NCBI GenBank assembly: GCA_027448785.1
Contig: DAIDMW010000001.1
Coordinates: forward strand, 1,668 to 65,667
Direction: 5' to 3'
DNA from: Candidatus Colwellbacteria bacterium
Lineage (GTDB): Bacteria > Patescibacteriota > Minisyncoccia > UBA6257 > Colwellbacteraceae
Length of the DNA: 64,000 bases
Made by a program: the position numbers and the translations under genes
Shown: positions 1 through 64,000 of the stretch, in pieces
How positions within the stretch are numbered: position 1 is the first letter of the stretch
Layout: each line of letters begins with the position of its first letter
The notes under the pieces: model-generated
What the model saw: the letters and a program-made list of their open reading frames with translations, nothing else
The model's database searches: none
Told to the model about the DNA's origin: nothing

Positions 1-571
1 TTCTTAGTTCGCCTCGGAAATTCATATAGTCCGATGAAAAATATTTTACCTGAGTCAGCTCCCCCGAGTCGATCTTACTCCTTATCCGGCGCAGCTTTTT
101 TTCTTGCACCTCCGCGTTGGTGCTGAAGGTATCGTCGATGCCCAGCGTTAAATACGAAGCCTGCTTGGCTTCATTGGGATTGCTACGGAATTCCAGAATA
201 GTATCGACTCCGTTTACAATGTCGTCATACCTCGATGCCCTTCTAGTGAACGCATTCTCGCCGAAGTAATCGCCCAGTTCGGCGCGTTCGTTTATTGTCC
301 ACTCAAAGATGGTCGAGTATTTCTTGAGAAGCTCCGATTGAGGGGTTGATTCTTGCCTGAATACTCTCTCGGCTTCCGCGACCCTCTCAAGGTCGCGCCT
401 TACATTTTCCTCTCCGTACAAATCGGCGAAGTCTTCTTCGTGCACAGCATCCTTTTTTAATGCCGCTTCCGCCATCTCATAGGCCTTTTTATTATTTATC
501 TCTTCAATCTCTTCGTCTGCGGCTCGTTCGGCCGAGGCGAACGATATTTCTCCCTCGAATGATCGTCTCAT
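1..571 (-). CDS. hypothetical protein, N-terminal part (gene continues past window edge)
   Basis: Manual reverse-complement translation from ATG (rc of 569-571) is stop-free to position 1 (MRRSFEGEISFASAERAADEEIEE...). It is absent from the ORF track, presumably because it is open-ended. No recognisable family. Confidence 0.45.
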   Translation of the reverse strand, partial: MRRSFEGEISFASAERAADEEIEEINNKKAYEMAEAALKKDAVHEEDFADLYGEENVRRDLERVAEAERVFRQESTPQSELLKKYSTIFEWTINERAELGDYFGENAFTRRASRYDDIVNGVDTILEFRSNPNEAKQASYLTLGIDDTFSTNAEVQEKKLRRIRSKIDSGELTQVKYFSSDYMNFRGELR

Positions 572-697
572 AGGTTCATTGTAAATTATTTTTAATACCC
601 AGTGAATCGGTTCTCGACTCAATATTGTTCTGGACAAAATCTAATTTTTGTGTTATCAACCCGTAGTTGAACATTAACACAAAGGAGTGAGTTAAGG

Positions 698-1954
698 ATG
701 TGGGATCCGTATAGCGAATTTGAGTCCGCTACCCTGTCCAACGGTCTTTCCGTGTATGCTTGCAAGTGGGAGAGGCCATGGCAGACTATCGGCTTCGTGG
801 TTCACAGCGGAGCCAGGCATGACCCTATCGGACTAGAAGGCTTGTCGCACTTTGTCGAGCATCTGGTTTCGCAAAACGCCTCCATCGCCTCGAAGGAAAT
901 CGAATCCTTCTTCGGCAGCCACGGAGGATCGGTTATGTTCGGCAGCACCGGCTATTCGTCAACCAGCTACAATTTCTTTGTCGCAGCAAAGCCAAGCGTC
1001 GTTGCGCGGGCGTTGGACATCTTCGGCTCCATGCTCATCAGCGCCAAGCTACAAAACTCCGTCGAGAGGGAAAGAGAGGTGATTATCCAAGAGTTTTTCC
1101 GCAAGTATCAGGCCAAAGTAAGAGTCGAGTTCGAAGCTCGCGAAGTAAAGGCGGTGTACGGCGGAACTTGGCGCGAAAGATTCCTCAGCCCGATGGGCTC
1201 TCCGGAGTCTGTAAGGCGGATAACGCAAAGCGACCTGCAGGCGCACTACGACACCAACTACACGCCGGCCAATATAAGCGTGGTCTGCGTTGGCGGAATG
1301 GGACTTTCGGAACTGGTGAGCCTCCTTTCTTCGAGCCCTTTCGGCAAGGAAAAGAGAGGTCAGAGAAAACCTCTTCCATCCGCGGCAACCGATGCGCCGC
1401 TTCCTTTCGAGAGCGGGTACGTCTTTGAGATGTCGGAGGTTTTGCGCGCTGACGTTTCTCCGGATGCTGGATCATACCTAAGCATGGCAAGGATTCCCGG
1501 GGCCGTGAATTCCAATGCGATCAGCGGAGTCAGAAGCGTCCTCGCAAAAATCCTTTTCGAGGAGGTGAGAGAAAAGCGGGCCTGGACCTACCATATCGCT
1601 ACCGGGTTTAACGACTTTGGCGACATTCGCAGCTTCTTCATCGACTGCGGATCCATAGCCCCCGGCGCCCTCGGCGAGATCGCAGGCGTTGTGGATCGCT
1701 GCTTGTCTGAAGTTGCGAAGAGAGAAGACATGCTGCGCAACGCTCGGCACGAGGCGGTTCTGAATCTCTGGATGCAAGATCCAAATGGGCGCCAAGTCAG
1801 AGACGAGGCGATGAACGACCTTGAAGGCCACCAGCGCATAAAGACGCTGGCGGAAATCGAGGAAGAAATCATGGTCGTGACGGCGGAGGACGTTTCAAAC
1901 GTCCTTGAGTGGCTGAAACCAGAACGGCGTTGGACAAGAATCTCGCGTCCTTAA
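698..1954 (+). CDS. M16 (pitrilysin/insulinase) family zinc peptidase
   Basis: Inverted zinc-binding motif HFVEH (HxxEH) near the N-terminus, ~420 aa as typical for M16. AAGGAG lies 10 nt upstream of the ATG. Confidence 0.7.
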   Translation: MWDPYSEFESATLSNGLSVYACKWERPWQTIGFVVHSGARHDPIGLEGLSHFVEHLVSQNASIASKEIESFFGSHGGSVMFGSTGYSSTSYNFFVAAKPSVVARALDIFGSMLISAKLQNSVEREREVIIQEFFRKYQAKVRVEFEAREVKAVYGGTWRERFLSPMGSPESVRRITQSDLQAHYDTNYTPANISVVCVGGMGLSELVSLLSSSPFGKEKRGQRKPLPSAATDAPLPFESGYVFEMSEVLRADVSPDAGSYLSMARIPGAVNSNAISGVRSVLAKILFEEVREKRAWTYHIATGFNDFGDIRSFFIDCGSIAPGALGEIAGVVDRCLSEVAKREDMLRNARHEAVLNLWMQDPNGRQVRDEAMNDLEGHQRIKTLAEIEEEIMVVTAEDVSNVLEWLKPERRWTRISRP

Positions 1955-2048
1955 CTCGCATCGAAAAAGCGGTTCGGGTGGTTGCTTTAAACGGCACCTG
2001 CCCGGCCGCTTTTTATTTTTCTTGTTTTAACGCGGTTTTTCTGCTAAC

Positions 2049-3596
2049 TTGGAGGCGATGCCCGAAACTCCTTCCAAAAACTCAATGCAGCGCCCGCCGA
2101 TCGTGGTGGTGATGGGACATGTCGATCACGGCAAGACCAGCCTTCTGGATTATATCCGCAAGGCCAATGTTGTGGCGCGCGAAGCAGGGGGGATAACCCA
2201 ATCCATCGGTGCTTATGAAATTGAGCACCCTTCGACAAGCTCAGGGCAAGCTCCTTCGACAAGCTCAGGGCAGGCTCCTTCGACAAGCTCAGGGCAAGCT
2301 CCTTCGACAAGCTCAGGGCAAGCTAGAAAAATCACTTTTATTGACACCCCCGGGCACGAGGCTTTTACGGCTATGCGCTCCAGGGGCGCGACGGTCGCTG
2401 ACATCGCCATCCTGGTCGTGGCCGCCGACGAAGGAGTGAAGCCCCAGACCTTGGAGGCGATTAACACTCTGAAAGAAGTTGGCACTCCTTATATAGTAGC
2501 CATCACCAAGATCGACCGGCCGAACGCGAATATCGAGAAGGTCAAGTCGGAACTTCTCTCCAACGGAGTTTTATTGGAAGGAATGGGAGGCGACGTCAGC
2601 TGGCAGGGCGTTTCCGCCGTTACCGGCGAGGGGGTGAATGAGCTTATAGATCTCATCTTGCTATTGGGCGATGTTTTAGACCTGCGGTACGATCCGGGAG
2701 CGACAGCCGAGGGCGTGATAATCGAAGCGACCAAGGACAGCCGCCGCGGAGTCGTGGCCAGCCTTATTTTGCGCGACGGAATCCTGCGCGAAGGCGAATA
2801 CATCACCACCGAGACCACCTACGGGAAGATAAAGCTGCTGGAGAACTTCAAAGGCGAAAGGGTCCAGGAGCTTTCTCCTTCCGCTCCGGCGCGGGTCGTG
2901 GGTTTCGAAGAGCTGCCGCTGGTCGGCGAGCGCTTCCAGGCCGGCGATATCAATTTGGCCGAGATCAAGCTGGCGGCCGCCGGTTCGGCTATCAAAGCCG
3001 CCGGGCTGTCGGAGGCTGAAGAAAGCAAGGAGGCGGTGAAGCTCATAACCAAAGCCGACACCGCTGGATCGCTTGAGGCTCTGAACCACGTCATTAAAGG
3101 AGTAGAAGGTGTGCGCGTCATTAGCAGCGCGGTCGGCGATATCACCGACGGCGATGTGGACCAGGCCATAAGCACGGGCAGCCTCATCGTTGGTTTCCGC
3201 GTCAAAGCTTCCGGTTCGACTTTGAACCGCGCGCAGATCAAGAACATTAAAATAATCAGTTCGGAGATAATCTATAAGATCGTCGAGGAGATAGAGGCGC
3301 ACTTGAAAGAGCTTCGCGGAGCTATGGTCGCCGGCGAGCTGGAGATTCTGAAGATATTCGAGACCGAGGGCAAGCGTGTGGTTTTGGGAGGACGAGTCGT
3401 AACCGGCTCAATTAAAGTCGGCATCGAAGTCAAGGTGGAGAGGCGCGGCAGCCAAATTTCCTCGGCGCGGATTATTAATTTGCAAGAAAATCGCAAGGAC
3501 GTGACGGAAGTCGCCGAGGGCAAAGAATGCGGTATGCTCGTCGAGTCCGAAGGTAAACTCCTGCCGGGAGACCGCCTGAAGATTTTTTCCGAATAA
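2049..3596 (+). CDS. infB: translation initiation factor IF-2 (core G2-C2 form, no N-terminal domains)
   Basis: G1 motif [22 protein letters not shown] and DTPGHEAF. Domain order matches IF-2, and it is followed by rbfA as in canonical operons. Confidence 0.9.
2229..2324 (+). repeat. perfect 4x24-bp tandem repeat (ccttcgacaagctcagggcaagct, one SNP) in-frame within infB, encoding (PSTSSGQA)x4
   Basis: Read directly from the sequence: four contiguous 24-nt units between the G2 region and DTPGH of IF-2. Confidence 0.9.
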
Positions 3597-3600
3597 CAAA

Positions 3601-3942
3601 ATGAAAGCGCATCGCGCCGAAAGGATAGCTAGCCTGATTCACGAGGAGTTGGGGAAATTCTTATTGCGCGAAGTGGAATTTCCCGAGGGCAGCCTGGTAA
3701 CCATCAGCCGAGTAGAGGTTGACCGAGAGTTAGCCACTGCCTCGGTCTGGGTCAGCGTCCTGCCGTCGTCGAGCAAGGGGGAGGTGATGAAGATTTTAAA
3801 GGACGAGCAAGGAAGGATGCAGTTCCTTTTGAACCGGAAGATGAATATCAAGCCGATGCCGCGCATCAATTTTTTGCTGGATGAGGGGCTGGAAAAAGCG
3901 GCGGCAATTGAAAAAATATTTATTGCTGGAGATAATCAGTAA
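3601..3942 (+). CDS. rbfA: ribosome-binding factor A
   Basis: ~113 aa, N-terminus RAERIASLIHEELGKFLL resembles RbfA, immediately downstream of infB. Confidence 0.7.
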   Translation: MKAHRAERIASLIHEELGKFLLREVEFPEGSLVTISRVEVDRELATASVWVSVLPSSSKGEVMKILKDEQGRMQFLLNRKMNIKPMPRINFLLDEGLEKAAAIEKIFIAGDNQ

Positions 3943-3948
3943 GGCGCT

Positions 3949-4020
3949 GGCCTGGTAGCCAAGTGGTAAGGCGAAGGTCTGCAAAACCTTTATACGCGGG
4001 TTCGATTCCCGCCCAGGCCT
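3949..4020 (+). tRNA. tRNA-Cys (anticodon GCA)
   Basis: Acceptor stem GGCCTGG/CCAGGCC. Anticodon stem AAGGT/ACCTT with loop CTGCAAA. T-arm GCGGG-TTCGATT-CCCGC. Discriminator T. Confidence 0.85.
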
Positions 4021-4022
4021 CA

Positions 4023-4661
4023 ATGAAAGTGATTCCGGCGATAAACTGCGAAAACTTCGAGTGCGTTTCCGAGAAGATTATTCTAGCCTCGCAGTTTGCG
4101 GATTGGGTGCAGATCGACGTGTCCGACGGAAAATTTTCGCCAGCGCTCACCTGGAATAATCCGGAAAAATTGGCAGAGTGGCTTAAGGAGAATGAATCCG
4201 GCCTTAAGATCGAGGTTCATCTCATGGTAGAAGACGTCTTAAATGAAGCTCTGCGCTGGTTGAAGGCTGGCGCAAACAGGGTGGTCGTCCAGTCCGGGAT
4301 AGAGTTCGATTACGAGAAACTGCTCGCGGTCTGCGACGAGCACGGAGCCGAAGCGATGCTGTCTTTTTCTCCGCAATCCGCCGTCGGCGACAATCTTTCC
4401 TTGGCTTCCGCTTTTCGCGAGTTCCAGGTGCTGGCGGTTTCTCCGGGATTTGCCGGGCAGGAGTTCGGCGATGAAGCGATTATGAAGATAAAGTCTTTGC
4501 GCCGAGTTTTCCCCGATGCTATCATTGAAGTGGATGGGGGAATAAATCCCGCGACGGCCAAAGCAGTTAGTTTGGCCGGAGCGGATATCGTCGTCTCCGC
4601 GTCCTACATTTTTGAAAGTAAAAATCCGCGCGAAGCTTTTTTCGAGCTGCGAGCGGTATAA
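4023..4661 (+). CDS. rpe: ribulose-phosphate 3-epimerase-like protein
   Basis: VQIDVSDGKF resembles the RPE IHVDVMDGHF motif, and there is a C-terminal VDGG motif. The track ORF begins inside the tRNA; the ATG at 4023 in the same frame is the plausible start. Confidence 0.5.
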   Translation: MKVIPAINCENFECVSEKIILASQFADWVQIDVSDGKFSPALTWNNPEKLAEWLKENESGLKIEVHLMVEDVLNEALRWLKAGANRVVVQSGIEFDYEKLLAVCDEHGAEAMLSFSPQSAVGDNLSLASAFREFQVLAVSPGFAGQEFGDEAIMKIKSLRRVFPDAIIEVDGGINPATAKAVSLAGADIVVSASYIFESKNPREAFFELRAV

Positions 4662-4674
4662 GATCAAACAACTC

Positions 4675-5535
4675 ATGGAACCTTTGACCGAAGAGAAAAT
4701 TAAATTTTTGAGGGAAAAAGCCAACGAGATCCGCGAGTCGATCATCGAGATGTTGGTCGAGGCGGGCAGCGGGCATTCGGCCGGCCCTTTGGGGATGGCC
4801 GACGTTTTTACCGCCTTTTATTTCCATATCTTGAACCACAATCCCCAGAATCCCGACTGGCCCGACCGCGATCGCTTGATCCTTTCGAACGGGCACATCT
4901 GCCCAGTAAGATACGCGGCCATGGCGCATTCCGGATACTTCCCCGTAGAGGAGCTGAAAACCCTGCGCAAACTGAATTCCAGATTACAAGGGCATCCCCA
5001 CCGCACATCGCTGCCCGGAGTAGAAACCACTTCCGGGCCATTGGGATCGGGCCTGTCGCAAGCAGTCGGCGTGGCTTTAGCGGCTAAGCTCGACAAAAAG
5101 AAGTACCGGGTTTACGCCTTTCTCTCCGACGGCGAGCACGACGAAGGCAATCTTTGGGAGGCGGCGATGTTCGCCGGCAAGAACAAGCTTGGCAATCTTA
5201 CCGCGCTCATCGACCGCAACAACATCCAGATCGACGGGTTCACCGAGGACGTGATGCCTCTGGAGCCGCTGAAAGAAAAATATGAGTCTTTCGGCTGGCA
5301 CGTATTGGAGATCAATGGGCATAATTTCGAGCAGATCATCGACGCCGTTTCCGAAGCTAGGGTGATCCACGAGAAGCCGACGGTCGTCATTGCCCACACC
5401 ATCCCCGGCAAGGGTGTAAGCTTTATGGAGAATGATTACCTATGGCACGGCAAGCCGCCCAACAAAGAGGAGGCGGCGAAAGCTTTGAGCGAACTCCGGA
5501 CGCTTGGAGGAAAAATAACATCGGAGCATCAATAA
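4675..5535 (+). CDS. transketolase, N-terminal subunit (split transketolase)
   Basis: GSGHSAGPLGMADVF thiamine-diphosphate-binding region of the TK N-terminus, and the ORF ends before the pyrimidine-binding half. Start chosen at MEPLTEEKIK after the rpe stop. Confidence 0.8.
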   Translation: MEPLTEEKIKFLREKANEIRESIIEMLVEAGSGHSAGPLGMADVFTAFYFHILNHNPQNPDWPDRDRLILSNGHICPVRYAAMAHSGYFPVEELKTLRKLNSRLQGHPHRTSLPGVETTSGPLGSGLSQAVGVALAAKLDKKKYRVYAFLSDGEHDEGNLWEAAMFAGKNKLGNLTALIDRNNIQIDGFTEDVMPLEPLKEKYESFGWHVLEINGHNFEQIIDAVSEARVIHEKPTVVIAHTIPGKGVSFMENDYLWHGKPPNKEEAAKALSELRTLGGKITSEHQ

Positions 5536-5537
5536 TT

Positions 5538-6554
5538 ATGTTGAACAAGAGCGCTAAATTATCTCCGAATCTTGGGGCTGAAAAAGTAGAGGAGGTTCCC
5601 ATCCGCAACGGTTATGGCGAGGGTCTGATGATAGCCGGCGAAAAGGATGCTAATGTGGTGGTCCTTTGCGCCGACCTTACCGAATCGACTCGCTCGGAGG
5701 CGTTTTCCAAAAAATATCCCGAGCGCTTTTTCGAGGTAGGAGTGGCGGAACAAAATCTGGCGACCATCGCCGCCGGTTTGGGGATCTCCGGGAAAGTGCC
5801 GTTTATTTCCTCTTATGCCACTTTTTCGCCGGGAAGGAATTGGGAGCAGATCCGCACCACCATCTCTTACAACGATTCCAACGTGAAAATCGCCGGACAC
5901 CACGCGGGGATCTCAACCGGTCCGGACGGCGCTACCCACCAAGCGGTGGAGGATATCGCGACGATGCGGGTGATGGCCAACATGACGGTCGTAGTTCCCT
6001 GCGATGCCATAGAGGCGAAAAAAGCGACTATCGCCGCCGCGGAAATAAAAGGCCCGGTCTATCTAAGGTTCGCCCGAGAAAAGACGGCGGTTATAACGAC
6101 GGAAGACACGCCGTTCGAGGTCGGCAAGGCCGAGATCTTTTACCAGACGACGAAGCCGCAAGCCGCGATCATCGCCTGCGGCACCCTGGTTTACAACGCT
6201 TTGGTTGCGGCTAAGGAACTCGAAAAGGAAGGCATTAACGTCCTGGTCGTGAATAACCACACGATCAAGCCGATCGATGAAAAAAAGATACTCGAGGTCG
6301 CAAAGAAATGCGGCGCGATCGTCACGGTTGAAGAGCATCAGGTTGCAGGAGGCCTGGGCGGAGCGGTAGCCGAGGTTTTGGCCAAAGGTTCACCGACGCC
6401 GATGGAGTTTGTCGGCTTGCAGGGAGTCTTCGGCGAGTCAGGAAATCCAAAGGAGCTTATCGAAAAGTACGGAATGGGCGTGAAAGACATCAAGGAGGCA
6501 GTGAAGAAGGCGGTAAAGCGCAAAAGACAAAACACCGAAAATCCTAAATCCTAA
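5538..6554 (+). CDS. transketolase, C-terminal subunit
   Basis: Pyrimidine-binding/C-terminal TK domains (GISTGPDGATHQAVEDIA). ATG at 5538, 3 nt after the N-subunit stop. The last ~12 codons lie inside intergenic repeat element E1. Confidence 0.8.
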   Translation: MLNKSAKLSPNLGAEKVEEVPIRNGYGEGLMIAGEKDANVVVLCADLTESTRSEAFSKKYPERFFEVGVAEQNLATIAAGLGISGKVPFISSYATFSPGRNWEQIRTTISYNDSNVKIAGHHAGISTGPDGATHQAVEDIATMRVMANMTVVVPCDAIEAKKATIAAAEIKGPVYLRFAREKTAVITTEDTPFEVGKAEIFYQTTKPQAAIIACGTLVYNALVAAKELEKEGINVLVVNNHTIKPIDEKKILEVAKKCGAIVTVEEHQVAGGLGGAVAEVLAKGSPTPMEFVGLQGVFGESGNPKELIEKYGMGVKDIKEAVKKAVKRKRQNTENPKS

Positions 6555-6722
6555 TATCGAAATCCGAAACAAATTCGAAATTACAAATTAGAAACTCCAA
6601 ACCCGTTTGTGTTTCGTATTTGGAATTTGTAGTTTGTGATTTGTTTAGGATTTAGAATTTCGAGTTTCGGATTTTCGTTGTTTTACGCTTTTCGCTTTGC
6701 GCTCCTTTGTTTTGCGCTTCCC
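6515..6722. repeat. composite palindromic intergenic repeat element E1 (A-arm / AT-rich hairpin module / A'-arm)
   Basis: aaagcgcaaaag...aaatccgaaacaaattcgaaattacaaa...caaacccgtttgtg...tttcggattt...ttttcgctttgcgc. The same architecture occurs at 12 other sites. Confidence 0.8.
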
Positions 6723-6765
6723 ATTGTCTCTAGCTCCAGATGCGATGAGCGGCTATAATTGTTTT

Positions 6766-7791
6766 ATGTACGACGTTATTGCTATCGGCAGCACAACTAT
6801 CGATTCGTTCTGGAAGACGGATTTCGAATTGACCGACTATAAAAAAGCGCCTTCAGGCAAGGCGTTCTCCATCCCTTTTGGCGAGAAGTATGGGGTGGAG
6901 GACGTTGTTTTCACGCTTGGGGGAAACGCGGCCAACGCTAGCGTAACTTTTTCCAGACAGGGATTCAAAACGGCTCTTTTCACAAAAATAGGAAAAGATT
7001 CTCTGGGAAACGAGGTAAAACTCAAGCTGAGCAAGGAGGGGGTTTCAGAGAGTCTTATCGAGTACGCCAAGGATAAGTCGACCTCCTTTTCCGTTCTTTT
7101 GCTGCAAAAAGGAGAGCGAAGCATATTGACTCATCACGGAGCGATCAACGATTTTACCTTAAAAAACGTTAACTTAAATAAACTTAAAAGCCGTTTCTGG
7201 TATGTTTCTCTTCCCGGAGAGTCGTATCGCGAGTTTGATCGCTTATTGGAATACGCGACAAAAAATAAAATTGGCGTAGCGTTGAATCCGTCTTACAAAC
7301 AGCTAGTCGGTTCGGGGCGCGCGCAGCTGCTGAAACATCTTAAAAAAGTTAACTTTTTAGTGGTAAACGACGGCGAGGCCGCCTCGCTGGCCGGAGTCTC
7401 TTTTACGCGGCATATGGAGGTTTTTAAAAAGCTGGACAAGCTTATTCCTGGAATAGTCGCGGTGACTGCGGGTCCCGACGGAGTAATGGTTTCGGACGGG
7501 GAGTTGATATATCGGGCCGGCGTTTTTCCCGAAAAAAAGATAGCCGATCGCACCGGAGCTGGCGACGCTTTTGGTTCAGGTTTCTTGGCTGGGCTCTTGG
7601 CCAAAGGATGGGACGGCCGCAAGAAGGCCGGCGCCAAGGCTGTCGAATACGCAATACGCCTAGCCTCCGCCAACGCGACCTCGGTGGTTGAGAAAATAGG
7701 GGCTACTCCGGGAGTGTTGACCAAGCGGGAGTTTAAAACGTCGCCTCGCTGGCAAAAAATAAAAATAGAAACAAAAAAAGTAAATTACTAA
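6766..7791 (+). CDS. PfkB-family carbohydrate kinase (ribokinase-like)
   Basis: N-terminal DVIAIGSTTIDSF and C-terminal GAGDAFGSGFLAG (PfkB signature 2). Start moved to ATG 6766, immediately after a TATAAT box. Confidence 0.7.
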   Translation: MYDVIAIGSTTIDSFWKTDFELTDYKKAPSGKAFSIPFGEKYGVEDVVFTLGGNAANASVTFSRQGFKTALFTKIGKDSLGNEVKLKLSKEGVSESLIEYAKDKSTSFSVLLLQKGERSILTHHGAINDFTLKNVNLNKLKSRFWYVSLPGESYREFDRLLEYATKNKIGVALNPSYKQLVGSGRAQLLKHLKKVNFLVVNDGEAASLAGVSFTRHMEVFKKLDKLIPGIVAVTAGPDGVMVSDGELIYRAGVFPEKKIADRTGAGDAFGSGFLAGLLAKGWDGRKKAGAKAVEYAIRLASANATSVVEKIGATPGVLTKREFKTSPRWQKIKIETKKVNY

Positions 7792-7792
7792 C

Positions 7793-9025
7793 ATGGAACA
7801 CTGCGAACCTTTAGCAAAAGTATTGAACGTCAATCCCGACTTGATTTCCGCTCTTGATCGGGAAATGGAGAAAAGAACGGGAAAGAAGGGGATATTGGAC
7901 AAGGTTTATAATGATAATTGCGCCGAAATCGAAAAAACGTTAAAACTGCTGGATTCAAACGAGCGATCAGCCAATCATGTGCGAAGCGTTCTGCGTTCGG
8001 AGATTCTGACCAACGAAAAAGAGTTGTTAAAATACCTGGAAACGATCGAAGGGAAGGACGAGTTTGAAAAAGCGGTCAACCTTTCAAAAAAAGTGGCTCG
8101 AGTAGATAAAGGTTTCTTTTTGAAGAAAGATCGCGCCGAGGGAATTTTGCGGAAACGCCCGCCGGAACATCTATTGGAGTATTTAGGATTAAAAACCGTC
8201 GATGAAGTTTTGGCCAAGCATGACGTGGCCGAGGTTTTCAGCGCCCTGCGCTTCATCGAGAGCGAGGAGTGGATGCATGAAACGTTTGAGGTTGCGTACA
8301 GCGATTTTACTGCCGATGATTTTGAAGAACGCGAAATCGAGGTCCGCGTTCTGGGTCCGGCCTGGCACGAAATCGCCTTGAAGTTCGTAGCCAAGAAACA
8401 CCACAACGTCAGTCACCTCAAGGAGTTCGGGGTTATTTTCCTTAATCCGATCAAAGAAAACGTGCCTGGGAAATTCTTGCGCGACTTCTCTTTGTTCATG
8501 CACTATTACCACGAGATTGACTTCTACTCCAAGCTGTTCCGCCGTTACGCCAAGGAGGCGGACTTCGCCGAAAGGCTGAAGTCACTGCTGCGCGGAGACG
8601 TTCCCGAGATATACAAGGCCGAGGACGGAGAATGGCTTATCGTCCAGCGCTACCTTTCGAAAATAAATCCGCAGGACCCGCGCCTTTTTCTGCCGCGGGT
8701 CAATCCGGAATCGATGCACTGGGCTCGCGGAGAGCGGGACATCACGCAGTATTCCGAGCCAACCAAGATGTTCAATCTGCATCTCTGGCACAATTTGGAC
8801 TGGGTCGGGGGAGTTTTCGACGGAGGGAAGGACGAAGTAGTTAGCTTCGACTTGGAGGACAACGCTATGTCGCTGGTTTCCTTCATGGAAGGGAAGGACG
8901 AAGGATTCAATTACCACCAGCGCGAAGCGATGTGGACCAAGATTTTCGAAGAGTTCGTCGGTGGAGACAAAAAGATGGAGGAGATCCTCATCGAGAACTT
9001 CGACAAGGGAATCGTCAAATTCTAA
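7793..9025 (+). CDS. hypothetical protein (410 aa), no recognisable family
   Basis: Long clean ORF translationally coupled to the pfkB stop (TAACATG). Sits in a sugar-phosphate gene neighbourhood. Confidence 0.5.
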   Translation: MEHCEPLAKVLNVNPDLISALDREMEKRTGKKGILDKVYNDNCAEIEKTLKLLDSNERSANHVRSVLRSEILTNEKELLKYLETIEGKDEFEKAVNLSKKVARVDKGFFLKKDRAEGILRKRPPEHLLEYLGLKTVDEVLAKHDVAEVFSALRFIESEEWMHETFEVAYSDFTADDFEEREIEVRVLGPAWHEIALKFVAKKHHNVSHLKEFGVIFLNPIKENVPGKFLRDFSLFMHYYHEIDFYSKLFRRYAKEADFAERLKSLLRGDVPEIYKAEDGEWLIVQRYLSKINPQDPRLFLPRVNPESMHWARGERDITQYSEPTKMFNLHLWHNLDWVGGVFDGGKDEVVSFDLEDNAMSLVSFMEGKDEGFNYHQREAMWTKIFEEFVGGDKKMEEILIENFDKGIVKF

Positions 9026-9100
9026 AAGCGCAAAATTAAAAGCTAAAAGCGAAAAAGAATAATAACGTAGTTATTTTGCGTTTTGCACTTTTCGCTTTTA
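9026..9100. repeat. short palindromic intergenic repeat element E2 (A-arm/A'-arm only)
   Basis: aaagcgcaaaattaaaagctaaaagcgaaaaag...cgttttgcacttttcgcttttaaaat forms a hairpin. Confidence 0.7.
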
Positions 9101-9111
9101 AAATAAATGTA

Positions 9112-10005
9112 ATGAAAACTCTGCTTGATTACTTAAAAGAAGCCGGAGAGAAGAAGGTGGCGGTCGGCCACTTCAACATCTCCGATCTGGTCGCGCTGAA
9201 AGCGATCTTCAGTGCCGCTAAGGAGCTAAACGTTCCCATAATGATCGGAACGTCCGAAGGCGAGCGCGATTTTATCGGCGAGCGCCAAGCGGCGGCGCTT
9301 GTTAAAAGCCTGCGCGAAGAGTTCGGTTATCCGATTTTTTTGAACGCCGATCACACCCATTCGCTGGAGAAGGTGAAAATCGCCGCTCAGGCTGGATACG
9401 ACGAGATTTTGTTCGACGGCGGCGCTCTTCCCTTCGAGGAGAACGTCAGACAGACCAGGCAGGCGATCGAGATCGCCAAGTCCATCAACCCCAACGTATA
9501 CATTGAGGGAGAGCTGGGGTACATCGGCTCCTCGTCGGAGATTATTTCCGAGATCCCGACCGGAGCCGCGGTGCAAACGCCGCAACTGACCACCAAAGAA
9601 GAAGCGGCGCAGTTCGTCAGCGAAACCAAGGTTGATTTTCTGGCTCCCGCGGTAGGAAATCTGCACGGTATGCTGAAAGACGCTCCCAATCCGCGACTGA
9701 ACATCGAGCGCATCAAAGAGATTAAAGAGGCGGTGGGAATCCCGCTGGTTTTGCACGGTGGGTCGGGAACGGCCGACGAGGATTTCTTGGCCGCGATCGA
9801 TGCCGGAGTGAATGTGATACACATCAACACCGAGATCCGGCTGGCCTGGCGGAAGGGCATTGAGGCTGGACTGAAAGCCAATCCGGATGAGATAGCTCCC
9901 TACAAGATTTTTCCGCCGGCTCTGGAGACGGTGCGGGCCGCCGTTTCCGCTCGGTTGAAATTGTTCAATAAACTTGTTACACTTCCCTCTGCTAATAATC
10001 AGTAA
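9112..10005 (+). CDS. fba: class II fructose-bisphosphate aldolase family protein
   Basis: MKTLLDYLKEAGEKKVAVGHFNISDL N-terminus and overall class II FBA/tagatose-bisP aldolase pattern (LHGGSG). Confidence 0.75.
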   Translation: MKTLLDYLKEAGEKKVAVGHFNISDLVALKAIFSAAKELNVPIMIGTSEGERDFIGERQAAALVKSLREEFGYPIFLNADHTHSLEKVKIAAQAGYDEILFDGGALPFEENVRQTRQAIEIAKSINPNVYIEGELGYIGSSSEIISEIPTGAAVQTPQLTTKEEAAQFVSETKVDFLAPAVGNLHGMLKDAPNPRLNIERIKEIKEAVGIPLVLHGGSGTADEDFLAAIDAGVNVIHINTEIRLAWRKGIEAGLKANPDEIAPYKIFPPALETVRAAVSARLKLFNKLVTLPSANNQ

Positions 10006-10041
10006 TAAAAAGCCGCCGCGGCGGCATAAATTCTAATTACC

Positions 10042-10695
10042 ATGGAACTGAAAGCCCAAAAAAGAGAAGTGTTAGGAAAGAAGGTCGGCGCCCTGCGCCG
10101 CGAAGGATTGATTCCGGCCGAGCTTTACGGCCACGGAGTCGAGAATGTTCACCTGGCGGTGGCTGCCAAGGATTTTGGCAAAGTTTACGCTGAAGCCGGA
10201 GAAAACACGGTGGTCAATTTAAGCTTCAACGGCGCTCCTCGCATGGTTATGATCCACGGGGTGCAGACCGATCCGGTAAAATCCCAGGTCATCTCGGTGG
10301 ATTTTCACGAGGTTAAAATGGACGAGGCGATAACCGCCGCTGTTCCTTTGGAATTCGTGGGAGAATCGCCGGCTGTCAAAGACCTCGGAGGCGTCCTGGT
10401 TAAGGCTATGGACGAAATAGAGGTCGAGGCTTTCCCGCAGGATATCCCTTCGGAAATAATCATCGATCTTTCCAAGCTGACCAACCTCGGCGACAGCGTC
10501 TACGTGAAGGATTTGCCGACCGGCGCCAAGTACGAGTACAAAGTCGATCCTACCACCGTGGTTGTAACCGTTTCCGAGCCGGCCGAGGAAGAAGTTTCGG
10601 CCGCGGAGATCACTCCGGAATCGGTAATCGTGGAGGGAGAGGAGAAGAGGGCTCAGCGTGAGGCTAACGCGCAAAACGAGGGTAATGAGGCCTAA
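10042..10695 (+). CDS. rplY: 50S ribosomal protein L25/general stress protein Ctc
   Basis: N-terminal LKAQKREVLGKKVGALRREGLIPAELYG is characteristic of L25/Ctc. Acidic C-terminal tail. Confidence 0.8.
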   Translation: MELKAQKREVLGKKVGALRREGLIPAELYGHGVENVHLAVAAKDFGKVYAEAGENTVVNLSFNGAPRMVMIHGVQTDPVKSQVISVDFHEVKMDEAITAAVPLEFVGESPAVKDLGGVLVKAMDEIEVEAFPQDIPSEIIIDLSKLTNLGDSVYVKDLPTGAKYEYKVDPTTVVVTVSEPAEEEVSAAEITPESVIVEGEEKRAQREANAQNEGNEA

Positions 10696-12121
10696 GCCGA
10701 AAATACTTTTAGACATCAAAAAGAGCGTTCAGGACGATGTCTTCGCTTCCAGAACCAAAAGAATAAATCTTAGTTTCGCGGAGAAGCGAGGGCGCGCCGT
10801 TTTCCGCTATGTATCCATACCGGCGATATTTTTTATCGCCGTTTTCCTTTTGGGCTCGGTCCTCGCCCCGATCAACGAAGGCTCCCACGCCCAGACTTTG
10901 AGCTCAACGGCACAGCAGCAGCAGGATTTGGAAAACCAGCTTCAAGCTCTAGAAAACCAAATTACCCAGTACCAAAACCAGATCGCCGTTTACCAGAAGC
11001 AGGGTAGTACTTTGCAGGGGGCGATCAACGAGCTGAATGCTAAGATCGCGAAAATAAACCTGCAGATCCGGGCGGTCAACCTTTCGATCCAGCAGTTGGA
11101 CGGGCAGATCGTTGTCACCAATTCCAAGATCGGCACGCTGCAGCAGAACGTCAGCACGACCCAGGATTTCCTGAGCGCCACCTTGGAAAAGATCTATGAA
11201 ACCGACAGCCAGGGATTTTTAGTTGTTTTATTGCAAAACCCGCGCCTCTCCGATTTTTTCAACAACGTTAACAACCTGATGGCTCTGCAAGGCGGATTGA
11301 AGACCTCGGTCGATACGCTCACAGGCCTGATTACCGAGTTGGTCGGGCAAAAAAACCAGCTGGCGATCGAGCGTTCAGACGCGGTCACCTTGCGCGACTA
11401 CCAGAACTCGCAGAAGCAGAGCGTCCTGGCGACCAAGCAACAGAAGGCCACGCTTTTAGCCGACACCAAGGGCCAGGAGTCGGCCTATCAGTCCCTGCTA
11501 ACTAAGACGCAAAAGACAGCCGCGCAGATCCGCGCCCAGATCTTCCAGCTCTTGGGCGGCGGCCAGCTAACCTTCGGCACCGCCTACCAATACGCGAAGT
11601 TTGCGGGCCAAGCTACCGGCGTCGATCCAGCTTTGATCTTGGCCATCCTGGACCGCGAATCGGCTCTGGGCCAGAATGTAGGACAGTGCAGCTACCAATC
11701 AGCAATGTCGCCGAAGCAGGCTCCGGTCTTTCTGCAGATCGTGCAGAGTTTGAATTTAGGGAACGAGCTGCAGAACGGGATCCTCAAAGTTTCGTGCCCG
11801 AACAGCGACGGAATATACGGAGGCGCGATGGGGCCGGCGCAGTTCCTGCCTATCACTTGGGAGGATTACGCGAGAGAGATAACCCAGATAACCGGCGACA
11901 ATCCGCCTAACCCGTGGAGCAACTCTGACGCGTTCGTCGCTACCGCCCTTTACCTGCGCGACGCAGGCGCAACGACCAATCCGCGCGAAGCGGCTGCCAG
12001 ATATTACTGCGGATCGAACTGGAACCGGTTTGTCTGCTTGGACGTTTACGGCGCCAACGTCATCGACCAGGCGCAGCAGTTCACGCAGGATATCGCGATA
12101 CTTAACGGGAACGGAAGCTAG
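10685..12121 (+). CDS. membrane-anchored coiled-coil protein with C-terminal lytic transglycosylase (SLT)-like domain
   Basis: N-terminal TM segment, a long Q/L-rich heptad region, then GVDPALILAILDRESALGQN (E-S catalytic motif of SLT). Start ambiguous between GTG 10658 and ATG 10685. Confidence 0.5.
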   Translation: MRPKPKILLDIKKSVQDDVFASRTKRINLSFAEKRGRAVFRYVSIPAIFFIAVFLLGSVLAPINEGSHAQTLSSTAQQQQDLENQLQALENQITQYQNQIAVYQKQGSTLQGAINELNAKIAKINLQIRAVNLSIQQLDGQIVVTNSKIGTLQQNVSTTQDFLSATLEKIYETDSQGFLVVLLQNPRLSDFFNNVNNLMALQGGLKTSVDTLTGLITELVGQKNQLAIERSDAVTLRDYQNSQKQSVLATKQQKATLLADTKGQESAYQSLLTKTQKTAAQIRAQIFQLLGGGQLTFGTAYQYAKFAGQATGVDPALILAILDRESALGQNVGQCSYQSAMSPKQAPVFLQIVQSLNLGNELQNGILKVSCPNSDGIYGGAMGPAQFLPITWEDYAREITQITGDNPPNPWSNSDAFVATALYLRDAGATTNPREAAARYYCGSNWNRFVCLDVYGANVIDQAQQFTQDIAILNGNGS

Positions 12122-12344
12122 AAGCGCAAAAGGCAAAGCGCAAAAGAACGAAAATCCGAAATCCGAAATACTAAATCCGAAACAAATTCGAAATTACAAA
12201 CTTCAAATTACAAACCTGCTTGTGTTTATGATTTCGGATTTGTTATTTGTGATTTGTTTAGTATTTCGATATTAGGATTTTGAGCTTTCGTTATTTTGCA
12301 TTTTGCGCTTTTCGCTTCGCGTTTCTTTGTTTTGCGCTTTTCTT
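12121..12344. repeat. composite palindromic intergenic repeat element E3 (best exemplar)
   Basis: aagcgcaaaaggcaaagcgcaaaag + long AT-rich imperfect hairpin centred on cctgcttgtg + ttttgcattttgcgcttttcgcttcgc. Confidence 0.85.
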
Positions 12345-12372
12345 TTTGAGCCATATATAATGAAGCCAAGCT

Positions 12373-13629
12373 ATGCCTGGATTATTTGGTGACGCAGAAA
12401 GCGGCGAAGTAAAAAAATCCTCTCCTTTAGCTGACCGCATTCGGCCAGAGACGCTGGATGAGTTTCTGGGTCAGGACGAGATTATCGGCCCGGGGACGGT
12501 TTTACGGGGTGCAATCGAGCGCGACGAGATCCCGTCAATGATCCTCTGGGGACCTCCGGGCAGCGGAAAAACCACTTTGGCCAGAATTATCGCCAAGATG
12601 ACCAAGGCTCACTTCGTGCAATTCAGCGCGGTTACCGGAAGCGTAGGCGAGGTGCGCGAGATTATTAAGGTTGCGCGGGAAAGGAAGAAGGTCTACGGGC
12701 AGAAGACGATCCTTTTCGTGGACGAGATACACCGCTTCAACAAAGCGCAGCAGGACGCGTTTTTGCCGCATGTCGAGGACGGCACGATAGTGCTTATCGG
12801 CGCGACGACCGAGAATCCGTCCTTCGAGGTGATTTCCGCGCTCCTCTCGCGCGCCCGCGTTTTCGTGTTGAAGTCTCTCTCCGCATCCGACATCACTAGG
12901 ATAATCAGGCGGGCGCTGGCCGATAAGGAGCGGGGACTGGGAAACGAACCGATAGAGATCGGCGAGGAGACGGTAGATTTTTTGGCGAAGATGGCGGACG
13001 GCGACGCACGCGCCGCCTTAAACGCTCTGGAGCTGGCGGTGCACTCAGCCGGAAAGGAGGGAGAGACGATAGCGATCGACCGCGATCTCATTAAGCAGTC
13101 GTTGCAGAAGACGCATCTTATGTACGACAAGGGCGGGGAGGAACATTACAACATCATCTCGGCGTTGCATAAGTCGATGCGCGGCAGCGACGCTAACGCC
13201 GCTTTGTATTGGCTGGGCCGGATGCTCGAGGCCGGCGAGGATCCGCTCTATGTGGCGAGAAGACTGATTCGCTTCGCTTCGGAAGACGTTGGCCTGGCTG
13301 ATCCGCAAGCGCTGGTGCAGGCTGTCGCCGCCTACCAGGCGTGCCACTTTAACGGGATGCCGGAGTGCAATGTCAACCTAGCTCAAGCGGTGGCGTATCT
13401 CGCCAAAGCCCCGAAGAGCACCAAGCTAATGTGGGCCTACGAGAAGGTGAAGAAGGATATCGAAGAGCTTCCCAATGAAGGTGTGCCGCTGCATCTGCGA
13501 AACGCGCCGACGCGTCTGATGAAAGAGCTGGGATACGGCAAAGGATATAAATACAACAAAGAGGAGGCGCAGGAATCCGGACAGACTTATCTTCCGGAGA
13601 AGTTGAAGGACAGAAAATACTGGGACTGA
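12373..13629 (+). CDS. rarA: replication-associated recombination protein A (AAA+ ATPase)
   Basis: Walker A GPPGSGKTTLARIIA, Walker B ILFVDEIHRFNK. The C-terminal MgsA/RarA domains terminate with TGA. Confidence 0.85.
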   Translation: MPGLFGDAESGEVKKSSPLADRIRPETLDEFLGQDEIIGPGTVLRGAIERDEIPSMILWGPPGSGKTTLARIIAKMTKAHFVQFSAVTGSVGEVREIIKVARERKKVYGQKTILFVDEIHRFNKAQQDAFLPHVEDGTIVLIGATTENPSFEVISALLSRARVFVLKSLSASDITRIIRRALADKERGLGNEPIEIGEETVDFLAKMADGDARAALNALELAVHSAGKEGETIAIDRDLIKQSLQKTHLMYDKGGEEHYNIISALHKSMRGSDANAALYWLGRMLEAGEDPLYVARRLIRFASEDVGLADPQALVQAVAAYQACHFNGMPECNVNLAQAVAYLAKAPKSTKLMWAYEKVKKDIEELPNEGVPLHLRNAPTRLMKELGYGKGYKYNKEEAQESGQTYLPEKLKDRKYWD

Positions 13630-13631
13630 AT

Positions 13632-13790
13632 AGCGCAAAACCAAAAGCTAAAAGCTAAAAACAGCGGCCACTAAAAAAGCGCAAAACTAAAAGCGCAAAG
13701 CTTAAAAGATCCGACGACTAACGACCTGCTGTTATTTTACGCTTTTCTCTTTACACTCGCCTTGTAGTTGTTTTTCGCTTTGCGCTTCTT
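13632..13790. repeat. intergenic repeat element E4 (contains gatccgacgactaacgacc core)
   Basis: gcgcaaaactaaaagcgcaaagc...gatccgacgactaacgacc...ttttcgctttgcgc. Confidence 0.8.
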
Positions 13791-13821
13791 TTTGCTCTCT
13801 TGTATATTGGAATTGTAAATT

Positions 13822-14562
13822 ATGGAGGATCGGAAAGACATAACACAGATAAAGCCTAATAAAGGGAAGGAGATTAACATCGACGTTAGCGGAGCGACTT
13901 ATGCCCGCTACCCCATTAAAACGCCGCTAATTAACCCGGGGGACAGCTTGGAAAAACTGATCGACGAATTACTCAGACCCTATCTCGAGCCTGGGGACGT
14001 GATCTTCATCAGCGAGAAGGTCGTAGCCGTCACGCAGAACAGGATTATTCCGATAAAGGAGGTAAAGCCGTCGTGGCTAGCCAGAATTCTGGCGCGCAAC
14101 GTGAAGAATAATTGGGGCACCAAAGACTTCCGCGGATTCGGGCACGGGACGCCGATGGCGATGGAGCTCTTTATCCGCGAGGCCGGCGTGCCGCGGGTGA
14201 TATTTGCGGCCGGCATCTCGGCTGTTACCAGGCCTTTTGGCATCAAGGGCGCTTTCTACGCTCTCAGCGGCAAAAACGCCAAATCGGTCGACTGTCCGAT
14301 GTCCTTCATCCTTTACCCCTATACTCAATACGCCAAACTAGCGCCTTTGAACCCGAACCGGGTGGCGGAAGAGCTGAAGAAGAAGTTCGGACACGAGGTG
14401 GTGGTGGTGGATGCCAACTACCGCGGGGTTTATTCCTTGGGGAAATCGACAAAGAAATTGACGGAGAGGTTCATTCACGACGTCTTCCGCGACAATCCGC
14501 TTGGGCAATCGGACGAGCAGACGCCACTTTGCATAGTTAGAAAAGCGCAAAATTCAAAGTAA
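13822..14562 (+). CDS. CofE-like (F420-0:gamma-glutamyl ligase family) protein
   Basis: ~246 aa with GDVIFISEKVVAVTQNRII resembling the CofE/F420-ligase fold. Assignment is from memory of the family pattern. Confidence 0.4.
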   Translation: MEDRKDITQIKPNKGKEINIDVSGATYARYPIKTPLINPGDSLEKLIDELLRPYLEPGDVIFISEKVVAVTQNRIIPIKEVKPSWLARILARNVKNNWGTKDFRGFGHGTPMAMELFIREAGVPRVIFAAGISAVTRPFGIKGAFYALSGKNAKSVDCPMSFILYPYTQYAKLAPLNPNRVAEELKKKFGHEVVVVDANYRGVYSLGKSTKKLTERFIHDVFRDNPLGQSDEQTPLCIVRKAQNSK

Positions 14563-14692
14563 CGAAATTCCAAATCCTAAATCAGAAATTCGAAACAAAT
14601 TTAAAAGCGCAAAGAGAAAAGCGTAAAATAACGGTAGGTCGTTAGTCGTCGGATCTTTTAAGCTTTGCGCTTTTAGTTTTGCGCTTTAAACT
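14541..14692. repeat. intergenic repeat element E5, inverted copy of E4 (core ggtcgttagtcgtcggatc)
   Basis: Reverse complement of the E4 core and arms. Overlaps the last codons of the CofE-like gene and of prfA. Confidence 0.8.
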
Positions 14693-15395
14693 CCTTAACT
14701 ATCGGATCCATGTCCCCGCCCATAATTTTTTCGATATGGTGCCACTTCTTGTTGATGCGATGATCGGTGATCCGGTCTTGGGGGAAGTTGTAAGTGCGGA
14801 TTTTCTCCGACCTCTCGGCTGAGCCGATCTGCTCACGGCGCAAGCCGGTCATCTTACTCTCCTCCATCTCTTTTTGCGCCTCGTATAGTTTGGAGCGCAG
14901 GATGGATAGTGCCTGCTCTTTGTTGGCGGACTGGGAGCGCTCGGTTTGGGAGGAGACGACCACGCCGGTCGGCTTATGGATGATTCTGACCGCGGTTTCA
15001 ACCTTGTTGACGTTCTGTCCGCCGGGGCCAGAGGAGCGGAAGAATTCGATCTGCAGGTCGTTGGGGTTAACGTCGAACTCTCGCGGCTCGACGACCGGCA
15101 TTACCGCGACCGACGCAGTCGAGGTGTGCACTCGGCCGGCCTTTTCGGTTTCGGGTATGCGCTGGACGCGATGAACTCCGGCTTCTTGTTTCAAGTCGGA
15201 ATAGGCGCCATCGCCTTCGATTCTCCCGACGAGGGTCTTATAGCCGTTGAGACTAGTCTGGTTCATATCTAAAACCACAAACTTCCAACCGCGCCGCGCC
15301 GCGTACCTTTCATACATCCTGGCCAGGTCGCCGGCAAAAATAGCAGCCTCGTCTCCGCCGGCTCCGGCTCTTATTTCTAATATGGCTTTCTCCAT
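14673..15395 (-). CDS. prfA: peptide chain release factor 1-like, lacking N-terminal domain 1
   Basis: GGQ motif (RSSGPGGQNVNKV) and a PET tripeptide at the RF1 PxT position (RIPETEKAGRVHTS). Aligns to E. coli RF1 from about residue 110 onward. No upstream ORF or space for domain 1. Confidence 0.8.
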   Translation of the reverse strand: MEKAILEIRAGAGGDEAAIFAGDLARMYERYAARRGWKFVVLDMNQTSLNGYKTLVGRIEGDGAYSDLKQEAGVHRVQRIPETEKAGRVHTSTASVAVMPVVEPREFDVNPNDLQIEFFRSSGPGGQNVNKVETAVRIIHKPTGVVVSSQTERSQSANKEQALSILRSKLYEAQKEMEESKMTGLRREQIGSAERSEKIRTYNFPQDRITDHRINKKWHHIEKIMGGDMDPIVKEFKAQN

Positions 15396-15507
15396 TGTCT
15401 AAATAAATTAAAGCGCAAAGCTAAAAGCGCAAAACTTACGACATTGACCAACTATAGAGGTTGAGTCAACATTGTGTGTTTTAAGTTTTTAGCTTTTACT
15501 TTTGCGC
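15396..15507. repeat. palindromic intergenic repeat element E6
   Basis: aaagcgcaaagctaaaagcgcaaaac...gttgagtcaac...gtttttagcttttacttttgcgc. Confidence 0.75.
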
Positions 15508-15822
15508 TTACTTTTTGTTTGCTCCTTTTTGGGGCTCGTGCAAGCTGCCGCGCATCTTTTTATCCATGCGGTTTGCTTCCACCTTGGTGCGGCGGGCCTT
15601 CGCCTGCTCCGAGCGGGCCTCAGCCTCGCGGACGCGCGACTTAAACTTCTCGATCCGTCCGGCGGTGTCCATCAAGCGTTCCTTTCCGGTGTAGAAGGGG
15701 TGGCAGTGGTCGCAAATTTCGACCGTCATCCTTTCCTGGGTGGAGCCGGCCTTGAAGGTGTGACCGCAGGCGCAACTGACCGTCGCCTCCGGGTAGTATT
15801 TGGGGTGGATATCCTTTTTCAT
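15508..15822 (-). CDS. rpmE: 50S ribosomal protein L31 (Zn-ribbon type) with basic C-terminal extension
   Basis: [10 protein letters not shown] start, CxCG...CxxCHP zinc motif. 104 aa versus ~70 typical. Confidence 0.85.
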
Positions 15823-15854
15823 AACGGCCTAAGAATAGCATGCAAACTAAGGGA

Positions 15855-15883
15855 TTGACAAGTACGCCGCTTATCCTTACTAT
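15855..15883 (+). promoter_or_regulatory. sigma70-like promoter upstream of 16S (TTGACA-17 nt-TACTAT)
   Basis: ttgaca agtacgccgcttatcct tactat read directly, ~75 nt upstream of the 16S 5' end. Confidence 0.5.
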
Positions 15884-15959
15884 ATTTTAGGTCATAAGAC
15901 ATGACTGCTCTTTTGTAAGTTAATAGTAAATGTAGAAACTTTTTAGTTGTTCCAGTCTA

Positions 15960-17536
15960 TTTTTGAGGATTTGATCCTGGTCCAGGATGAACGCTGGCGG
16001 CGTGGATAAGGCATGCAAGTCGAGCGAACCAAATCTTGATGAGATTCGCGGAGTAGCAATACGAAGCGGAAGGAATCTTGGCGAGGTTAGCGGCGAACGA
16101 GTTAGTAATACCTTGGTACGTACCCCGAAGACGGGCATAGTTCGCCGAAAGGCGAAGTAATTCCCGATAGTCCCCGAGAGCAATCAACGGGTAAAGGCGC
16201 AAGCCGCTTTGGGATCGGCCTAGGTCCGATCAGCTAGTTGGTGAGGTAACGGCCCACCAAGGCTATGACCGGTAGGGAGGGTGAGAGCCTGATTCCCAAC
16301 GAGGGCACTGAGACACGGGCCCTACTCCTACGGGAGGCAGCAGTCGAGAATATTCGACAATGGGCGAAAGCCTGATCGAGCGACGCCGCGTGCAGGAAGA
16401 AGTCCTTCGGGATGTAAACTGCTTTTCTACGGGAGAAAGTTCCGGCGCAAGTCGGAATTGATAGTACCGTAGGAATAAGAGGTGGCTAACTTCGTGCCAG
16501 CAGCAGCGGTAATACGAAGGCCTCGAGCGTTATCCGGATTTACTGGGCGTAAAGGGTGCGTAGGGGGCTGGATGCGTCTCTCGTAAAATCTCACCGCTTA
16601 ACGGTGATATCGCGAGGGATACGATCCGGCTAGAAGGTGCGAGAGGTTTGCGGAACGCATGGTGTAGGGGTAATATCCGTTGATATCATGCGGAACACCG
16701 AAGGCGAAGGCAGCAAACTGGCGCATTCTTGACCCTGAGGCACGAAAGCGTGGGGAGCAAAAAGGATTAGATACCCTTGTAGTCCACGCCCTAAACGATG
16801 TTGATTAGCCGTTTTGAGTATCGACCCTCGGAGCGGCGTAGCTAACGCGTTAAATCAACCGCCTGGGAAGTACGAGCGCAAGCTTAAAACTCAAAGGAAT
16901 AGACGGGGACTCGCACAAGCGGAGGAGCATGAGGTTTAATTCGATGGTAAACGAGAAACCTTACCAGGGCTTGAAATGCTAGCGGAAATCCACCAGAAAT
17001 GGAGGATGTCTCTCAAGGACCGCTAGTCCAGGTGCTGCACGGTTGTCGTCAGCTCGTGTCATGAGATGTTCCCTTAAGTGGGGTAACGAGCGCAACCCTT
17101 GTCCCGTGTTACAAGTGTCACGGGAGACCGCCCCCACATTTGTTTTGGAGCCGAGTAATCGGTTCGAAGATAAATGTGGGGGAGGAAGGAGAGGATGACG
17201 TCAAATCAGCGTGGCCTTCTGATGCCCTGGGCGACACTCATGCTGCAATGGCCGGTACAAAGGGTTGCCAAGCCGCAAGGTGGAGCTAATCCCAAAAAGC
17301 CGGCCCCAGTTCGGATTGTGGGCTGCAACCCGCCCGCATGAAGTTGGATTCGCTAGTAATCGTGGATCAGCAGGCCACGGTGAATACGTTCTCGAGTCTT
17401 GTACTCACCGCCCGTCAAGTCAAGGGAGCCGGGAAAGCCTGAAGTGCGCTTCGCGCGTATCAGGGCTGGCTCGGTGACATGGGCTAAGTCGTAACAAGGC
17501 ACGTGTAGCGGAAGCTGTGCGTGGAACAATTAAACT
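15960..17536 (+). rRNA. rrs: 16S ribosomal RNA (divergent; no linked 23S/5S within 0.5 kb)
   Basis: 5' TTTGATCCTGG...GATGAACGCTGGCGGCGTG, 515 region GTGCCAGCAGCAGCGGTAATAC, GGATTAGATACCCTTGTAGTCC, GCATGGTTGTCGTCAGCTCGTG-like, and 3' AAGTCGTAACAAGG. The 3' boundary is uncertain because no GGATCACCTCCTT is present. Confidence 0.9.
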
Positions 17537-17680
17537 TTTAAGAATCGACCATTCCGTAGTTCGCCTTAGGCGAGCGAAGGATGGAAATGGTGTTGATCGA
17601 GGAGCCAATTGTCTCGATCGCCCAATCGTGCTTCGGCACGGTCGGGCTCTAGACTGGGACAACTAAAAGGCCTCTACAGA

Positions 17681-17932
17681 AGCGCAAAGCGAAAAACGCA
17701 AAACTCAAAATAATTGACGGTTAACAGACTGCCGTTGTTTTTCGCTTTTAGCTTTTAGTTTTGCGCTAAATTCGAAGCTCTAAATCCTAAATTCTAAATA
17801 AATCACAAATCCTAAATTCCAAACACAAACGGGTTTGTGATTTGATGTTTGGTATTTCGAATTTGTTTCAGATTTAGTATTTCAGATTTAGAATTTTCGT
17901 TATTTTTCGCTTTTAGCTTTTAGTTTTTAATT
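17681..17932. repeat. composite palindromic intergenic repeat element E7 (downstream of 16S)
   Basis: agaagcgcaaagcgaaaaacgcaaaac...ttttcgcttttagcttttagttttgcgc + AT-rich hairpin centred on caaacgggtttgtg + ttttcgcttttagcttttag. Confidence 0.8.
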
Positions 17933-18007
17933 TTATTGACCGTCCTGCATGTTGGGTATATTCTTTAGACATACCCGCAAGGGAGCGAATATCCATATTT
18001 ATAGAAA

Positions 18008-18403
18008 ATGCCCATTAAGAAGGTTTTGCTTGTGGAAGATGATCCATTCCTGTCTCAGCTCCTGGGAACTCGTTTGCAGCGAGCCGGTTTGGAGGTGGAT
18101 AAGGCTATGGACGGGGAGGAGGCGATGAACTACCTCAAGAACAACAAGCCCGACCTAGTTCTTTTGGACCTCATTCTTCCGAAGAAATCCGGCTTCCAGG
18201 TATTGGAAGAAATGCGCGCTGACCCCCTGGTGAAGGATGCGCCGGTGATCATTATTTCCAATCTTTCGCAGGATTCGGATGTCGCCAAAGGTAAGGAGCT
18301 GGGCGCCGTCGAGTATTACGTTAAAGCTCGAACCTCGATCGACGACTTGGTTTCGCGCATTGTTTCCCTGCTTTTGGACGGATTGAATAAAAGAGCCGTC
18401 TGA
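18008..18403 (+). CDS. single-domain response regulator (CheY-like receiver; PilH/PilG-like by context)
   Basis: VLLVEDDPFLSQLL...DLVLLDLILPKKSGF receiver motifs, 131 aa with no output domain. Sits at the head of the pilus locus. Confidence 0.75.
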   Translation: MPIKKVLLVEDDPFLSQLLGTRLQRAGLEVDKAMDGEEAMNYLKNNKPDLVLLDLILPKKSGFQVLEEMRADPLVKDAPVIIISNLSQDSDVAKGKELGAVEYYVKARTSIDDLVSRIVSLLLDGLNKRAV

Positions 18404-18474
18404 TTTACGATTAAAGCGTAAAAGGATCCGCCGGATCCGCAGTGTCGCTTACTTTAAAAAAAGAATAAAAAGAC

Positions 18475-19032
18475 GTGAGTAGAGGATTTACGTTGATCGA
18501 GTTGTTGATAGTTATCGCTATCATCGGGATTCTTTCCGCGGCTGTGCTCCTGACCATTAATCCGGGGCAGCTTTTGGCGCAAGCAAGAGACTCGCGCCGC
18601 GTTGACGATCTCGCCAACTTGAATTCGGCCGTCAAGCTGTACTTAGCCGATTTCGCCACCACGACCTGGTCGGCGGCTTACAATTGTACCTCCGGCACCA
18701 CCGCTCCCGGAACGTCGACCGTCGGCGGATGCGCACAGAACCAAACGAAGACGACGGCTGGCGCCGGCTGGGTGCCGATCAATTTCGGGTTAATGACGAT
18801 CAATTCTCCGATCTCCGCGCTGCCGATCGATCCCAGTAACGGCGTTTCTTCCTGCGGCGGAGGCGAGCCGCCGAACGTCTGTTTGTACGCTTACCACTCC
18901 TCTTCGACGATCGGCTTGTACAAGCTCTACGCCAAAATGGAAAGTTCGCGCTACCAGAACAACCAGTCGGTCGGTGACGGTGGATTATACAACGCCTGGT
19001 ACGAGGTTGGCTCTAACTTATCCACACTTTAA
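18475..19032 (+). CDS. type IV pilin (class III signal, MSRG|FTLIELLIVIAIIGIL)
   Basis: Prepilin leader ending in G followed by FTLIE and a hydrophobic helix. GTG start. Confidence 0.8.
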   Translation: MSRGFTLIELLIVIAIIGILSAAVLLTINPGQLLAQARDSRRVDDLANLNSAVKLYLADFATTTWSAAYNCTSGTTAPGTSTVGGCAQNQTKTTAGAGWVPINFGLMTINSPISALPIDPSNGVSSCGGGEPPNVCLYAYHSSSTIGLYKLYAKMESSRYQNNQSVGDGGLYNAWYEVGSNLSTL

Positions 19033-19111
19033 TCTTGGCATAATTATCGGTGTTGCGGTAAAATAACGACAACTCAAAGGACGAGAGTCAAAGGTCAAAA
19101 AATACTCAACA

Positions 19112-19663
19112 ATGCCAAGCAATAAAGGATTTACTTTAATCGAGCTTCTGATCGTCATCGCCATCATCGGAATCCTGGCCGCGGCTGTGGTGTTAGTTCT
19201 TAACCCGGGACAGATTTTCGCCCAGGCTCGGGACTCCCAGCGCATCCAGGATATGTCGACGCTGAATAGCGCCATCAGCCAATGGCTGGCCGACGTCTCG
19301 ACGACCACCTGGAGCGCAGTATGGAACTGCACTTCCGGCACGGTTGCTCCGGGAACCGGAACCTGCACGACGGTAACCTCGCGCGCGGTCGACGGTACCG
19401 GCTGGGTGCCGATCAACTTCAACGCGGTTTCCAGCGGTTCGCCGCTCTCGGTTTTGCCGATGGATCCGTCGAATGGCAGTACTTGCACCAGCGGGCAAAC
19501 CCCAAACATCTGCATGTACTCCTACCACTCCAGCTCAACCTTCGGCCAATATAAGCTTTATGCCAACCTGGAGAGCTCCAAGTACCAGACCACTTACGGA
19601 GCCAACGACGGCGGCACGCTTTCCGGCTGGTACGAGGTCGGAACCAACTTAAGCGGACTCTAA
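19112..19663 (+). CDS. type IV pilin, tandem paralog (MPSNKG|FTLIELLIVIAIIGIL)
   Basis: Same N-terminal signature and shared internal blocks (TTWSA..NCTSGT..GWVPINF..LP.DPSNG) with the upstream pilin. Confidence 0.8.
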   Translation: MPSNKGFTLIELLIVIAIIGILAAAVVLVLNPGQIFAQARDSQRIQDMSTLNSAISQWLADVSTTTWSAVWNCTSGTVAPGTGTCTTVTSRAVDGTGWVPINFNAVSSGSPLSVLPMDPSNGSTCTSGQTPNICMYSYHSSSTFGQYKLYANLESSKYQTTYGANDGGTLSGWYEVGTNLSGL

Positions 19664-19684
19664 TAATCTTTGGAGCCTCGACCG

Positions 19685-19710
19685 AAAACTCCCCTAAGCG
19701 GGGAGTTTTT
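19685..19710 (+). terminator. rho-independent terminator after pilin genes
   Basis: aaaactcccc-taagc-ggggagttttt: 10-bp GC-containing stem followed by a T tract. Confidence 0.7.
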
Positions 19711-19724
19711 GATTAGAAGAGAAA

Positions 19725-19830
19725 AAAGCGTAAAGCGAAAAGCTTAAAGCGCAAAACTAAAAGCGCAAAATTTAAAAGAACCGGCGACTAACGGCCACTC
19801 GATGTTTTTCACTTTTAGCTTTGAGCTTCT
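19725..19830. repeat. intergenic repeat element E8
   Basis: aaaagcgtaaagcgaaaagcttaaagcgcaaaactaaaagcgcaaaat...ccggcgactaacggcc...ttttcacttttagctttgagc. Its right arm supplies the annotated ATG of the next ORF. Confidence 0.75.
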
Positions 19831-20476
19831 TTTTACTTCGCCGACCGCATTATTTGGTATATTATTGGTTATGATGTTGATCGATGCATTTGTTTTGACG
19901 CGTTTCCACTTTCTAGCGCTTCTGACCCTGATTTTTTTAGGAGTTTTTACCGCCCAGGTTCTTTATCGTTGCGGAAAAATAAAAAATACTAAAATCTTCC
20001 GCGCTTTTTTCTGGTTTTCACTAATCTTCCCCTTCCTTTACTACATTTACCTGACTATCGCCCAGTACTTTATGTGGAAAACCGAGGGTGGCTTAGGCAA
20101 GTTTTTACTGCCGCCGTATGTCGGTGCAAGTTATGTCATCGGCTACCACTTCATACGCTTTTACCTTTACTACCTCATCTCTGCGGCGGTCGGAACCTTG
20201 TTCCTGCTAGCCGCGGTCTATCTGAACAAAAAGTTCGGCCGGCGCTTTTTCGAGGATGAGGAGCCGTATCTCGGGGCCGGCGCCATATCTTTGGTCGGCT
20301 ACCCAGGATTTTTCTTCTACCTTGTTGCACTGTTTTCCAGTCAGTTGGTTTTAACCGCCGGGCGATATCTGCTTACCAGAAAAAGCGAGCGCGTTCCGTT
20401 TTATTACTTATGGTTGCCGGCCGGCGTATTTGTTATACTACTCATATATCATTACCGTTTGTTTTATTTTAGCTGA
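19802..20476 (+). CDS. polytopic membrane protein, possible short A24 prepilin peptidase (PilD-like)
   Basis: Multi-TM protein between the pilins and pilB. LIDAFV and GAGAISLVGY are loosely reminiscent of PilD Asp-containing motifs. The true start may be the MML.. Met near 19872, since the first 10 codons are repeat-derived. Confidence 0.3.
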   Translation: MFFTFSFELLFTSPTALFGILLVMMLIDAFVLTRFHFLALLTLIFLGVFTAQVLYRCGKIKNTKIFRAFFWFSLIFPFLYYIYLTIAQYFMWKTEGGLGKFLLPPYVGASYVIGYHFIRFYLYYLISAAVGTLFLLAAVYLNKKFGRRFFEDEEPYLGAGAISLVGYPGFFFYLVALFSSQLVLTAGRYLLTRKSERVPFYYLWLPAGVFVILLIYHYRLFYFS

Positions 20477-22185
20477 TGCTAAGAGTCCCCGAGGACAAGA
20501 TTAAAGAACTAGTGGTCGGCGAGGGTTTGATTACTCCCGCTGATTTCGACACCCTGCTAGCCGAGGCCAAGCGCTTGGGTCAGAGCATCGAGGATGCGCT
20601 CATCTCCCGCAATATCATCACCGAAAGCTACCTGAACAACTTCCTTTCCAAATATTTCAATATTCCTTTAGCCAACCTGACCGCCGAAAACATCAACCGC
20701 GACGTTTTAAAACTGTTGCCGGAAAGCGTCGCGCGCGAAAAACGCGTTGTCCTTTTCAACCAAGAAACTGACGGCACGCTGGACGCCGCTTTCGAGGATC
20801 CGAGCGACTTAGTAACACTGGAGTATCTGACGAGTTATCTGAAAGCGAAAATCCGGCCTTTTCTGGCTACTACCGACGATTTGAACAAAGGTTTCTCTCT
20901 TTACGGGTCGGCGGCCGCGGAAAACTATATTAAGCTGATCGAGGAAAATGTGCGCGCCTCCCTTTTGAGTAGAAGCCATGGAGAGGAGGCGGCCGGCGAG
21001 GTGCCGATAGTGGCCATCGTCGACAACATCCTTTCATACGGCTTGTCGCTGCGCGCCTCCGACATACACCTGGAAGTTCTGGAGGCCGAGGTCCTCGTCC
21101 GGTACCGCATCGACGGCATCCTGCACGAGATGTTCAAGGTGCCGAAGGAGGTTTTTCCGGCGATCGTCGCCCGCATCAAGCTCTTGGGCAGCCTAAAGAT
21201 CGACGAACACTACAAACCGCAGGACGGAAGGTTCCGCTACAAGATCGGCGAGGATGTAGTTGATGTCAGAATCTCGATTATTCCGACCTTCTACGGTGAG
21301 AAGATCGAGATGAGGTTGTTGCCGGCGACGACTAGGCCTCTTTCCTTTGCCGAACTTGGGATGATGGAGGATACCGCTAATCTCTTGACCGAGAATATCA
21401 AAAAAAGCTACGGCATGGTTCTGGTTTGCGGTCCGACCGGCTCCGGCAAGACCACGACCCTGTATTCGGTTATTAACGTTTTAAATCACCCCGAGGTGAA
21501 CATCGTCACCATCGAGGATCCGATCGAGTACAATATTAAATACATAAACCAAATTCAGGTCAACACCGCGGCCGGAATAACTTTCGCCGATGGGCTGCGC
21601 TCAATTCTGCGCCAAGACCCGAACATCATTATGGTCGGTGAGATGCGCGACGAGGAGACGGCGAGCATCGGCGTGCAGTCGGCTTTGACCGGACACTTGG
21701 TCTTGAGCTCGCTGCACACCAGCGACGCCCCGACCGCCGTTCCGCGGTTGATGGACATGAACGTCGAGCCTTATTTGGTGGCCGCGGTTTTGAACGCCGT
21801 TCTCGCCCAGCGTCTGGTCCGGAAAATCCATCTGGGCTGCATCGAGTCTTACGAACCGAGCGATCAGGAGATTAAAGCGATCCAGAGCCAAATCAAAGAG
21901 GCCGGGCTCGATCCGGAAAAATACCCGATTCCAAAACAGCTGTACCGCGGCAAGGGATGCGCCGCCGACGGTTTTACCGGATACTCCGGCAGAGTCGGCA
22001 TTTTTGAGCTGCTAAGCGTTTCAGAAAAAGTCCGCGAGCTTATCGTCAGTCCCAACTTCACTTTCGATAACCTGCGCGCACTGGCGAAACAGGAGGGAAT
22101 GGTCTCGATGTTCGAAGACGGACTGCGCAAGGCCGAGCTCGGCGTAACCACCATCGACGAGGTCCTGCGGGTGATCGGAGAATAA
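20476..22185 (+). CDS. pilB: type IV pilus assembly ATPase PilB/GspE family
   Basis: N-terminal GspII_E-like domain, Walker A VCGPTGSGKTTTLYSVIN, Asp/His boxes, and a tetracysteine-like C-terminal region. Confidence 0.85.
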   Translation: MLRVPEDKIKELVVGEGLITPADFDTLLAEAKRLGQSIEDALISRNIITESYLNNFLSKYFNIPLANLTAENINRDVLKLLPESVAREKRVVLFNQETDGTLDAAFEDPSDLVTLEYLTSYLKAKIRPFLATTDDLNKGFSLYGSAAAENYIKLIEENVRASLLSRSHGEEAAGEVPIVAIVDNILSYGLSLRASDIHLEVLEAEVLVRYRIDGILHEMFKVPKEVFPAIVARIKLLGSLKIDEHYKPQDGRFRYKIGEDVVDVRISIIPTFYGEKIEMRLLPATTRPLSFAELGMMEDTANLLTENIKKSYGMVLVCGPTGSGKTTTLYSVINVLNHPEVNIVTIEDPIEYNIKYINQIQVNTAAGITFADGLRSILRQDPNIIMVGEMRDEETASIGVQSALTGHLVLSSLHTSDAPTAVPRLMDMNVEPYLVAAVLNAVLAQRLVRKIHLGCIESYEPSDQEIKAIQSQIKEAGLDPEKYPIPKQLYRGKGCAADGFTGYSGRVGIFELLSVSEKVRELIVSPNFTFDNLRALAKQEGMVSMFEDGLRKAELGVTTIDEVLRVIGE

Positions 22186-22302
22186 AGTGCAAAACTTAAA
22201 GCGCAAAGTGTAAGGCGAAAGGCGCAAAATAACGGCGGGTCGCTAGTCGTCGGATCTTTTAAAGTTTGCGCCTTTAGTTTTGCGCTTTTATCTTTTCGCT
22301 TT
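22186..22302. repeat. intergenic repeat element E9
   Basis: agtgcaaaacttaaagcgcaaag...gtcgctagtcgtcggatc...gtttgcgcctttagttttgcgcttttatcttttcgc. Confidence 0.75.
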
Positions 22303-22373
22303 AAAATAAAAAGCAGAAGCCACTTAGGTTTTTCCAAAAACGTTATAAAAGGAAGGAAATTTTATTCAAACCA

Positions 22374-23585
22374 ATGCGTTTTCGCTATGTAGCATCCGAT
22401 CCCAACGGCAGGTTGATGGAAGGGTACGTCGAAGCCAAGAGCCCGGCGGAGGTTCTGGAGTGGATGGGCGGGCAAAACTGGAAGCCGATATCGCTCAAGG
22501 CGATCCGCCAGACCGAGACCCAGAAGTTTTTCGGCGGATTGCAGCAAGGAGGGATTACCATCGCCGACCAGGTTTTCCTCACTAAATATCTGGCGCTGAT
22601 GCTTAAAGTCGGCACAGACCTTTTTAAAGCTATCGACATTCTGGTGGAAGACTTTGACAAGCCGGCGGTCAAGTCGTTTCTTATGGAAGTGCGCGACGCC
22701 CTAAGTAAAGGGCAGCCGTTTTATACCTCTTTTTCGCGCTATCCCAAGTACTTTTCTCCAGTTTTCATCAATATGGTCAAGGCGGGGGAGAGCTCCGGCA
22801 ACCTGGAAAAAGTCTTCGGAGACCTGAGTGCCTCGCTGCAAAAGCAGCAGGAGATACGCGACAAGATCCGGGCGGCGCTGATCTATCCTGTCATATTGTT
22901 GATCATGGCTTCGGTCATCCTACTGGTTATGGTGACCTTCATCCTGCCGAGAATCGCCAGCACTTTCTTGAGCTCGGGAATCAACCCGCCGATCTTCACC
23001 AAAATCGTTTTCGGCGTTGGTCTGTTTATCGGCGGAAACATCGCGATTATCCTGCCTTTGATTATCGCGGCGGCCGTCGGTTTGTGGATTTTTTTTCGTA
23101 CCGCGGGCGGCAAAAAGTTCCTCAGTCAAACGCTTTCCCGCACTCCTGTTGTCAAAGACGTCGTGGCGAAAATGGCTCTGCAACGCTTTTCCGCGACTTT
23201 TGCTTCTCTACTGCGCTCCGGCCTGCCCATCCTTGACGCTTTGGAAATAACCGCCGGCGCCTCCGGCTCCACCGAGATGGAGGCGGCCTTGGACCGCATC
23301 GCCAGGGAGGGGGTGGCCAAGGGGCTAACGATCGGCGATTCCTTCCGCCGCGAGACCGTTTTCCCGAGAGTGGTGGTCAACTTGATAACCATCTCGGAAA
23401 AAGCAGGACACATGGAAAATATCCTGGACACGCTCTCCGACTTCTACGCCGCCGAGATCGACTCCTCCATCAAGATTCTAATGTCCTTCTTGGAGCCGGC
23501 ACTTCTGCTGATAATGGGTATCATGGTCGGCGGAATCGCCTTGTCGATCATCGTTCCGATCTACCAGCTAACCGCCCAATATTAA
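22374..23585 (+). CDS. pilC: type IV pilus platform protein PilC/GspF family
   Basis: Two GspF repeats, three TM segments, ~400 aa, directly downstream of pilB. Confidence 0.85.
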   Translation: MRFRYVASDPNGRLMEGYVEAKSPAEVLEWMGGQNWKPISLKAIRQTETQKFFGGLQQGGITIADQVFLTKYLALMLKVGTDLFKAIDILVEDFDKPAVKSFLMEVRDALSKGQPFYTSFSRYPKYFSPVFINMVKAGESSGNLEKVFGDLSASLQKQQEIRDKIRAALIYPVILLIMASVILLVMVTFILPRIASTFLSSGINPPIFTKIVFGVGLFIGGNIAIILPLIIAAAVGLWIFFRTAGGKKFLSQTLSRTPVVKDVVAKMALQRFSATFASLLRSGLPILDALEITAGASGSTEMEAALDRIAREGVAKGLTIGDSFRRETVFPRVVVNLITISEKAGHMENILDTLSDFYAAEIDSSIKILMSFLEPALLLIMGIMVGGIALSIIVPIYQLTAQY

Positions 23586-23588
23586 AAA

Positions 23589-24077
23589 ATGATAAGCAAT
23601 AAGGGTTTTACTCTAATCGAGCTGCTGATAGTCATGTCGATCATGGCGATAATCGCCGTCGTCACCCTGCCTAACTTCTTCAGCTCCCGTTACCGCTACT
23701 CTTTAAATAAGGACGCCGAGGGCTTGGCCTACGGCATCCGCGCCGCCATTTCCAATTCACAGACGCAGCTGAACGCCAGCCGCTGGGGCATTCGCCTGAG
23801 CAACAACACCTCGACCGGCGGCTACTATTACCAGCTGTGGTACGGCACCTCGACCTACGCTTACGGCACACCGTCGACTCTGACGCCGCTAGACCAAGGT
23901 ATTAGTTTTTCCGGTATTGCGCTTGGCTCGGCTGTGGATATCTGCTTCGCTCAAATCAGCGGCCTGCCGGTGGACTGTTCGACCGGCCTCGGCACCTCGA
24001 CGGCGATTACTTTAAGCGCCATCGGCGGCCAGCAAACAACGGTGACGCTGAATGCCAACGGGACGGTCAACTACTAA
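23589..24077 (+). CDS. type IV pilin-like protein (MISNKG|FTLIELLIVMSIMAII)
   Basis: Class III signal peptide and N-terminal helix. Ser/Thr/Gly-rich globular part. Confidence 0.7.
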   Translation: MISNKGFTLIELLIVMSIMAIIAVVTLPNFFSSRYRYSLNKDAEGLAYGIRAAISNSQTQLNASRWGIRLSNNTSTGGYYYQLWYGTSTYAYGTPSTLTPLDQGISFSGIALGSAVDICFAQISGLPVDCSTGLGTSTAITLSAIGGQQTTVTLNANGTVNY

Positions 24078-24370
24078 AAGCGCAAAGCTAAAAGCTAAAA
24101 GCAGCGGCAAAGCGAGCGCAAAGCGAAAAACGCAAAGCGCAAAACACCGACCAGTAATTAACTAAATTCGAAGCACTAAATCCTAAACAAATTCCAAATT
24201 ACAAACTTTAAATTCCAAACCCGTTTGTGTTTGTGATTTCGGATTTGTTATTTCTGATTTGTTTCGGATTTAGGATTTCGTGCTTGGAATTTGAAAAAAA
24301 GCGCAAAGGCAAAAGAACGATTCCAACGAACTGCGTTATTGTTTTTCGCTTTTAGCTTTTAGTTTTGCAC
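24078..24370. repeat. composite palindromic intergenic repeat element E10
   Basis: aaaagcgcaaagctaaaagctaaaagc...gcgcaaagcgaaaaacgcaaagcgcaaaac + AT-rich hairpin (caaacccgtttgtg centre) + ttttcgcttttagcttttagttttgcac. Confidence 0.8.
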
Positions 24371-24409
24371 TTATTTATCAACTGTTCTCCGTTTCATCTT
24401 TATTTTATA

Positions 24410-25087
24410 ATGAAGAGAATGATCAAAGATCCGCGGAGCGGACAATCGTTGGCCGAGATACTCGTGGCCACTACCGTCGGCGCCATCATCATCGGAGCTG
24501 TTGTTTCCGCTATCGTCATCACCATGCGCAGCGACGCCCAGAACCGCCTGGCGAGCACCGCCACTTCCTTGGCTAATGGACTTCTGGATAACGTCCAGTC
24601 TTTGGCCGACGGCGACTGGTCGGCAATCTATAACTTGCCGACCAAAGGACCGACTTCGCAGTACTATCTGGTTACGACCGGAACGCCGCCGACACTTTCG
24701 GTTTCGACCGGGACCGACGCGACTGTGAAAAACGGAGTAACTTTCACCCGCTACTTCTCGGTGCAGGATGTTAACCGCACCAACTGCGGCACCGGCACCA
24801 TCACAACCAGTTCGCCGACTTCCTGTTCCGGCGGCGTCGGCATTCTGCAGGATCCTTCAACCGAGCTGGTGACAGCTTACGTTTCGTGGACCAATGTCGG
24901 CGGAGCCAGCAGTACCGTCTCGGTACCGACCTACCTGGCTCATTCCAAGGATCGAGTTACGCAGTATAATGACTGGAGCGGCTCGGCTAACGTTCAGGGT
25001 CCCGTAACTTCTCCGCAGCCGGATTACGCCTCTTCGAGCAATATTTCCACCTCGACCAGCGGCGCAATCGAATTGCTTAAATACTAA
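24410..25087 (+). CDS. minor pilin/pseudopilin-like protein (prepilin-type N-terminus GQSLAEILVATTVGAIIIGAVV)
   Basis: Variant class III signal (RSGQSLAEILVA) and hydrophobic helix. Start moved from the repeat-derived 24365 to ATG 24410. Confidence 0.5.
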   Translation: MKRMIKDPRSGQSLAEILVATTVGAIIIGAVVSAIVITMRSDAQNRLASTATSLANGLLDNVQSLADGDWSAIYNLPTKGPTSQYYLVTTGTPPTLSVSTGTDATVKNGVTFTRYFSVQDVNRTNCGTGTITTSSPTSCSGGVGILQDPSTELVTAYVSWTNVGGASSTVSVPTYLAHSKDRVTQYNDWSGSANVQGPVTSPQPDYASSSNISTSTSGAIELLKY

Positions 25088-25091
25088 ACCC

Positions 25092-26045
25092 ATGAGGCAA
25101 ACTTTTCGTTTATTTAAAACTACGAAAACCAAGACTTTGTTGTTTTTCACGATTTTCGGGGCCGCCTACCTTCTCCTGCCCCACGCCGCGCTAGCTTCGA
25201 CCAATATCGATTCCGTAAACCACTGGGCCTGGAACGACAATATCGGCTGGGTTGATTTTTACTCGACCGGAAACGTAACGGTAAACTCCACCGGCATCAG
25301 CGGCTATGCCAGCTCATCGATGGGCTACGTGGCATTGGATTGCAATACCTCGCCTAACGGCAATATTTGCGGAACCAGCAACTTTCAGGTGACCAACGAC
25401 GGAAACGGCAATCTGGCCGGGTGGGCCTGGAACGACAATATCGGCTGGATTAGTTTCTGCGGAAACGCGAGTGGCGGATCTACTTGGAACGGCTCGACCT
25501 GGGTTTGTCCTTCGAGTCCAACCTATGAAGTGACGATCGATTCCACCGGCAATTTCCAGGGCTGGGCCTGGAACGACAATGTCGGATGGTTCAGCTTCAA
25601 CTGCGCAAACACCAATACTTGCGGCACGGTCAGCTACGGCGTAAGCACCGTCTGGTCGGCGCAGGCTTCGGGCTGGCTGGAATCCTCGACCTTCGATACC
25701 GGGTCGAACGGTACGACATACAACTCCATTATGTGGAACGGAACCCAGCCTACGGGAACCAGCGTTAAGTTCCAGCTGGCGACCGCCTCATCCTCGTCTG
25801 CCAGTTGGGGAGCGACCTGCGCCAGCAACGCCTGTAACAGCTCGACTTGCGACGGAGCGTTCATCGGCCCGGACGGAACCTCCAACTCCTATTACACGCC
25901 GGCCGGGCCGGGGATACCGGTTCCGATAACCGCCTGCTACGCCAACGGCAAGCGCTATTTCCGCTACATTGTTTACCTTGAAAAGGGAGCGAACGCGACC
26001 ACCACTCCGGCGGTAAACGGGGTCGTTGTGAACTGGAGTCCATAA
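25092..26045 (+). CDS. secreted repeat protein with three ~60-aa GWAWNDN(I/V)GW(I/V/F)(D/S)F repeats
   Basis: Signal peptide (LLPHAALAST), then the WAWNDNIGW motif three times at regular spacing, then a Cys-containing S/T/G-rich C-terminal region. Embedded in the pilus locus. Confidence 0.5.
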   Translation: MRQTFRLFKTTKTKTLLFFTIFGAAYLLLPHAALASTNIDSVNHWAWNDNIGWVDFYSTGNVTVNSTGISGYASSSMGYVALDCNTSPNGNICGTSNFQVTNDGNGNLAGWAWNDNIGWISFCGNASGGSTWNGSTWVCPSSPTYEVTIDSTGNFQGWAWNDNVGWFSFNCANTNTCGTVSYGVSTVWSAQASGWLESSTFDTGSNGTTYNSIMWNGTQPTGTSVKFQLATASSSSASWGATCASNACNSSTCDGAFIGPDGTSNSYYTPAGPGIPVPITACYANGKRYFRYIVYLEKGANATTTPAVNGVVVNWSP

Positions 26046-26049
26046 GCGT

Positions 26050-26502
26050 ATGAGCGGCTTTCCTTCTAAAAAATTCCGCCGCTTCTTTCCGAATCTTCGG
26101 TCTGATTCCGGGCAAGCCAGCTTGCCGGTAATACTTCTTATTTCGGGAATATTGGTGGTCATCGCGGTGGTCGGCTCGATCATCGCCGTGGCTTTGAATA
26201 ACACCATCTTGGGAGCGCGCCTTGGCGGAAAGGCGTTGGCAGCGGCTGAAACCGGCGCCAACGACGCAATAACTCAGGTCCAGCGAGGCTGCATCCTTTC
26301 TAATACCTGCCCGAGCAGTTATACTTTAAATATCGATTACCAAACGACGGCGCAAATTACGATTACCAATAACAGCGGCATCGTAACGATCGATTCCATC
26401 GGCAATTCCGGAGGGAGGCAGAGCGAAATACAAGCTGTCCTCGGAGTCGACACCGCTACCGGATTGGTAAACATTCGTTCATTCGGCCAGGTGCCGCTTT
26501 AG
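26050..26502 (+). CDS. minor pilin-like protein (DSGQASLPVILLISGILVVIAVVG)
   Basis: Prepilin-like N-terminal helix with a non-canonical cleavage motif, 150 aa. Confidence 0.4.
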   Translation: MSGFPSKKFRRFFPNLRSDSGQASLPVILLISGILVVIAVVGSIIAVALNNTILGARLGGKALAAAETGANDAITQVQRGCILSNTCPSSYTLNIDYQTTAQITITNNSGIVTIDSIGNSGGRQSEIQAVLGVDTATGLVNIRSFGQVPL

Positions 26503-26510
26503 TTAGATTA

Positions 26511-28013
26511 ATGCCTAAAATTCAAACGCTCTTAAAGAAAATAGAGAACCTATTAGTTCCTTCGCCGTCCATCGCCGGCTTGGTTATCGACGACTACTCG
26601 TTGCGCTATCTCGAGCTCAGCCCCAAGCAGGTCGGAGCCCCAAAAAGCCAAGCTTTGCTACGCTTGCCGCCTGGCATAGTCGAACAAGGAAAAGTAAAGG
26701 ATCGCGCTAACCTGGTGGCGGCCCTGAAAGAGCTGCGTAAGCAGATTCGCGCGGATGAGGACATAATCAATGTCGTTCTCTCCATTCCAAATTTCGGCGT
26801 TTATATGCAATCTTTTGAAGTTCCGGCTTTTGCTCACGAGGATCTGAAAGACGCGGCTGATCTGAATTTGCGGATGATTTCTCCGATTGATTTCGATCAG
26901 GCTTACTCGGGCTGGCAGAGGATAAGCGAGGGGATCTCTGACGCCGGCAAGGCTAAATTTTTGGGGGCGTTCATTCAGAAGGCTGCTATCGACGAGTTGG
27001 CCGAGGTCTTGAGAGAAGCTAACTTCGGGATCGCCACCGTTGAATTCGCTAGTTTAAGCTTGATCCGCTGTTTGCGCACCGGAGGGTACCTGAGCTTGAG
27101 TGATCCGCAAGTCGTTGTCCAGCCCTCGACAAGCGGGGTCAATATGATGATTACGGAGAGCGGCAGTCTGTACTTCAACTACTTCTTTCCGTGGACTGCC
27201 GCCGCCGGCGGCCTGACTGCCGAAGCGATGATAAGCGCGATCAACCTCGGTCTGCAGCAGATGGTTAATTTCTATGCCGGCCGCGATGGCGCGCGCATTG
27301 CAAACGCCATTCTCGTAACCGGCCAGCTCGGAGATAAGATAGCTCAGGGGATAAACCAAAGTTTTCCGGGACTGAATCTAAAGAGTTTAACGCCGGCGGA
27401 GGCTAACGTTCTCCTCGGTGCGGCCGAACGCGGTTTGATCAGAAAGGAGCAGGATATCGAGATAGACTTAAGCGGACCGAGCGGCTACGAGCTGTTCCGC
27501 GAGCACAAGATCATTCAGTTCGCCGTCACCTGGCGCAATATCGTTGCTGTAATTGTGAGTTTTGTTCTGCTGCTTTTTATCGGCGCCAACGTTTTCGTCG
27601 ATCGGCTGGCGGCCAGCACTACCGCCGGGATAAGCCAGGCCAACCGCGAGATAGTCTCGCAGTCGTTAAACAACCTCGTTTCCCAGGCTCAGAACTTCAA
27701 CAACCTGGTTGCGGCCAACCAGCAGGCAAAAAGCTTGATCGCCAATTACTCGCCGCTTCTAGGCAAGATTGGCCAGCTGGCCGGCGGCCTCTCGATCCAG
27801 CTTCAGCGCGTTTCTTTCCAAGGCGTGGGGCAGCCTGGAGTCATCTCTGGCACGGCACCCAGCCAAGCGGCGACAGTCTCCTTCAAAGACGACTTGTCCA
27901 GCTTGCCGCAACTCTCCGGCCTCGACCTGCCTTTCTCCAGCATCGTGCCGACGAGCGACGGGCAAGTTTCTTTCACCATCAACTTCAATCTACAGAACTT
28001 GTCGGGGCAGTAA
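26511..28013 (+). CDS. PilM-like actin-fold ATPase fused to a PilN-like single-pass periplasmic domain
   Basis: N-terminal IAGLVIDDYSLRYLEL (PilM/FtsA-like start), a TM helix IVAVIVSFVLLLFIGANVF at about residue 340, then a Q/N/S-rich periplasmic tail. Confidence 0.45.
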   Translation: MPKIQTLLKKIENLLVPSPSIAGLVIDDYSLRYLELSPKQVGAPKSQALLRLPPGIVEQGKVKDRANLVAALKELRKQIRADEDIINVVLSIPNFGVYMQSFEVPAFAHEDLKDAADLNLRMISPIDFDQAYSGWQRISEGISDAGKAKFLGAFIQKAAIDELAEVLREANFGIATVEFASLSLIRCLRTGGYLSLSDPQVVVQPSTSGVNMMITESGSLYFNYFFPWTAAAGGLTAEAMISAINLGLQQMVNFYAGRDGARIANAILVTGQLGDKIAQGINQSFPGLNLKSLTPAEANVLLGAAERGLIRKEQDIEIDLSGPSGYELFREHKIIQFAVTWRNIVAVIVSFVLLLFIGANVFVDRLAASTTAGISQANREIVSQSLNNLVSQAQNFNNLVAANQQAKSLIANYSPLLGKIGQLAGGLSIQLQRVSFQGVGQPGVISGTAPSQAATVSFKDDLSSLPQLSGLDLPFSSIVPTSDGQVSFTINFNLQNLSGQ

Positions 28014-28509
28014 TTCCCGCCTCTGCTAATCCGTTTTTAATCGCGCTTTCCAAAGGAGCTTCCTCTTCTTTTTTTATCTTACCCAAAACAAAGCCACCGG
28101 CTTTGGCGCGCAAACCTTCTTTCCGTATTCCAAGGCGCAAGCGGCAGAATCGGTCGGTGCCCAGTTCGGATATGACCGACTTCACTCCATTGTGCCCGGC
28201 CGCTCCACGCCCGCAGACCAGCTTATAGTTTCCCAAAATAATATCGGAATCGTCGTGGATGACTAATATTTCTTCCGGCTTTACCTTAAAAAAAGACAAG
28301 GCCGCGCTCGCCGCCAGACCAGATTCGTTCATAAAAGTGAGCGGCTTTACGACAAGTATCTCGCCTAAACGGCAGTATTCAAAATTTCCATGACGGCGGA
28401 ACTTCTCGCCTCCCGCCAGCATATCTGCGGCTGAGTATCCCAAGCTGTGATAGGTCGCCGCATATTCTTTGCCCGGATTGCCCAGGCCGATCACTATTTT
28501 CCACCGCAT
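27985..28509 (-). CDS. pth: peptidyl-tRNA hydrolase
   Basis: IGLGNPGKEYAATYHSLGY and HDDSDIILG...GHNGVKS motifs. Confidence 0.8.
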   Translation of the reverse strand: MRWKIVIGLGNPGKEYAATYHSLGYSAADMLAGGEKFRRHGNFEYCRLGEILVVKPLTFMNESGLAASAALSFFKVKPEEILVIHDDSDIILGNYKLVCGRGAAGHNGVKSVISELGTDRFCRLRLGIRKEGLRAKAGGFVLGKIKKEEEAPLESAIKNGLAEAGITAPTSSVD

Positions 28510-28548
28510 TTAGTTTTAGCTTAGAATCAAGGACCAGCGAGGTCAAAT

Positions 28549-28790
28549 AAAGCGCAAAACGAAAAGCGCAAAAGGCAAAAGAACCTACATCCGACGACTA
28601 GTCGTTATTTTTCGCTTTTAGTTTTTCGCTTTGCGCTTCCTAGACCCGTCCGTGTTTCGTATTTGGAATTTGTAAATTGGAGTTTGTTTCGGATTTAGGA
28701 TTTAGTGCTTCGAATTTGCCTAGCCACTAATCTCTAACCACTAGTCTCTATTTTTCGCTTTGCGCTTTAAGTTTTGCGCTTTTAGCTTTG
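28549..28790. repeat. composite intergenic repeat element E11
   Basis: aaagcgcaaaacgaaaagcgcaaaaggcaaaag...catccgacgactagtcgtta...ttttcgcttttagtttttcgctttgcgc + half AT-rich module + ttttcgctttgcgctttaagttttgcgcttttagc. Confidence 0.8.
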
Positions 28791-28911
28791 CCCCTTGCCC
28801 CTTCAGATGGATTATATTAAAATCCGGTGAGTAATAGCTGTTCAGCTGCCGATTCTAGTCAAAATGAAAAATAAACGGGGGAATCCGTCTTCCGGAAACT
28901 GTTTAAATTAA

Positions 28912-29454
28912 GTGAAAAAATATTTATTAGACGTTTGGGAGGTTTTAGAAACCTTAATTGTTGCTTTTATTTCCATTCTTTTAATCTACGAGTTCGTCGC
29001 CCAGCCGTTCAAAGTCGAGGGTGTGAGCATGCAGCCGAACTTCCAGAACGGAGACTATCTCCTGGTAGACGAGCTTACTTACCGCTTCCAAAGCCCCGAG
29101 CGCGGGCAGGTTATCGTTTTTCACAACCCCCAGGACGTGAAGGAGTACTATATTAAGCGGATCATCGGCTTGCCGGGCGATACGGTAACCATAGAAAACA
29201 ACCAGGTTTACGTGAACGGCAAGCTTTTGCACGAGAGTTATCTGCCGCCAGGTCTGCCGACCCCTGGCAACGAAACCGTGGTGCTGAAAAAGAATCCGGC
29301 TCAATATTTCGTTATGGGCGATAACCGGATTCTGAGCTATGACTCCCGCTACTGGGGGCCGGTGGACCGAAACTTGATCGTCGGCGTAGTACGCTTGCGG
29401 TTCTGGCCATTAGACGAGCTTAAGTTCTTCAACTACTCCTATGCCACCAGCTGA
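28912..29454 (+). CDS. lepB: signal peptidase I
   Basis: VEGVSMQPNF (Ser box), KRIIGLPGD (Lys box), and GDNRILSYDSRYWGPV. Confidence 0.8.
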   Translation: MKKYLLDVWEVLETLIVAFISILLIYEFVAQPFKVEGVSMQPNFQNGDYLLVDELTYRFQSPERGQVIVFHNPQDVKEYYIKRIIGLPGDTVTIENNQVYVNGKLLHESYLPPGLPTPGNETVVLKKNPAQYFVMGDNRILSYDSRYWGPVDRNLIVGVVRLRFWPLDELKFFNYSYATS

Positions 29455-30745
29455 TAGGGAAAAAAAGAAAAGTTCCACCGGAAAGGAGGCGCTCACTCCT
29501 TTTCAAACTCCGAAAGGCATGCGCGACATCCTGCCGGAGGAGTGGTCTCTTTTCGACAAGGTAGTCGGCGCGGCTAAAAACATCGGCGAGTTCTATAACT
29601 TCTCTAGAATCGACACGCCGATCATGGAACAAGCCGATTTGTTTGCCCGCGGCGTGGGCTTGGGGACGGACATCGTCGAGAAAGAGATGTACGTCTTTTC
29701 CACTAAAGGCGGAGACCGTTTGGCTTTGCGCCCCGAATACACCGCTCCGGTGATGCGCAGTTATATACAGCACGGGATGAGCCACCTGCCGCAGCCGCGT
29801 CGTCTGTGGTATACCGGCCCCGTTTTTCGACACGAAAATCCGCAGTCGATGCGCTACCGCCAGTTCACCCAGTTCGGGCTGGAGATCATCGGCAGCGCCG
29901 ATCCGGTTTTCGACGCCGAAGTCATCATCGGTTTTTGCCGCCTGCTCGACGAGCTGAAGGTTAAAGGCGTGTCAATCGAAGTGAACAGCATCGGCTGTAA
30001 AACCTGCCGGCCGGCCTACCGCAAAAAACTGACCGAGTACTATCGCAAGCAGGATATTTGCGAGGATTGCCAGGTCCGGCTAGAAACCAACCCGCTGCGA
30101 CTTTTGGATTGCAAAAATCCCAAGTGCCAGCCTTTGAAAGAAGGGGCGCCGAGCATACTCGACAACCTTTGCCAGAATTGTCGGCAACACTTTCGCCAGG
30201 TCCTCGAGTACTTGGACGAGGCGCAGGTGCCTTACGTTTTAAACCCGCGTTTGGTCCGCGGATTGGATTATTACAGCCGCACCGTTTTCGAAACTTTCGC
30301 TGAGGGAGAGGATGCTGCTCTGGCTTCTGGCGGGAGATACGATTACTTAGCCGAGATGATCGGTGGACGCCCCACCCCGGCCGTAGGAGGAGCCGCCGGC
30401 ATCGATCGCATAATGGAGGTTCTGAAAAATAAAGGGGCCGTTCCGGCCGGCAAGACTAAAGGAAAAGTTTATCTTATCCACGTCGGAGAAGTCTCTAAAA
30501 AGAAAAGCTTGTCATTAGTCGAGGAGTTCCGCCGCGCGGGTATTCCGCTGGTCAACGAGCTTGGCAAGGAATCGCTCTCTTCGCAGATGGAGCTGGCTGC
30601 CAAGAATAATGCTCCGCTGACTCTGATCTTCGGCCAAAAAGAAAGCTACGAGGATAGCATCATCATCCGGGATATGGAAAGCGGAGTGCAGGAGGTCGTG
30701 CCGCTGGGCAAGGTCATTGAAGAGGTTAAGAAGCGCCTAAGATGA
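29441..30745 (+). CDS. hisS: histidyl-tRNA synthetase
   Basis: GMRDILPEE, LRPEYTAPVMRSY, the TNPLRLLD insertion-domain block, and RLVRGLDYYSRTVFE. Confidence 0.8.
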   Translation: MPPADREKKKSSTGKEALTPFQTPKGMRDILPEEWSLFDKVVGAAKNIGEFYNFSRIDTPIMEQADLFARGVGLGTDIVEKEMYVFSTKGGDRLALRPEYTAPVMRSYIQHGMSHLPQPRRLWYTGPVFRHENPQSMRYRQFTQFGLEIIGSADPVFDAEVIIGFCRLLDELKVKGVSIEVNSIGCKTCRPAYRKKLTEYYRKQDICEDCQVRLETNPLRLLDCKNPKCQPLKEGAPSILDNLCQNCRQHFRQVLEYLDEAQVPYVLNPRLVRGLDYYSRTVFETFAEGEDAALASGGRYDYLAEMIGGRPTPAVGGAAGIDRIMEVLKNKGAVPAGKTKGKVYLIHVGEVSKKKSLSLVEEFRRAGIPLVNELGKESLSSQMELAAKNNAPLTLIFGQKESYEDSIIIRDMESGVQEVVPLGKVIEEVKKRLR

Positions 30746-31161
30746 GCGACTGCCTTTTTTGCCGAATAGCGGCCAAGGAGCTGTCCGCCGCCGTCATCTA
30801 CGAAGACGAGGCGGCCATGGCTTTTCTCGATATCCATCCGCGCTCTCCGGGGCACGCGATGATTATTCCGAAAAAGCACTGCGAAAACATAATCGATTTG
30901 CCGGAAGCGGAGGTCGGGCCGTTGTTTGTCGCCGTCAAAAAAGTTACCGAGCTGCTGCAGAAAACGCTGCAGCCCCGCGGTTTTACAATAGGCATCAATC
31001 ATGGTAGAGTTAGTGGCCAGGAGATAGACCATCTCCACGTCCACGTCATACCGCGTTACGACCTAGACGGCGGAGGATCGATCCACTCGGTGGTCAACAA
31101 TCCTCCCCGGGAGTCGATGGAAGAGACAAGGTCGAAAATTTTAGGCCAACAAGATAAATAA
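30742..31161 (+). CDS. HIT-family (histidine triad) hydrolase
   Basis: CLFCRI..., HxHxHxx motif HLHVHVIP. Confidence 0.8.
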   Translation: MSDCLFCRIAAKELSAAVIYEDEAAMAFLDIHPRSPGHAMIIPKKHCENIIDLPEAEVGPLFVAVKKVTELLQKTLQPRGFTIGINHGRVSGQEIDHLHVHVIPRYDLDGGGSIHSVVNNPPRESMEETRSKILGQQDK

Positions 31162-31163
31162 AT

Positions 31164-31382
31164 ATGCCAACAGTCATAGTACGACGGAAAGAAGGAGAGC
31201 AAGCCTCGAGCTTGGTTTATCGCTTTACCAAAAAAGTCCGGCAGAGCGGAGTGCTTTTAGAGGCCAAGAAGAGGCGCTTTTCCGGCCGTCAGCCGAACCG
31301 TAATAAGAGGCGATTATCCGCCATCCATCGCGTAGGGAAGTCCGAAGAGATGGGTAAGACTAAAAGGTTGGGTAAGGCTTAA
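31164..31382 (+). CDS. rpsU: 30S ribosomal protein S21
   Basis: MPTVIVRRKEGE..., basic 72 aa, S21-like pattern (GVLLEAKKRRF). Confidence 0.7.
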   Translation: MPTVIVRRKEGEQASSLVYRFTKKVRQSGVLLEAKKRRFSGRQPNRNKRRLSAIHRVGKSEEMGKTKRLGKA

Positions 31383-31399
31383 GCTTCCTAAACAAGTCG

Positions 31400-31786
31400 A
31401 TGCCGGCGATGGAGAAAGAGGCGCAGCGCTTGCTGAAGAAGGCTCTTAAACTATTGGGTCGCGAGCGGTCGGCAGCCGACATTTTTTTTATAGGCGACGC
31501 AGCTATGCGTCGCCTTAATCGCGTTTACCGCGGGAAGGACAAGACAACTAACGTCTTGTCCTTTTCCGCCCCAAAAAACTTCCCGCGGCCCGACCTAAAA
31601 ACGGGAACCACTTACCTGGGAGAGATCTACCTTAATATGGTATACATTAAAAAAGAAGGGGGTGATTGGCGAGCAATGCTGATTCACGGTTTGCTGCACC
31701 TTCTGGGCTTTGATCATGAAAAAATAAGTGATAAAATCAGAATGCAAAAACTTGAAAAATCTATCGCTTCAAGTTTGGAATTTTAA
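31400..31786 (+). CDS. ybeY: rRNA maturation endoribonuclease YbeY
   Basis: HGLLHLLGFDHE zinc-binding H3 motif. Confidence 0.8.
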   Translation: MPAMEKEAQRLLKKALKLLGRERSAADIFFIGDAAMRRLNRVYRGKDKTTNVLSFSAPKNFPRPDLKTGTTYLGEIYLNMVYIKKEGGDWRAMLIHGLLHLLGFDHEKISDKIRMQKLEKSIASSLEF

Positions 31787-31789
31787 AGT

Positions 31790-33016
31790 ATGGCGCAAAT
31801 ACCAATTTTAGGATTAGATGTCGGTTCAGACACGGTGCGGGCGGTGGTGGTTGAACCGACTCTTCAGGGGCAGATGATCGTCAAGTGCAACGTGACGCGC
31901 AAGTCGAAAGGCCTGCGCCGCGGCGTAGTGGTCGAACCAGACGAAGTCGTCGGGACTCTTCACGAGGTTTTTGAGGAAGTCGCCAAGACTTCGCGCCCGG
32001 CCTTGCGCAATATTTACCTCGGAGTGAACGGCACCGACGTTAAGACGCAGCTTTCTCGTGGCATCATCGCCGTTTCCCGCGCCAACTCCGAGATATACAA
32101 GGACGACATCAGCCGCGTCATCCAGGCTTCCGAGGCGGTCAATATCGCTTCGAACCGCATGATTCTGCATACCATCACCAAGGAGTTCGTGGTGGACGGT
32201 GTCGGCGACATCGCCGAGCCGCTCGGAATGGTTGGCGCGAGATTAGAGGTGGTAAGCCTCTTGGTCGAGGCTTTTGAGCCGGCGGTGAAGAATCTTATCC
32301 GCTGCGTCGAAATGAACAAGGGTAGTGTTTCGGCGCTCATATTGAATCCGCTGGCCGCCTCTTTGGCGGTCTTAAGTAAGAGTCAGCGCGAGCTGGGAGT
32401 GATCCTTATCGACATCGGATACAACACCACCGGCCTGGCTGTGTACGAGGAAAATAAGCTGGTGCATACCAAGGTCCTGGGAATCGGAGCGGGCCATATC
32501 ACCAGCGACTTGGCAGTGGCCTTGAAGATACCGGCCGAGGCCGCGGAAAAACTGAAATTAAGCTACGGCTTCGCTTTGTCGCACGACATTCCGGCTAAGG
32601 AAACGGTTGATTTAAGCGAGCTGGATGACACTCTGAAGGGCTCCCCTTCGCGGAAGTTCGTGGCCGAGGTTATTGAATCGCGGCTTTCGGAGATTTGTGA
32701 ACTTGTTAATAATGAATTAAAATTGCTCGGTAAAGCCGGGCACCTTCCTGGGGGTGCGGTTCTCGTCGGAAGCGGCGCCAAGCTTCCGGGAATCGCCGAA
32801 TTATTCAGAACGGAACTAAAACTGTCGACTAAGATCGGGTCGGCCGGACAGGAGCGCTTCGGGACGGTTTCGCCGAATATCGCCGAGGCTCTGGAGAGCC
32901 CGGAGTATGCCACCGTCTTAGGCTTGGCGCTTTGGAACCGCGAGCTGGATAAGGAAAGCCCAGCGAGGATTAAGAGCGGCTTGGTCAACAAATTGATAAA
33001 AAGTTTTATGCCGTAA
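31790..33016 (+). CDS. ftsA: cell division protein FtsA
   Basis: ILGLDVGSDTVRAVV actin-like phosphate-1 motif, ~408 aa, directly upstream of ftsZ. Confidence 0.8.
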   Translation: MAQIPILGLDVGSDTVRAVVVEPTLQGQMIVKCNVTRKSKGLRRGVVVEPDEVVGTLHEVFEEVAKTSRPALRNIYLGVNGTDVKTQLSRGIIAVSRANSEIYKDDISRVIQASEAVNIASNRMILHTITKEFVVDGVGDIAEPLGMVGARLEVVSLLVEAFEPAVKNLIRCVEMNKGSVSALILNPLAASLAVLSKSQRELGVILIDIGYNTTGLAVYEENKLVHTKVLGIGAGHITSDLAVALKIPAEAAEKLKLSYGFALSHDIPAKETVDLSELDDTLKGSPSRKFVAEVIESRLSEICELVNNELKLLGKAGHLPGGAVLVGSGAKLPGIAELFRTELKLSTKIGSAGQERFGTVSPNIAEALESPEYATVLGLALWNRELDKESPARIKSGLVNKLIKSFMP

Positions 33017-33017
33017 T

Positions 33018-34250
33018 ATGGCCGATAAAAAAAAGAGCAAAAAGAAGTCAGTTAAAAAAGTCGTTAAGCAGCAGGAAGAGGAAAAAGAGCTTCCTGTGAG
33101 CTCCGGGAGGTCGAAAAAGAACTCTTCGATTAAGTCGTTCGTTAAAATAAAAGTAATCGGCGTCGGCGGAGCCGGAGGCAACGCTCTAACCAGGATGGCT
33201 GACGATTTCGTTCGCGGCGTGGAGCTTATCGCTATCAACACCGACCTACAGGACTTGGAGGCGGGTCAGGCCAGACACAAACTGCATATCGGCGAGGCGA
33301 TCACTAAGGGAATGGGAGCTGGCATGAATCCCGAATTGGGACGGCAGGCCGCTGAAGAAAATCGCGAGGAGATCGCCGAGCTTTTAAAGGGAGCCGATAT
33401 GGTGTTTTTGACCGCCGGTTTCGGCGGAGGGACGGGTACCGGAGCTACGCCGGTCGTGGCTGAGATAGCTAGGGAAAAAGGAATACTGACGGTGGCGGTG
33501 GTCACCAAGCCGTTTACCTTCGAGGGGCAAGCCAGGATGCGTATCGCCGAGGAGGGACTAGTGCGCATCAAAGATAAGGTAGACACCTTGCTGGTCATTC
33601 CTAACGACAGGATTTTCAATATAGTAGACAACAACACCTCGATGGTCCGCGCTTTCGAGAAGATCGACGAGGTCTTGAAAAGCGCGGTGCAAGGAGTGGC
33701 GGAAATCATCACCTCCACTGGGCTGGTCAACGTGGACTTTGCCGACGTCAAGTCGATCATGGCCGAAGCCGGCAACTCGATCATCGGCGTCGGAACGGCT
33801 TCGGGCAACGACCGCGCCGTGAAGGCCGCCAATCAGGCGATCAACTCTCCGCTTCTCGAAATGTCGATCGAAGGGGCCAAGGGCCTGCTTTTCGGAGTAG
33901 CCGGCGGACGCGATATGCGCATCTCCGAGATCAACGAGGCGGCGAAAATAATCACCGAAAACGTCGATCCGGGCGCAAAAATAATTTTCGGCGCCTACCA
34001 CGACCGTCGGCTCAAAGCCGGGCAGCTGAAGATAACTTTGATTGCCACCGGATTCAACGGCATGGGGCTACGGCGCAGCGAGGCGGATTCGCTAAACCTT
34101 TTTCCTTTCAGCAAGGGCAAGCCGGTTGAGGGGAAGATAGAAAAAGAAGAAGGAAAGGAGGGGGAAAAAATAGTCTTGGAATCCGACGAAGAAAAGAAAG
34201 AGGAGGATGCTTTGGACGTGCCGGCTTTTATGCGCCGTAAGAAAAAATAA
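33018..34250 (+). CDS. ftsZ: cell division protein FtsZ
   Basis: VIGVGGAGGNA and GGGTGTGATPVVAEIA tubulin signature. Lys/Glu-rich C-terminal tail. Confidence 0.9.
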   Translation: MADKKKSKKKSVKKVVKQQEEEKELPVSSGRSKKNSSIKSFVKIKVIGVGGAGGNALTRMADDFVRGVELIAINTDLQDLEAGQARHKLHIGEAITKGMGAGMNPELGRQAAEENREEIAELLKGADMVFLTAGFGGGTGTGATPVVAEIAREKGILTVAVVTKPFTFEGQARMRIAEEGLVRIKDKVDTLLVIPNDRIFNIVDNNTSMVRAFEKIDEVLKSAVQGVAEIITSTGLVNVDFADVKSIMAEAGNSIIGVGTASGNDRAVKAANQAINSPLLEMSIEGAKGLLFGVAGGRDMRISEINEAAKIITENVDPGAKIIFGAYHDRRLKAGQLKITLIATGFNGMGLRRSEADSLNLFPFSKGKPVEGKIEKEEGKEGEKIVLESDEEKKEEDALDVPAFMRRKKK

Positions 34251-34279
34251 TTCCGTCCCGTTCTAAATAAAAAAAACTA

Positions 34280-34308
34280 TTGACGTCACCGAACGACGGT
34301 GTATTATT
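34280..34308 (+). promoter_or_regulatory. putative promoter TTGACG-17-TATTAT with embedded CACCG..CGGTG palindrome
   Basis: ttgacg tcaccgaacgacggtgt tattat, ~50 nt upstream of speD. Confidence 0.35.
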
Positions 34309-34358
34309 AACACGTTTTTTAGTCAATAAATCGAATAGTTACCGAAACAGTTAATGAA

Positions 34359-34754
34359 ATGAGCAGTCAGCGCCGCGGAGCGGCTTTGCCGAAAAGGAAG
34401 AAGGAGAAGATCGACGAGCACCGGCCATTAGGACGGCACATCATTGCGGATTTTTTCGGCTCGGAGAACCTGGACGATCAAGCGTACATCAAGAAGACGC
34501 TTTTTGAAGCGGCTAAAGCGGCCAAAGCCACGGTTCTGGGATCGAAATTCCATCGCTTTTCTCCACAGGGCGTAACCGGCTATTTGCTGCTCGCGGAATC
34601 GCACATCTCCATCCACACTTGGCCGGAACACGGATACGCCGCTGTTGACGTTTTCACCTGCGGCGATATGGATCCACACCCCGCCTTCCTTTTTATGAAG
34701 AAGAAATTTAAAAGCTCTTCAGTGAAAACAGTGGAGATTATGAGGGGATTTTAA
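34359..34754 (+). CDS. speD: S-adenosylmethionine decarboxylase proenzyme (small class I form)
   Basis: GRHIIADFFG and the ESHISIHTWPE self-processing motif. Confidence 0.75.
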   Translation: MSSQRRGAALPKRKKEKIDEHRPLGRHIIADFFGSENLDDQAYIKKTLFEAAKAAKATVLGSKFHRFSPQGVTGYLLLAESHISIHTWPEHGYAAVDVFTCGDMDPHPAFLFMKKKFKSSSVKTVEIMRGF

Positions 34755-34787
34755 AAAGCGCAAAGCTAAAAGCGAAAAAAATAAGAA
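34755..34787. repeat. half intergenic repeat element E12 (A-arm only)
   Basis: aaaagcgcaaagctaaaagcgaaaaaaat directly after the speD stop. Confidence 0.6.
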
Positions 34788-34870
34788 CAACCGGAAGATA
34801 AAGCGCTGGAAGCATAACGATAAAAACAGAGGTCGCGCCAGTTTCCTACTGAGCAGCGCCTTTTTTTGTT

Positions 34871-35452
34871 CTAGACGCTTTGTCCGAACTTTGCGAAGTG
34901 AATGGTTTCGTAGCGCGCTCCGGACGGAGAAAGTACCGACTCCATCAGTGAAATTCCGGCGACAAGGCTGCCGACCTCGATTTTTCCGTTCTGAATCGGT
35001 TCCTTAACCAGACCGACGGCCGATTCGGGATTGAATCGGGCTAGGGTTATGTGCGTTAATAGTTCTCGCTTTTCCACCTCTTTCGTCCCCGTTCCGGATT
35101 CGCTCAGCTTCGCCTGCAGCACGGAGCGCAGCTCTTCCGCTGGAGCGGAGTGCGGCCCAGTGGCCCAGACGAGGCGGGGATATCTGGCGTCAGGGCCGTA
35201 AGAGGCCTGTTCAAGGGTAACGAAGAAAGGCTTAACCTCTGCTGCCGCTTCGTCCAAGACTCTTTGGATCCTTCCTATCTCTTCCGCCTCAGCGTACCAA
35301 GGCGGAATGAGTGTCAGATGTAAACCTTCCCGATTTACCAGCCGCAGGGGAAGGTGGGTATTTTTGGCAAACTCTTCGATCCAGCGCGACAGGCTGTCGG
35401 CAGCCTCGGCGTCCAAAGGAAGGGCTATAAAGATTCTTCTCTGATCCTGCAT
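34871..35452 (-). CDS. thpR: RNA 2',3'-cyclic phosphodiesterase (2H family, LigT/ThpR)
   Basis: Two H-x-T-x motifs (LHLTLIPP and LTHITLARF), ~190 aa. Confidence 0.7.
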   Translation of the reverse strand: MQDQRRIFIALPLDAEAADSLSRWIEEFAKNTHLPLRLVNREGLHLTLIPPWYAEAEEIGRIQRVLDEAAAEVKPFFVTLEQASYGPDARYPRLVWATGPHSAPAEELRSVLQAKLSESGTGTKEVEKRELLTHITLARFNPESAVGLVKEPIQNGKIEVGSLVAGISLMESVLSPSGARYETIHFAKFGQSV

Positions 35453-35464
35453 GGTAGTAAAAAA

Positions 35465-35550
35465 TTAAAAGCGAAAGATAGCGACAAGGCGGGTGCAAAA
35501 CTAAAAGCTAAAAGCGAAAAACAATAACGCGGCTCTTTTGCATTTTGTGC
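35465..35550. repeat. intergenic repeat element E13
   Basis: aaaagcgaaagatagcg...gcaaaactaaaagctaaaagcgaaaaac...ttttgcattttgtgc. Confidence 0.65.
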
Positions 35551-36306
35551 TTAGTTTATTTCGTACTTCAAGGTGGCGGTTACTGAGACCTTCTGCGATC
35601 CCGGTTCGATGTTCGGAGATGCCGCGGCGTTCAACGCGCCCATGCCGTAAATCGGAACCGGCGTCGGTTGGTTGTTGACCGTCACGTCAACCGAAACCAG
35701 CTTTCCCAGCTTGAATCCCGATTCGCCGGCGATTGCCTGCGCTCTCGCCTCAGCCTTGCTTATCGCCTCCGAGCGGGCTTGATCCTCATATTTTGATGGA
35801 TTGTTGACGGTGAAGGAAAGCTGGGAGATGGAGTTCGCTCCGTTTTGGACCACTCCGGAGACGATGTCGCCGAGTTTGGAGAAGTCGCTGATTTTAACCT
35901 GGATTGATTGGGTAATCGTGTAGCCGCTGATCGTCGGCGGTGGACAGGAGGTCGAGGCCGCGCCGCAATTGTAGTATGAGTAGCGCGGCTCTAGGTTGTA
36001 GGCCTGGGTCTGGATGTCTTTGCTCTCCACGCCTTGCGCTTTAAGGAAGCTGATAATCGCGTTGGCTTTAGCCGTATTCTGATTTTGGAGCGAGGCGATA
36101 TCCTTCCCTCCCTGAGTGATGACGCTCGCAGTCATCTGCGCTATGTCCGGAATCGCGACGGCCTCGCCACTGCCCGAGGCGGTAAAGGTGCGCCCCAAGG
36201 CGACGTTTTGCGCGTAGTAGGAAACATAGAGAAATATTCCGACCGCGGCCGAGAGGGCTAGTATTATCACAGCCACCCCCAAGTAATTTCGTATTTTGGT
36301 GTTCAT
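35551..36306 (-). CDS. SIMPL/DUF541-domain secreted protein
   Basis: N-terminal signal anchor, then a pattern matching the SIMPL family (ASGSGEAVAIPDIAQMTASV...GYTITQSIQVKI). Confidence 0.6.
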   Translation of the reverse strand: MNTKIRNYLGVAVIILALSAAVGIFLYVSYYAQNVALGRTFTASGSGEAVAIPDIAQMTASVITQGGKDIASLQNQNTAKANAIISFLKAQGVESKDIQTQAYNLEPRYSYYNCGAASTSCPPPTISGYTITQSIQVKISDFSKLGDIVSGVVQNGANSISQLSFTVNNPSKYEDQARSEAISKAEARAQAIAGESGFKLGKLVSVDVTVNNQPTPVPIYGMGALNAAASPNIEPGSQKVSVTATLKYEIN

Positions 36307-36368
36307 ATTTTATATGATATACCCGGCGAGAATTAAGTGGCAAATAATAAAATTGAGTAAGTTTAAAA

Positions 36369-36400
36369 CAAAAAAGGCGCGCTATTAGTGCGCCTTTTTC
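36369..36400 (-). terminator. hairpin terminator (bidirectional) after P-type ATPase gene
   Basis: aaaaaggcgcgc-tattagt-gcgcctttttc with A/T tracts on both sides. Confidence 0.5.
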
Positions 36401-36408
36401 TACAGCTC

Positions 36409-38784
36409 TTATAACCGTTCAGTTTTCCATAACAACTTAGTTGACTCGGTAACTTGCATCCATATCAGGCACCAAATCCAAACCAAAATTATAAGGGGCA
36501 GAGGAATCTTTGGCATTAAGAAGCCAAAGTAGGCCATAAGACTGCCGGCAATCTGGCTAAAAGAAGATGCAAAAATCACTGGCTTGCTCGGCAGATATCT
36601 CCACCAGCGCTCGCTGGTGTGAGCGACGTAAATGAGCATCTGGCCGGAAACGATTAGTTTCAGGAAGAAGGCGGTTTGAATCGTTGCCCAACTAAAGTGC
36701 CAAACATTGGCCATGAGGAAGAAAAGAGTCAAGCTGTTGGCTATTCCAGCTACTCCGAAAGAAAGAGATCGTTTTAAGCGCGAGACTGAGTTAATGCGCG
36801 CTGGCCGCATGGCGATCTTAACGCGGTCGTATCCCAAGCTAATGATTGGCAGATCGTTTAGAAGAGCGATAACCAGGATTTGCAAAGGCGTTATTGGATA
36901 GTTGCCGTAGGCGATTCCTAAAACGGCAATAGTCAGTATAAGGCGGAAGCTTTCGGAGATTCTGTAGAGGGAATAGGTGTAAAGGCGGGCGAAGATCTTC
37001 CTTGCCTCGATAATCGCGTCTTTGATTACCGATAGCCCCGGGGTAAGCAAAACCATGTCGGCCGCGCTTTTCAGAGCGTCTACCGCGTTTTGGACGGCAA
37101 TGCCGACATCGGCGGTCTTGATCGCCGGCAGATCGTTTACGCCGTCGCCGGTTACCGCGACCACGTAGGATTTTTTAGCCAGGTTGGCAATGCGGTACTT
37201 GTCTATCGGTAATATCTCGCTGAAAACATTTTTGCCGTTAAGCCAGCCTGGGGAAACGTTGTCCCAATCGATAGTGGCTAACTCATTTCTTGATAAAACT
37301 TGCCCGGAAAATCCCAGTTCGCCGGCCACGCGGGCGCTGATGTCGTAGCTGTCTCCGGTCAACATCTTAATGTCGATGCCGCGCTCTTTCATAAAATCTA
37401 TCACTTCCGCTGTTCCGGGCTGCAACGTGTCGGATAGTAGCATAATGCCAACCAATGACATGTTTTTCTCTTCGGTGTTTTCGCTTACGGCGACGGCCAG
37501 GGTGCGGTAGCCGTTCGATGCCGCCTCTCGCACGTCGCTCTCCATCCTTTTCTTAAGTTCGTCGCTATCTGCGAGCAGAGTCTCGATTATCTGTGAGGCC
37601 CCTACGGAAACAGCGTATTCCTTGTTGTCTTTGTTTATGATCGCCGTCGAACGCTTGCGGTCGGAATCGGCTGGCGTGAAGTCGACGATTTCAAAGTTCT
37701 TGGTTAGGCCTTCCTCGCTTCCTTTGCGCACGATCGCCTGGCTGATGACGCTCTTATCCAACGGGTCCGAGGCGGCGTAAGCGTCGAACAAAACTTCCTT
37801 CTCGGTGTAGTTAGAATAAGGAATAGTCTTAACGATATTGATTTCGTTTTTGCTTAAAGTCCCCGTCTTATCGCTTAATAGCAGGTTGACGTTCGCCAGG
37901 TCTTCAAGGGCCGAAAGACGGCGGACAATAGCGTTCTTTTTAGCCAATTCCAACACTCCTAAAGTGATGATGAGCGTCATCACGGTTGGCAGGCTGACCG
38001 GTATTCCGGCGATGATCAAGCTCAGGCCCAGGCGGATAAGGTCGGTAAGCGGTGCGTTCTTGAATAAGAGGAAGTAGCCGATGACGATTGCGACCGCGAT
38101 CAAGCTCATAGCGGAAAGGAACTTCGAGATGGAGATGATGTCTTTTTCCAACAGGCTGCGCCTGGTCGTGCGGTCCACCAAAGTGATGGTTTTCCCGAAG
38201 TAAGTGTTGCGGCCGGTGGCGGTGACGACGGCCTCTCCGCCGCCGGTAGCCACGAACGAGCCGGAATAAGCGGTGTCGCCCTCTTTCTTGTCTTTGGTCA
38301 GCGATTCCCCGGTCAAAACCGCTTCGTTGATTGTCAGGTTCTTCGCGCTTAAAAGATGGCAGTCGGCAGGCACTAGATCGCCGACGCTTAATCTAATCAG
38401 ATCTCCCGGAACCAAATAACGCGATTCCAGGAGCTTCCACTCCCCGTCGCGCTTTACCCGCACGCTGACCGCCAGCTTTTCCTCTAGCTTAGCGATGGCG
38501 TTATCCGCTTTATTCTCCTCGTAAAACTGGACGCCAAAGTTGACGAATATTAGGAAGAGAATGAAGTAAAAGTCGAAAATCTTCCCGTCAAAATAGGAAA
38601 GGGTGGCTGCGGCGAAAAGCATCAGCGCTATCGGCGTCTTAACCCAAGTCCAAATTTTTTGTAAGAAGCCGCCCTTCTTTTCTTTAATCTCGTTTAATCC
38701 GTATTTTTTGGTCAGCTCTTCTGCTTGGGCAGAGGAGAGACCGGCGTCTATGCTGGCAACAGCCGAGTTTATCTTATTGGTCAT
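36409..38784 (-). CDS. P-type cation-transporting ATPase
   Basis: TGES, DKTGTLS (phosphorylation site) and TGDGVNDLPAIK motifs. About 10 TM segments. Confidence 0.85.
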   Translation of the reverse strand: MTNKINSAVASIDAGLSSAQAEELTKKYGLNEIKEKKGGFLQKIWTWVKTPIALMLFAAATLSYFDGKIFDFYFILFLIFVNFGVQFYEENKADNAIAKLEEKLAVSVRVKRDGEWKLLESRYLVPGDLIRLSVGDLVPADCHLLSAKNLTINEAVLTGESLTKDKKEGDTAYSGSFVATGGGEAVVTATGRNTYFGKTITLVDRTTRRSLLEKDIISISKFLSAMSLIAVAIVIGYFLLFKNAPLTDLIRLGLSLIIAGIPVSLPTVMTLIITLGVLELAKKNAIVRRLSALEDLANVNLLLSDKTGTLSKNEINIVKTIPYSNYTEKEVLFDAYAASDPLDKSVISQAIVRKGSEEGLTKNFEIVDFTPADSDRKRSTAIINKDNKEYAVSVGASQIIETLLADSDELKKRMESDVREAASNGYRTLAVAVSENTEEKNMSLVGIMLLSDTLQPGTAEVIDFMKERGIDIKMLTGDSYDISARVAGELGFSGQVLSRNELATIDWDNVSPGWLNGKNVFSEILPIDKYRIANLAKKSYVVAVTGDGVNDLPAIKTADVGIAVQNAVDALKSAADMVLLTPGLSVIKDAIIEARKIFARLYTYSLYRISESFRLILTIAVLGIAYGNYPITPLQILVIALLNDLPIISLGYDRVKIAMRPARINSVSRLKRSLSFGVAGIANSLTLFFLMANVWHFSWATIQTAFFLKLIVSGQMLIYVAHTSERWWRYLPSKPVIFASSFSQIAGSLMAYFGFLMPKIPLPLIILVWIWCLIWMQVTESTKLLWKTERL

Positions 38785-38853
38785 GCTTTTATGTCTTAAT
38801 TGGTAGAGGTATCTACCAAAAAGTTTAACACACTATTCCAAGTGTATTAACTC

Positions 38854-40104
38854 TTAGAGAGTGAATAGATAGCCGATGGCGGCGGCGAGCATTACAAACA
38901 AAGTGACGTAACCAAGAATGTTGACTACCGGAGTCGTCGTTTGCTCGCCGACAATCTTCTTATTATTAGCCATGCGGATGAGGAGATAGATGATCGGTGG
39001 GGTGATTATGGTGTAAAGAACGGCGGTGTAAATTAGGAGCTCTACCGGATTCAGGTTTAAGAGATTTAAAGCTAATCCGGAAAGCATGGCTAGAACGATG
39101 GTCGCATAGAACCACTTGGCCTCGCGCACGCGCTTGTTTATCCCTTCCGGCCAGTCGAAAATCTCCGCCGCCATATAGCCGATGCTACCAGCCATCGTCG
39201 GGATGGCAATCGCGCCGACGCCGATGATTCCCAGACTGAAGATAAGATAGGCTCCGGGGCCTAGGATGGGCCGCAGCACCAGCGAGGCCTGGTTGAAGTC
39301 GGTAATCTGCGTCAGATGGAAAAAGCGGGGTATCTGCGCTCCGCCGACCAACATGAACCAGGTGCCTATTTCGGAAAAAAGCATGCCGAAAAAGGTATCC
39401 TCTCTTAGATCGCGTATTCTCCTGGAAGTGATGCGGTACTTGTGCCCGGCTTCCTCTTCTTTTTCTTTGCGCTCCTCGACTTCCTCGCTCGACTGCCAGA
39501 AAAAAAGATAGGGGGAGATCGAGGTTCCTAAAATGGCGGCGATAAGCACCAAAGTGCTGGCGCTAAAAGACATAGAAGGGATAACGGTGGCTTTCAAAGT
39601 CGGCAGCCAGGAGACGTGCATGTAAAAAACCGCCAGAATATAGAAGAGAAGAGAAATAGTAAACCATTTCATAACGTCAGCAAATTTTTTGTAAGAAAGA
39701 AAGATCATTCCGGCGATTATCCCCGCCGAGACGATCGGCAACCAGGCAAAACGCGATATATGGAAAAGACTCCCTAGAGTTATGGATATCGCCAGCAGGT
39801 CCGCCCCGATGTTGGTGATAATTACTACAACCGAAATTAAAGCGATGCCGAAGACGATTGGCTTGGCGTAATTCTCCTTAATGAGGCGCATTAAGCCTTT
39901 TCCCGTCTTTAACCCAAGCCGCGCCGAGATCTCTTGGGCGGCATACATCATCGGCAGCATGAAGGGCGCCAACCAGAACGAGGTGGAGCCTAGCATTACT
40001 CCCGATTGAATGTAGGTTAAAACTCCCGACGGATCGTCGTCGGCCACTCCGGTTATCACCCCGGGTCCGATCTTTCCAAATAATCTCCTGATTTCTTTAA
40101 ACAT
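38854..40104 (-). CDS. NRAMP-family divalent metal transporter
   Basis: GPGVITGVADDDPSGVLTYIQSG conserved NRAMP N-terminal motif, ~11 TM segments. Confidence 0.75.
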   Translation of the reverse strand: MFKEIRRLFGKIGPGVITGVADDDPSGVLTYIQSGVMLGSTSFWLAPFMLPMMYAAQEISARLGLKTGKGLMRLIKENYAKPIVFGIALISVVVIITNIGADLLAISITLGSLFHISRFAWLPIVSAGIIAGMIFLSYKKFADVMKWFTISLLFYILAVFYMHVSWLPTLKATVIPSMSFSASTLVLIAAILGTSISPYLFFWQSSEEVEERKEKEEEAGHKYRITSRRIRDLREDTFFGMLFSEIGTWFMLVGGAQIPRFFHLTQITDFNQASLVLRPILGPGAYLIFSLGIIGVGAIAIPTMAGSIGYMAAEIFDWPEGINKRVREAKWFYATIVLAMLSGLALNLLNLNPVELLIYTAVLYTIITPPIIYLLIRMANNKKIVGEQTTTPVVNILGYVTLFVMLAAAIGYLFTL

Positions 40105-40107
40105 GTT

Positions 40108-40683
40108 TTATCGCTTGCGAGGCGCGGCCGGCACTTTGCAGATTGCTGGCTTAGAAATGATGGCGGCGGTCAGATAGACCGAAACCAAAACCAGCATTGT
40201 TCCCAAAACATCGAAGGTGTATCCGCCAAGAGGCAGCTTTTGGACCAAGCTGGATGCTCCGCCGATGCCCAGGAGCGAGGAAAGAAGAACCGAGCCGCAG
40301 GAACCGCATCCAATCCCCAAAAGGCTGACGAACATGCCGATCCCGTTCATTCCCGCCCCGCTCATCGCCGCCACGCGGTTTGAGAAATAGTAAGCCGACA
40401 GAGAAAGGCTGATGCCGATCAGGGTCGCGTTCAGGACCGCGAGTAGCCGGGCTAGCGGAGTGAATCCGGTGAAAAGATACGAGAAAGACGCGACGACCAT
40501 TGCTGCCTTGCCTGCCAGCGAATAGTCGGGCGAGAAGATGACGCTGGAATAAAAAGAGAAGTTGGGAAGCCAGATATAAATCCAAAGTATGAAAATAGCG
40601 GCTGCCGCCGCAGCCGCCAAATAGGCGGGGTGGCGCAATACCGTGACGATTGTTTTAAGAGTCGATCGCAGATTGCGCCACAT
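40108..40683 (-). CDS. polytopic membrane protein, possible VKOR/DsbB-like thiol oxidoreductase
   Basis: Multi-TM protein with a membrane-embedded GCGSCGS motif. Adjacent and co-directional with the DsbA-like gene. Assignment is contextual. Confidence 0.3.
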   Translation of the reverse strand: MWRNLRSTLKTIVTVLRHPAYLAAAAAAAIFILWIYIWLPNFSFYSSVIFSPDYSLAGKAAMVVASFSYLFTGFTPLARLLAVLNATLIGISLSLSAYYFSNRVAAMSGAGMNGIGMFVSLLGIGCGSCGSVLLSSLLGIGGASSLVQKLPLGGYTFDVLGTMLVLVSVYLTAAIISKPAICKVPAAPRKR

Positions 40684-40703
40684 CGCTTTTCAGCCGGTAT
40701 GTT

Positions 40704-41513
40704 TTATTTGCCGGCGGTTTGCAACTGATTGTCGATTGCCTGAGTGAAGACCGAAAGTGGCTGAGCGCCGACGATGAGCTGGGTCCCGATGACAAAGCTC
40801 GGCGTGCTGTCGATGCCCATCGATGCTCCCTCCTGCTTGTCGGCGTCGATCTCGGCCTGGTAGGTCGATTGGTTCTGGGTAATCAGATTTTTGATCTGAC
40901 TAGCGTTCAAGCCGACGTCGCTAACGATGGATAGGAGATTGCTCTCGCTGGCCCATCCTCCGTTCTCCTGGCCCTGATGGTCGAACATATAGGTACGCCA
41001 CTTGAAGTAAGCGCTGGGGTCAGTACTCCAGATGGCGCGGCCGATGAGTCCCGCGGTCTGCGAGTCGGGGCCCAAAAATTGCAGGTCCTTGAAGACAATC
41101 TTCACCTTGCCGGTGTTGACATAATTTTTGATTATCGTCGGCAGAGTCTGCGTTTCGAATTGGTCGCAGAACGGACACTGGAAGTCGGACCAGTAAGCGA
41201 TGGTGACCGGAGCATTCGGAGATCCGATGAACGGTTCGCCGGCGGTCTTTACGCTGTTTATATTAACCTGCTGGGCGGGTTGTCCGGCCGCCTGCTGCTG
41301 CGGCTGCTGTCCGGCCGCTCCGGCCGTTCCCTGGTTTCCTCCGGCCAGCCTAGGACCAAAGATGACCGCCGCGGCGATTACCAAAGCCGCGACGACGATC
41401 GAGACCGGCATCCAAACGCCACTAGGATTTTGCGAGCGGCTCCGCCTCTCGTGCCTCTCCTCGTGCTCGTGATGCTCGTGCCCATCGTGATTGTGGTGTT
41501 CTTGAGTAGACAT
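40704..41513 (-). CDS. DsbA-like thioredoxin-fold oxidoreductase with His-rich N-terminus
   Basis: CPFC active site in a DsbA-like context (WSDFQCPFCDQF). N-terminal HHNHDGHEHHEHEERHERR, then a TM anchor. Confidence 0.7.
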   Translation of the reverse strand: MSTQEHHNHDGHEHHEHEERHERRSRSQNPSGVWMPVSIVVAALVIAAAVIFGPRLAGGNQGTAGAAGQQPQQQAAGQPAQQVNINSVKTAGEPFIGSPNAPVTIAYWSDFQCPFCDQFETQTLPTIIKNYVNTGKVKIVFKDLQFLGPDSQTAGLIGRAIWSTDPSAYFKWRTYMFDHQGQENGGWASESNLLSIVSDVGLNASQIKNLITQNQSTYQAEIDADKQEGASMGIDSTPSFVIGTQLIVGAQPLSVFTQAIDNQLQTAGK

Positions 41514-41702
41514 GTGATTGTTGTTTTAGCTCGACAATGAGTATTTTAATATCCCGCATTAAAAAAAGAAAGAGAAGGAAATTGGATGAGAAAGCCAAGA
41601 ACCGGCAACATTCCGCTCATTAAGCCCGTAAGCGTTCGTTGTTTTTCGCGGTATTTTTTGCTATCATTTTGATGACCCTAGAAGGGTGTTTATTTTGATT
41701 TT

Positions 41703-43646
41703 ATGGCCAAAAAAGAGGAGAAAAAAACTAGTGAAATTGCGGGAAAACCGACCTATACCGCCAAGGATATCTATGTTCTTGAAGGCTTGGAGCCGGTCCG
41801 TAAGCGTCCTGGGATGTACATCGGCTCGACCGGAGTCGACGGCCTACACCACCTCATTTGGGAGGTAGTCGACAACAGCATCGACGAGGCGATGGGGGGC
41901 TACGCTAAGCATATCGTCGTCCGCATGCTTCCCGATAATATCGTAAGTGTCGAAGACGACGGCCGCGGCATTCCTGTTGAGATTCATCCGCAGACCAAGA
42001 AGTCGGCGCTGGAAACGGTGTTGACCACGCTGCACGCCGGCGGAAAGTTCGGCGGCGAATCATATAAAGTTTCCGGCGGTCTGCACGGCGTCGGCGTTTC
42101 CGTGGTCAATGCGCTTTCCACTTGGCTGAAGGTCGAGGTGAAAAGGGATGGGACTATCTATTCGCAAGAGTACAAACGCGGAGTGCCGACGACCAAGGTG
42201 ACGAAAGGCGGCAAGAGCGACCACACCGGGACCACCACCACCTTCGCGCCCGATCCGGAAATTTTTCCCAAGATCGAATTCGACGCCAAGAGAATCTTAG
42301 AAAGGCTGCGCGAGCAGTCCTACCTGACCAAAGGCATCCGCATTACTTTTATCGACGAGCGGCAGTCCGCTTCGCCTTCTTATTACTCCTTCCGTTTCGA
42401 CGGCGGGGTTAAAGCCTTTCTCGATTATTTGAATGAAAACGGCGACAAAGTTATACAAGACGAATCCTTTTACTCCGTTAAAGAGCAGGGCGGCATGCAG
42501 GTGGAGTGCGCGCTTAATTACAACGATGGTATTGAGACCAAGGAGCTGAGTTTTGCCAACAATATCTATACGCCTGAGGGCGGAATGCACTTGACTGGTT
42601 TGCGCTCGGCTTTAACACGCACCCTAAACGATTACGCCCGCGCGAACAACTACCTTAAGGAAAAGGATGAAAATCTGACCGGGGATGACGTCCGCGAAGG
42701 GCTGACCGTGGTCCTTTCCGTAAAGATCCGCGAACCGCAGTTCGAGGGGCAGACCAAGGCTAAGTTGGGTAATACCGAAGCCAGAACGGCGGTAGAGTCG
42801 GCAATCGGGGAAGAGTTTTCCAAGTTTTTAGAGACTCACCCTTCCGACGGGCGGCGCATCATAGAGAAGTGCTTAATCGCCCAGAAAGCGCGTCGCGCGG
42901 CCAAAGCCGCCAAGGAAACAATCCTGCGCAAAGGGGCGCTAGAGGGATTAACCTTGCCCGGCAAGCTGGCTGACTGCCAGTCCCGCAAGGCCGAAGACTC
43001 GGAGTTGTTTATCGTCGAGGGCGATTCAGCCGGCGGTTCGGCTAAGCAGGCGCGCGACCGCAAAACCCAAGCTATCCTGCCGCTGCGCGGAAAGATCCTG
43101 AACGTGGAGAAGTCGCACATCGACAAGATGCTATTGAACAAAGAGATCCGCTCGCTGGTCATCGCTTTAGGCACCGCCATTGCCGACGACTTCGACATAG
43201 AAAAGATCCGCTATCACAAAGTGATCCTTATGACCGATGCCGATGTCGACGGCGCACACATCCGCACTCTGCTCTTAACTCTCTTCTATCGCTACTTTCC
43301 CCAGGTTATCGAAAGCGGCTACCTTTACATCGCCCAGCCGCCGCTCTACCGTATTCAGGTCGGCAAAGAGGTTAGATACGCTTACACCGAGGCGGAGAAA
43401 GATGAGTCGACCAAGGGAGCGAAGACTCAACCCAACATCCAGCGCTACAAAGGTCTGGGAGAGATGAACCCCGACCAGTTGTGGGATACGACCATGGACC
43501 CGGCCGCCCGTTTACTGCAGGTTGTGACTATCGACGACGCCAAAGAGGCGGACCGCCTTTTCGATATCCTAATGGGCGGCGAGGTTGAATCCCGACGCCA
43601 CTTCATTCAGCTCCACGCCGTTTCCGTGAAAAACCTCGATATCTAG
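41703..43646 (+). CDS. gyrB: DNA gyrase/topoisomerase IV subunit B
   Basis: GHKL ATPase motifs (EVVDNSIDEAMGGY, GLHGVGVSVVNALS), Toprim (EGDSAGGSAKQARDR) and C-terminal domain. Confidence 0.85.
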   Translation: MAKKEEKKTSEIAGKPTYTAKDIYVLEGLEPVRKRPGMYIGSTGVDGLHHLIWEVVDNSIDEAMGGYAKHIVVRMLPDNIVSVEDDGRGIPVEIHPQTKKSALETVLTTLHAGGKFGGESYKVSGGLHGVGVSVVNALSTWLKVEVKRDGTIYSQEYKRGVPTTKVTKGGKSDHTGTTTTFAPDPEIFPKIEFDAKRILERLREQSYLTKGIRITFIDERQSASPSYYSFRFDGGVKAFLDYLNENGDKVIQDESFYSVKEQGGMQVECALNYNDGIETKELSFANNIYTPEGGMHLTGLRSALTRTLNDYARANNYLKEKDENLTGDDVREGLTVVLSVKIREPQFEGQTKAKLGNTEARTAVESAIGEEFSKFLETHPSDGRRIIEKCLIAQKARRAAKAAKETILRKGALEGLTLPGKLADCQSRKAEDSELFIVEGDSAGGSAKQARDRKTQAILPLRGKILNVEKSHIDKMLLNKEIRSLVIALGTAIADDFDIEKIRYHKVILMTDADVDGAHIRTLLLTLFYRYFPQVIESGYLYIAQPPLYRIQVGKEVRYAYTEAEKDESTKGAKTQPNIQRYKGLGEMNPDQLWDTTMDPAARLLQVVTIDDAKEADRLFDILMGGEVESRRHFIQLHAVSVKNLDI

Positions 43647-43730
43647 CGGCTTTATTCAGGATCGCCGATCGTTTTAGGCCGGCGGCCGGCTTGAAAGATT
43701 CGGCTAAAGGTGGTATTGTTTGCCCAGTAA

Positions 43731-43913
43731 ATGCTTACCAGCTTAAGGAATTACTTATTGGAGGCCAGAGAGGAGTTTGGCCGCGTCAAATGGCTGACCC
43801 GGGCGGAGACTATCCGCTTGGTTTTGGTTGTTATCATTATATCGGCGGCAGTCGCCATCTATCTCAGCCTTTTAGACACGCTTTTCCTGACGATTATCAA
43901 AAAAATAATTTAA
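43731..43913 (+). CDS. secE: preprotein translocase subunit SecE
   Basis: 60 aa, EFGRVKWLTRAETIRLVLVVIII single TM. Located immediately upstream of nusG as in the conserved secE-nusG-rplK arrangement. Confidence 0.7.
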   Translation: MLTSLRNYLLEAREEFGRVKWLTRAETIRLVLVVIIISAAVAIYLSLLDTLFLTIIKKII

Positions 43914-43917
43914 TCGC

Positions 43918-44478
43918 ATGACTGAATCTACTTTGAAACCGGAAAAAACCGGAACGAGGAGTTGGTATGCTGTGCACACCTATTCTGGCTACGAAGACGC
44001 CGTCGCCCGGTATTTGAAGCAGCGTGTTGAGTCTCTTTCGATGGGCGACAAGATCTTCAACATTGTGGTCCCGATCGAGAAGAAGATAAAGATTAAAGGA
44101 GGCAAGCGCTACGTCGTCGAGGAGAAGATTTACCCGAGCTATGTCCTGGTGGAGATGATGATGGAACCTGATTCGTGGTACGTCGTCCGCAACACGCCGC
44201 GGGTTACCGGTTTCGTCGGACCAGATCCGGCCAATCCCACCCCCCTTTCCTACGAAGAGGTGGAATCGATCAAAGCCCGTATGGGCGAGGCCGAGCCGAA
44301 GATGAAAATTGATTTGCGCCCGGGAGATGTGGTAAAAATCACCGACGGCCCGTTCAAGGATTACGACGGCAAGATCTCGGAGGTTGACGAGGAGAAGGGC
44401 CGCATCAAGGTGATGGTCCCGGTCTTCGGTCGCGACACCGCCGTGGAGCTGGATTCGCTCCAGGTTAAAAAGATTTAA
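43918..44478 (+). CDS. nusG: transcription termination/antitermination factor NusG
   Basis: WYAVHTYSGYEDAV NGN domain and C-terminal KOW (GDVVKITDGPFKDYDGKI). Confidence 0.85.
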   Translation: MTESTLKPEKTGTRSWYAVHTYSGYEDAVARYLKQRVESLSMGDKIFNIVVPIEKKIKIKGGKRYVVEEKIYPSYVLVEMMMEPDSWYVVRNTPRVTGFVGPDPANPTPLSYEEVESIKARMGEAEPKMKIDLRPGDVVKITDGPFKDYDGKISEVDEEKGRIKVMVPVFGRDTAVELDSLQVKKI

Positions 44479-44484
44479 AATAAT

Positions 44485-44913
44485 ATGGCTAACAAACCGA
44501 TAAAAACGATAATCAAACTACAGCTCGAGGCCGGAAAAGCCAATCCAGCGCCTCCGGTCGGAACCGCGCTCGGTCCCCAGGGTATAAATATCCAGGACTT
44601 CTGCAAGCAGTTCAACGACGCGACCAAGGATATGGGAACGGACATCGTACCCGCCGAGATCACGATTTATGAGGACCGCAGCTTCGATTTTAAACTGAAG
44701 ACTCCTCCAGCTTCCGACCTGCTGCGCAAAGCGGCTGGCGTCGCCAAGGGGTCGGCGGTGCCCAACAAAAACAAGATAGGCCGGATTACTCCGGAAGACA
44801 TCCGGAAAATCGCCGAGCGCAAGATGGTTGACCTGAACGCCGAGGATATCGAGGCGGCGGAAAAGATCGTCGCTGGAACCGCCCGCTCGATGGGCATCGA
44901 GATTACCAAATAA
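44485..44913 (+). CDS. rplK: 50S ribosomal protein L11
   Basis: [26 protein letters not shown] is a highly conserved L11 N-terminus. Confidence 0.9.
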
Positions 44914-44930
44914 GCCTTGATAAGGAGGAT

Positions 44931-44960
44931 AAAAAAGAGCGCTCAGGCGCTCTTTTTTTG
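44931..44960 (+). terminator. rho-independent terminator after rplK
   Basis: aaaaaagagcgc-tcag-gcgctctttttttg. Confidence 0.7.
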
Positions 44961-45029
44961 TGTATGACCGTTACGGATAGTGCTAGCTGGCGCAGCTGGC
45001 TTTAATTCGCTAAAATACAAGGCGTATCA

Positions 45030-46463
45030 ATGCTTAAGCCAACTATCGGACTGGAAATACACGCGGAGCTGCGCACGAAGACAAAAATGTTTTGCGGCTG
45101 TCCGAACGATCCCGAGGAGCGTCACCCGAACGTCAATACCTGCCCGGTCTGTCTGGCTCACCCTGGAGTCTTGCCGACCGCTAACGCCGAGGCGATCAAG
45201 GCGGTTTTGAAGCTGGGTTTGGCCGTCGGCGGAGAGCTGCCGACCCGCGCCAAATTCGACCGCAAGAGCTACTTCTACCCCGACCTACCTAAGGGTTATC
45301 AAATCAGTCAGTACGACGAGCCTTTGGTATTGGGCGGCGAGTTGGCTGGTATAAAAATCAGGCGCGTCCACCTGGAGGAGGATACGGCTAGGCTTTCTCA
45401 CGCCGCGGACGGATCGGGCTCGCTCATCGATTTTAATCGTGCCGGCGTTCCTTTGATGGAACTTGTCACCGAGCCGGTAATCCACTCGGCCGAGGCTGCG
45501 CTTAATTTCGCCAGAGAATTACAGCTTCTGCTGCGCTATCTGGGGATCTCCAACGCCGAGATGGAGAACGGAGAGATGCGCATCGAGGCGAACATCTCCA
45601 TGGCTGAAGAGGGCGCCAGCTCTTTCGGAACCAAAGTCGAAGTAAAAAATATCAATTCGTTCAAGGCGGTGGAGGGAGCGGTCGCTTACGAACTAGAGAG
45701 GCAGGCTAAGGCGATCTCCGCGGGAGAAAGAATCGTCCAGGAAACGAGAGGGTGGGATACTGTTGGCAACCGGACCGTCAGTCAGCGCGTCAAAGAAGAA
45801 GCGCACGACTACCGCTATATGCCAGAGCCCGATATTCCGCCTCTGGACTTTGGCGCACCTAACGCGATCGACCTAACTATACTTAAAACCCTTATACCCG
45901 AACTGCCATGGGACAAAAGAAAAAGGTTTATCAACGAGTACAAGTTGGAGCCGGAACAGTCGGAGTTTCTCGCCGCCGATCCTGCTACCGCCGATTTCTT
46001 CGAGGAAGCCGTCTCGGAGTTCGCCGCCGATGGCGCTTCCGGAACGAAAACGCTCTTCAACTATCTTTCCTCTGATCTGCAAGGCCTTTTAAACGACGCC
46101 AACCTCCGCATCGGTGATAAAGATTTTAAAATAACGCCGGAAAAATTTGCCGATCTGGTAAGTCTGGTTGTGAAGCAGGAGATAACCAGCCGTTTGGCGA
46201 AAAACGTTTTATCAGAGATGTTTAAGACGGGCTTGGATGCGCACCAGATTATTTCTCAGATGGGGTTGGAGGAGTTCGGCGGGGGTGATCGTCTGCAGGA
46301 AATAGTCCGCGCGGCGGTGGCGAATAATTCGAAAGCCGTCGATGATTTCAAAAAAGGCAAAGAGAACGCCTTGCAGTTCCTGACTGGCCGGGTGATGGCC
46401 GCGACCAAAGGCAGCGCCAAACCGGAGGAGGTGCGAGCTGCGCTGTTAAAAGAATTGAAATAA
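45030..46463 (+). CDS. gatB: aspartyl/glutamyl-tRNA amidotransferase subunit B
   Basis: GLEIHAELRTKTKMFCGCPN N-terminus and C-terminal GatB/YqeY domain. Confidence 0.85.
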   Translation: MLKPTIGLEIHAELRTKTKMFCGCPNDPEERHPNVNTCPVCLAHPGVLPTANAEAIKAVLKLGLAVGGELPTRAKFDRKSYFYPDLPKGYQISQYDEPLVLGGELAGIKIRRVHLEEDTARLSHAADGSGSLIDFNRAGVPLMELVTEPVIHSAEAALNFARELQLLLRYLGISNAEMENGEMRIEANISMAEEGASSFGTKVEVKNINSFKAVEGAVAYELERQAKAISAGERIVQETRGWDTVGNRTVSQRVKEEAHDYRYMPEPDIPPLDFGAPNAIDLTILKTLIPELPWDKRKRFINEYKLEPEQSEFLAADPATADFFEEAVSEFAADGASGTKTLFNYLSSDLQGLLNDANLRIGDKDFKITPEKFADLVSLVVKQEITSRLAKNVLSEMFKTGLDAHQIISQMGLEEFGGGDRLQEIVRAAVANNSKAVDDFKKGKENALQFLTGRVMAATKGSAKPEEVRAALLKELK

Positions 46464-46544
46464 ACTACCGCGCTGCAAACGGCCAGGTATTATAAATGAA
46501 AATAAAAACCCCCACTCTAAAAAGAATGGGGGCACTAGCTTGCA

Positions 46545-46841
46545 CTAGCTCAGAAACTCGTCGGTCACTTTGTTGATCTTTCCGTCTAGCCACCAAAAGG
46601 CGGCTTCAATCTTTCTCCCAACCACCCTCCTTACCCGTTTTGGGAAGGATAGGATGGCCAGTGGCGTCCCGTAGAAAATCCAAAATGGCCAGAATGATTC
46701 CCATGGAAGTGGTCCGCCAACCATCGCGTACCCTAGCGAGCAGACAAACCAGATCAGGAAAAGCGTTCCCGATGTCAGACCGACAAACATCAGGAAGAAG
46801 TAAATCAACCTCAGTGTTTTCGTCAAGGTACGGACACCCAC
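46545..46841 (-). CDS. small membrane protein, hypothetical
   Basis: 98 aa with two or three hydrophobic helices. Fills the gap between convergent gatB and miaA. No family recognised. Confidence 0.35.
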   Translation of the reverse strand: MGVRTLTKTLRLIYFFLMFVGLTSGTLFLIWFVCSLGYAMVGGPLPWESFWPFWIFYGTPLAILSFPKRVRRVVGRKIEAAFWWLDGKINKVTDEFLS

Positions 46842-46880
46842 TTTCCTTTAAAGTCAGGTATTTACATTACACCACAACAT

Positions 46881-47855
46881 TTATATTTCGTCAATAGTAG
46901 TCTTTTGGAGAAATTCTATAGCGGCTTTTTTCGCCTCAGTAAGGCTAGAAACCCATACGATTCCTTTTTCTTTATTAAACCAGGTCATCTGGCGTTTGGC
47001 GTAGCGGGTTATCTCTTTTATGGATCTTATTTCCATCTCCTCTTTGCTTATTTCGCCTTGGAGATATTCGGCGACGAAACGGTATTCCAAACCAAACTCT
47101 TTTAATCTTTCCCAGCTAATTTTTTTACGATAATGAAGTTCCCCAACCTCTTCGATTAATCCCTGTCGAATCCATTGGTGCCAACGACTGCTTATTTTTG
47201 TATTTAGTTTTTCGCGCTCCGTCTTTATTCCAATAATTAAAGTTGGATATAGCAAGCTTCTTTCTATTTTTGGAACCGGGCGGCCGAGTGTTTCGGTAAC
47301 CTCGATTGCGCGTTCCAGTCGACGACGATTTTTTGTATCTATATCCCGTAGGCGTTCCGGATCAGATTTTTTAAGACGTGCGGCCAGCTGTTCCAGATTT
47401 AGATTGACAAGTTCTTTCCTTAAATCCGACTGCGGAGGAACTTCTGGCAAGAAAGGGGAGTAAATCAACGAGTCTACGTAGAATCCTGTGCCTCCGCAGA
47501 TGATCGGAATCTTGTTGTGCTGAAAGATGGTGTTTACGGCTTTTAAGCCTAGCCTGCGATAGTTATGAGCGGTAAATATTTTTTTTGGAGAAGCGACATC
47601 CAAAAGCCAGTGCGGCACACCTTTTTTTTCCTCTTCAGTTACTTTGCCGCTGCCGATGTCTAATCCGCGGTAAACCTGCCGCGAATCGGCGGAAATGATC
47701 TCGGCTCCGAGGGCGTTGAATCGTTCGCCGTTTTTTTCTATCCACAAAGCCAAATCGACCGCCATTTCTGACTTTCCGGAGGCGGTTGGGCCGACGACGG
47801 CGATTATCTTAGGAACGTTTGGCGATTTCTTTTTGGAGCCTGGAGACGAGTTCAT
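46881..47855 (-). CDS. miaA: tRNA dimethylallyltransferase
   Basis: P-loop VVGPTASGKSEMAVDLA and MiaA-like length and pattern. Confidence 0.8.
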   Translation of the reverse strand: MNSSPGSKKKSPNVPKIIAVVGPTASGKSEMAVDLALWIEKNGERFNALGAEIISADSRQVYRGLDIGSGKVTEEEKKGVPHWLLDVASPKKIFTAHNYRRLGLKAVNTIFQHNKIPIICGGTGFYVDSLIYSPFLPEVPPQSDLRKELVNLNLEQLAARLKKSDPERLRDIDTKNRRRLERAIEVTETLGRPVPKIERSLLYPTLIIGIKTEREKLNTKISSRWHQWIRQGLIEEVGELHYRKKISWERLKEFGLEYRFVAEYLQGEISKEEMEIRSIKEITRYAKRQMTWFNKEKGIVWVSSLTEAKKAAIEFLQKTTIDEI

Positions 47856-49566
47856 CTAAAGCGATCTCTCCTTCTTGTCCGCGGCGATAACTACGGAGGC
47901 TGACAATTTTGGCAGAGGCCTCTTTTTCACCAACGATTAAGACGTAAGGAGTCTTGGCCGTTTCGGCCGCGCGGATTCTCTTGCCGAGAGTTTCGGTTGC
48001 CGGAGAAACCTCGGCGCGAATCCCGTATTTCTTCAAAGTCTCGTTCACCGAGTAAGCGTACTTATTCTGCTTTTCGGTGACGGGAATAACCGTAGCCTGG
48101 ACGGGGGAGAGCCAGAGCGGGAAGGCGCCGGCAAAGTGTTCGATTAAGACTCCTAGGAATCTCTCTCGCGATCCGACCAGCGCGCTGTGAATCATGACTG
48201 GAGTGTATTTCTTGCCGTCGGCTCCGACATATTCCAAAGAAAACCTCTTCGGCATATTGAAGTCCAGCTGTATGGTGGAGAGCTGCCACTCCCTACCTAA
48301 GGAATCTCTTGCCATGAGGTCGAATTTTGGGCCATAGAAAGCGGCTTCGCCTGGAGCAGAGTAGAATTTAATCTTTTTCTTTTCCAAAAGCTCCTTCATT
48401 ATTTTCTGGGATTTCTTCCAAATCGCGTCGTCGCCCAGATATTTATTTTTATTCTTCTCATCGCGGAGAGAAAGGCGAACGGTGTAATCCATTTTGTAGG
48501 TTTTCATCACTTGGTTGATGCCAGAGAGTAGTTTGCTTAACTCGCCTTCAATCTGGTCCTCACGGCAGAAGCAGTGTCCGTCATCCTGAGAAAAGGCGCG
48601 GAGACGGGTTAGGCCATTCAGTTCGCCCGGCTTTTCATCGCGGTATAAGTTAGCAAAATCGGCTATTCTAACGGGCAGATCTTTGTAACTCCGGGTTTCC
48701 GAAGCGTAGATCTGGGTGTGCTGAGGGCAATTCATCGGCTTCAGGAAGTACTCCTCCTCGGTGTAGTTGGAGCGCACGTGGAACATATCTTCCTTGTACT
48801 TGTCATAGTGCCCCGAAGTTTTGAAGAGTTCGGCTTTGTTGATCTGCGGAGTATGCACTTCCTCGTAGCCGAGCTCGTTTCTAATCTCGTTGGAATATTC
48901 TTTTATTTTCTGGAGCATCAAGGCGCCTTTCGGCTTATAGAGCGGGAGCCCCGGGCCGACCAGATCGGAAAATACGAACAAACCCAACTCCTTTCCGAGT
49001 TTGCGGTGGTCTCTTTTCTCTGCCTCTTCGAGCATCTTGAGATACGCCTGGAGCTCTTTGGGAGTGGTAAAGGCCAGTCCGTAGATGCGAGTGAGCATCG
49101 GATTATTTTCGTCGCCACGCCAATATGCGCCGGCTGTGCTTTTCAAAGCGAATGATTCCGGATCGATTTCTTTGGTGTTTTTCACGTGACCGCCGCGGCA
49201 GAGATCTAAAAATATCTCTCCAGTGCGGTAAATGGTCAACGGTTTCTTTTCTTTTGTAAAATCGTTGATCAGCTCCAGTTTAAAAGGTTGATCTTTAAAT
49301 ATTTTCTTTGCCTGAGCGGGCGTAACTTTTTCTCCTTTGAAAGGAAGGTTGGCTTTGATAAGCGAACGCATCTCTTTTTCCAACTCCCTTAATTCGTTTT
49401 CCGCCAGCGGCCGGGGAAGTAGAAAGTCGTAGTAAAAACCGGCCTCGATGGTCGGACCGATTCCAAGCTTGGCCTTTGGAAATTTTTTCAGGACGCTCGC
49501 GGCCAACAGATGCGCCAGAGAATGGCGGATATTGTCTAAATGCTGATCTTGCTTATCTCGTTGCAT
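47809..49566 (-). CDS. thrS: threonyl-tRNA synthetase lacking N-terminal TGS domain
   Basis: HSLAHLLA editing-domain motif, class II motifs (HRKLGKELGLF, FRDE...GLTR), and C-terminal anticodon-binding domain. Confidence 0.85.
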   Translation of the reverse strand: MQRDKQDQHLDNIRHSLAHLLAASVLKKFPKAKLGIGPTIEAGFYYDFLLPRPLAENELRELEKEMRSLIKANLPFKGEKVTPAQAKKIFKDQPFKLELINDFTKEKKPLTIYRTGEIFLDLCRGGHVKNTKEIDPESFALKSTAGAYWRGDENNPMLTRIYGLAFTTPKELQAYLKMLEEAEKRDHRKLGKELGLFVFSDLVGPGLPLYKPKGALMLQKIKEYSNEIRNELGYEEVHTPQINKAELFKTSGHYDKYKEDMFHVRSNYTEEEYFLKPMNCPQHTQIYASETRSYKDLPVRIADFANLYRDEKPGELNGLTRLRAFSQDDGHCFCREDQIEGELSKLLSGINQVMKTYKMDYTVRLSLRDEKNKNKYLGDDAIWKKSQKIMKELLEKKKIKFYSAPGEAAFYGPKFDLMARDSLGREWQLSTIQLDFNMPKRFSLEYVGADGKKYTPVMIHSALVGSRERFLGVLIEHFAGAFPLWLSPVQATVIPVTEKQNKYAYSVNETLKKYGIRAEVSPATETLGKRIRAAETAKTPYVLIVGEKEASAKIVSLRSYRRGQEGEIALDELVSRLQKEIAKRS

Positions 49567-52500
49567 AGCAGTTTGGCGTCCCCGTTCTTTCTGGAAACCC
49601 GGCCGACAACGTCGACGACGTTGTTTTCTTGTATGATGCCTTGGTTCTTTTCGAGAACGCTGTTAAAAACCAATATTTCTATAGTATTGCTCAAGTCGTC
49701 TATTTTGGCAAAAACCATTGGCTCGCCCTTCTTGGTCATGACCCGCTGGACTTTGGTGATTACGCCGGCTATTCTGACCATCTTGGTGTCCTCCAGCTCG
49801 AGTACTGTCGAGATCGGCGTATATCGTTTGCCTTTGGAGGCGGCGCCGCGCAGGTACTCGACCAAAGGATGTTCAGTGAAATATACGCCCAGCAACTCTC
49901 TCTCCCAAGCCAGCCGCTCGGTTTTCGAGGCCGGCTGCATCGGCTCCTGCAGCTTGAAAGTCGGGGCGACGGCGCCGCCGAACAGCGTATCCTGCATTCC
50001 TTGCTGAACCTTCTTTGCTCCGCTCGCCGCCCTCAGAACCGCGTCCATGTTGAAAAGTATCTTCTGTCGCTCCACGCCCAGCGAATCCAAGGCGCCGGTT
50101 TTCGCCAACGCTTCCAAAGATTTCTTGTTAAGGTCGCGGTGACTGACGCGCATCATAAAATCGCTGAAACTCTGATAAGGACCGCCCATCATTCTTTCGT
50201 TAACGATGATCTCGGTGATGTTGGCGCCGAGGTTTTTGATGGTCGCCAAACCGTAGCGTATTCCCTGGTCTTCCGGGAAGAATTGCCCCAAACTCCTGTT
50301 GACGTCCGGCGGAAGGACTTTGATTCCCATCCGCTCTGCCTCGGCGGCCAGGAAGGTGATGCGCTCGATGTCGCCATTTGAGTGGTTCAAAAGCGCGGTC
50401 ATGAACTCTGTGGGGTAGTGCGTCTTCAGATAAGCGGTTTGATAGCTTATCAATCCGTAGCAAGCCGCGTGACTGCGGTTGAAGCCATAGCGGGCGAAAG
50501 GTGGAAACAACTCCCAAATTTTTTCCGCGGTTCTCTCGTCTATGCCGTTGGCAATCATTCCGTCAACGAGCTTCTTTTGCTGTTCGTCGAGGAGCGACTT
50601 TATTTTTTTTCCGATAGCTTTACGCAAGGTATCCGACTGCGCCAGAGAAAATCCCGCGAGGTCTCTCGCGATTCTCATCATTTGCTCCTGATAAACGCCG
50701 ACTCCGTAAGTCGATTTGAGTATCGGTTCCAACTTAGGATGGATGTATGAGATTTTTTCTTTTCCATGCTTGCGGTTGATGAAAGATGGGATAAGTTCGA
50801 TAGGTCCGGGTCGGTATAGAGCGCCTAAAGCTATTAAATCCTCCAAAACTGTCGGCTTAAGTTCCTTGATGTAACGCCTCATTCCGGCGGATTCGAACTG
50901 GAATATGCCGGTGGTTTCTCCGGTTTGCAGGAACTTGTAAGTGGCCGCGTCGTCAAGAGGAATTTCATAAATGTCTACGTCCTCGTCGTGTATGTTTTTT
51001 ATGAGCCTCAGCGTCTCTTCGATGACGGTCAGGTTTCGCAGACCTAATAAGTCCACTTTAAGCAATCCAAGATCCTCGACTCCGTGCATTTCTATTTGAG
51101 TGATGACGGAATTAGGGTCTTGCGGCGAGCGTTGTAGTGGTAAGTAGTTTACGAGCGGTTTGGCAGAAATAAGCGTTCCGCAAGCGTGGACCGAGGCGTG
51201 CCTCACCGTTCCCTCCAACTTCAAGGCGGCGGATAGCACTCTTCTGGCGTCCGGATCCTTCTCGTATCTCTCTTTCAATTCTGGTATCTCTTCTAGGTAC
51301 TTGCCTAACTTGGTGTTGGATTTATCGGTGTTTGGCTCGAAAGGAATCATTTTAGCCAGTTCGTCGCAGAAAGAGTAGGAGAGCCCTAAAGCGCGGCCGG
51401 CGTCCCTCACCGAAGCCCGTGCAGCCATGGTTCCAAAAGTGATGATTTGAGCCACTCTTTCGTTCCCATACTTATCCTTGAGGTACGCCAGCACTTCGTC
51501 GCGGCGGTAATCCGCGAAGTCGATGTCGATATCAGGCATGGAGATTCTTTCCGGGTTAAGAAATCTCTCAAAAAGCAGATCATATTGCATCGGGTTGATT
51601 CCTGTTATCCCCAAGATATACGAAACAAAACTGCCCGCGGCTGAGCCTCTTCCTGGGCCTACCACGATTCCGTGGTCTTTCGCCCAGTTCACGTAGTCCT
51701 GGACTATGAGAAAGTAATCGGAAAACCCTGTTTTCTCTATCACGCTAACCTCGTATTCCAGCCTTTGCCTTTCTTCTTCGGTTGGATTGGGGAATTTTTG
51801 TTCAAACCTTTCTCGGATCAACTGCTTCAAATATTCCATCGAAGGTATGTCGTTCGGAGTGTCGAACTCGGGCAGGATGGTCGTCCCGAGCTGGAACTCG
51901 AATTGGCATTTCTCGGCTACCTTCAGAGTGTTCTCCAGCGCTTCGGGAAAATCGGAAAGGTTGGCGGCCATCTCCTCGGCGTCGACGAAGGATGCGTCGA
52001 AATCCTGGAAAGAGAGCCGGTCCTCGTCCTCGAGGCGGTTATTGGTTTGGATAGCTAAAAGTATCTCGTGGATCGGCTGGTCTTCCTTTAATACATAGTG
52101 CGAGTCCTGGGTGGCGACCAGAGGAATGCCGTACTTTTCCGAAAGTTCCTTCATCGCCCGGTGCAGGTCGGGGGAGTGTGGCTGAATTTCTAAATAATAA
52201 TCGTCGCCGAAAAGGTTGTGGTAAAACTCGACCACCTCTTCGGCCTCCTTGCGGTTGCCGGCCCGTAAATTTCTGGCCAGCTCTCCGGAAAAGCAGCCCG
52301 ACAAGCAGACAACCCCCTCGTGGTGCTTTTCCAAAAGTTCGCGGTCGATTCTTGGTTTGTAGTAGAAGCCCTCGAGGTGCGATCGGGTCACTAATTCGCA
52401 CAGATTATGGTATCCCTCCTCGTTTTTAGCCAAAAGTGTAAGGTGGTAGCGGGTCATGTCCTCGCGCCCGCCGCGGGAGAGGCGTGATCCCTTGGCGACA

Positions 52501-52751
52501 TAAACCTCGACGCCGATGATTGGCTTGATGCCGGCCTTCTTGGCCTTCTCGAAAAACTCCACCGACCCGTACATATTGCCGTGGTCGGTCAGCGCCAGCG
52601 CCTCCATTCCCAGCTCCTTCGCCCTGTTTACCAGTCCGTCGATCTTCGATAAACCGTCTAATAGGGAGTAGTGCGAGTGGGTGTGGAGATGGATAAATTT
52701 CGGCATGGCTTTTACGGCCTCATTATAAACTGAAGTTTTATTCTTCTCCAA
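49536..52751 (-). CDS. dnaE: DNA polymerase III alpha subunit
   Basis: PHP domain (FIHLHTHSHYSLLDG) and polymerase core, 1071 aa. Confidence 0.9.
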   Translation of the reverse strand: MEKNKTSVYNEAVKAMPKFIHLHTHSHYSLLDGLSKIDGLVNRAKELGMEALALTDHGNMYGSVEFFEKAKKAGIKPIIGVEVYVAKGSRLSRGGREDMTRYHLTLLAKNEEGYHNLCELVTRSHLEGFYYKPRIDRELLEKHHEGVVCLSGCFSGELARNLRAGNRKEAEEVVEFYHNLFGDDYYLEIQPHSPDLHRAMKELSEKYGIPLVATQDSHYVLKEDQPIHEILLAIQTNNRLEDEDRLSFQDFDASFVDAEEMAANLSDFPEALENTLKVAEKCQFEFQLGTTILPEFDTPNDIPSMEYLKQLIRERFEQKFPNPTEEERQRLEYEVSVIEKTGFSDYFLIVQDYVNWAKDHGIVVGPGRGSAAGSFVSYILGITGINPMQYDLLFERFLNPERISMPDIDIDFADYRRDEVLAYLKDKYGNERVAQIITFGTMAARASVRDAGRALGLSYSFCDELAKMIPFEPNTDKSNTKLGKYLEEIPELKERYEKDPDARRVLSAALKLEGTVRHASVHACGTLISAKPLVNYLPLQRSPQDPNSVITQIEMHGVEDLGLLKVDLLGLRNLTVIEETLRLIKNIHDEDVDIYEIPLDDAATYKFLQTGETTGIFQFESAGMRRYIKELKPTVLEDLIALGALYRPGPIELIPSFINRKHGKEKISYIHPKLEPILKSTYGVGVYQEQMMRIARDLAGFSLAQSDTLRKAIGKKIKSLLDEQQKKLVDGMIANGIDERTAEKIWELFPPFARYGFNRSHAACYGLISYQTAYLKTHYPTEFMTALLNHSNGDIERITFLAAEAERMGIKVLPPDVNRSLGQFFPEDQGIRYGLATIKNLGANITEIIVNERMMGGPYQSFSDFMMRVSHRDLNKKSLEALAKTGALDSLGVERQKILFNMDAVLRAASGAKKVQQGMQDTLFGGAVAPTFKLQEPMQPASKTERLAWERELLGVYFTEHPLVEYLRGAASKGKRYTPISTVLELEDTKMVRIAGVITKVQRVMTKKGEPMVFAKIDDLSNTIEILVFNSVLEKNQGIIQENNVVDVVGRVSRKNGDAKLLCNEISKISI

Positions 52752-52759
52752 ACTCGCTA

Positions 52760-52786
52760 TTGATTTTTAAAACCCAGGTGTATAAT
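52760..52786 (+). promoter_or_regulatory. putative promoter TTGATT-15-TATAAT upstream of tail-fibre-like gene
   Basis: ttgatt tttaaaacccaggtg tataat read directly. The spacer is short. Confidence 0.3.
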
Positions 52787-52818
52787 CAAAGTGCAATAGG
52801 GCGTTTAGCTTTATTTCG

Positions 52819-53643
52819 ATGAACCAGCTAAGCAAATACCGGAGCGCCCTTGCTTATTTAATCTTACTTTTAATAAGCCTGGCCACGCTCCTCTCCGCAA
52901 CGAACATCGTCCGCGGGTTCACGCATCCCACCGAACAGCCGCCTTCAGGTCAGCCGGGACCTATTCCCGTCTCTGTCGGTGGTACCTCAGCTACCACCAC
53001 CGCGCAGGCCAGAATTAACTTGGGCGCGGCGGCTTCTGGCGCCAACACAGACATCGTTTCCTTATCGCCGACCGGCAACCTAATTCTTTCTCCCAGCGGT
53101 TACGTCGGCATCAAAAACCCATTCCCGACCTATAATTTGGACGTTGGTAGCGGCGGGGCCTACACCGCCCGTATCGGTTCGGCCTCTAGCGACACCTTGG
53201 TTGTCGGCGGAGGCGCGGGAAAACTGACTGTTGGAACGCTTGACCCGGTCTTCAACATCTCCGGAACGCAATTCGCCACTTATGCGCCGGGAATGATCGG
53301 CGTCAAAGAGGAATTGAACGGAGTTGCTGATCTTTCCTGTAAAGACTATCAATGTTCTTACACTATAGACTTTTCCTCTGCGTCTTACGGCAGCCGGGAG
53401 TGGCTTTTTAGAAAAATTACCGACTTCGGAGCGGAGTGGAATGGTCTAATTGTTTCGCTCACGCCTGGATTCCAAGGTCAGGTCTGGTATAAAAAAGATT
53501 ACGTTACCGGAAGGCTCGTTATTTTTGGCTCGCAAGGCGGAGAAGTTTCTTACCAGCTATTAGCTCCTCGCTTCGACTGGCAGTTGTGGTCGGATGAGCC
53601 CAGCGGGTTACAACCAAACGAGGGACTAAGAGTAATTGAATAA
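52819..53643 (+). CDS. secreted protein with phage tail-fibre-like N-terminal domain (module 1, gene A)
   Basis: Signal peptide, then TTTAQARINLGAAASGANTDIVSLSP. This resembles the TAAQAR.NLGL...GAN.DITSL motif of tailed-phage tail fibres. Confidence 0.5.
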   Translation: MNQLSKYRSALAYLILLLISLATLLSATNIVRGFTHPTEQPPSGQPGPIPVSVGGTSATTTAQARINLGAAASGANTDIVSLSPTGNLILSPSGYVGIKNPFPTYNLDVGSGGAYTARIGSASSDTLVVGGGAGKLTVGTLDPVFNISGTQFATYAPGMIGVKEELNGVADLSCKDYQCSYTIDFSSASYGSREWLFRKITDFGAEWNGLIVSLTPGFQGQVWYKKDYVTGRLVIFGSQGGEVSYQLLAPRFDWQLWSDEPSGLQPNEGLRVIE

Positions 53644-55801
53644 GCTTCTTTCATTAATAGCGAATGCTTTTCGCGCGCGCCGTTTTTTGGTGGCTTTCAT
53701 TGCGTGGTCGCTTCTGCCGTTGCCAATAGGTCAGGCCAGCAGCTTCTACTCCTGGTCGTCATTCCCTTTTTTGCAGGAGTTTAATAGCACCGAGGAGTTT
53801 GTCTCAAACGTCTGGCACGGGATTTTTTCCCCTTCAGAACCGAGCACTTTCATTTCAACGTCAGAGTTTTTGATTAGCCCTGTTCCGCTTTCTACTCCTG
53901 CTTTGCCTCGCGGCAGCGATTCTTTTTCGGTAATCCAAGGAGGCAAAGTCTGGCCGAAAATAATTAGAGCGGACATTAATCCAGTCGATGCACATATTAA
54001 CGACGTCCAACACTTATCGGTGACGCTCGAGTCTCCGGTTGAAATCAAATCGGTGCAGGCGATAATCTACACCGATCATAGACAGGTCGAGGTTGATTTG
54101 GCCGAGTCCTCCGCACCGGAGTCTGTTAATCAACCGAGTCGATACGCCTTGAATAACAGGAATGGATTAAGGCTAAAAAGCGGAGAAGATTTAGGTGTTA
54201 AAAGCGCGGCGGCTGAGGAGTTGTTAAAAACCTTTTATTTTTCCGGATCCTGGAAGGTTGAAGATACGCATAATGCTTCGTACCAAACTAAGCTTGTCGC
54301 CACCGATGTTCTGGGCCGTAGCAGCTCGGTCGCCCTAGCCTGGTCCGACGCCTGCGGCATTCCCAACGACGGAAGCTATACTTTGTCTTCCAACTGCACC
54401 ATCTCCTCGGTGGACGGCGTGGATAACGGAGATCTAGTTATAGCAACCGGAACGACACTAACCCTAAACTCGACTTTCGCTTACAATCCGGGGAAAACGG
54501 TTACGCTCAACGGAGCGGTGGCGATCGGCAGTGGAGGACAATTTAAAAAAACCTACTTATGGATGATTGATGGAGATGCCGACGGATATGCGTCTAATTC
54601 CATCCAATATGCGCAGGATTCCGCGCCGGCCGGCGGTCGGAGGAGATACATGCTCGTAACCTCGCAATATGATTGCAATGACGTCAACGCCTCCATTTAT
54701 CCGGGCGTAATAACATCTTCCGGATCCTGCGGCTCCTGTACTTACTCGGCGACCTGTGCCAATGTTGGTAGCGGTTCCTACTCATACACTTATTGCTCTA
54801 GCAACGGAAGTTATACTAGCGCCTCAGGGTCGTGTACCTGCACTCGTGATACTACCGGAGCCGTCTGCAGTAGTTGGTCGTCCTGTTCCGGTTCTTATCC
54901 GAGCTGCACCGGCACACAAACCGCTTCTGTTTGCTCAGCGGGAACGTGTAGTGGCACCATATCGCAAAGCTGCAACCTGGCCAATGGCACGTTTTGCAGC
55001 GGATGGTCTGCGTGCTCAGGCACGATTCCCTCGGGGTCGTGTAGCGCTTCCGGAACACAAGCAGCTTCAACTTGCAGTAACGGATCTTGTAGTGGCTCGA
55101 CTTCTCAAAGCTGTGTCCTAACTGCTACTAATGGCACGCTGTGCGGCAGTTATGGGTCTTGTTCCGGTTCTGTGGCCTACCCGAATTGTTCTGCGTCCGG
55201 AATACAAACCGCACCGACTTGCAACAGCGGATCCTGCAGCGGCTCGACCTCTAGAAGTTGCGTTGTTTATGCCTCGTTCGGCACGAGCTGTGGGTCGACC
55301 TCTTACGGAACTTGCGGCTCCTGCACATATTCTTCTACTTGCACCAATATTGGAAGCGGAACACAAAGCTACACAAGTTATGCATGCAACGGCTCCGGAT
55401 CATGTATCTCCGGCTCCGGCACGCAAAGCTGCTCTTGCACCAGAAACACCAGTGGCACAGCTTGCGGAAGTTATAGCGTCAGTGCTTGTAGCGGAAGCAG
55501 TTATTGTTCGACCGCCAATTACGTTTGTAGCAGCGGCTCGTGTTCGTTTAGTTCATATTCCGGGTGCACCGCCTGCACTTGCGGCTGCTCTTGCGGCACA
55601 AGTAGCTGCGGCTGCAGTACTGTTTATAATTGTAGTCGTTGCAGCGACACTTATGCTTGCCAATACGCTAGTTTTAACAGCTGTTCCAGCGCCTGCACTA
55701 GTCCGTTTAACGTCAGCTACTCCTTTAGCAGCGGGTGTGCCTCTCTTTGTGGTAGCGGTTATTGCAGCAGCGCTTGCAATAGCTGTGGACCATGTCCGTA
55801 G
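53636..55801 (+). CDS. large secreted Cys/Ser/Gly/Thr-rich protein with MopE-like DxDxDG...DCND putative metal-binding motif (module 1, gene B)
   Basis: Signal peptide, conserved core (LAWSDACGIPNDGSY...YLWMIDGDADGY...DCNDVNASIYPG), then ~370 aa of C/S/G/T low-complexity with ~35-aa internal repeats. TTG start overlaps the upstream stop. Confidence 0.5.
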   Translation: MNKLLSLIANAFRARRFLVAFIAWSLLPLPIGQASSFYSWSSFPFLQEFNSTEEFVSNVWHGIFSPSEPSTFISTSEFLISPVPLSTPALPRGSDSFSVIQGGKVWPKIIRADINPVDAHINDVQHLSVTLESPVEIKSVQAIIYTDHRQVEVDLAESSAPESVNQPSRYALNNRNGLRLKSGEDLGVKSAAAEELLKTFYFSGSWKVEDTHNASYQTKLVATDVLGRSSSVALAWSDACGIPNDGSYTLSSNCTISSVDGVDNGDLVIATGTTLTLNSTFAYNPGKTVTLNGAVAIGSGGQFKKTYLWMIDGDADGYASNSIQYAQDSAPAGGRRRYMLVTSQYDCNDVNASIYPGVITSSGSCGSCTYSATCANVGSGSYSYTYCSSNGSYTSASGSCTCTRDTTGAVCSSWSSCSGSYPSCTGTQTASVCSAGTCSGTISQSCNLANGTFCSGWSACSGTIPSGSCSASGTQAASTCSNGSCSGSTSQSCVLTATNGTLCGSYGSCSGSVAYPNCSASGIQTAPTCNSGSCSGSTSRSCVVYASFGTSCGSTSYGTCGSCTYSSTCTNIGSGTQSYTSYACNGSGSCISGSGTQSCSCTRNTSGTACGSYSVSACSGSSYCSTANYVCSSGSCSFSSYSGCTACTCGCSCGTSSCGCSTVYNCSRCSDTYACQYASFNSCSSACTSPFNVSYSFSSGCASLCGSGYCSSACNSCGPCP

Positions 55802-55877
55802 AGTTATCCACTATTTACACAGCTACGCGCATTTTATATCCTTAAATCATAAGGTTGTTTTTCTTATCGCTTAAGAA

Positions 55878-56597
55878 ATGAAAAACAAGTCGATAGGCTA
55901 TTTGTTAACCTCGCTTTTGACGGCGGTTTTCGCCGCTCTTCTTTTTAATACGGCTTACGGGTTTAATTCCCCAGCATCCACTCCGCCGAACGGTAATCCT
56001 GGGCCGATTCCCGTTGCCGATGGTGGAACTAACGCTACAACTACCGCCCAGGCTTTAGCCGATCTTGGCGCGGCGGCTTCCGGAGCCAATACCGACATTA
56101 CTTCGCTGTCTCCGTCTAACGGCAGCGCACTGCAAATCGGCAGCGCCGGCTTGGTGGTTGGCGGCGGAACGGGAAAGATAACCGTTGGAACGATCGATCC
56201 AATATTTCGCATCGATGGAAAACAGTATGCAACATATGCTCCCGACATGACCGGGGTTAAAGAAGAGACCACCGGAGTTTTAAACCTAAGCTGCAAAAAC
56301 GGGGTTTGTTCGAATGCGATTGATTTTTCTAACCTGCCTAATGGCAGTAATTTATGGATTTTCAGGCGCGCCAGCAATTTTGGAACCAACTGGGAAGGTT
56401 TGACAGTCAATCTAACGCCGGGATTCGACGGCCGCGTCTGGTATGAAAAGAATTATATGCAAGATAAGTTGGTCGTCCTCGGTTCATCCTCGGGGGAAGT
56501 CTCTTACAGCTTATCTGCTCCGCGTTTCGATGCTTCGCTTTGGCCAAACCAACCGAAAGGGTTAACGCCGGGAGAGGGATTATTTATACCAAACTGA
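55878..56597 (+). CDS. secreted tail-fibre-like N-domain protein (module 2, gene A; paralog of 52819..53643)
   Basis: NATTTAQALADLGAAASGANTDITSLSP and a conserved C-terminal half (TYAPDMTGVKEE...LTPGFDGRVWYEKNY). Confidence 0.5.
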   Translation: MKNKSIGYLLTSLLTAVFAALLFNTAYGFNSPASTPPNGNPGPIPVADGGTNATTTAQALADLGAAASGANTDITSLSPSNGSALQIGSAGLVVGGGTGKITVGTIDPIFRIDGKQYATYAPDMTGVKEETTGVLNLSCKNGVCSNAIDFSNLPNGSNLWIFRRASNFGTNWEGLTVNLTPGFDGRVWYEKNYMQDKLVVLGSSSGEVSYSLSAPRFDASLWPNQPKGLTPGEGLFIPN

Positions 56598-56612
56598 GTT
56601 TAGTAAACCTCT

Positions 56613-58352
56613 ATGCATAAAGATATCTTTAGTTTTCGACGATACTTTACCGCCTTGGCTTTAAGTTTTTCTTTATTAGGTTTACCTTTTAACTTTACCT
56701 CTCAGCCAGCATTACAAGCAGCCGAGAGCGGAAATGTTTTTAGTGGCGTAGAATCTTTTTTTAATAATGTTTGGCAAGGCTTGTTTCCAAAGCCGGCGGT
56801 CCAGGAAACAACAGCCGTCGTCCAACCGGCTCCGCCTCCGCCGATGCCGACAGGGAAGAATAGTCCGCTCTTGCCGCTTTCCCCGGCCAAGCCCACCCTG
56901 CCGCAGGGAGACCAAACCTACCGAATCGTACAAGGAGTGAATGTTTGGCCAAAAATACTAACAGCTCAGATCAATCCCGTTGATGTCGAGGTCGGTAACA
57001 CCCAGACTTTCAACTTAACTATCGAGACGCCGGTTGCCATCTCCGCGGTTGAGGCGATCATCCAGACCGACCACGGATCGGAACATTTGATGCTTAAGAA
57101 GACCAGCGCGGCCGCCACAGCGACAGTTTCATCACCTGATTTATATCTAAACCAGAAAAATCAAATCGTTCTCGGCCAGCCCAGCGGAGGATTGTTACCG
57201 GTGGCTGAAGCAAGCCAGCAGTTGTACACCGAAGACTTCGCCGGCTCGTGGCAAGTCAAGGACACGCACAATAGCACCTATCACACGACATTTCTCGCCA
57301 CCGACGTTCTGGGTCGCAGCAGCTCGGTTACTCTAGCCTGGTCAGATGCTTGCGGGATTCCCAATGGCGGAAGTTACAATCTTTCTTCCAACTGCACCAT
57401 TTCATCGGTGGACGGCGTGGATAACGGCAGCTTTACCGTCGCTTCCGGATATACGCTAACTCTCGATTCAACTTTTGCTTTCAATCCCGGACAGAATATC
57501 ACGGTCAACGGGAGTATAGCTTTCGGGAGTGGAGGGCAGATTGAGAAGACTTATCTTTGGATGATCGACTCCGATGCAGACGGCTATGCCGCTAACTCGA
57601 CGGAATATGCTCAAGCGACAGCGCCGGCCGGAGGCCGAAGAAGGTATTTGCTGGTGACCGGCGAGTATGATTGCAACGATTCCAATGCTTCTATTTATCC
57701 AGGCGTAGTAACGTCGGTTGGCGCTTGCGGGTCTTGTAGCTACTCCTCGAGTTGCACGAATTCCGGCAGCGGAACCGACTCTTACACAGAGTGTACCGCA
57801 AGCGGAGCATATCAGACTTACAGCGGATCTTGCTCTTGTTCGAGAAACACCAATGGGGTGTCGTGCGGATCTAGTTGCGGTGTTTGGGGTTCGTGTGTTG
57901 CCAGTGGTTCTAGTGGAAGCGCGTATTGTAATGGTGTGGAAAGTCAAACTTGCACCAGTTACGCCTGCTCTAGTGGCAGTTGTGTTGCCAGCAGTAACTA
58001 CACCAACACCCAGTCGTGCGGAGCGGTTAACAACGGTTCGTCTTGCGAACCATCAACCACGGCCTGTTCCGGATCTAGTGCCGTCTATACATACGTTCAC
58101 GTTTGTAGTAGCGGATCGTGCGTGCAAAACACGGTTGGACCAACAACTTGCACTTGTGGATGCAGCAACGGAAGTTGTACGCCGGTTTATCCTTGTGGTC
58201 GTTGTAGTAATAATGTTGCTTGTTCATATGCAACATTTGACTCTTGCAATTCATCTTGCAGTAGCCCGTTCAATATAAGCTACTCGCAAAACAACGGTTG
58301 CACCGGGTTATGCGGCGGAAAGGGTTGCTGTTCTGGCGCCTGCTGCCCATAA
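56613..58352 (+). CDS. large secreted Cys-rich MopE-like protein (module 2, gene B; paralog of 53636..55801)
   Basis: Shares VWPKI..INPVD, LAWSDACGIPNGGSY, YLWMIDSDADGYAANS..DCNDSNASIYPG and a C-terminal Cys-rich tail ending SPFNISYS...CCP. Confidence 0.5.
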   Translation: MHKDIFSFRRYFTALALSFSLLGLPFNFTSQPALQAAESGNVFSGVESFFNNVWQGLFPKPAVQETTAVVQPAPPPPMPTGKNSPLLPLSPAKPTLPQGDQTYRIVQGVNVWPKILTAQINPVDVEVGNTQTFNLTIETPVAISAVEAIIQTDHGSEHLMLKKTSAAATATVSSPDLYLNQKNQIVLGQPSGGLLPVAEASQQLYTEDFAGSWQVKDTHNSTYHTTFLATDVLGRSSSVTLAWSDACGIPNGGSYNLSSNCTISSVDGVDNGSFTVASGYTLTLDSTFAFNPGQNITVNGSIAFGSGGQIEKTYLWMIDSDADGYAANSTEYAQATAPAGGRRRYLLVTGEYDCNDSNASIYPGVVTSVGACGSCSYSSSCTNSGSGTDSYTECTASGAYQTYSGSCSCSRNTNGVSCGSSCGVWGSCVASGSSGSAYCNGVESQTCTSYACSSGSCVASSNYTNTQSCGAVNNGSSCEPSTTACSGSSAVYTYVHVCSSGSCVQNTVGPTTCTCGCSNGSCTPVYPCGRCSNNVACSYATFDSCNSSCSSPFNISYSQNNGCTGLCGGKGCCSGACCP

Positions 58353-58359
58353 TATTAGC

Positions 58360-59004
58360 GTGCGAAAAATAATCGGCATCGACGAGGTTGGAAGAGGAGC
58401 GTTGGCCGGACCGGTGGTGGTTGCGGCCGTGATGATTCCCGAAAAGTATTTTCCACGCCCACCGAAAAGTTTAAAGCTGCCGCCGCTTCGCGATTCGAAA
58501 AAATTAACCAAGCGCGGCCGGGAAGCGTGGTCGGAGTATTTAAAAACCGATCCGCGGATCGAATGGCGTTTGGCGCGCGTTTATCCGGAAAAAATCGACA
58601 AACTAAACATCTCTCGCGCCGCCAATCTGGCTGCCACCAACGCCTTAAAACGTCTCCTGCAAAATATCAACTATCGGAACGATCGTTCCGATAGTTGTCT
58701 GGTAAAAGTGTTTTTAGACGGAGGATTGTATGTTTCCGAAGGAAAAATTGCGAACTTCCGCGCGAGACGAAGAAAATTAACCGTTAAAACCGTAATTAAG
58801 GGCGACGAGAAATACACTTCCGTAAAACTAGCCTCGATAATCGCCAAAGTTCACCGCGATCACTACCTAATGAAGTTAAAAAACAGATATCCACACTTTA
58901 GCTTCGACGTTCACAAGGGTTACGGAACAAAAAAACACATCGAAGAAATAAAAAAATTCGGAGCTAGCGATGTTCATCGCAAAAATTTCTTGAAAAACCT
59001 TTGA
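58360..59004 (+). CDS. rnhB: ribonuclease HII
   Basis: IGIDEVGRGALAGPVVVAAV catalytic N-terminus. GTG start, TGA stop. Confidence 0.85.
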   Translation: MRKIIGIDEVGRGALAGPVVVAAVMIPEKYFPRPPKSLKLPPLRDSKKLTKRGREAWSEYLKTDPRIEWRLARVYPEKIDKLNISRAANLAATNALKRLLQNINYRNDRSDSCLVKVFLDGGLYVSEGKIANFRARRRKLTVKTVIKGDEKYTSVKLASIIAKVHRDHYLMKLKNRYPHFSFDVHKGYGTKKHIEEIKKFGASDVHRKNFLKNL

Positions 59005-59030
59005 CATGTTTTAATTTGTTTTTGTATAAT
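59001..59030 (+). promoter_or_regulatory. near-consensus sigma70 promoter TTGACA-18-TATAAT
   Basis: ttgaca tgttttaatttgtttttg tataat, ~72 nt upstream of the small basic ORF. Confidence 0.55.
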
Positions 59031-59102
59031 TAAAACGTAATAAAATTTTCGCAAAAAATATCCGACACACAAAGGTCGAGAAGAAAAAAAGATTGCATTG
59101 AA

Positions 59103-59228
59103 ATGGCAGCTAAGAAAAAAGCTCCGGCTCGTCGCAAGACGGTCGCTAAGAAGACCACTAAGAAGGTCGTAAAGAAGACCGCCAAGAGGACCGCTGCGAA
59201 GAGGCCGGCTAAGAGGAAGAGCCGGTAA
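59103..59228 (+). CDS. 41-aa Lys/Ala-rich highly basic protein (histone H1/Hc-like tail), not in ORF track
   Basis: MAAKKKAPARRKTVAKKTTKKVVKKTAKRTAAKRPAKRKSR translated manually. Flanked by a consensus promoter and an intrinsic terminator. Confidence 0.55.
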   Translation: MAAKKKAPARRKTVAKKTTKKVVKKTAKRTAAKRPAKRKSR

Positions 59229-59240
59229 GGCTCAACTAAA

Positions 59241-59272
59241 ACAAGGAGCGAGTAATCGCTCCTTGTTTTTAT
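59241..59272 (+). terminator. rho-independent terminator
   Basis: caaggagcg-agtaat-cgctccttg followed by ttttt. Confidence 0.65.
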
Positions 59273-59296
59273 TTCCTCCCGAGTTATAAATAAATT

Positions 59297-59806
59297 ATGA
59301 GTAAAAAAACAATTACTATCGTATTTCCAGCGATAATTTTAGTTCTAGCTGTCGTCGTTTTCTTCGCCGCGAGGAGTATGAGCGTTAAAAACAACATAAC
59401 CGGAACCCCGATATCCGAAGGGAACTACGGCTCTACCTCGACTACCTCCACCGCCTTAACTGCAACGCCGGGAACCTCTTTGTTTATGGTCGAATCGACC
59501 AGTGGACAGAGCTATCTAGCCGACGGGAACGGGATGACGCTATACGCTTTCAACCGCGATAGCGCCGGAACGAGCTCCTGCTACGGCCAGTGCGCCATTA
59601 TTTGGCCGCCTTACCTTATAAATTCTACCAGTTCGGCGCAGAACTTGCCGTCCGCGGCTGGATATATAACCCGTACCGACGGCACGATCCAGCTGACTTG
59701 GAACGGAAAGCCGCTTTACTATTACTCTAAAGATCAAAACCCTGGCGAAATGCTGGGTAACGGATTCGATGGCTTGTGGCACATCGTGCCAGTCAGCGGA
59801 CTTTAG
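59297..59806 (+). CDS. secreted COG4315-like protein with two Yx(FWY)xxD-type repeats
   Basis: Signal peptide. GMTLYAFNRDS...CYGQC and GKPLYYYSKDQNPGEMLGNG match the lipoprotein Y-x-[FWY] repeat family pattern. Confidence 0.45.
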   Translation: MSKKTITIVFPAIILVLAVVVFFAARSMSVKNNITGTPISEGNYGSTSTTSTALTATPGTSLFMVESTSGQSYLADGNGMTLYAFNRDSAGTSSCYGQCAIIWPPYLINSTSSAQNLPSAAGYITRTDGTIQLTWNGKPLYYYSKDQNPGEMLGNGFDGLWHIVPVSGL

Positions 59807-60146
59807 TTTCTTTATTCAGAACCGCCAAGGCCATAGCGGCCAAGCATAAGGAGAGATCGCGGAACACGATATCCATCGCAAATAAGTTCGACAGGGTAAT
59901 GGCGAGAAGAATCGCGGCGGCGATTAAGCCGGCCCAGAACAACTTCTCGCCACTCATTATCCAGACAGCGAGCAAAATTTCGGCTATGGCGAAAACTACG
60001 AGCCAATCGCGCAGCGGCCACACCTGTCCCAGCCAAGAAGGGAAAAACGCCAACCAAGCGTCGGGGCTCATTAACTCTGAAATGGCCGCATAGCTGAAAG
60101 CGAAAGCCAGAGAAAGTCTTAATAATATGGAGGCCTCCTGTTTCAT
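59793..60146 (-). CDS. DoxX-like small membrane protein
   Basis: 117 aa, four hydrophobic helices, DoxX-like composition. Weak. Confidence 0.35.
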   Translation of the reverse strand: MKQEASILLRLSLAFAFSYAAISELMSPDAWLAFFPSWLGQVWPLRDWLVVFAIAEILLAVWIMSGEKLFWAGLIAAAILLAITLSNLFAMDIVFRDLSLCLAAMALAVLNKETKVR

Positions 60147-60205
60147 CGCAATTGCGCAAGCAAATTATTTTTAATAATAATTATAAACCCCAGCTTGATT
60201 AGAAG

Positions 60206-61447
60206 CTACTCGTATCTCAGCGCCTCGATCGGATTTTTGTCAGCCGCCTGCTTGGCTGGATAGAATCCGAAAATCAGCCCGATCAAAGCCGCCATGGTTA
60301 AGCCTATCAAAGCCGCCGACGCCGGAAAGACGAAACTCCATCCGGTGGGTAACAGGCGGTTGAGCAGCAGAGATATTAGAAACGATATCAACGCCCCAAA
60401 AGCGACGCCGATTACGCCGCCGGCGGCGGTGAGGGTCACGGCTTCCCAGAGGAACTGGCGCATAATGTCGCTTTTAGTGGCGCCGACCGCTTTACGCAAA
60501 CCGATCTCGCGCGTGCGTTCGGTAACCGAGACGAGCATAATGTTCATTATTCCCACCCCGCCGACAATGAGAGATACGGCGGCTACCGCCGAGAGAAGCG
60601 CGGTCAGTATCGAGGTGATGGCGCTCACGCGCGATGCGGCATCCGCTTGGGTGGTGATATGAAAATCGTCTTTGCTCGGATCGGTGATGCCGTGCCGGAA
60701 ACGCAGGACTCTGGTAATATCGGCTACCGTCTGGGGGACATCTTGCTCAGAATCAGCCTCGGTTATTATCCCATTGAAGTACTTTATCCCAAGGAGGTAA
60801 TCCTGGGCGGTGGTATAAGGGATAATAACCATATCGTCGATGTTGAAAAGCGAGACCATTCCTTTTGGAGGAAAAACGCCGACTACTCGGAAGTTCTTGT
60901 TGCGTATTTTAACGGTCTGGCCAACCGGATCGGACAGGCCGAAAAGCTGGCTGGCGACGCGGCTGCCGATGACCGCGACGCTAGCGCGGCTGTTGATGTC
61001 GTCCTGGGTTATCGAACGGCCGTTTATCGGATAAATCTGGAATATGTCCTGCAGTCCCGAGGAGCTGCCCATTATCACCGCATCGCTTTTAATCGTGCTT
61101 TGGTAGGAGACGTTGCCGGGAACGAGCACTATCGGCGTGGCTATCTTCAGATCGGGCACGTTGTTTTTATCCTCAATAGCTGCTAGATCGCTATTCTTCA
61201 ACGAATCCGAGAAGATGCCGGTGATGGCGGATGGGCTGGTCGGAAGATGCCCGGGGTCGATATCGATCATCGCCGGTCCGAAGCTTCTCACTTGATTCAA
61301 GATGCTGGCGGTCGCGCCTTCGCCTACCGACTCGATGATGATGATGGCGGATATGCCGATGACAATTCCCAAGATGGTTAAAATGGAGCGGAGACGATTG
61401 GTGCGAACCCCACGCCAGGCCGATTGCAGAATGTGGTAGAGCTTCAT
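60206..61447 (-). CDS. ABC transporter permease, FtsX/MacB family
   Basis: N-terminal TM, large periplasmic domain, C-terminal 3-TM FtsX fold. Downstream of its ATPase. Confidence 0.8.
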   Translation of the reverse strand: MKLYHILQSAWRGVRTNRLRSILTILGIVIGISAIIIIESVGEGATASILNQVRSFGPAMIDIDPGHLPTSPSAITGIFSDSLKNSDLAAIEDKNNVPDLKIATPIVLVPGNVSYQSTIKSDAVIMGSSSGLQDIFQIYPINGRSITQDDINSRASVAVIGSRVASQLFGLSDPVGQTVKIRNKNFRVVGVFPPKGMVSLFNIDDMVIIPYTTAQDYLLGIKYFNGIITEADSEQDVPQTVADITRVLRFRHGITDPSKDDFHITTQADAASRVSAITSILTALLSAVAAVSLIVGGVGIMNIMLVSVTERTREIGLRKAVGATKSDIMRQFLWEAVTLTAAGGVIGVAFGALISFLISLLLNRLLPTGWSFVFPASAALIGLTMAALIGLIFGFYPAKQAADKNPIEALRYE

Positions 61448-62163
61448 TTTTGGTAATCGTCCAGGTCTTTTTGGCGTGCGACCTGGCGGTCGCTCTCAAC
61501 CTTTCCGTCTTTCAGGAGAATTATTCTCTTGGCGTGCTCGGCGGTGATGGTCTCGTGGGTCACTAAGATGATGGTGCGCCCGCTTTTCCTTTGGAGATTT
61601 TGTAGCAGATCGATGACCACTTGTCCGGATTTTGAATCAAGGTTGCCGGTCGGCTCATCGGCGAAAATCACCGTCGGATCGACGACTAAGGCGCGGGCAA
61701 TCGCCGCCCGCTGCTGTTCTCCGCCGGAGAGCTCCGAGGTTTGATGGTGCGCCCGCTGCGTTAGTCCTACCGCCTCCACGGCTTTTTTGGCCATCTCGTC
61801 CCACTTTTTTTCCGGGATATCAGAGTAATATAGGGGTAGTTTGACGTTCTCATAAACCGAAGTTCTCGGCAGGAGGTTGAATGATTGGAAAACGAAGCCC
61901 ATCTCTCTATTGCGCAGGCGCGACATCTCGTCGTCGGAATAGGCATTAGCCGACCTTCCTTTATATAAGTAATCGCCGCCGGTAGGCTTATCCAAGAATC
62001 CCAGTATGTGCAGAAGGGTCGATTTGCCGGATCCGGAAGGCCCCATAATCGCCACGAACTCGCCCTCTTCGATCTTCAGCGAGACGCCGTCCAGCGCTCT
62101 GGTTTCAATGCCGTCGCCGTATATTTTCGATAAGTTACTGACCTCGATTAGAGCCATGATCAC
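61444..62163 (-). CDS. ABC transporter ATP-binding protein (MacB/LolD-type)
   Basis: Walker A GPSGSGKSTLL, signature LSGGEQQRAAIARAL, Walker B IFADEPTGNLD. Confidence 0.85.
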   Translation of the reverse strand: MIMALIEVSNLSKIYGDGIETRALDGVSLKIEEGEFVAIMGPSGSGKSTLLHILGFLDKPTGGDYLYKGRSANAYSDDEMSRLRNREMGFVFQSFNLLPRTSVYENVKLPLYYSDIPEKKWDEMAKKAVEAVGLTQRAHHQTSELSGGEQQRAAIARALVVDPTVIFADEPTGNLDSKSGQVVIDLLQNLQRKSGRTIILVTHETITAEHAKRIILLKDGKVESDRQVARQKDLDDYQK

Positions 62164-63755
62164 GTGCCGGTGGTGTAATTAACGATCTCGTCGCCGGCTT
62201 TCAGCCCGGAGATGACCTCCTCCGTTCCGTCGGAGCCTGTCAATCCGGTAGTGATTAAGGTCTTGGTTGGAGCGGTGGAGGTCGAGCGCAGCAAAACGAA
62301 GCTCCGCCCGTTCTCTAAGATTACCGAGCGCTGCGGAATTATCAGGACGTTGTTCTTGGCGGCGGTTATGATGTCAATATTCGCCGTCATTCCAGACTTG
62401 ACCGGCTGTGGCTGGGCGAGGAATTTCAGCGCGACTTTATAAGTCGGCACGCCCTCTATTATCGTTTCTCCCGGGTCGATGGAAATGACTTCTGACTTGA
62501 AGTTAACCGCGTCGCCGTATGCGTCTAAGGTGACATCGGCCTGGTTGCCGACAGCGACTTTGGCGATGTCCGAGTCGGCCACGTAGGTTTCTATCTGGAA
62601 ATTATTTTTGGAGATAACGGTAAAAGCCGGAGAGTTGGCGGTGACCGTTTCGCCTACCTTTATGTTTTTTGCGGTGACTACTCCGTCGATCGGCGAATAA
62701 ACCGTCGCCTTAGTTATCTGATCTTGATAAAGTTTTACGCTAGCTTGTGCTTGGGCGACCTGCGCTTCCGCGGCAGCGATGCTTGAGGTCGTGGCCGAAG
62801 CTTCTGTGAGCGACAGCTCTTTATTCGCCAGATTCAAGCTGGAAACTGCGGAAGCATAGGCGGATTGCGCAGCCGAGAGGGAATCGATTGCGTCGGAAAC
62901 CTCGAAGCGAGCAGCCGAAATATCGCTTTGCCACGATGAGAGGGTGGCGGACGAGACGGATCCGGCCGGCGTCGCTTCGTTCGCCGCCTCAGCCGCCGAG
63001 GTGAGAAAATCGCTGATCTGATTTAAATAATCCAGGGAGGAGCTGGCGGCGGCAGCTAAGCCACTGCCGGTCGTTTGCTCCGCGTTGCCCGCCGACCAGT
63101 TATTTAAAATGCTCTGAATAGATTGTCTTTCGCTGAGTAGCGAGAATTGCAGTTGCTGGTCGCTCACGGTTATCAGCAGCTGCGGATTGTTGCTGGTCGG
63201 ATTAGCAAAGATCTCGTCAGTTTTGTTGCGCACCGCGTCGTTGGCCGAGACGTAAGCGTTTTGGATCGAGTTAAGAAGAGTTTGCGAGGTGCCGGCTAGC
63301 GAGGTTTGGGCGTTCTGTACCTCGGCTTGCTTTACGCCTATCTCCTGCGGAGTGGAACCGGAAATCAAGCTGGCCAAGTTGGCTTTCTGGATCTGCAGGT
63401 TCGCCTCGGCTTGGGCGAGGTTGGCCTGGAGCGAGGAGGTGTCGAGGCTGGCCAGCGCCTGTCCGGCAGAGACGTTTTGTCCAACTTCTGCTGCGATGCT
63501 GGCGACCTGGCCGTTTTGTGTGAATGCAAGATCGACGCTGTGAGCGGCGACAACTTGTCCAGTGACGCTGACGGTTTGTATAATATTTCCCCGCTGCACC
63601 GAGATATAGCTGTAGGGAGACTGGGGTTTCGGCCAGAAAATATAGGCAGCGGCGCCGATGACGGCGGCTGCGGCGAAATATATCAGAAACTTACTGGCCA
63701 GCGCGCTTTTTACGCTCCAGTTAGGCATCGTACACATTATAATATAATCGACCAA
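62160..63755 (-). CDS. periplasmic adaptor (HlyD/MacA-like membrane fusion protein)
   Basis: N-terminal TM, long Q/A/S-rich coiled-coil, beta-barrel and C-terminal domain (MTANIDIITAAKNNVLIIPQRSV). The three genes overlap by 4 nt, forming an operon. Confidence 0.7.
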   Translation of the reverse strand: MVDYIIMCTMPNWSVKSALASKFLIYFAAAAVIGAAAYIFWPKPQSPYSYISVQRGNIIQTVSVTGQVVAAHSVDLAFTQNGQVASIAAEVGQNVSAGQALASLDTSSLQANLAQAEANLQIQKANLASLISGSTPQEIGVKQAEVQNAQTSLAGTSQTLLNSIQNAYVSANDAVRNKTDEIFANPTSNNPQLLITVSDQQLQFSLLSERQSIQSILNNWSAGNAEQTTGSGLAAAASSSLDYLNQISDFLTSAAEAANEATPAGSVSSATLSSWQSDISAARFEVSDAIDSLSAAQSAYASAVSSLNLANKELSLTEASATTSSIAAAEAQVAQAQASVKLYQDQITKATVYSPIDGVVTAKNIKVGETVTANSPAFTVISKNNFQIETYVADSDIAKVAVGNQADVTLDAYGDAVNFKSEVISIDPGETIIEGVPTYKVALKFLAQPQPVKSGMTANIDIITAAKNNVLIIPQRSVILENGRSFVLLRSTSTAPTKTLITTGLTGSDGTEEVISGLKAGDEIVNYTTGT

Positions 63756-63834
63756 TATTAATCTGTTAGTAAGTGCTAATCTAGGTTATTATTCGAACAA
63801 TGGACGATAAAAGACAAAGTAAAATCTAAAACAA

Positions 63835-64000
63835 TGGATCTAAAAATTATTAAAGAAAAAACCGCATTGGTAGTGATTGATTTGCAGAAGGGGATAGTCG
63901 GCCGCCCTTGTTTTCCGCATTCAGCGGAAGAAGTGGTCAATAACGCTTCTAAATTAGCCGCTGCTTTTCGCAAAAATCAGATGCCGGTGTTTCTGGTCCG
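63835..64000 (+). CDS. isochorismatase-family hydrolase, N-terminal fragment (continues past window)
   Basis: MDLKIIKEKTALVVIDLQKGIV is the characteristic isochorismatase N-terminus. Confidence 0.45.

Follow-up and report, generated by a model that had tools for sequence, protein, structure and literature searches.

Gene content and arrangement of the pilus locus

The window, i.e. the whole 64-kb stretch of DNA analysed here, contains a pilus locus (Table 1), in which the gene of a secreted protein, hereafter called the target, is set between PilB/PilC on one side and PilM on the other. As an earlier note on this DNA had stated, the target is flanked by pseudopilin genes. They are PilV-like before and PilX-like after the target, and the gaps to both neighbours are 4 nt each. 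The PilX-like gene was labelled by motif and position only, because no family match was obtained for it. The two tandem paralogous pilins at the beginning of the locus are likely major-pilin candidates, separate from the pilin which follows PilC.

The gene directly before PilB, in a place at which one would look for a prepilin peptidase, codes for a polytopic membrane protein, and this position is conserved in many related loci. The protein displayed neither a Pfam match at E <= 1 nor an obvious GxGD-type motif; it could be a highly diverged prepilin peptidase or some other component.

The pilin and PilV-like genes are separated by a spacer of about 300 nt (24078-24372), which constitutes a long nested inverted repeat with a minimum free energy of the RNA of -103.7 kcal/mol (z = -9.7 compared with shuffles). 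No consensus of a sigma-70 promoter or an intrinsic terminator was present in this spacer; it might attenuate read-through from the pilin into the minor-pilin genes. Words of 13-14 nt from the spacer ('AAAGCTAAAAGC...', 'GATTTCGGATTTG...') are found again at roughly a dozen further sites of the window, mostly intergenic (among them ~6539-6692, 12133-12328, 13643-13774, 14602-14670, 17681-17915 and 28571-28779), which suggests a dispersed family of REP/MITE-like palindromic repeats. Just upstream of the response regulator and the pilin genes a complete 16S rRNA gene (15959-17536) was located, beside which no 23S or 5S rRNA gene was detected in the window; unlinked rRNA genes are typical of Patescibacteria.

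Table 1. Genes of the pilus locus and features of the target protein, with positions in the window.
Feature	Position (nt)	Strand	Evidence and remarks
Response regulator	18008-18403	+	
Two tandem paralogous pilins	18475-19032, 19112-19663	+	near-identical N-termini GFTLIELLIVIAIIGIL
Polytopic membrane protein, 224 aa	19802-20476	+	immediately upstream of PilB; no Pfam match
PilB assembly ATPase	20476-22185	+	T2SSE, E = 1e-114
PilC platform protein	22374-23585	+	T2SSF, E = 4e-55
Pilin with canonical N_methyl prepilin motif	23589-24077	+	N_methyl match
PilV-like minor pilin	24365/24410-25087	+	likely true start ATG 24410; prepilin motif 'GQSLAEILV'; weak N_methyl and TIGR02523 (PilV) matches
Target ORF, 317 aa	25092..26045	+	ORF real
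Sec-type signal peptide, aa 1-35	25092..25196	+	predicted cleavage ALA|ST; pre-sequence statistics of 94 members, cleavage inferred
N-terminal Trp-rich beta-barrel domain, aa 36-190	25197..25661	+	four hairpin units, predicted disulfide-stapled loops
Hairpin unit 1, aa 39-56	25206..25259	+	WAWNDNIGW at 45-53; motif, AF2 model, profile comparison
Hairpin unit 2, degenerate, aa 68-83	25293..25340	+	GYASSSMGYVALD; hhalign to units 3 and 4 (88.6-93.7%), strands in AF2 models
Hairpin unit 3, aa 105-122	25404..25457	+	WAWNDNIGW at 111-119; motif, AF2 model, profile comparison
Hairpin unit 4, aa 152-169	25545..25598	+	WAWNDNVGW at 158-166; motif, AF2 model, profile comparison
C-terminal jelly-roll-like beta-sandwich, aa 191-317, and stop codon	25662..26045	+	AF2 pLDDT ~90
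PilX-like pilin-like protein	26050-26502	+	no E5, '...AAAETG' motif; motif and position only
PilM fused to PilN/O-like C-terminal part	26511-28013	+	weak TIGR01175 (PilM) match; PF11104 on orthologs

Repeat motif and hairpin units

At aa 45, 111 and 158 the target contains the strict motif W[AS]WN[DE]N[IVL]GW (nt 25224, 25422 and 25563), and a looser form of it had no other match when all six frames of the 64-kb window were translated. The earlier note had described three WAWNDN(I/V)GW repeats at a uniform distance of ~60 aa. All three are present, but the spacing amounts to 66 and 47 aa, and a fourth, degenerate unit exists (NVTVNSTGISGYASSSMGYVALDC / GYASSSMGYVALDC, aa ~59-86, with the core GYASSSMGYVAL at aa ~70-82). 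In profile-profile comparisons based on 94 family members the three clear units were interrelated at 98-99.4% probability, and the degenerate unit was related to units 3 and 4 at 89-94% (hhalign), so that the domain has four hairpin units, not three. The approximate unit consensus is x-V-x-(V/I)-x-x-x-G-x-(L/F)-x-G-W-A-W-N-D-x-(I/V)-G-W-(I/V)-(S/D)-F-(N)-C. The motif is not due to chance, since it is conserved as WAWNDxxGW in the 120 best homologs listed, which usually possess two or three strict copies per protein.

The C-terminus of the target, V-I-I-N-W-S-P-COOH, is near-invariant, and each position of the family's C-terminal end, ...P-x-V-x-D-V-I-I-N-W-S-P-COOH, is kept in 88-94 of the 94 members. 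Neither Pfam and NCBIfam scans of the target nor Pfam scans of the 94 aligned members produced a meaningful match, and a sequence-profile search of the PDB returned 0 matches at E <= 10. The repeat, which the earlier note had failed to recognise, thus did not turn out to be a common known domain.

Signal peptide, cysteines and composition

A signal peptide, cysteine pairs in the loops between the repeats and cysteines in the C-terminal domain had all been reported before and were recovered here. Pre-sequences of the family have a median length of 30 aa and consist of about two basic residues and then an uncharged stretch with a median of ~17 aa; position -1 is Ala in 74 and position -3 Ala or Val in 73 of the 94 members, and the mature start (A/S)-T-N-I, directly after the predicted cleavage site, is conserved. 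By its -1/-3 pattern, basic n-region and uncharged stretch the signal peptide is Sec-like, and it would be cleaved from the target at this site. Identity as a type IV (minor) pilin was rejected: the prepilin motif was found in 0 of the 94 aligned members, the protein of the window likewise had no N_methyl match, and a class III signal (G-1, E+5; N_methyl PF07963) is confined to fused relatives.

The target contains 10 Cys, with pairs 84/93, 123/139 and 171/177 in the inter-unit loops and Cys 243, 248, 253 and 282 in the C-terminal half, the last three of which were found in only five of the 94 members. Across the family the loop pairs are gained and lost together, and the number of Cys in the mature part is even throughout (4, 6, 8 or 10 in 94/94 members).

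The mature protein is composed of S/T/N/G to 43% and of Trp to ~5%, and it is acidic, with a mean net charge of -8.5 (range -16 to -4) and a K+R content of 3.6% over the 94 members. This composition is of importance for the idea of a tip-located DNA receptor for natural competence, comparable to ComZ/PilA2 of Thermus or to DNA-binding minor pilins. The pili of Patescibacteria have often been proposed to take up DNA, and the presence of a non-pilin gene among minor-pilin genes is reminiscent of comZ. However, such a role is very unlikely for the target, because its mature part is acidic and nearly free of lysine and arginine; in addition, no DNA-binding family or fold was matched.

Predicted structure and fold comparisons

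AlphaFold2 (AF2) was run with the family alignment for the full-length target (mean pLDDT 89.4) and for the N-terminal domain alone (pLDDT 92.6, pTM 0.88). In the models each WAWND-x-x-GW forms a beta-hairpin with N-D-x at the turn, and the repeat region is a small meander beta-barrel, from which we infer that the four hairpins would build an 8-stranded barrel of pseudo-four-fold symmetry with short additional strands and, at one end, loops stapled by disulfides. A beta-propeller, PilY1-like or classical lectin repeat fold, as considered in the earlier note, was not found, and repeat lectins of the propeller, trefoil or prism type were rejected, as the AF2 barrel has no three-fold or multi-blade fold. 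A cell-wall/choline-binding hairpin (CW_binding_1) or a GW domain was dismissed as well: there was no Pfam match, and whereas CW_binding_1 and GW repeats are tandem aromatic hairpins of ~20 aa, the units of the target lie 47-66 aa apart and close into a barrel in the model. Nor is the target recognisable as a CBM, discoidin, trefoil or choline-binding repeat protein; F5_F8_type_C or CBM families gave no profile match in the 94 members at E <= 1.

Foldseek against the PDB returned nothing at E <= 0.001 (TM <= 0.24), and both domains hence represent a familiar topology without an identifiable homologue. On the level of the fold the N-terminal domain resembles TtoA, hemophilin, de novo 8-stranded barrels and the N-domains of OprF/OmpA, and further the barrels of HpuA, TbpB and fHbp, avidins and YceI. 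Yet the known soluble and membrane 8-stranded meander barrels (hemophilin, TbpB/HpuA/fHbp, avidins, YceI, OmpA/OprF, de novo barrels) share only 4-18% identity with the target, and none of them is made of four sequence-repeated WAWNDxIGW hairpins with disulfide-stapled loops. Matches to the Ephrin-receptor LBD, discoidin, CBM32 and a phage nozzle were obtained with the full-length model only and were absent for the N-domain model; identity of the target to these galactose-binding-like jelly rolls (discoidin/F5_F8_type_C, CBM32, Ephrin-receptor LBD) and to the podophage tail nozzle/hub is 6-16%. Since the barrel profile found no relatives among the viral contigs of IMG/VR, the resemblance to the phage nozzle is at fold level only, and no sign of phage receptor-binding proteins using the barrel domain was seen in these contigs.

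The Trp-rich barrel could also be cargo- or membrane-active at the pilus tip, either as a lipocalin-, avidin- or hemophilin-like carrier of a hydrophobic host molecule or as an aromatic-surfaced binder of the host membrane, which we regard as distinctly improbable. Scavenging of lipids or isoprenoids by the barrel would be in keeping with the lipid auxotrophy of Patescibacteria. If either of the two readings applied, the cassette would represent a functional class not known before among the tip proteins of type IV pili, and one that is universal in Paceibacteria.

Distribution and gene neighbourhood

All public copies, including one with the exact sequence of the window, are named 'hypothetical protein' and originate from metagenome-assembled genomes (MAGs) of Patescibacteria. 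No description of the target family was found in the literature searched, the nearest being the work on PilX1/PilX2 of Saccharibacteria. A word-indexed search retrieved 706 full-length relatives and a barrel-profile search 1,793. When 1.84 billion cluster representatives (50% identity) were searched exhaustively by HMMER with the barrel profile, 6,811 clusters passed a limit of E <= 1e-3 and 2,761 one of E <= 1e-10. Relatives are encoded in at least 479 species genomes of GTDB. The best 80 of these belong to Patescibacteria, with Colwell-, Lipton-, Harrison-, Jorgensen- and Wolfebacteria and Paceibacterota among the named groups, except for one MAG labelled Spirochaetia, the contig of which (L086) is probably mis-binned.

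When the pil proteins of the window were used as single-sequence phmmer queries on the 80 GTDB loci, a same-strand pil gene (PilV-like, pilin, PilC or PilB) was detected upstream of the target in 55 of 64 loci with enough flank, and PilX-like or PilM(NO) downstream in 49 of 63. The usual full order across Patescibacteria is PilB-PilC-pilin-PilV-like-TARGET-PilX-like-PilM(NO), with the PilX-like protein directly downstream of the target in most loci; some genomes show a reduced order of TARGET-PilX-like-PilM only. Co-occurrence with minor pilins, which the earlier note had named as a check, is therefore found in related genomes, although a minority of homologs does lie outside pilus loci. This paralogous subgroup (loci L043, L061, L076, L079, L083 and L004/L005) adjoins cysS-dnaB-recR or CorA without a recognisable pil neighbour, includes two-barrel forms of ~450 aa and 'AWxDxxGWWDFY' forms, and may have a different function. 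Its existence could be taken to indicate that the target is an unrelated secreted protein merely located in a pilus locus, but with a gene order kept across dozens of divergent genomes and with recurring fusions to the neighbouring pilin, as described below, this is hardly conceivable.

Fusions and domain partners

In six loci (L023, L026, L037, L051, L057 and L065) a PilV-like prepilin and the mature target are encoded as a single ORF. All six open with a prepilin motif (GQSLIE..., N_methyl 21-25 bits), and their PilV-like part is 28-35% identical to the PilV-like protein of the window. The junction is situated at aa 13-45 of the target, mostly at 28-38, which places it at or close to the cleavage site predicted for the signal peptide, and in blastp the fusion proteins matched the PilV-like protein and the target of the window end to end. 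A separate PilV-like gene was not found in five of the six loci (all but L065). Two more loci (L025 and L030) encode a PilV-like pilin which carries the barrel alone, and here a separate full-length copy is also present. N_methyl was at or above the Pfam cut-off in three of the eight PilV-like fusions, L023 and L025 each reaching 25.2 bits. Assembly artefacts are an unlikely source of the fusions, because they recur in independent assemblies.

Of the 150 best representatives of the 50%-identity clusters, 32 carry a prepilin motif at their start, 70 share the architecture of the window and 32 bear other N-terminal extensions. The extensions comprise Laminin_G_3 (ConA-like lectin), DUF2341, NHL/Vgb_lyase-like propellers, PKD, TSP3 and one or two extra barrels, and the cassette of barrel and jelly roll almost always occupies the C-terminal position. 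In giant relatives, which reach 1,545 and 2,159 aa, the cassette occurs together with Vgb_lyase/NHL propellers, DUF2341, Laminin_G_3 and an Lcl_C domain (L069 4161-8798; L013 6165-8801; L086 761-2602; P0225; P0316); nine motif copies were counted in L086, consistent with three barrels.

The recurrent gene order and the natural fusions behind a PilV-like prepilin strongly support the pilus association of the target that had been proposed from its position, and since many relatives have the module joined directly to the neighbouring minor pilin, the protein is almost certainly carried on the pilus. Because fusion recurs and the gene is kept strictly between two minor pilins, the module can be assumed to work on or with the PilV-like minor pilin. 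The fusions also concern the suggestion that the target is an envelope part of the pilus machine, e.g. a collar or anchor embedded in the wall or S-layer around the pilus of a secretin-less monoderm. Such a part would agree with a Sec signal in place of a prepilin signal, with the high conservation of the target, with PilM(NO) close by and with the finding of eight-stranded barrels of similar topology in envelope proteins. Nevertheless we consider it improbable: once attached to the C-terminal end of a prepilin, the module forms part of a subunit that is drawn out of the membrane into the fibre, which is hard to square with a static collar, and no peptidoglycan- or S-layer-binding family was matched.

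Conservation and proposed function

Across 30 complete loci median identity was 46% for the target, a value biased upward by the choice of loci according to their similarity to the target, compared with 30-34% for the pilins, 31% for PilM(NO), 51% for PilC and 57% for PilB. Within the target the barrel is the most conserved part (63% identical, C-domain 49%). No other extracellular protein of the Paceibacteria pilus operon is as well conserved as the target family. As it is more conserved than the pilins, a structural cap or priming role or a widely shared ligand fits better than a host-specific adhesin.

We lean, with some reserve, towards the reading that the target is a Sec-exported non-pilin subunit of the pilus, which docks on the PilV-like minor pilin, is carried at the tip and contacts a conserved ligand, most likely a glycan. 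After Sec export and cleavage of the signal peptide, oxidative folding of the mature part would give rise to the Trp-rich barrel and the jelly-roll-like beta-sandwich; the protein would then dock non-covalently on the head of the adjacent PilV-like minor pilin, be extruded together with the minor-pilin priming/tip complex and finally act as a distal exposed module contacting a ligand, most likely a glycan, on the surface of a host or partner cell. For T4aP it is established that minor pilins form a priming complex which ends at the pilus tip (PMC7541494), and in the pili of Saccharibacteria the lectin-like minor pilins PilX1 and PilX2 were described without PilD signals (PMC12206443). A function as adhesin or lectin, or another ligand-binding role, is suggested by the jelly-roll-like C-domain with its fold-level CBM resemblance and by lectin-type fusion partners (Laminin_G_3, propellers, PKD). 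The extracellular signatures (AxA-type signal peptide, even Cys numbers with co-varying pairs, 43% S/T/N/G, charge about -8), the jelly-roll-like C-domain, the lectin-type companions and the precedent of Saccharibacteria favour a binding role.

Several points stand against this proposal. High conservation of the target is unlike that of a rapidly evolving host-specific adhesin, the subgroup of homologs near cysS-dnaB-recR or CorA lacks recognisable pil genes, and a monoderm must capture a freely secreted protein before it diffuses away; we know of no mechanism by which a freely secreted pilus protein is captured in a monoderm.

The conservation data bear equally on the possibility that the target is a purely structural cap or priming factor of the minor-pilin complex, similar to the C-terminal domain of PilY1 or to GspK, which would be needed to initiate or stabilise assembly and would itself bind no ligand, adhesion being conferred by other modules. 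In line with this, conservation of the target comes near to that of PilC and exceeds that of the pilins, the barrel is its most conserved part, the extreme C-terminus NWSP is near-invariant, and the long relatives keep the cassette C-terminal and add variable lectin or propeller modules N-terminally, mirroring the conserved C-domain and variable N-domain of PilY1. On the other hand, the form of 317 aa possesses no other exposed module, which would leave nothing else in the locus for adhesion, the jelly-roll-like C-domain resembles binding modules, and the conservation estimate is biased by the choice of loci. A purely structural part thus appears unlikely, albeit far from implausible, and a subunit that binds a ligand at the tip is the interpretation preferred here.

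Comparison with known systems and significance

Patescibacteria (CPR) account for a large share of bacterial diversity and live attached to other cells. To our knowledge, type IV pili are the only attachment machine which nearly all of them encode, and components of the business end of these pili are known to us only from two systems of Saccharibacteria. Being abundant, the best-conserved extracellular protein and repeatedly fused to the neighbouring minor pilin, the target is the obvious candidate for the conserved tip or cap module. Its family offers a concrete object for structure determination, for glycan- and host-binding assays and for antibodies to image pili in uncultured consortia. 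Furthermore, two new domain families emerge for possible Pfam entry, the four-hairpin Trp barrel and the jelly-roll-like domain ending in NWSP.

With PilY1 and Neisseria PilC the target shares a Sec signal in place of a prepilin signal, a gene position in a minor-pilin operon beside a PilX-type gene, the conservation of a C-terminal cassette to which larger relatives add varying adhesin modules at the N-terminus, and a presumed role in the priming/tip complex. In contrast to PilY1, which comprises a C-terminal modified seven-bladed propeller with a calcium site, it consists of a small barrel and a jelly-roll-like domain, has a much smaller size (317 aa) and is found in monoderm-like Patescibacteria. 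Membership in the PilY1 family was rejected, as there is neither a sequence or profile match (PF05567) nor a propeller.

Modular minor pilins, such as PilB/PilC of Streptococcus sanguinis and the jelly-roll PilX1 and propeller PilX2 of Saccharibacteria (PMC12206443), resemble the target family in presenting a binding-type module on a minor pilin: about one fifth of the best cluster representatives of the family are a prepilin joined to the cassette, and Laminin_G_3 modules co-occur. Unlike these pilins, the target of the window is a separate Sec-secreted polypeptide without a class III signal (0/94), and the four-hairpin Trp barrel is not among the modules described for them. The target accordingly seems to be a functional analogue, not a homologue, of PilY1 and of the modules that modular minor pilins carry at their C-terminus, and we regard it as a tip or accessory module which is uncharacterised but very widespread and is distinguished by its four-hairpin Trp barrel.

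Follow-up and report, generated by a model that had tools for sequence, protein, structure and literature searches.

Positions 52819-58352 of the 64-kb window, i.e. of the whole stretch of DNA analysed here, hold four same-strand open reading frames (ORFs) which form two consecutive cassettes of a gene A followed by a gene B. The two proteins appear to constitute a two-component surface module of Patescibacteria, in which the C-terminal domain (C-domain) of A would dock B and the variable region of B would bind a target; we assign this reading a probability of about one half. Cellular surface fibres assembled from phage-fibre parts are known already, while the C-domain of A and the core of B are two undescribed domain families.

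Layout and paralogy of the two cassettes

The genes of the two cassettes, with the basis on which each was recognised, are:
52819-53643, plus strand: A1, 274 aa (ORF list, paralogy and profile matches)
53636-55801, plus strand: B1, 721 aa, TTG start (ORF list and paralogy)
55878-56597, plus strand: A2, 239 aa, paralog of A1 (ORF list, profile match and AF2 model)
56613-58352, plus strand: B2, 579 aa, paralog of B1 (ORF list and AF2 model)

According to pairwise comparison A1 and A2 share 51% identity (E 6e-80) and B1 and B2 share 47% (E 1e-139), a paralogy that, judged by these values, is far above chance. An earlier note on this DNA had described a tandemly duplicated two-gene module with a conserved C-domain in A and several conserved motifs; the ORFs and their identities bear out the duplication, the motifs were found in the proteins, and regional identity over aligned positions amounts to 58% in the A C-domain, 60% in the B core and 58% in the B tail.

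The stop codon of A1 and the TTG start of B1 overlap by 8 nt, with the sequence GAGGGA approximately 11 nt upstream of the TTG, and a gap of 15 nt separates A2 from B2. Since this spacing is compatible with the translational coupling that had been claimed previously, B is probably co-transcribed with A and translationally coupled to it. The promoters predicted in a scan of the locus did not exceed the level of shuffled sequence, and the terminator-like matches of a corresponding scan fell within coding sequence.

Each of the four ORFs has been called as a gene in several public assemblies, its annotation in Patescibacteria MAGs being “hypothetical protein”, and the public matches derive from Patescibacteria MAGs throughout. 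Furthermore, all four are under purifying selection in comparison with a related genome (L001), which carries the same double cassette. A1, B1, A2 and B2 are four real genes, and the two cassettes are old paralogous copies of one chromosomal module.

Protein A and the family of its C-domain

A1 begins with a hydrophobic segment, either signal or anchor, which is followed by a short Pro-rich motif, the tail-fibre motif (aa 44-117), one GYVGIKNPFPTYNLDV capping-loop-like unit and the C-domain. A2 lacks the capping-loop unit of about 30 aa. The positions of the C-domains are:
53191-53640, plus strand: C-domain of A1 (aa 125-274), conserved family domain
56145-56594, plus strand: C-domain of A2 (aa 90-239), conserved family domain

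In the AF2 model of A2 an N-terminal helix (aa 4-28) and a short helix spanning the TTAQALADLGAAA motif are connected via a low-confidence linker to a C-terminal beta-sandwich (aa 110-216, pLDDT >90), whose fold weakly resembles the distal domains of pyocins or tailspikes in the structure comparison. The N-terminal motif matches the “tail fiber protein” family phrog_11393 over about 70 aa (E 1.5e-7 for A1 and 2.7e-8 for A2), which supports the tail-fibre likeness proposed for A in the earlier note. Neither A1 nor A2 was matched above cut-off by any model of Pfam or NCBIfam, A thus having no model of its own, and in Pfam no match was detected to S74 or, at E<=1, to PF18962 (Por_Secre_tail). The N_methyl prepilin leader (PF07963) or a G-F-T-L-x-E start was found in none of the four proteins A1, A2, B1 and B2. 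The C-domain is not homologous to B according to hhalign (probability 0.9%).

A profile of the C-domain searched against 1.84 billion representatives recovered at least 1,224 clusters at 50% identity, 750 of them at E<=1e-30. Over 1,224 such clusters the domain is 45-58% identical, while stalk length varies. With about 140 aa it is the best-conserved part of the family and chiefly what the homologs of A retain; it contains an invariant Asp-Pro, and in proteins measuring 200-3,495 aa it nearly always occupies the very C-terminal end. Most of these proteins are tail-fibre-like fibres, the long ones matching phrog_9942 and phrog_18345 (up to E 8e-34) as well as lectin and CBM domains. The family profile also matches the structures 8ond (Bd2133, E 4e-6), 8ojn and 8ol4 of the mosaic adhesive trimer (MAT) fibres of Bdellovibrio bacteriovorus (E 4e-6 to 0.01), the match running through GNVGIGTxxP capping-loop repeats, of which A1 has one unit and A2 none.

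Most members begin with a hydrophobic segment followed by motifs of the type A|(W/F)T(N/E/G)PS..PP.G, and in many of them the N-terminus, for instance VRA|WTNPS, resembles a Sec signal peptide with a cleavage site, so A may start with an anchor or with a Sec signal that is cleaved off. Canonical type IV prepilins (RGFTLMELL) make up a minority of the members. Prepilin signals (GFTLxEL) were found in the A relatives L002, L003, L006, P0135, P0148, P0156, P0175 and P0205, the first three matching PF07963 with 22 bits at a cut-off of 21.2.

Being a conserved beta-sandwich with which highly diverse large secreted proteins end, the C-domain might also be a sorting or anchoring domain comparable to the T9SS CTD, with B as an envelope-embedded receptor or processing partner and the opposite end of the fibre as the functional tip. 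The cleavable appearance of many A N-termini would agree with such a role, as would the N-terminal membrane helices of many B relatives and the beta-propeller or Por_Secre_tail genes adjoining some loci. Nevertheless, this explanation seems distinctly unlikely, since Por_Secre_tail occurs only in these neighbouring beta-propeller genes and A matches no other sorting-domain family of Pfam either. Moreover, sorting employs one machinery for many substrates, whereas nearly each A has its own B here, and a prepilin-type A is anchored via its N-terminus, hence its C-domain is distal.

Core and Cys-rich tail of protein B

The core of B is shared among the homologs and is followed in B1 and B2 by a Cys-rich tail:
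53891-54706, plus strand: core of B1 (aa 86-357), conserved among homologs
54704-55798, plus strand: tail of B1 (aa 357-721), modular and Cys-rich
56892-57710, plus strand: core of B2 (aa 94-366), conserved among homologs
57708-58349, plus strand: tail of B2 (aa 366-579), modular and Cys-rich

For B2 AF2 confidently predicts an Ig-like sandwich and a short beta-helix (aa 100-345), and the structural matches of B are restricted to generic Ig/E-set folds. The homologs, which comprise 400-790 aa, have residues ~90-365 in common and entirely different C-termini beyond; the term “giant” that had been applied to B1 and B2 is overstated for proteins of 580-720 aa. Many B relatives possess N-terminal helices that look uncleaved, and one of them (P0096) has a canonical GFTLxEL prepilin start. 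A twin-arginine signal (RARRF, FRRYF) was considered and dismissed, as it is present in only 4 of 37 family members and not conserved.

No Pfam or NCBIfam model matched B1 or B2 above cut-off, a search of B against PHROG gave no match, and a sequence-profile search against the PDB returned nothing meaningful. Each B core contains one DxDxDGY...DCNDxNxxxYPG unit (aa ~319-365 in B2), in which it resembles MopE/PF11617. The designation as MopE-like does not hold, however, since PF11617 is matched by B2 only, over 13 residues and with 16.9 bits at a cut-off of 27, B1 has no match, and the remainder of B is unrelated.

The tails comprise 366 aa in B1 and 217 aa in B2, so that the length of 300-370 residues given in the earlier note applies to B1 and not to B2. 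Cys, Ser, Gly and Thr account for 62-68% of the residues (15% Cys) where “almost pure” had been stated, and the clearest repeat is a unit of 49 aa with six Cys (at spacings of 6-9-11-5-8-10), of which the B1 tail has about three copies, in place of the ~35-aa repeats reported before. B1 has two copies of an opening module of about 50 aa and B2 a single copy. The paralogs have kept the Cys-spacing modules as well as the C-terminal module with SPFN(V/I)SYS. The region is probably a disulfide-rich modular array. Thrombospondin-type or other named Cys repeats were also considered; they are unsupported, as the tails alone matched nothing in Pfam at E<=10.

That the tails are spurious low-complexity extensions of the ORFs might be supposed from their strongly biased composition, from long ORFs in alternative frames across this DNA (55131-55874 and others) and from the low confidence of AF2 for the B2 tail (pLDDT ~30). 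This possibility is effectively refuted by the conserved Cys-spacing and SPFN(V/I)SYS modules and by the comparison with close relatives. The tails are 92-97% identical to those of the syntenic relative L001, with dN/dS of 0.18 for B1 and 0.02 for B2. Across 15 close relatives (public variants that are nearly identical, 8 and 7 in number) variable columns are scarcest in the tail: they make up 3.3% of the tail and 6.3% of the core in B1, and 11% and 14%, respectively, in B2. By these measures the tails are real and constrained.

The same values argue at this timescale against the diversifying system that had been suggested, and a search for a DGR-like template repeat within the window yielded only self-matches of the paralogs. 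Neither did the paralogs diverge mostly in their tails, as had been assumed: the tails differ mainly in repeat number and not in sequence, with 58% identity vs 60% in the core. The occurrence of the Cys-rich tail in other genomes is confirmed by its conservation in L001, but it is confined to the closest ~7 B relatives. Claims on the tail with its 15% Cys do therefore not generalise beyond these carriers.

Linkage of A and B and the proposed surface module

The co-occurrence of A and B in other genomes, on which the earlier note had staked the pairing beforehand, was surveyed from both sides. Among 35 loci anchored on B in GTDB species representatives 28 were assessable, and in 15 of these 28 an ORF with the A C-domain at its end is located directly upstream on the same strand (21/28 within 10 kb). 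Among 80 metagenome loci anchored on A a B core was detected downstream in 46, corresponding to 46 of the ~56 assessable ones. It is adjacent in 33 loci and 1.6-4.7 kb downstream in 13; ten loci leave no room downstream, and B is missing from eight with more than 5 kb and from 16 with at most 5 kb of room. The partner is absent nearby in approximately 15-25% of the family members. The pairing is mostly one-to-one, including both copies in the window. In some loci a further gene is inserted into the pair, either one for a PKD and PD40 beta-propeller or a divergent beta-propeller/Por_Secre_tail gene. L002, L003 and L006 have a prepilin as A, and in all three the two genes stand directly upstream of pilM, pilB, pilT, pilC and a pilin gene.

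Some carriers are MAGs labelled as Saccharibacteria. Several loci derive from MAGs labelled as non-CPR, which may reflect binning errors. The neighbours of L022 (Pacearchaeota) and L032 (Nanoarchaeota) include a YGR210-like GTPase and Kae1, which we take to be archaeal-type; because of these neighbours and the synteny common to both loci the family probably also occurs in DPANN archaea. No description of the A-B pair in CPR was found in the literature, and in agreement with the earlier note the pairing could not be assigned to a described system in Pfam, NCBIfam or the literature searched.

The cassettes in the window are flanked by dnaE (49536-52751, divergently transcribed) and the gene of RNase HII (58360-59004); the flanking genes include dnaE, thrS, miaA, gatB, rnhB and an ABC transporter, and the window also holds a 16S rRNA gene. 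Genes of type IV pili, listed as context and not claimed as part of the A-B module, are situated about 30 kb away from A1 and A2:
18475-23585, plus strand: type IV pilus genes
18475-19032 and 19112-19663, plus strand: two canonical pilins (GFTLIELL)
20476-22185, plus strand: PilB-type ATPase
22374-23585, plus strand: PilC-type platform protein

Relatives of the A C-domain and of B were absent from the viral collections IMG/VR and INPHARED. With housekeeping genes at the flanks and no viral relatives, no phage, prophage or tailocin setting was recognised, and the module is not phage-borne. It therefore seems very improbable that A and B are independent secreted proteins sharing an operon, or that they form a prophage or tailocin remnant, even though A carries phage tail-fibre motifs: besides the chromosomal setting and the purifying selection on all four genes, their synteny persists in lineages that are very divergent (30-50% identity).

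In the two-component module that we prefer, A would be an exported or membrane-anchored stalk of phage-tail-fibre-type elements, very short in the present case and reaching ~3,500 aa in relatives, which ends in the highly conserved beta-sandwich of ~140 aa. The latter would serve as docking platform for the conserved core of B, so that B would be presented at the end of the stalk or, in the case of prepilin-type A proteins, at that of a type IV pilus, and the lineage-variable C-terminal region of B would contact the target, most plausibly the surface of a host cell. Docking within a surface complex would account for the conserved state of both the A C-domain and the B core, for the variability of the A stalk and the B C-terminus and for the one-to-one synteny; the physical interaction of A and B, their orientation and a role in adhesion or host recognition are inferred. 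A surface location of both proteins is suggested by their N-terminal hydrophobic export or anchor segments and by the prepilin signals of some relatives, in line with the secretion claimed in the earlier note. Since the C-domain is distal in prepilin-type A proteins, B should be located at the far end there and is favoured as the displayed, specificity-bearing component, its variable region likely being the binding end. The orientation could be the reverse and A may be attached to the cell in another way, as many A N-termini look cleavable, and B may be anchored on its own, given the uncleaved-looking N-terminal helices of many of its relatives. Fusions of A and B were not present among 250 family members; this, the generic Ig/E-set matches of the B core and the members with no partner nearby count against the module.

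Tail fibres and their chaperones, such as Tfa, gp38 of T4 and PA0621, are classically encoded in this order, with the partner gene behind that of the fibre. B could thus be an assembly factor which acts outside the cytoplasm on the A C-domain, as a chaperone or in trimerisation, and which is perhaps absent from the mature fibre. The A-then-B order, the one-to-one pairing and the conserved B core facing the conserved tip of A are consistent with this function. It appears unlikely, taking into account that B, with 400-790 aa and elaborate variable and constrained C-terminal domains, exceeds the needs of known fibre chaperones, lacks any PHROG match, resembles known fibre chaperones or adhesins of the Tfa/gp38 type neither in sequence nor in fold, and has its own export or anchor signal, which would require action outside the cytoplasm. 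Among the rival explanations the assembly factor nevertheless ranks first, followed by the sorting or anchoring domain, the co-operonic proteins or phage remnant, and finally the artefactual tails.

Pairs of a fibre gene and an immediately following partner gene are also represented by the long tail fibre tip and adhesin of T-even phages (gp37/gp38, T2/S16 type), Stf/Tfa and PA0620/PA0621 of R-pyocins. These pairs share with A-B the conserved fibre tip and a partner with conserved N-part and variable C-part. In contrast to these partners B shows no sequence relationship (no PHROG match), is much larger, Sec-exported and disulfide-rich, and the context of A-B is cellular and not that of a phage.

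Like A, the MATs of Bdellovibrio, a bacterium living on other bacteria, are chromosomally encoded, signal-peptide-bearing and phage-tail-fibre-like surface fibres of mosaic structure and variable length, and the family profile of A matches them via GNVGIGTxxP capping-loop beta-helix repeats (E 4e-6). In MATs (Caulton et al. 2024, PMC10769870; PDB 8ond, 8ojn, 8ol4) the conserved part is a beta-rich N-terminal domain of ~130 aa directly behind the signal peptide, and the C-terminal tip is either variable and adhesive or an S74 chaperone-protease domain, whereas A is conserved at a C-terminus that is not S74 and is followed by a dedicated partner gene, with one capping-loop unit in A1 and none in A2.

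The type IV pilus tip complexes (PilVWX-PilY1; PilX1/PilX2) are comparable insofar as some A relatives and one B relative are prepilins encoded next to pilM/B/T. PilX1 and PilX2 of the Saccharibacterium TM7x are large, carry signals of a non-canonical kind and, at the C-terminus, beta-jelly-roll or beta-propeller domains, and have been proposed as adhesins (PMC12206443); compared by description, they recall the beta-propeller genes inserted in some A-X-B loci. A1 and A2 differ in lacking the G-F-T-L-x-E motif and in their distance of ~30 kb from the pil genes. On the features compared, the module falls outside the MopE, S74-MAT and T9SS-CTD families and, regarding A1 and A2, outside the type IV pilins. 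Tail-fibre sequence elements are what it has in common with phage fibres and MAT proteins.

Beyond type IV pili, little is understood of the ways in which CPR/Patescibacteria locate hosts and stay attached to them. The A-B module is abundant and conserved, its proteins are directed to the surface, and it has no name in Pfam, NCBIfam or the literature searched; by joining tail-fibre-like stalks, pilins and a variable partner it provides candidates for studies of host recognition, a putative function as host-attachment device being plausible. The idea derived from MATs that cellular organisms living on others reuse phage fibre parts is extended to a different phylum and a different architecture. 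Quite tentatively, A-B may even represent a widespread and interchangeable “tip cassette” of ultrasmall episymbionts of both CPR and DPANN, with a docking domain mounted on tail-fibre-like stalks or type IV pilins and B as the lineage-specific host-recognition surface. If this were true, attachment to hosts and host specificity in CPR and DPANN would depend principally on a cassette that has had no name so far.

Divergence and gene calls of the two cassettes

Compared with L001, a syntenic relative that carries the double cassette, window positions 52800-58400 presented a mosaic of divergence. Cassette 1 (A1-B1) shares 96-98% nucleotide identity with L001 at a dS of 0.05-0.08; for cassette 2 the identity is 71-86% (dS 0.6-2.3) and for the dnaE flank and the downstream genes 82-90%. 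Judging from these sequence comparisons, the mosaic suggests that cassette 1 may have been recently recombined or transferred between lineages, or that cassette 2 may have been replaced.

Long ORFs in other frames or on the other strand cover the DNA of the Cys-rich B tails (54756-55874 and 57718-58278; for example 247 aa at 55131-55874). They are not genes but by-products of the biased composition. Public calls of the B1 (721 aa) orthologs P0253 and P0258 (703 aa) begin 18 codons further downstream, and thus the TTG start of B1 at 53636 is not chosen in every public call of its orthologs. A downstream start in B1 would cost the signal its charged n-region.

The C-domain of the tail-fibre-like protein A contains 12 invariant residues, including Asp-Pro (D107-P108 in A2). 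A similar strand motif was observed at the start of this domain and of the B core:
~56175-56237, A2 aa 100-120, GKITVGTIDPxYxIxG
~56952-57014, B2 aa 114-134, PKIxxAxIDPxDVxVGD
Profile comparison of the A C-domain with B revealed no significant relation (probability 0.9%).

Other genes of the window

The window also encodes a type IV pilus gene set with PilB, PilC and two canonical pilins in tandem, with GFTLIELLIVIAIIGIL. A polytopic membrane protein in this set, for which no Pfam match was obtained, occupies the slot in which one might look for a prepilin peptidase.
18475-23585, type IV pilus gene set
19802-20476, polytopic membrane protein, 224 aa
15959-17536, + strand, complete bacterial 16S rRNA gene
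3949-4021, + strand, a single tRNA-Cys
Since no match to 23S rRNA was detected at any place in the window, the rRNA genes are apparently unlinked.

Neighbours and distribution of the A and B families

In one subgroup of loci a secreted protein with PKD and PD40 (TolB-like beta-propeller) domains is encoded between A and B:
L059, 3078-4412
L067, 9034-10347
L096, 2312-3625
L111, 9197-10654
L055, 2560-5167
In another, the gene directly upstream of B encodes a divergent beta-propeller protein whose C-terminus is Por_Secre_tail-like:
L019, 8291-9742, - strand
L041, 8491-9945, - strand

B-family genes were furthermore detected on contigs of DPANN-labelled MAGs (also L012 and L016), with the A C-domain additionally present in L032:
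L022, 840-2579
L032, 3-845 and 6754-8817
Neighbouring genes encode, among others, a YGR210-like GTPase and Kae1, both taken to be archaeal-type, and the B relative P0099 carries an archaeal class-III-like signal (KG|LSEVV). Because of the contig labels, these neighbours and the P0099 signal, it seems possible that ultrasmall episymbionts share A/B family genes across domains.

Follow-up and report, generated by a model that had tools for sequence, protein, structure and literature searches.

Organization of the locus

The DNA analysed is a stretch of 64 kb (hereafter the window) from an uncultivated, ultra-small bacterium of the Patescibacteria (CPR, Paceibacteria-like). Downstream of rnhB, and upstream of a gene on the same strand that codes for a Lipoprotein_15 secreted-repeat protein, lies a short ORF equipped with its own expression signals. 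The elements of this locus are the following:

59001..59006, + strand: -35 hexamer TTGACA, invariant in six aligned loci, as AAAC..TTGACAT
59025..59030, + strand: -10 hexamer TATAAT, 18-nt spacer from the -35 hexamer
59037..59102, + strand: A-rich 5' leader of ~66 nt from the inferred transcription start, without Shine-Dalgarno motif
59071..59078, + strand: leader octamer AAAGGTCG, the same in all six loci within an otherwise diverged leader
59103..59228, + strand: coding sequence of a 41-aa polycationic peptide, stop included (ATG 59103, TAA 59226-59228)
59238..59274, + strand: intrinsic terminator, hairpin 59238-59269 followed by TTTTTATTT

The initial annotation had described a TTGACA-18-TATAAT promoter at 59001..59030, an A-rich leader preceding an ORF at 59103..59228, and a terminator with a GC stem and T5 behind it; all of these hold on re-examination. 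The promoter has 12/12 matches to the sigma-70 consensus, and the TGA stop codon of rnhB (59002-59004) sits within its -35 hexamer. The arrangement TTGACA-N16-18-TATAAT is found once in the window versus 0.02 times expected from shuffled sequence, and the sole other TTGACA..TAnnnT sits shortly before the 16S rRNA gene. Across the six loci the segment TTGTAT(A/T)ATTAA around the -10 hexamer is invariant, and the spacer between the two invariant hexamers differs between the two subgroups that these loci form. The leader is 63-72 nt long among orthologous loci, and RNAalifold applied to the leader plus the first codons of the orthologues yields 0 conserved pairs. The octamer AAAGGTCG, which occurs once in the window, stands 21-24 nt upstream of the ATG; it may, purely as an unsupported speculation, be a regulatory site. 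The terminator hairpin has 14 pairs, with a G+C core CAAGGAGCGA/TCGCTCCTTG at 59242-59265 closed by a GTAA loop, and the core is followed by T5 (59266-59270), then A and TTT. A strong hairpin with a T run is present ~10-24 nt past the stop codon in 6/6 orthologous loci, with stem sequences that are unrelated between the set formed by the window, L003 and L011, and each of L008, L009 and L010. Since the hexamers are invariant, the perfect consensus promoter is the only one in 64 kb and every orthologue has a terminator, the segment 59001-59274 forms a self-contained transcription unit with one gene, composed of promoter, unstructured leader, 41-codon ORF and intrinsic terminator.

The lack of a Shine-Dalgarno motif in front of the ORF is no objection to its translation, because the 3' end of the 16S rRNA (GGAACAAUUAAACU) has no CCUCC anti-Shine-Dalgarno and such a motif precedes only 6/55 genes. 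The idea that a hairpin, judged by eye, could bring a Shine-Dalgarno motif near the start codon was dropped for an organism devoid of the anti-Shine-Dalgarno. Among the translation genes of the window, rplK is followed by gatB with no rplA between them. A bL32 gene was not found in the window, whose 64 kb are uninformative on the genome as a whole.

Conservation and coding capacity of the ORF

Orthologues were located by the synteny rnhB, small ORF, Lipoprotein_15 gene, which gave five further distinct sequences (L003, L008, L009, L010 and L011) in relatives whose RNase HII is 72-94% identical to that of the window; L026 is an additional, near-identical variant of the window locus. The family is traced within this narrow clade only, where RNase HII is at least 72% identical. 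In relatives with ~50-55% RNase HII identity the position downstream of rnhB is filled by rpmF or mreC.

The ORFs of the six loci are 41, 41, 49, 41, 32 and 44 aa long and all indels among them are multiples of 3. The largest product owes its length to a (VKKT)n expansion of 8 extra codons in L011. The ATG and the N-terminal motif MAAKKKxARRK(T)xAK are conserved. Differences at third codon positions are 2-4 times as frequent as at first and second positions, and dN/dS is 0.08-0.31, values to be read with dS saturated between the subgroups. Peptide identity is 63-66% where RNase HII is 72-75% identical. The antisense frame is also open and has its wobble positions in common with the sense frame, so that the third-position excess and dN/dS do not by themselves pick the strand. 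It is the start codon, the limits of the ORF and the orientation of the expression signals that decide for the sense strand: conservation of the frame starts exactly at the sense ATG and stops at the sense stop codon, and length differences in the preceding leader are not multiples of three. An in-frame stop codon upstream of the conserved ATG implies that the ORF is not the fragment of a longer gene. Loss of the reading frame in close relatives, named beforehand as the observation that would speak against a gene, is not seen; in all relatives found the indels are in frame and the promoter and terminator are kept. Judged from these sequence comparisons, the ORF codes for a protein and is under purifying selection, with position and expression signals conserved in a narrow clade.

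The gene had been presented as unannotated. This is correct in that it is nameless and assigned to no family in every source; the JGI gene caller, though, predicts the 41-aa ORF on the same contig (L001), as well as the small ORF of L026. Genes of 41 and 49 aa are also predicted on the Logan contigs L008 and L011. In L010, an NCBI MAG record, the position is left without a gene call, and in L009 an ORF on the opposite strand is called in place of the small ORF.

Properties of the peptide and database searches

The ORF translates into MAAKKKAPARRKTVAKKTTKKVVKKTAKRTAAKRPAKRKSR, a peptide of 14 Lys, 6 Arg, 9 Ala, 5 Thr, 3 Val, 2 Pro, 1 Ser and 1 Met with a net charge of about +20. Lys and Arg make up 49% of its residues, and 49-56% across the six orthologues; Asp, Glu, Leu, Ile, Cys and aromatic residues are absent from 6/6. 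In each of the six, the autocorrelation of basic residues is highest at lags 4-5. No other ORF of 20-90 codons in the window reaches 45% Lys+Arg while lacking acidic residues, except a by-product in its own +1 frame. Lysine is encoded by AAG in 12/14 codons versus 48% in the genes of the window (p=0.004). A test for avoidance of long A runs gave no significant result in any orthologue; the longest run never exceeds 6 A. AlphaFold2, run on the single sequence, predicts a helix over residues 9-33 with a mean pLDDT of 83. The peptide, which has no Leu, Ile, Phe or Trp, shows no signal peptide, hydrophobic segment or amphipathic hydrophobic face.

Pfam hmmscan found no relevant family, either for the window peptide (E<=1) or for the six orthologues (E<=10); its composition-bias filters penalise sequences of this kind, so this negative carries little weight. 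There was likewise no match in NCBIfam and no sequence match among PDB chains. A word-index phmmer search with the peptide and an hmmsearch with the six-sequence alignment (E<=10) came back empty from collections that hold no peptides this short, as did a full phmmer search against 1.84 billion representatives, where a 41-aa low-complexity query cannot reach significance. By exact look-up, 0/7 peptides are present in a large protein collection. The silence of the protein searches is thus uninformative, because the peptides are absent from the collections and the query is too short and too low in complexity to reach significance. At the RNA level, the best Rfam 15 hit over 58800-59500 is the terminator hairpin against a plastid 3'UTR model, with 26.6 bits versus a gathering threshold of 55.8.

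A DNA-pattern scan of metagenomes for M[AP][AT]KKKx(1-2)ARRK returned 6 loci. A comparable stand-alone polycation gene is present in L015 and L017 alone, the other loci being unrelated ORFs; the same scan on viral contigs gave one irrelevant match. L015 and L017 carry the same 49-aa peptide. Its gene, again equipped with a promoter and a terminator of its own, has as neighbours on either side a murB-like gene and a ribosome-hibernation-factor-like gene, the latter identified by eye from the translation and not by a profile search. In the literature on lysine-rich, histone-like, nucleoid and small ribosomal proteins of Patescibacteria/CPR, no such peptide was found described.

Resemblance to known nucleic-acid-binding polycations

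The peptide had been compared with histone H1-like and Hc-type nucleoid proteins and with the basic tails of HU/AlgP-like proteins. As to composition the first likeness stands, with 49% Lys+Arg, no acidic residue and an Hc2-like spacing of basic pairs. Membership in those families is not demonstrable: there is no statistically significant match to any H1-like or Hc family, including the PF07382 HC2 model, and a likeness of composition can come from convergence. Hc2 is built of pentamers with two basic residues and three that are mainly Ala, also Val, Thr or Pro, and has no acidic residues; its size varies by gain and loss of repeats and it binds both DNA and RNA (PMC2848022). Chlamydia Hc2 (hctB) and Bordetella BpH1 (PF07382) share with the peptide short repeats of two Lys/Arg plus Ala/Val/Thr/Pro, an even positive charge, the absence of acidic residues and a quick change of length by repeat units. 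From these parallels we infer that the peptide shares with Hc2 an electrostatic, non-specific mode of nucleic-acid binding. The two differ in scale and regularity. Hc2 and its relatives have 149-237 aa, 36-aa higher-order repeats and conserved non-repeat ends, compared to 32-49 aa in the peptide family, and the repeat period is a strict 5 in Hc2 versus 4-5 here. Relative to Hc2, BpH1 and AlgP, the peptide is 4-6 times shorter.

The C-terminal domain of histone H1 and the Lys-rich tails of HU (MDP1/HupB, HupS), Ku and AlgP are disordered polycations that condense DNA. Their composition, rich in Lys, Ala, Pro and Thr, is that of the peptide. Those tails are joined to a folded DNA-binding or dimerising domain, whereas here the tail is the whole protein and has a consensus promoter of its own. 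The peptide has no globular or dimerisation domain and no Pfam or NCBIfam match: the HU fold (PF00216) N-terminal to the tail is not detected in either database, nor is the winged helix of linker histones H1/H5 (PF00538) in Pfam, and a 41-aa peptide with a single predicted helix leaves no room for the latter. Eukaryotic protamines, Coxiella ScvA and the ribosomal peptides bS22, bL37 and bTHX are 25-50 aa long, have an extreme pI and act by charge. Small size and extreme pI are shared with the peptide, which would likewise act by charge; those proteins are Arg-rich, and the ribosomal ones are fixed in length and sequence, whereas the peptide is rich in Lys, Ala and Thr and variable in length. 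It would be, to our knowledge, the H1-tail/Hc2 principle in its shortest stand-alone bacterial form. The description of the Lys-rich tails as disordered, DNA-condensing polycations has support in PMC3553676, PMC5974015 and PMC9239181.

Alternative functions

The most serious competitor is a lineage-specific small basic protein associated with the ribosome or rRNA, like bS22, bL37, bTHX or eL41, that would be bound to rRNA stoichiometrically as a helix; we consider it unlikely, though with an appreciable chance. The very small and highly basic peptide with its single helix predicted over residues 9-33 fits such a role, as does a single-gene unit whose promoter is nearer to consensus than the promoter-like site preceding the 16S gene. 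The invariant leader octamer might then serve autoregulation. In addition, rpmF, encoding bL32, occupies the same post-rnhB slot in the relatives with ~50-55% identical RNase HII, the L015 analogue adjoins the ribosome-hibernation-factor-like gene named by eye, rplA is missing between rplK and gatB, and Hc2-type polycations bind RNA as well (PMC2848022). Against this, the octamer is not present in the 16S gene, the peptide has neither an aromatic residue nor the Arg-rich motif typical of peptides buried in rRNA, and ribosomal families including bL32-bL36, bS21, bS22 and bTHX give no match in Pfam, NCBIfam or PDB. Length is normally fixed in structural ribosomal peptides, while this peptide ranges from 32 to 49 aa and is only 63-66% identical at an RNase HII identity of 72-75%. 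A degenerate bL32 is rejected as its identity, since there is no similarity to the bL32 of relatives (BLASTP E=0.57). The narrower proposal of an unrecognised ribosomal or rRNA-bound protein of this CPR clade, placed in the slot downstream of rnhB that relatives use for rpmF, is still less probable. Binding to another polyanion, or a role outside the cytoplasm, at polyphosphate granules, the envelope or the host of this presumably episymbiotic bacterium, appears improbable to a slightly greater degree. The charge properties would suit any polyanion, and AlgP, an H1-like protein, reportedly spaces and organises polyphosphate granules, a parallel for such a function. Several neighbouring genes are related to the envelope or secretion (Lipoprotein_15, a MacB/FtsX ABC transporter, an RND adaptor), but the transporter genes are on the opposite strand and share no operon with the small gene, which has its own promoter and terminator. 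The absence of a signal peptide, hydrophobic segment or membrane-active amphipathic face speaks against an extracytoplasmic location.

Readings in which the peptide itself is not the product that matters fare far worse. A Lys-rich short ORF with a terminator ~10-24 nt past its stop and a gene on the same strand behind it has superficially the layout of an attenuator, in which stalling at Lys codons would control read-through into the Lipoprotein_15 gene. We regard such a regulatory leader peptide as very improbable: the peptide sequence itself is conserved under purifying selection, the enrichment covers Arg, Ala and Thr besides Lys, no antiterminator pairing is conserved and the stems are unrelated among orthologues despite similar ORFs. 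The downstream gene, a secreted-repeat protein with no link to lysine metabolism, also appears to have its own promoter elements, with TATAAA 6 nt before its ATG in the window and, in L008, where it begins ~170 nt past the stop of the small ORF, TATAAT 7 nt before the ATG. Equally remote is the notion that the unit encodes something else, be it a small RNA, a hydrophobic ORF of 51 aa on the opposite strand (59030-59185) or an AAG-rich ORF open by chance. The antisense frame is open in 6/6 loci, with wobble positions common to both strands, and is the one picked by the gene caller in L009. It has, however, no conserved start (L009 contains no ATG, GTG or TTG in it), opens precisely at the sense stop codon in L008, L009 and L010, and is frameshifted between the window and L011 in the part overlapping the leader. 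Promoter and terminator point in the sense direction at every locus, and the sense frame is conserved exactly from ATG to stop next to leaders whose lengths do not vary in threes. For a small RNA, the transcript of leader plus ORF is more stable than shuffles (z = -3.35 for the window, -1.87 for L008), yet Rfam gives no match and the leader with the first codons has no conserved structure. Antisense ORF, attenuator and small RNA are all rejected on the evidence from start and frame, terminator stems and Rfam, respectively.

Proposed function and significance

We privilege, with about even confidence, the hypothesis that the peptide is an abundant stand-alone polycation of the H1-tail/Hc2 type that binds nucleic acids electrostatically. 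That it is an abundant DNA- or RNA-binding protein, as the initial annotation suggested, we infer from its charge and expression signals. The strong signals would lead to large amounts of a peptide that, with Lys/Arg pairs recurring every 4-5 residues and spaced by Ala, Thr, Val and Pro, a net charge of about +20 and neither acidic nor bulky hydrophobic residues, would be disordered when free and could turn helical on a polyanion. Binding to the phosphate backbone irrespective of sequence would neutralise its charge and condense the nucleic acid, in the way in which the histone H1 C-terminal tail, Chlamydia Hc2 and Bordetella BpH1 and, in mycobacteria, the Lys-rich tails of HU and Ku act. Chromosomal DNA would most likely be the main target, given that repeat units are gained and lost in the peptide's evolution at constant composition, as in bulk charge-neutralisers; RNA is also a conceivable target. 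Conservation of the first 16 residues and invariance of the leader motif count against bulk charge alone and hint at a more specific role. The stronger proposal that the peptide compacts the genome as the main polycation of these cells, a minimal "bacterial protamine", is plausible but somewhat short of an even chance.

Standard pipelines overlook a gene of this kind, which falls under length cut-offs, is absent from large protein collections and is subject to low-complexity filtering in profile searches; sometimes a spurious gene call on the opposite strand takes its place. Patescibacteria represent a huge and almost uncultivated share of bacteria, with extremely small cells whose DNA packing and ribosome content are little known. 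In this member of the group the best consensus promoter in 64 kb, above the promoter-like site upstream of the 16S gene, serves a gene for a +20 polycation alone. A ribosomal function, if true, would make the peptide part of a remodelling of the translation apparatus in ultra-small bacteria, in which the anti-Shine-Dalgarno is lost and rplA is missing beside rplK. Should the peptide be as abundant as its expression signals imply, it would be a candidate for a major constituent of nucleoid or ribosome.

The small ORF and its product

A short ORF downstream of rnhB is framed by expression signals:

58360-59004: rnhB, encoding RNase HII (Pfam RNase_HII, E=2.7e-33)
59001-59006, + strand: -35 hexamer TTGACA
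59025-59030, + strand: -10 hexamer TATAAT, 18-nt spacer from the -35; together 12/12 match to the sigma-70 consensus
59103-59228, + strand: small ORF of 41 codons, ATG at 59103 and TAA at 59226-59228, encoding MAAKKKAPARRKTVAKKTTKKVVKKTAKRTAAKRPAKRKSR
59238-59269, + strand: terminator hairpin, G+C core CAAGGAGCGA/TCGCTCCTTG, loop GTAA, followed by TTTTTATTT

The promoter hexamers, the 41 codons and the hairpin are all present as the initial annotation described them. Its statement that the ORF is unannotated holds for some other records, where the ORF is uncalled or an opposite-strand ORF is called in its place, but the JGI gene caller has it on the same contig (L001).

Lys and Arg account for 49-56% of each of the six distinct peptides compared (window and orthologous contigs L003, L008, L009, L010 and L011), the remainder being Ala, Thr, Val and Pro; Asp, Glu, aromatic residues, Leu, Ile and Cys are absent from all six. 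Basic residues are paired, with autocorrelation maxima at lags 4 and 5. Scanning the window for ORFs of 20-90 codons with at least 45% Lys+Arg and no acidic residue retrieved only the small ORF and, in the +1 frame of the same AAG-rich DNA, a by-product of it. AAG provides 12 of its 14 Lys codons versus 48% in the window genes (p=0.004); whether long A runs are avoided was tested directly, without a significant result. AlphaFold2, run on the single sequence, predicts one helix over residues 9-33 (mean pLDDT 83), which we read as helical propensity and not as a stable fold.

Promoter, leader and terminator

The TGA stop codon of rnhB sits within the -35 hexamer. Shuffled sequence would yield 0.02 perfect TTGACA-N16-18-TATAAT sites per 64 kb where the window has one, and the ORF composition is near-unique in the window, so the arrangement of promoter and ORF is not due to chance. 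The window's only other TTGACA..TAnnnT precedes the 16S rRNA gene by ~75 nt. AAAC..TTGACAT and TTGTAT(A/T)ATTAA are identical in 6/6 aligned loci, and the spacer between the hexamers differs between subgroups. The DNA between the -10 box and the ATG is A-rich. The inferred leader, its start deduced from the promoter, is 63-72 nt long across loci, which share no detectable consensus structure in it. The octamer AAAGGTCG, found once within the window, is invariant 21-24 nt upstream of the ATG in the six-locus alignment. To judge from sequence, the small gene is probably highly expressed.

In every locus a strong hairpin with a T run behind it lies ~10-24 nt past the stop codon, the minimum free energy of the 70 nt after the stop codon being -23 to -31 kcal/mol in the loci folded. 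The stem sequences are unrelated among the window group, L008, L009 and L010; the structure of the terminator was thus kept and its sequence was not.

The RNA of leader and ORF (59037-59228) is more stable than dinucleotide shuffles (z = -3.35 in the window, -1.87 in L008). Its predicted pairings differ between folded orthologues, with no consensus structure for leader plus first codons, and Val (GTC) and Thr (ACC) codons that complement each other between the AAG repeats may account for the excess stability.

Orthologues and coding status

Direct protein searches were unable to decide whether the small ORF is a gene: phmmer and hmmsearch gave no match, the peptide and its relatives being missing from the 15-billion-sequence collection. 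Orthologues were therefore sought by synteny, using RNase HII relatives from the genome and protein collections. The order rnhB, small ORF, Lipoprotein_15 gene is found in all relatives with an RNase HII at least ~72% identical.

Table. Peptides of the locus in one clade (six distinct sequences and one near-identical variant), with RNase HII identity to the window from the alignment.
Window; reference; MAAKKKAPARRKTVAKKTTKKVVKKTAKRTAAKRPAKRKSR; 41 aa
L003; 94%; differs from the window by R29K alone; 41 aa
L026; 94%; L003 peptide with A31T; 41 aa
L011; 72%; MATKKKAPARRKTAAKKTTKKVVRKTVKKTVKKAVKKTAARKPAKRKSR; 49 aa
L008; 76%; MAAKKKTARRKTAAKKTVKRKTAKKTTKKTTKRKTAKRSRR; 41 aa
L009; 75%; MAAKKKTARRKTTAKKTVKKTTKRKPARKKKR; 32 aa
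L010; 71%; MPAKKKVARRKPAAKKKTVKRKVAKKTTKKAVKKTTTKRKKSRR; 44 aa

The initial annotation had proposed frame conservation as a check. Among the relatives examined, ORF length changes only in frame, by whole codons throughout; leader length changes are not multiples of three. Eight codons were gained in L011 as (VKKT)-type repeats and ten lost in L009 as a single block. Third codon positions hold differences 2-4x more often, and dN/dS is 0.08-0.31, with dS saturated between the two subgroups. The ATG and the N-terminus (M1, K4-K6, A-R-R-K, A-K) are conserved. Peptide identity between subgroups is 63-66% versus 72-75% for RNase HII, composition being kept while length and sequence drift. The small ORF is convincingly a real gene, and a small RNA is the less likely product of the locus.

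An open antisense frame across the ORF has the same wobble positions as the sense frame, so third-position excess and dN/dS cannot pick the strand. The antisense ORF has no conserved start codon (L009 is without any there). In L008, L009 and L010 its opening coincides exactly with the sense stop codon, and where it extends into the leader a frameshift separates the window from L011. The sense ORF is indicated by its conserved ATG and N-terminus as well as by the way promoter and terminator face, the antisense ORF being less likely as a real gene.

ENA contig k141_368085 (L002) is an assembly chimera with its junction at ~420-440: promoter, small ORF and lipoprotein gene start are followed by the reverse complement of rnhB, which for this reason appears downstream on the opposite strand.

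Translation and genome features of the organism

The best named RNase HII relatives belong to the Patescibacteria group (Paceibacterota, Wolfebacteria, Liptonbacteria; ~50% identity). The CCUCC anti-SD is gone from the 16S rRNA of the window (gene 15959-17536), whose 3' end (17497-17536) reads GGAACAAUUAAACU in place of the GGAUCACCUCCUUU of the bacterial model. Consistent with this, SD-like motifs lie 6-16 nt upstream of the start codon in only 6 of the window's 55 likely genes. An A-rich leader with no SD and no conserved structure is thus no objection to translation, and we expect it actively to favour SD-independent initiation. The -10-like TATAAA of the Lipoprotein_15 gene (59284-59299 region) ends 6 nt before the ATG; its L008 counterpart (~2320-2339) is TATAAT and stands 7 nt from the ATG. 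So short a distance suggests that the mRNA is leaderless or almost so, as would suit an organism without anti-SD.

The 16S rRNA gene is solitary, with a promoter-like TTGACA-17-TACTAT at 15855-15883 and a response regulator gene (18008-18403) after it; 23S and 5S rRNA gave no match anywhere in the window, and Rfam finds one tRNA only (3949-4020). Directly after nusG (43918-44478) and rplK (uL11, 44485-44913) comes gatB (45030-46463); rplA (uL1), which normally follows rplK, is absent from that position, and uL1 is reportedly missing from some Parcubacteria. A type IV pilus-like cluster (18475-24077) encodes three pilin-like proteins with the N-terminal methylation motif, a T2SSE ATPase and a T2SSF platform protein. 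A 579-aa protein (56613-58352), conserved in L003 (583 aa), has a signal-like N-terminus, a C-terminal half very rich in Cys, Ser and Gly (many CxxC and CSS motifs) and no Pfam match. The rnhB coding sequence contains a perfect 30-nt palindrome, CAACTATCGGAACGATCGTTCCGATAGTTG (58668-58697), within a variable loop where 4-5 aa are inserted. At the same place (2909-2942) L010 likewise carries a perfect palindrome, of 34 nt, with different arms and the shared centre ACGATCGT; rnhB of L008, L009 and L011 has neither insertion nor palindrome.

Proposed function

Hc2 of Chlamydia consists of consecutive pentamers of two basic residues with mainly Ala and also Val, Thr and Pro; its charge is evenly spaced, it has no acidic residues, its size varies by repeat gain or loss, and it binds DNA and RNA alike (PMC2848022). 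This description fits the window peptide closely in its basic pairs, its Ala, Val, Thr and Pro, its lack of acidic residues and its varying repeat number. However, the peptide is 4-6x shorter than Hc2 and BpH1 and is without their conserved non-repeat domains. The histone-H1/Hc likeness put forward in the initial annotation hence extends to composition and charge pattern but not to family membership, for which the peptide is too short and Pfam gave no Hc2/BpH1/H1-type profile match for it or its orthologues. It is neither a linker histone, an HU protein nor a known ribosomal protein. Mycobacterial HU and Ku, with their Lys-rich tails, and histone H1, with its C-terminal tail, follow the same polycation principle. 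Read most economically, the peptide would embody the Hc2/H1-tail principle as a stand-alone protein, an abundant polycation that neutralises and condenses nucleic acid whatever its sequence.

The chief alternative is a peptide that associates with the ribosome. The extreme promoter and the conserved leader motif would suit it, as would the occupant of the same slot in Patescibacteria with ~50-55% identical RNase HII, where rpmF (bL32) directly follows rnhB and precedes nusB, rnc and smc:

L018, 1785-2075: rpmF after rnhB
L019, 3127-3431: rpmF after rnhB
L023, 3115-3343: rpmF after rnhB

The Lys-rich ORF is absent from the slot in these three contigs, and in L021 mreC occupies it. A similar gene, for which homology is not demonstrable with such sequences, stands alone in two metagenome contigs:

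L015, 5343-5492, - strand: 49-aa polycation ORF MPAKKKPARRKKAALKRKPARKKAAKRSCRKRPCRRPAKRKPAKKRKRR, identical in L017 (766-915)

A promoter-like TTGACT..TATAAT and a leader of ~85 nt precede it, and a strong terminator follows. Its neighbours, named by eye from translations, are ribosome-hibernation-factor-like and murB-like genes, with a secA-like gene beyond; the first of these also speaks for a ribosomal role. Against that role, the peptide varies in length, has no similarity to bL32 and matched no ribosomal family or PDB chain in Pfam, NCBIfam and PDB searches. We favour a DNA target, that is a nucleoid role, since bulk charge-neutralisers typically evolve by changes in repeat number, in contrast to ribosomal peptides. 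It is less likely that the peptide is secreted or binds some other polyanion. An attenuator is less likely too, given that a -10-like box of its own appears to precede the ATG of the downstream lipoprotein gene by 6-7 nt and that terminator stems are unrelated between orthologues.

In the literature searched, no peptide of this kind was found described from Patescibacteria. Lys-rich nucleic-acid binders are a familiar class; the one proposed here is the product of a real, probably highly expressed gene in a poorly understood lineage.
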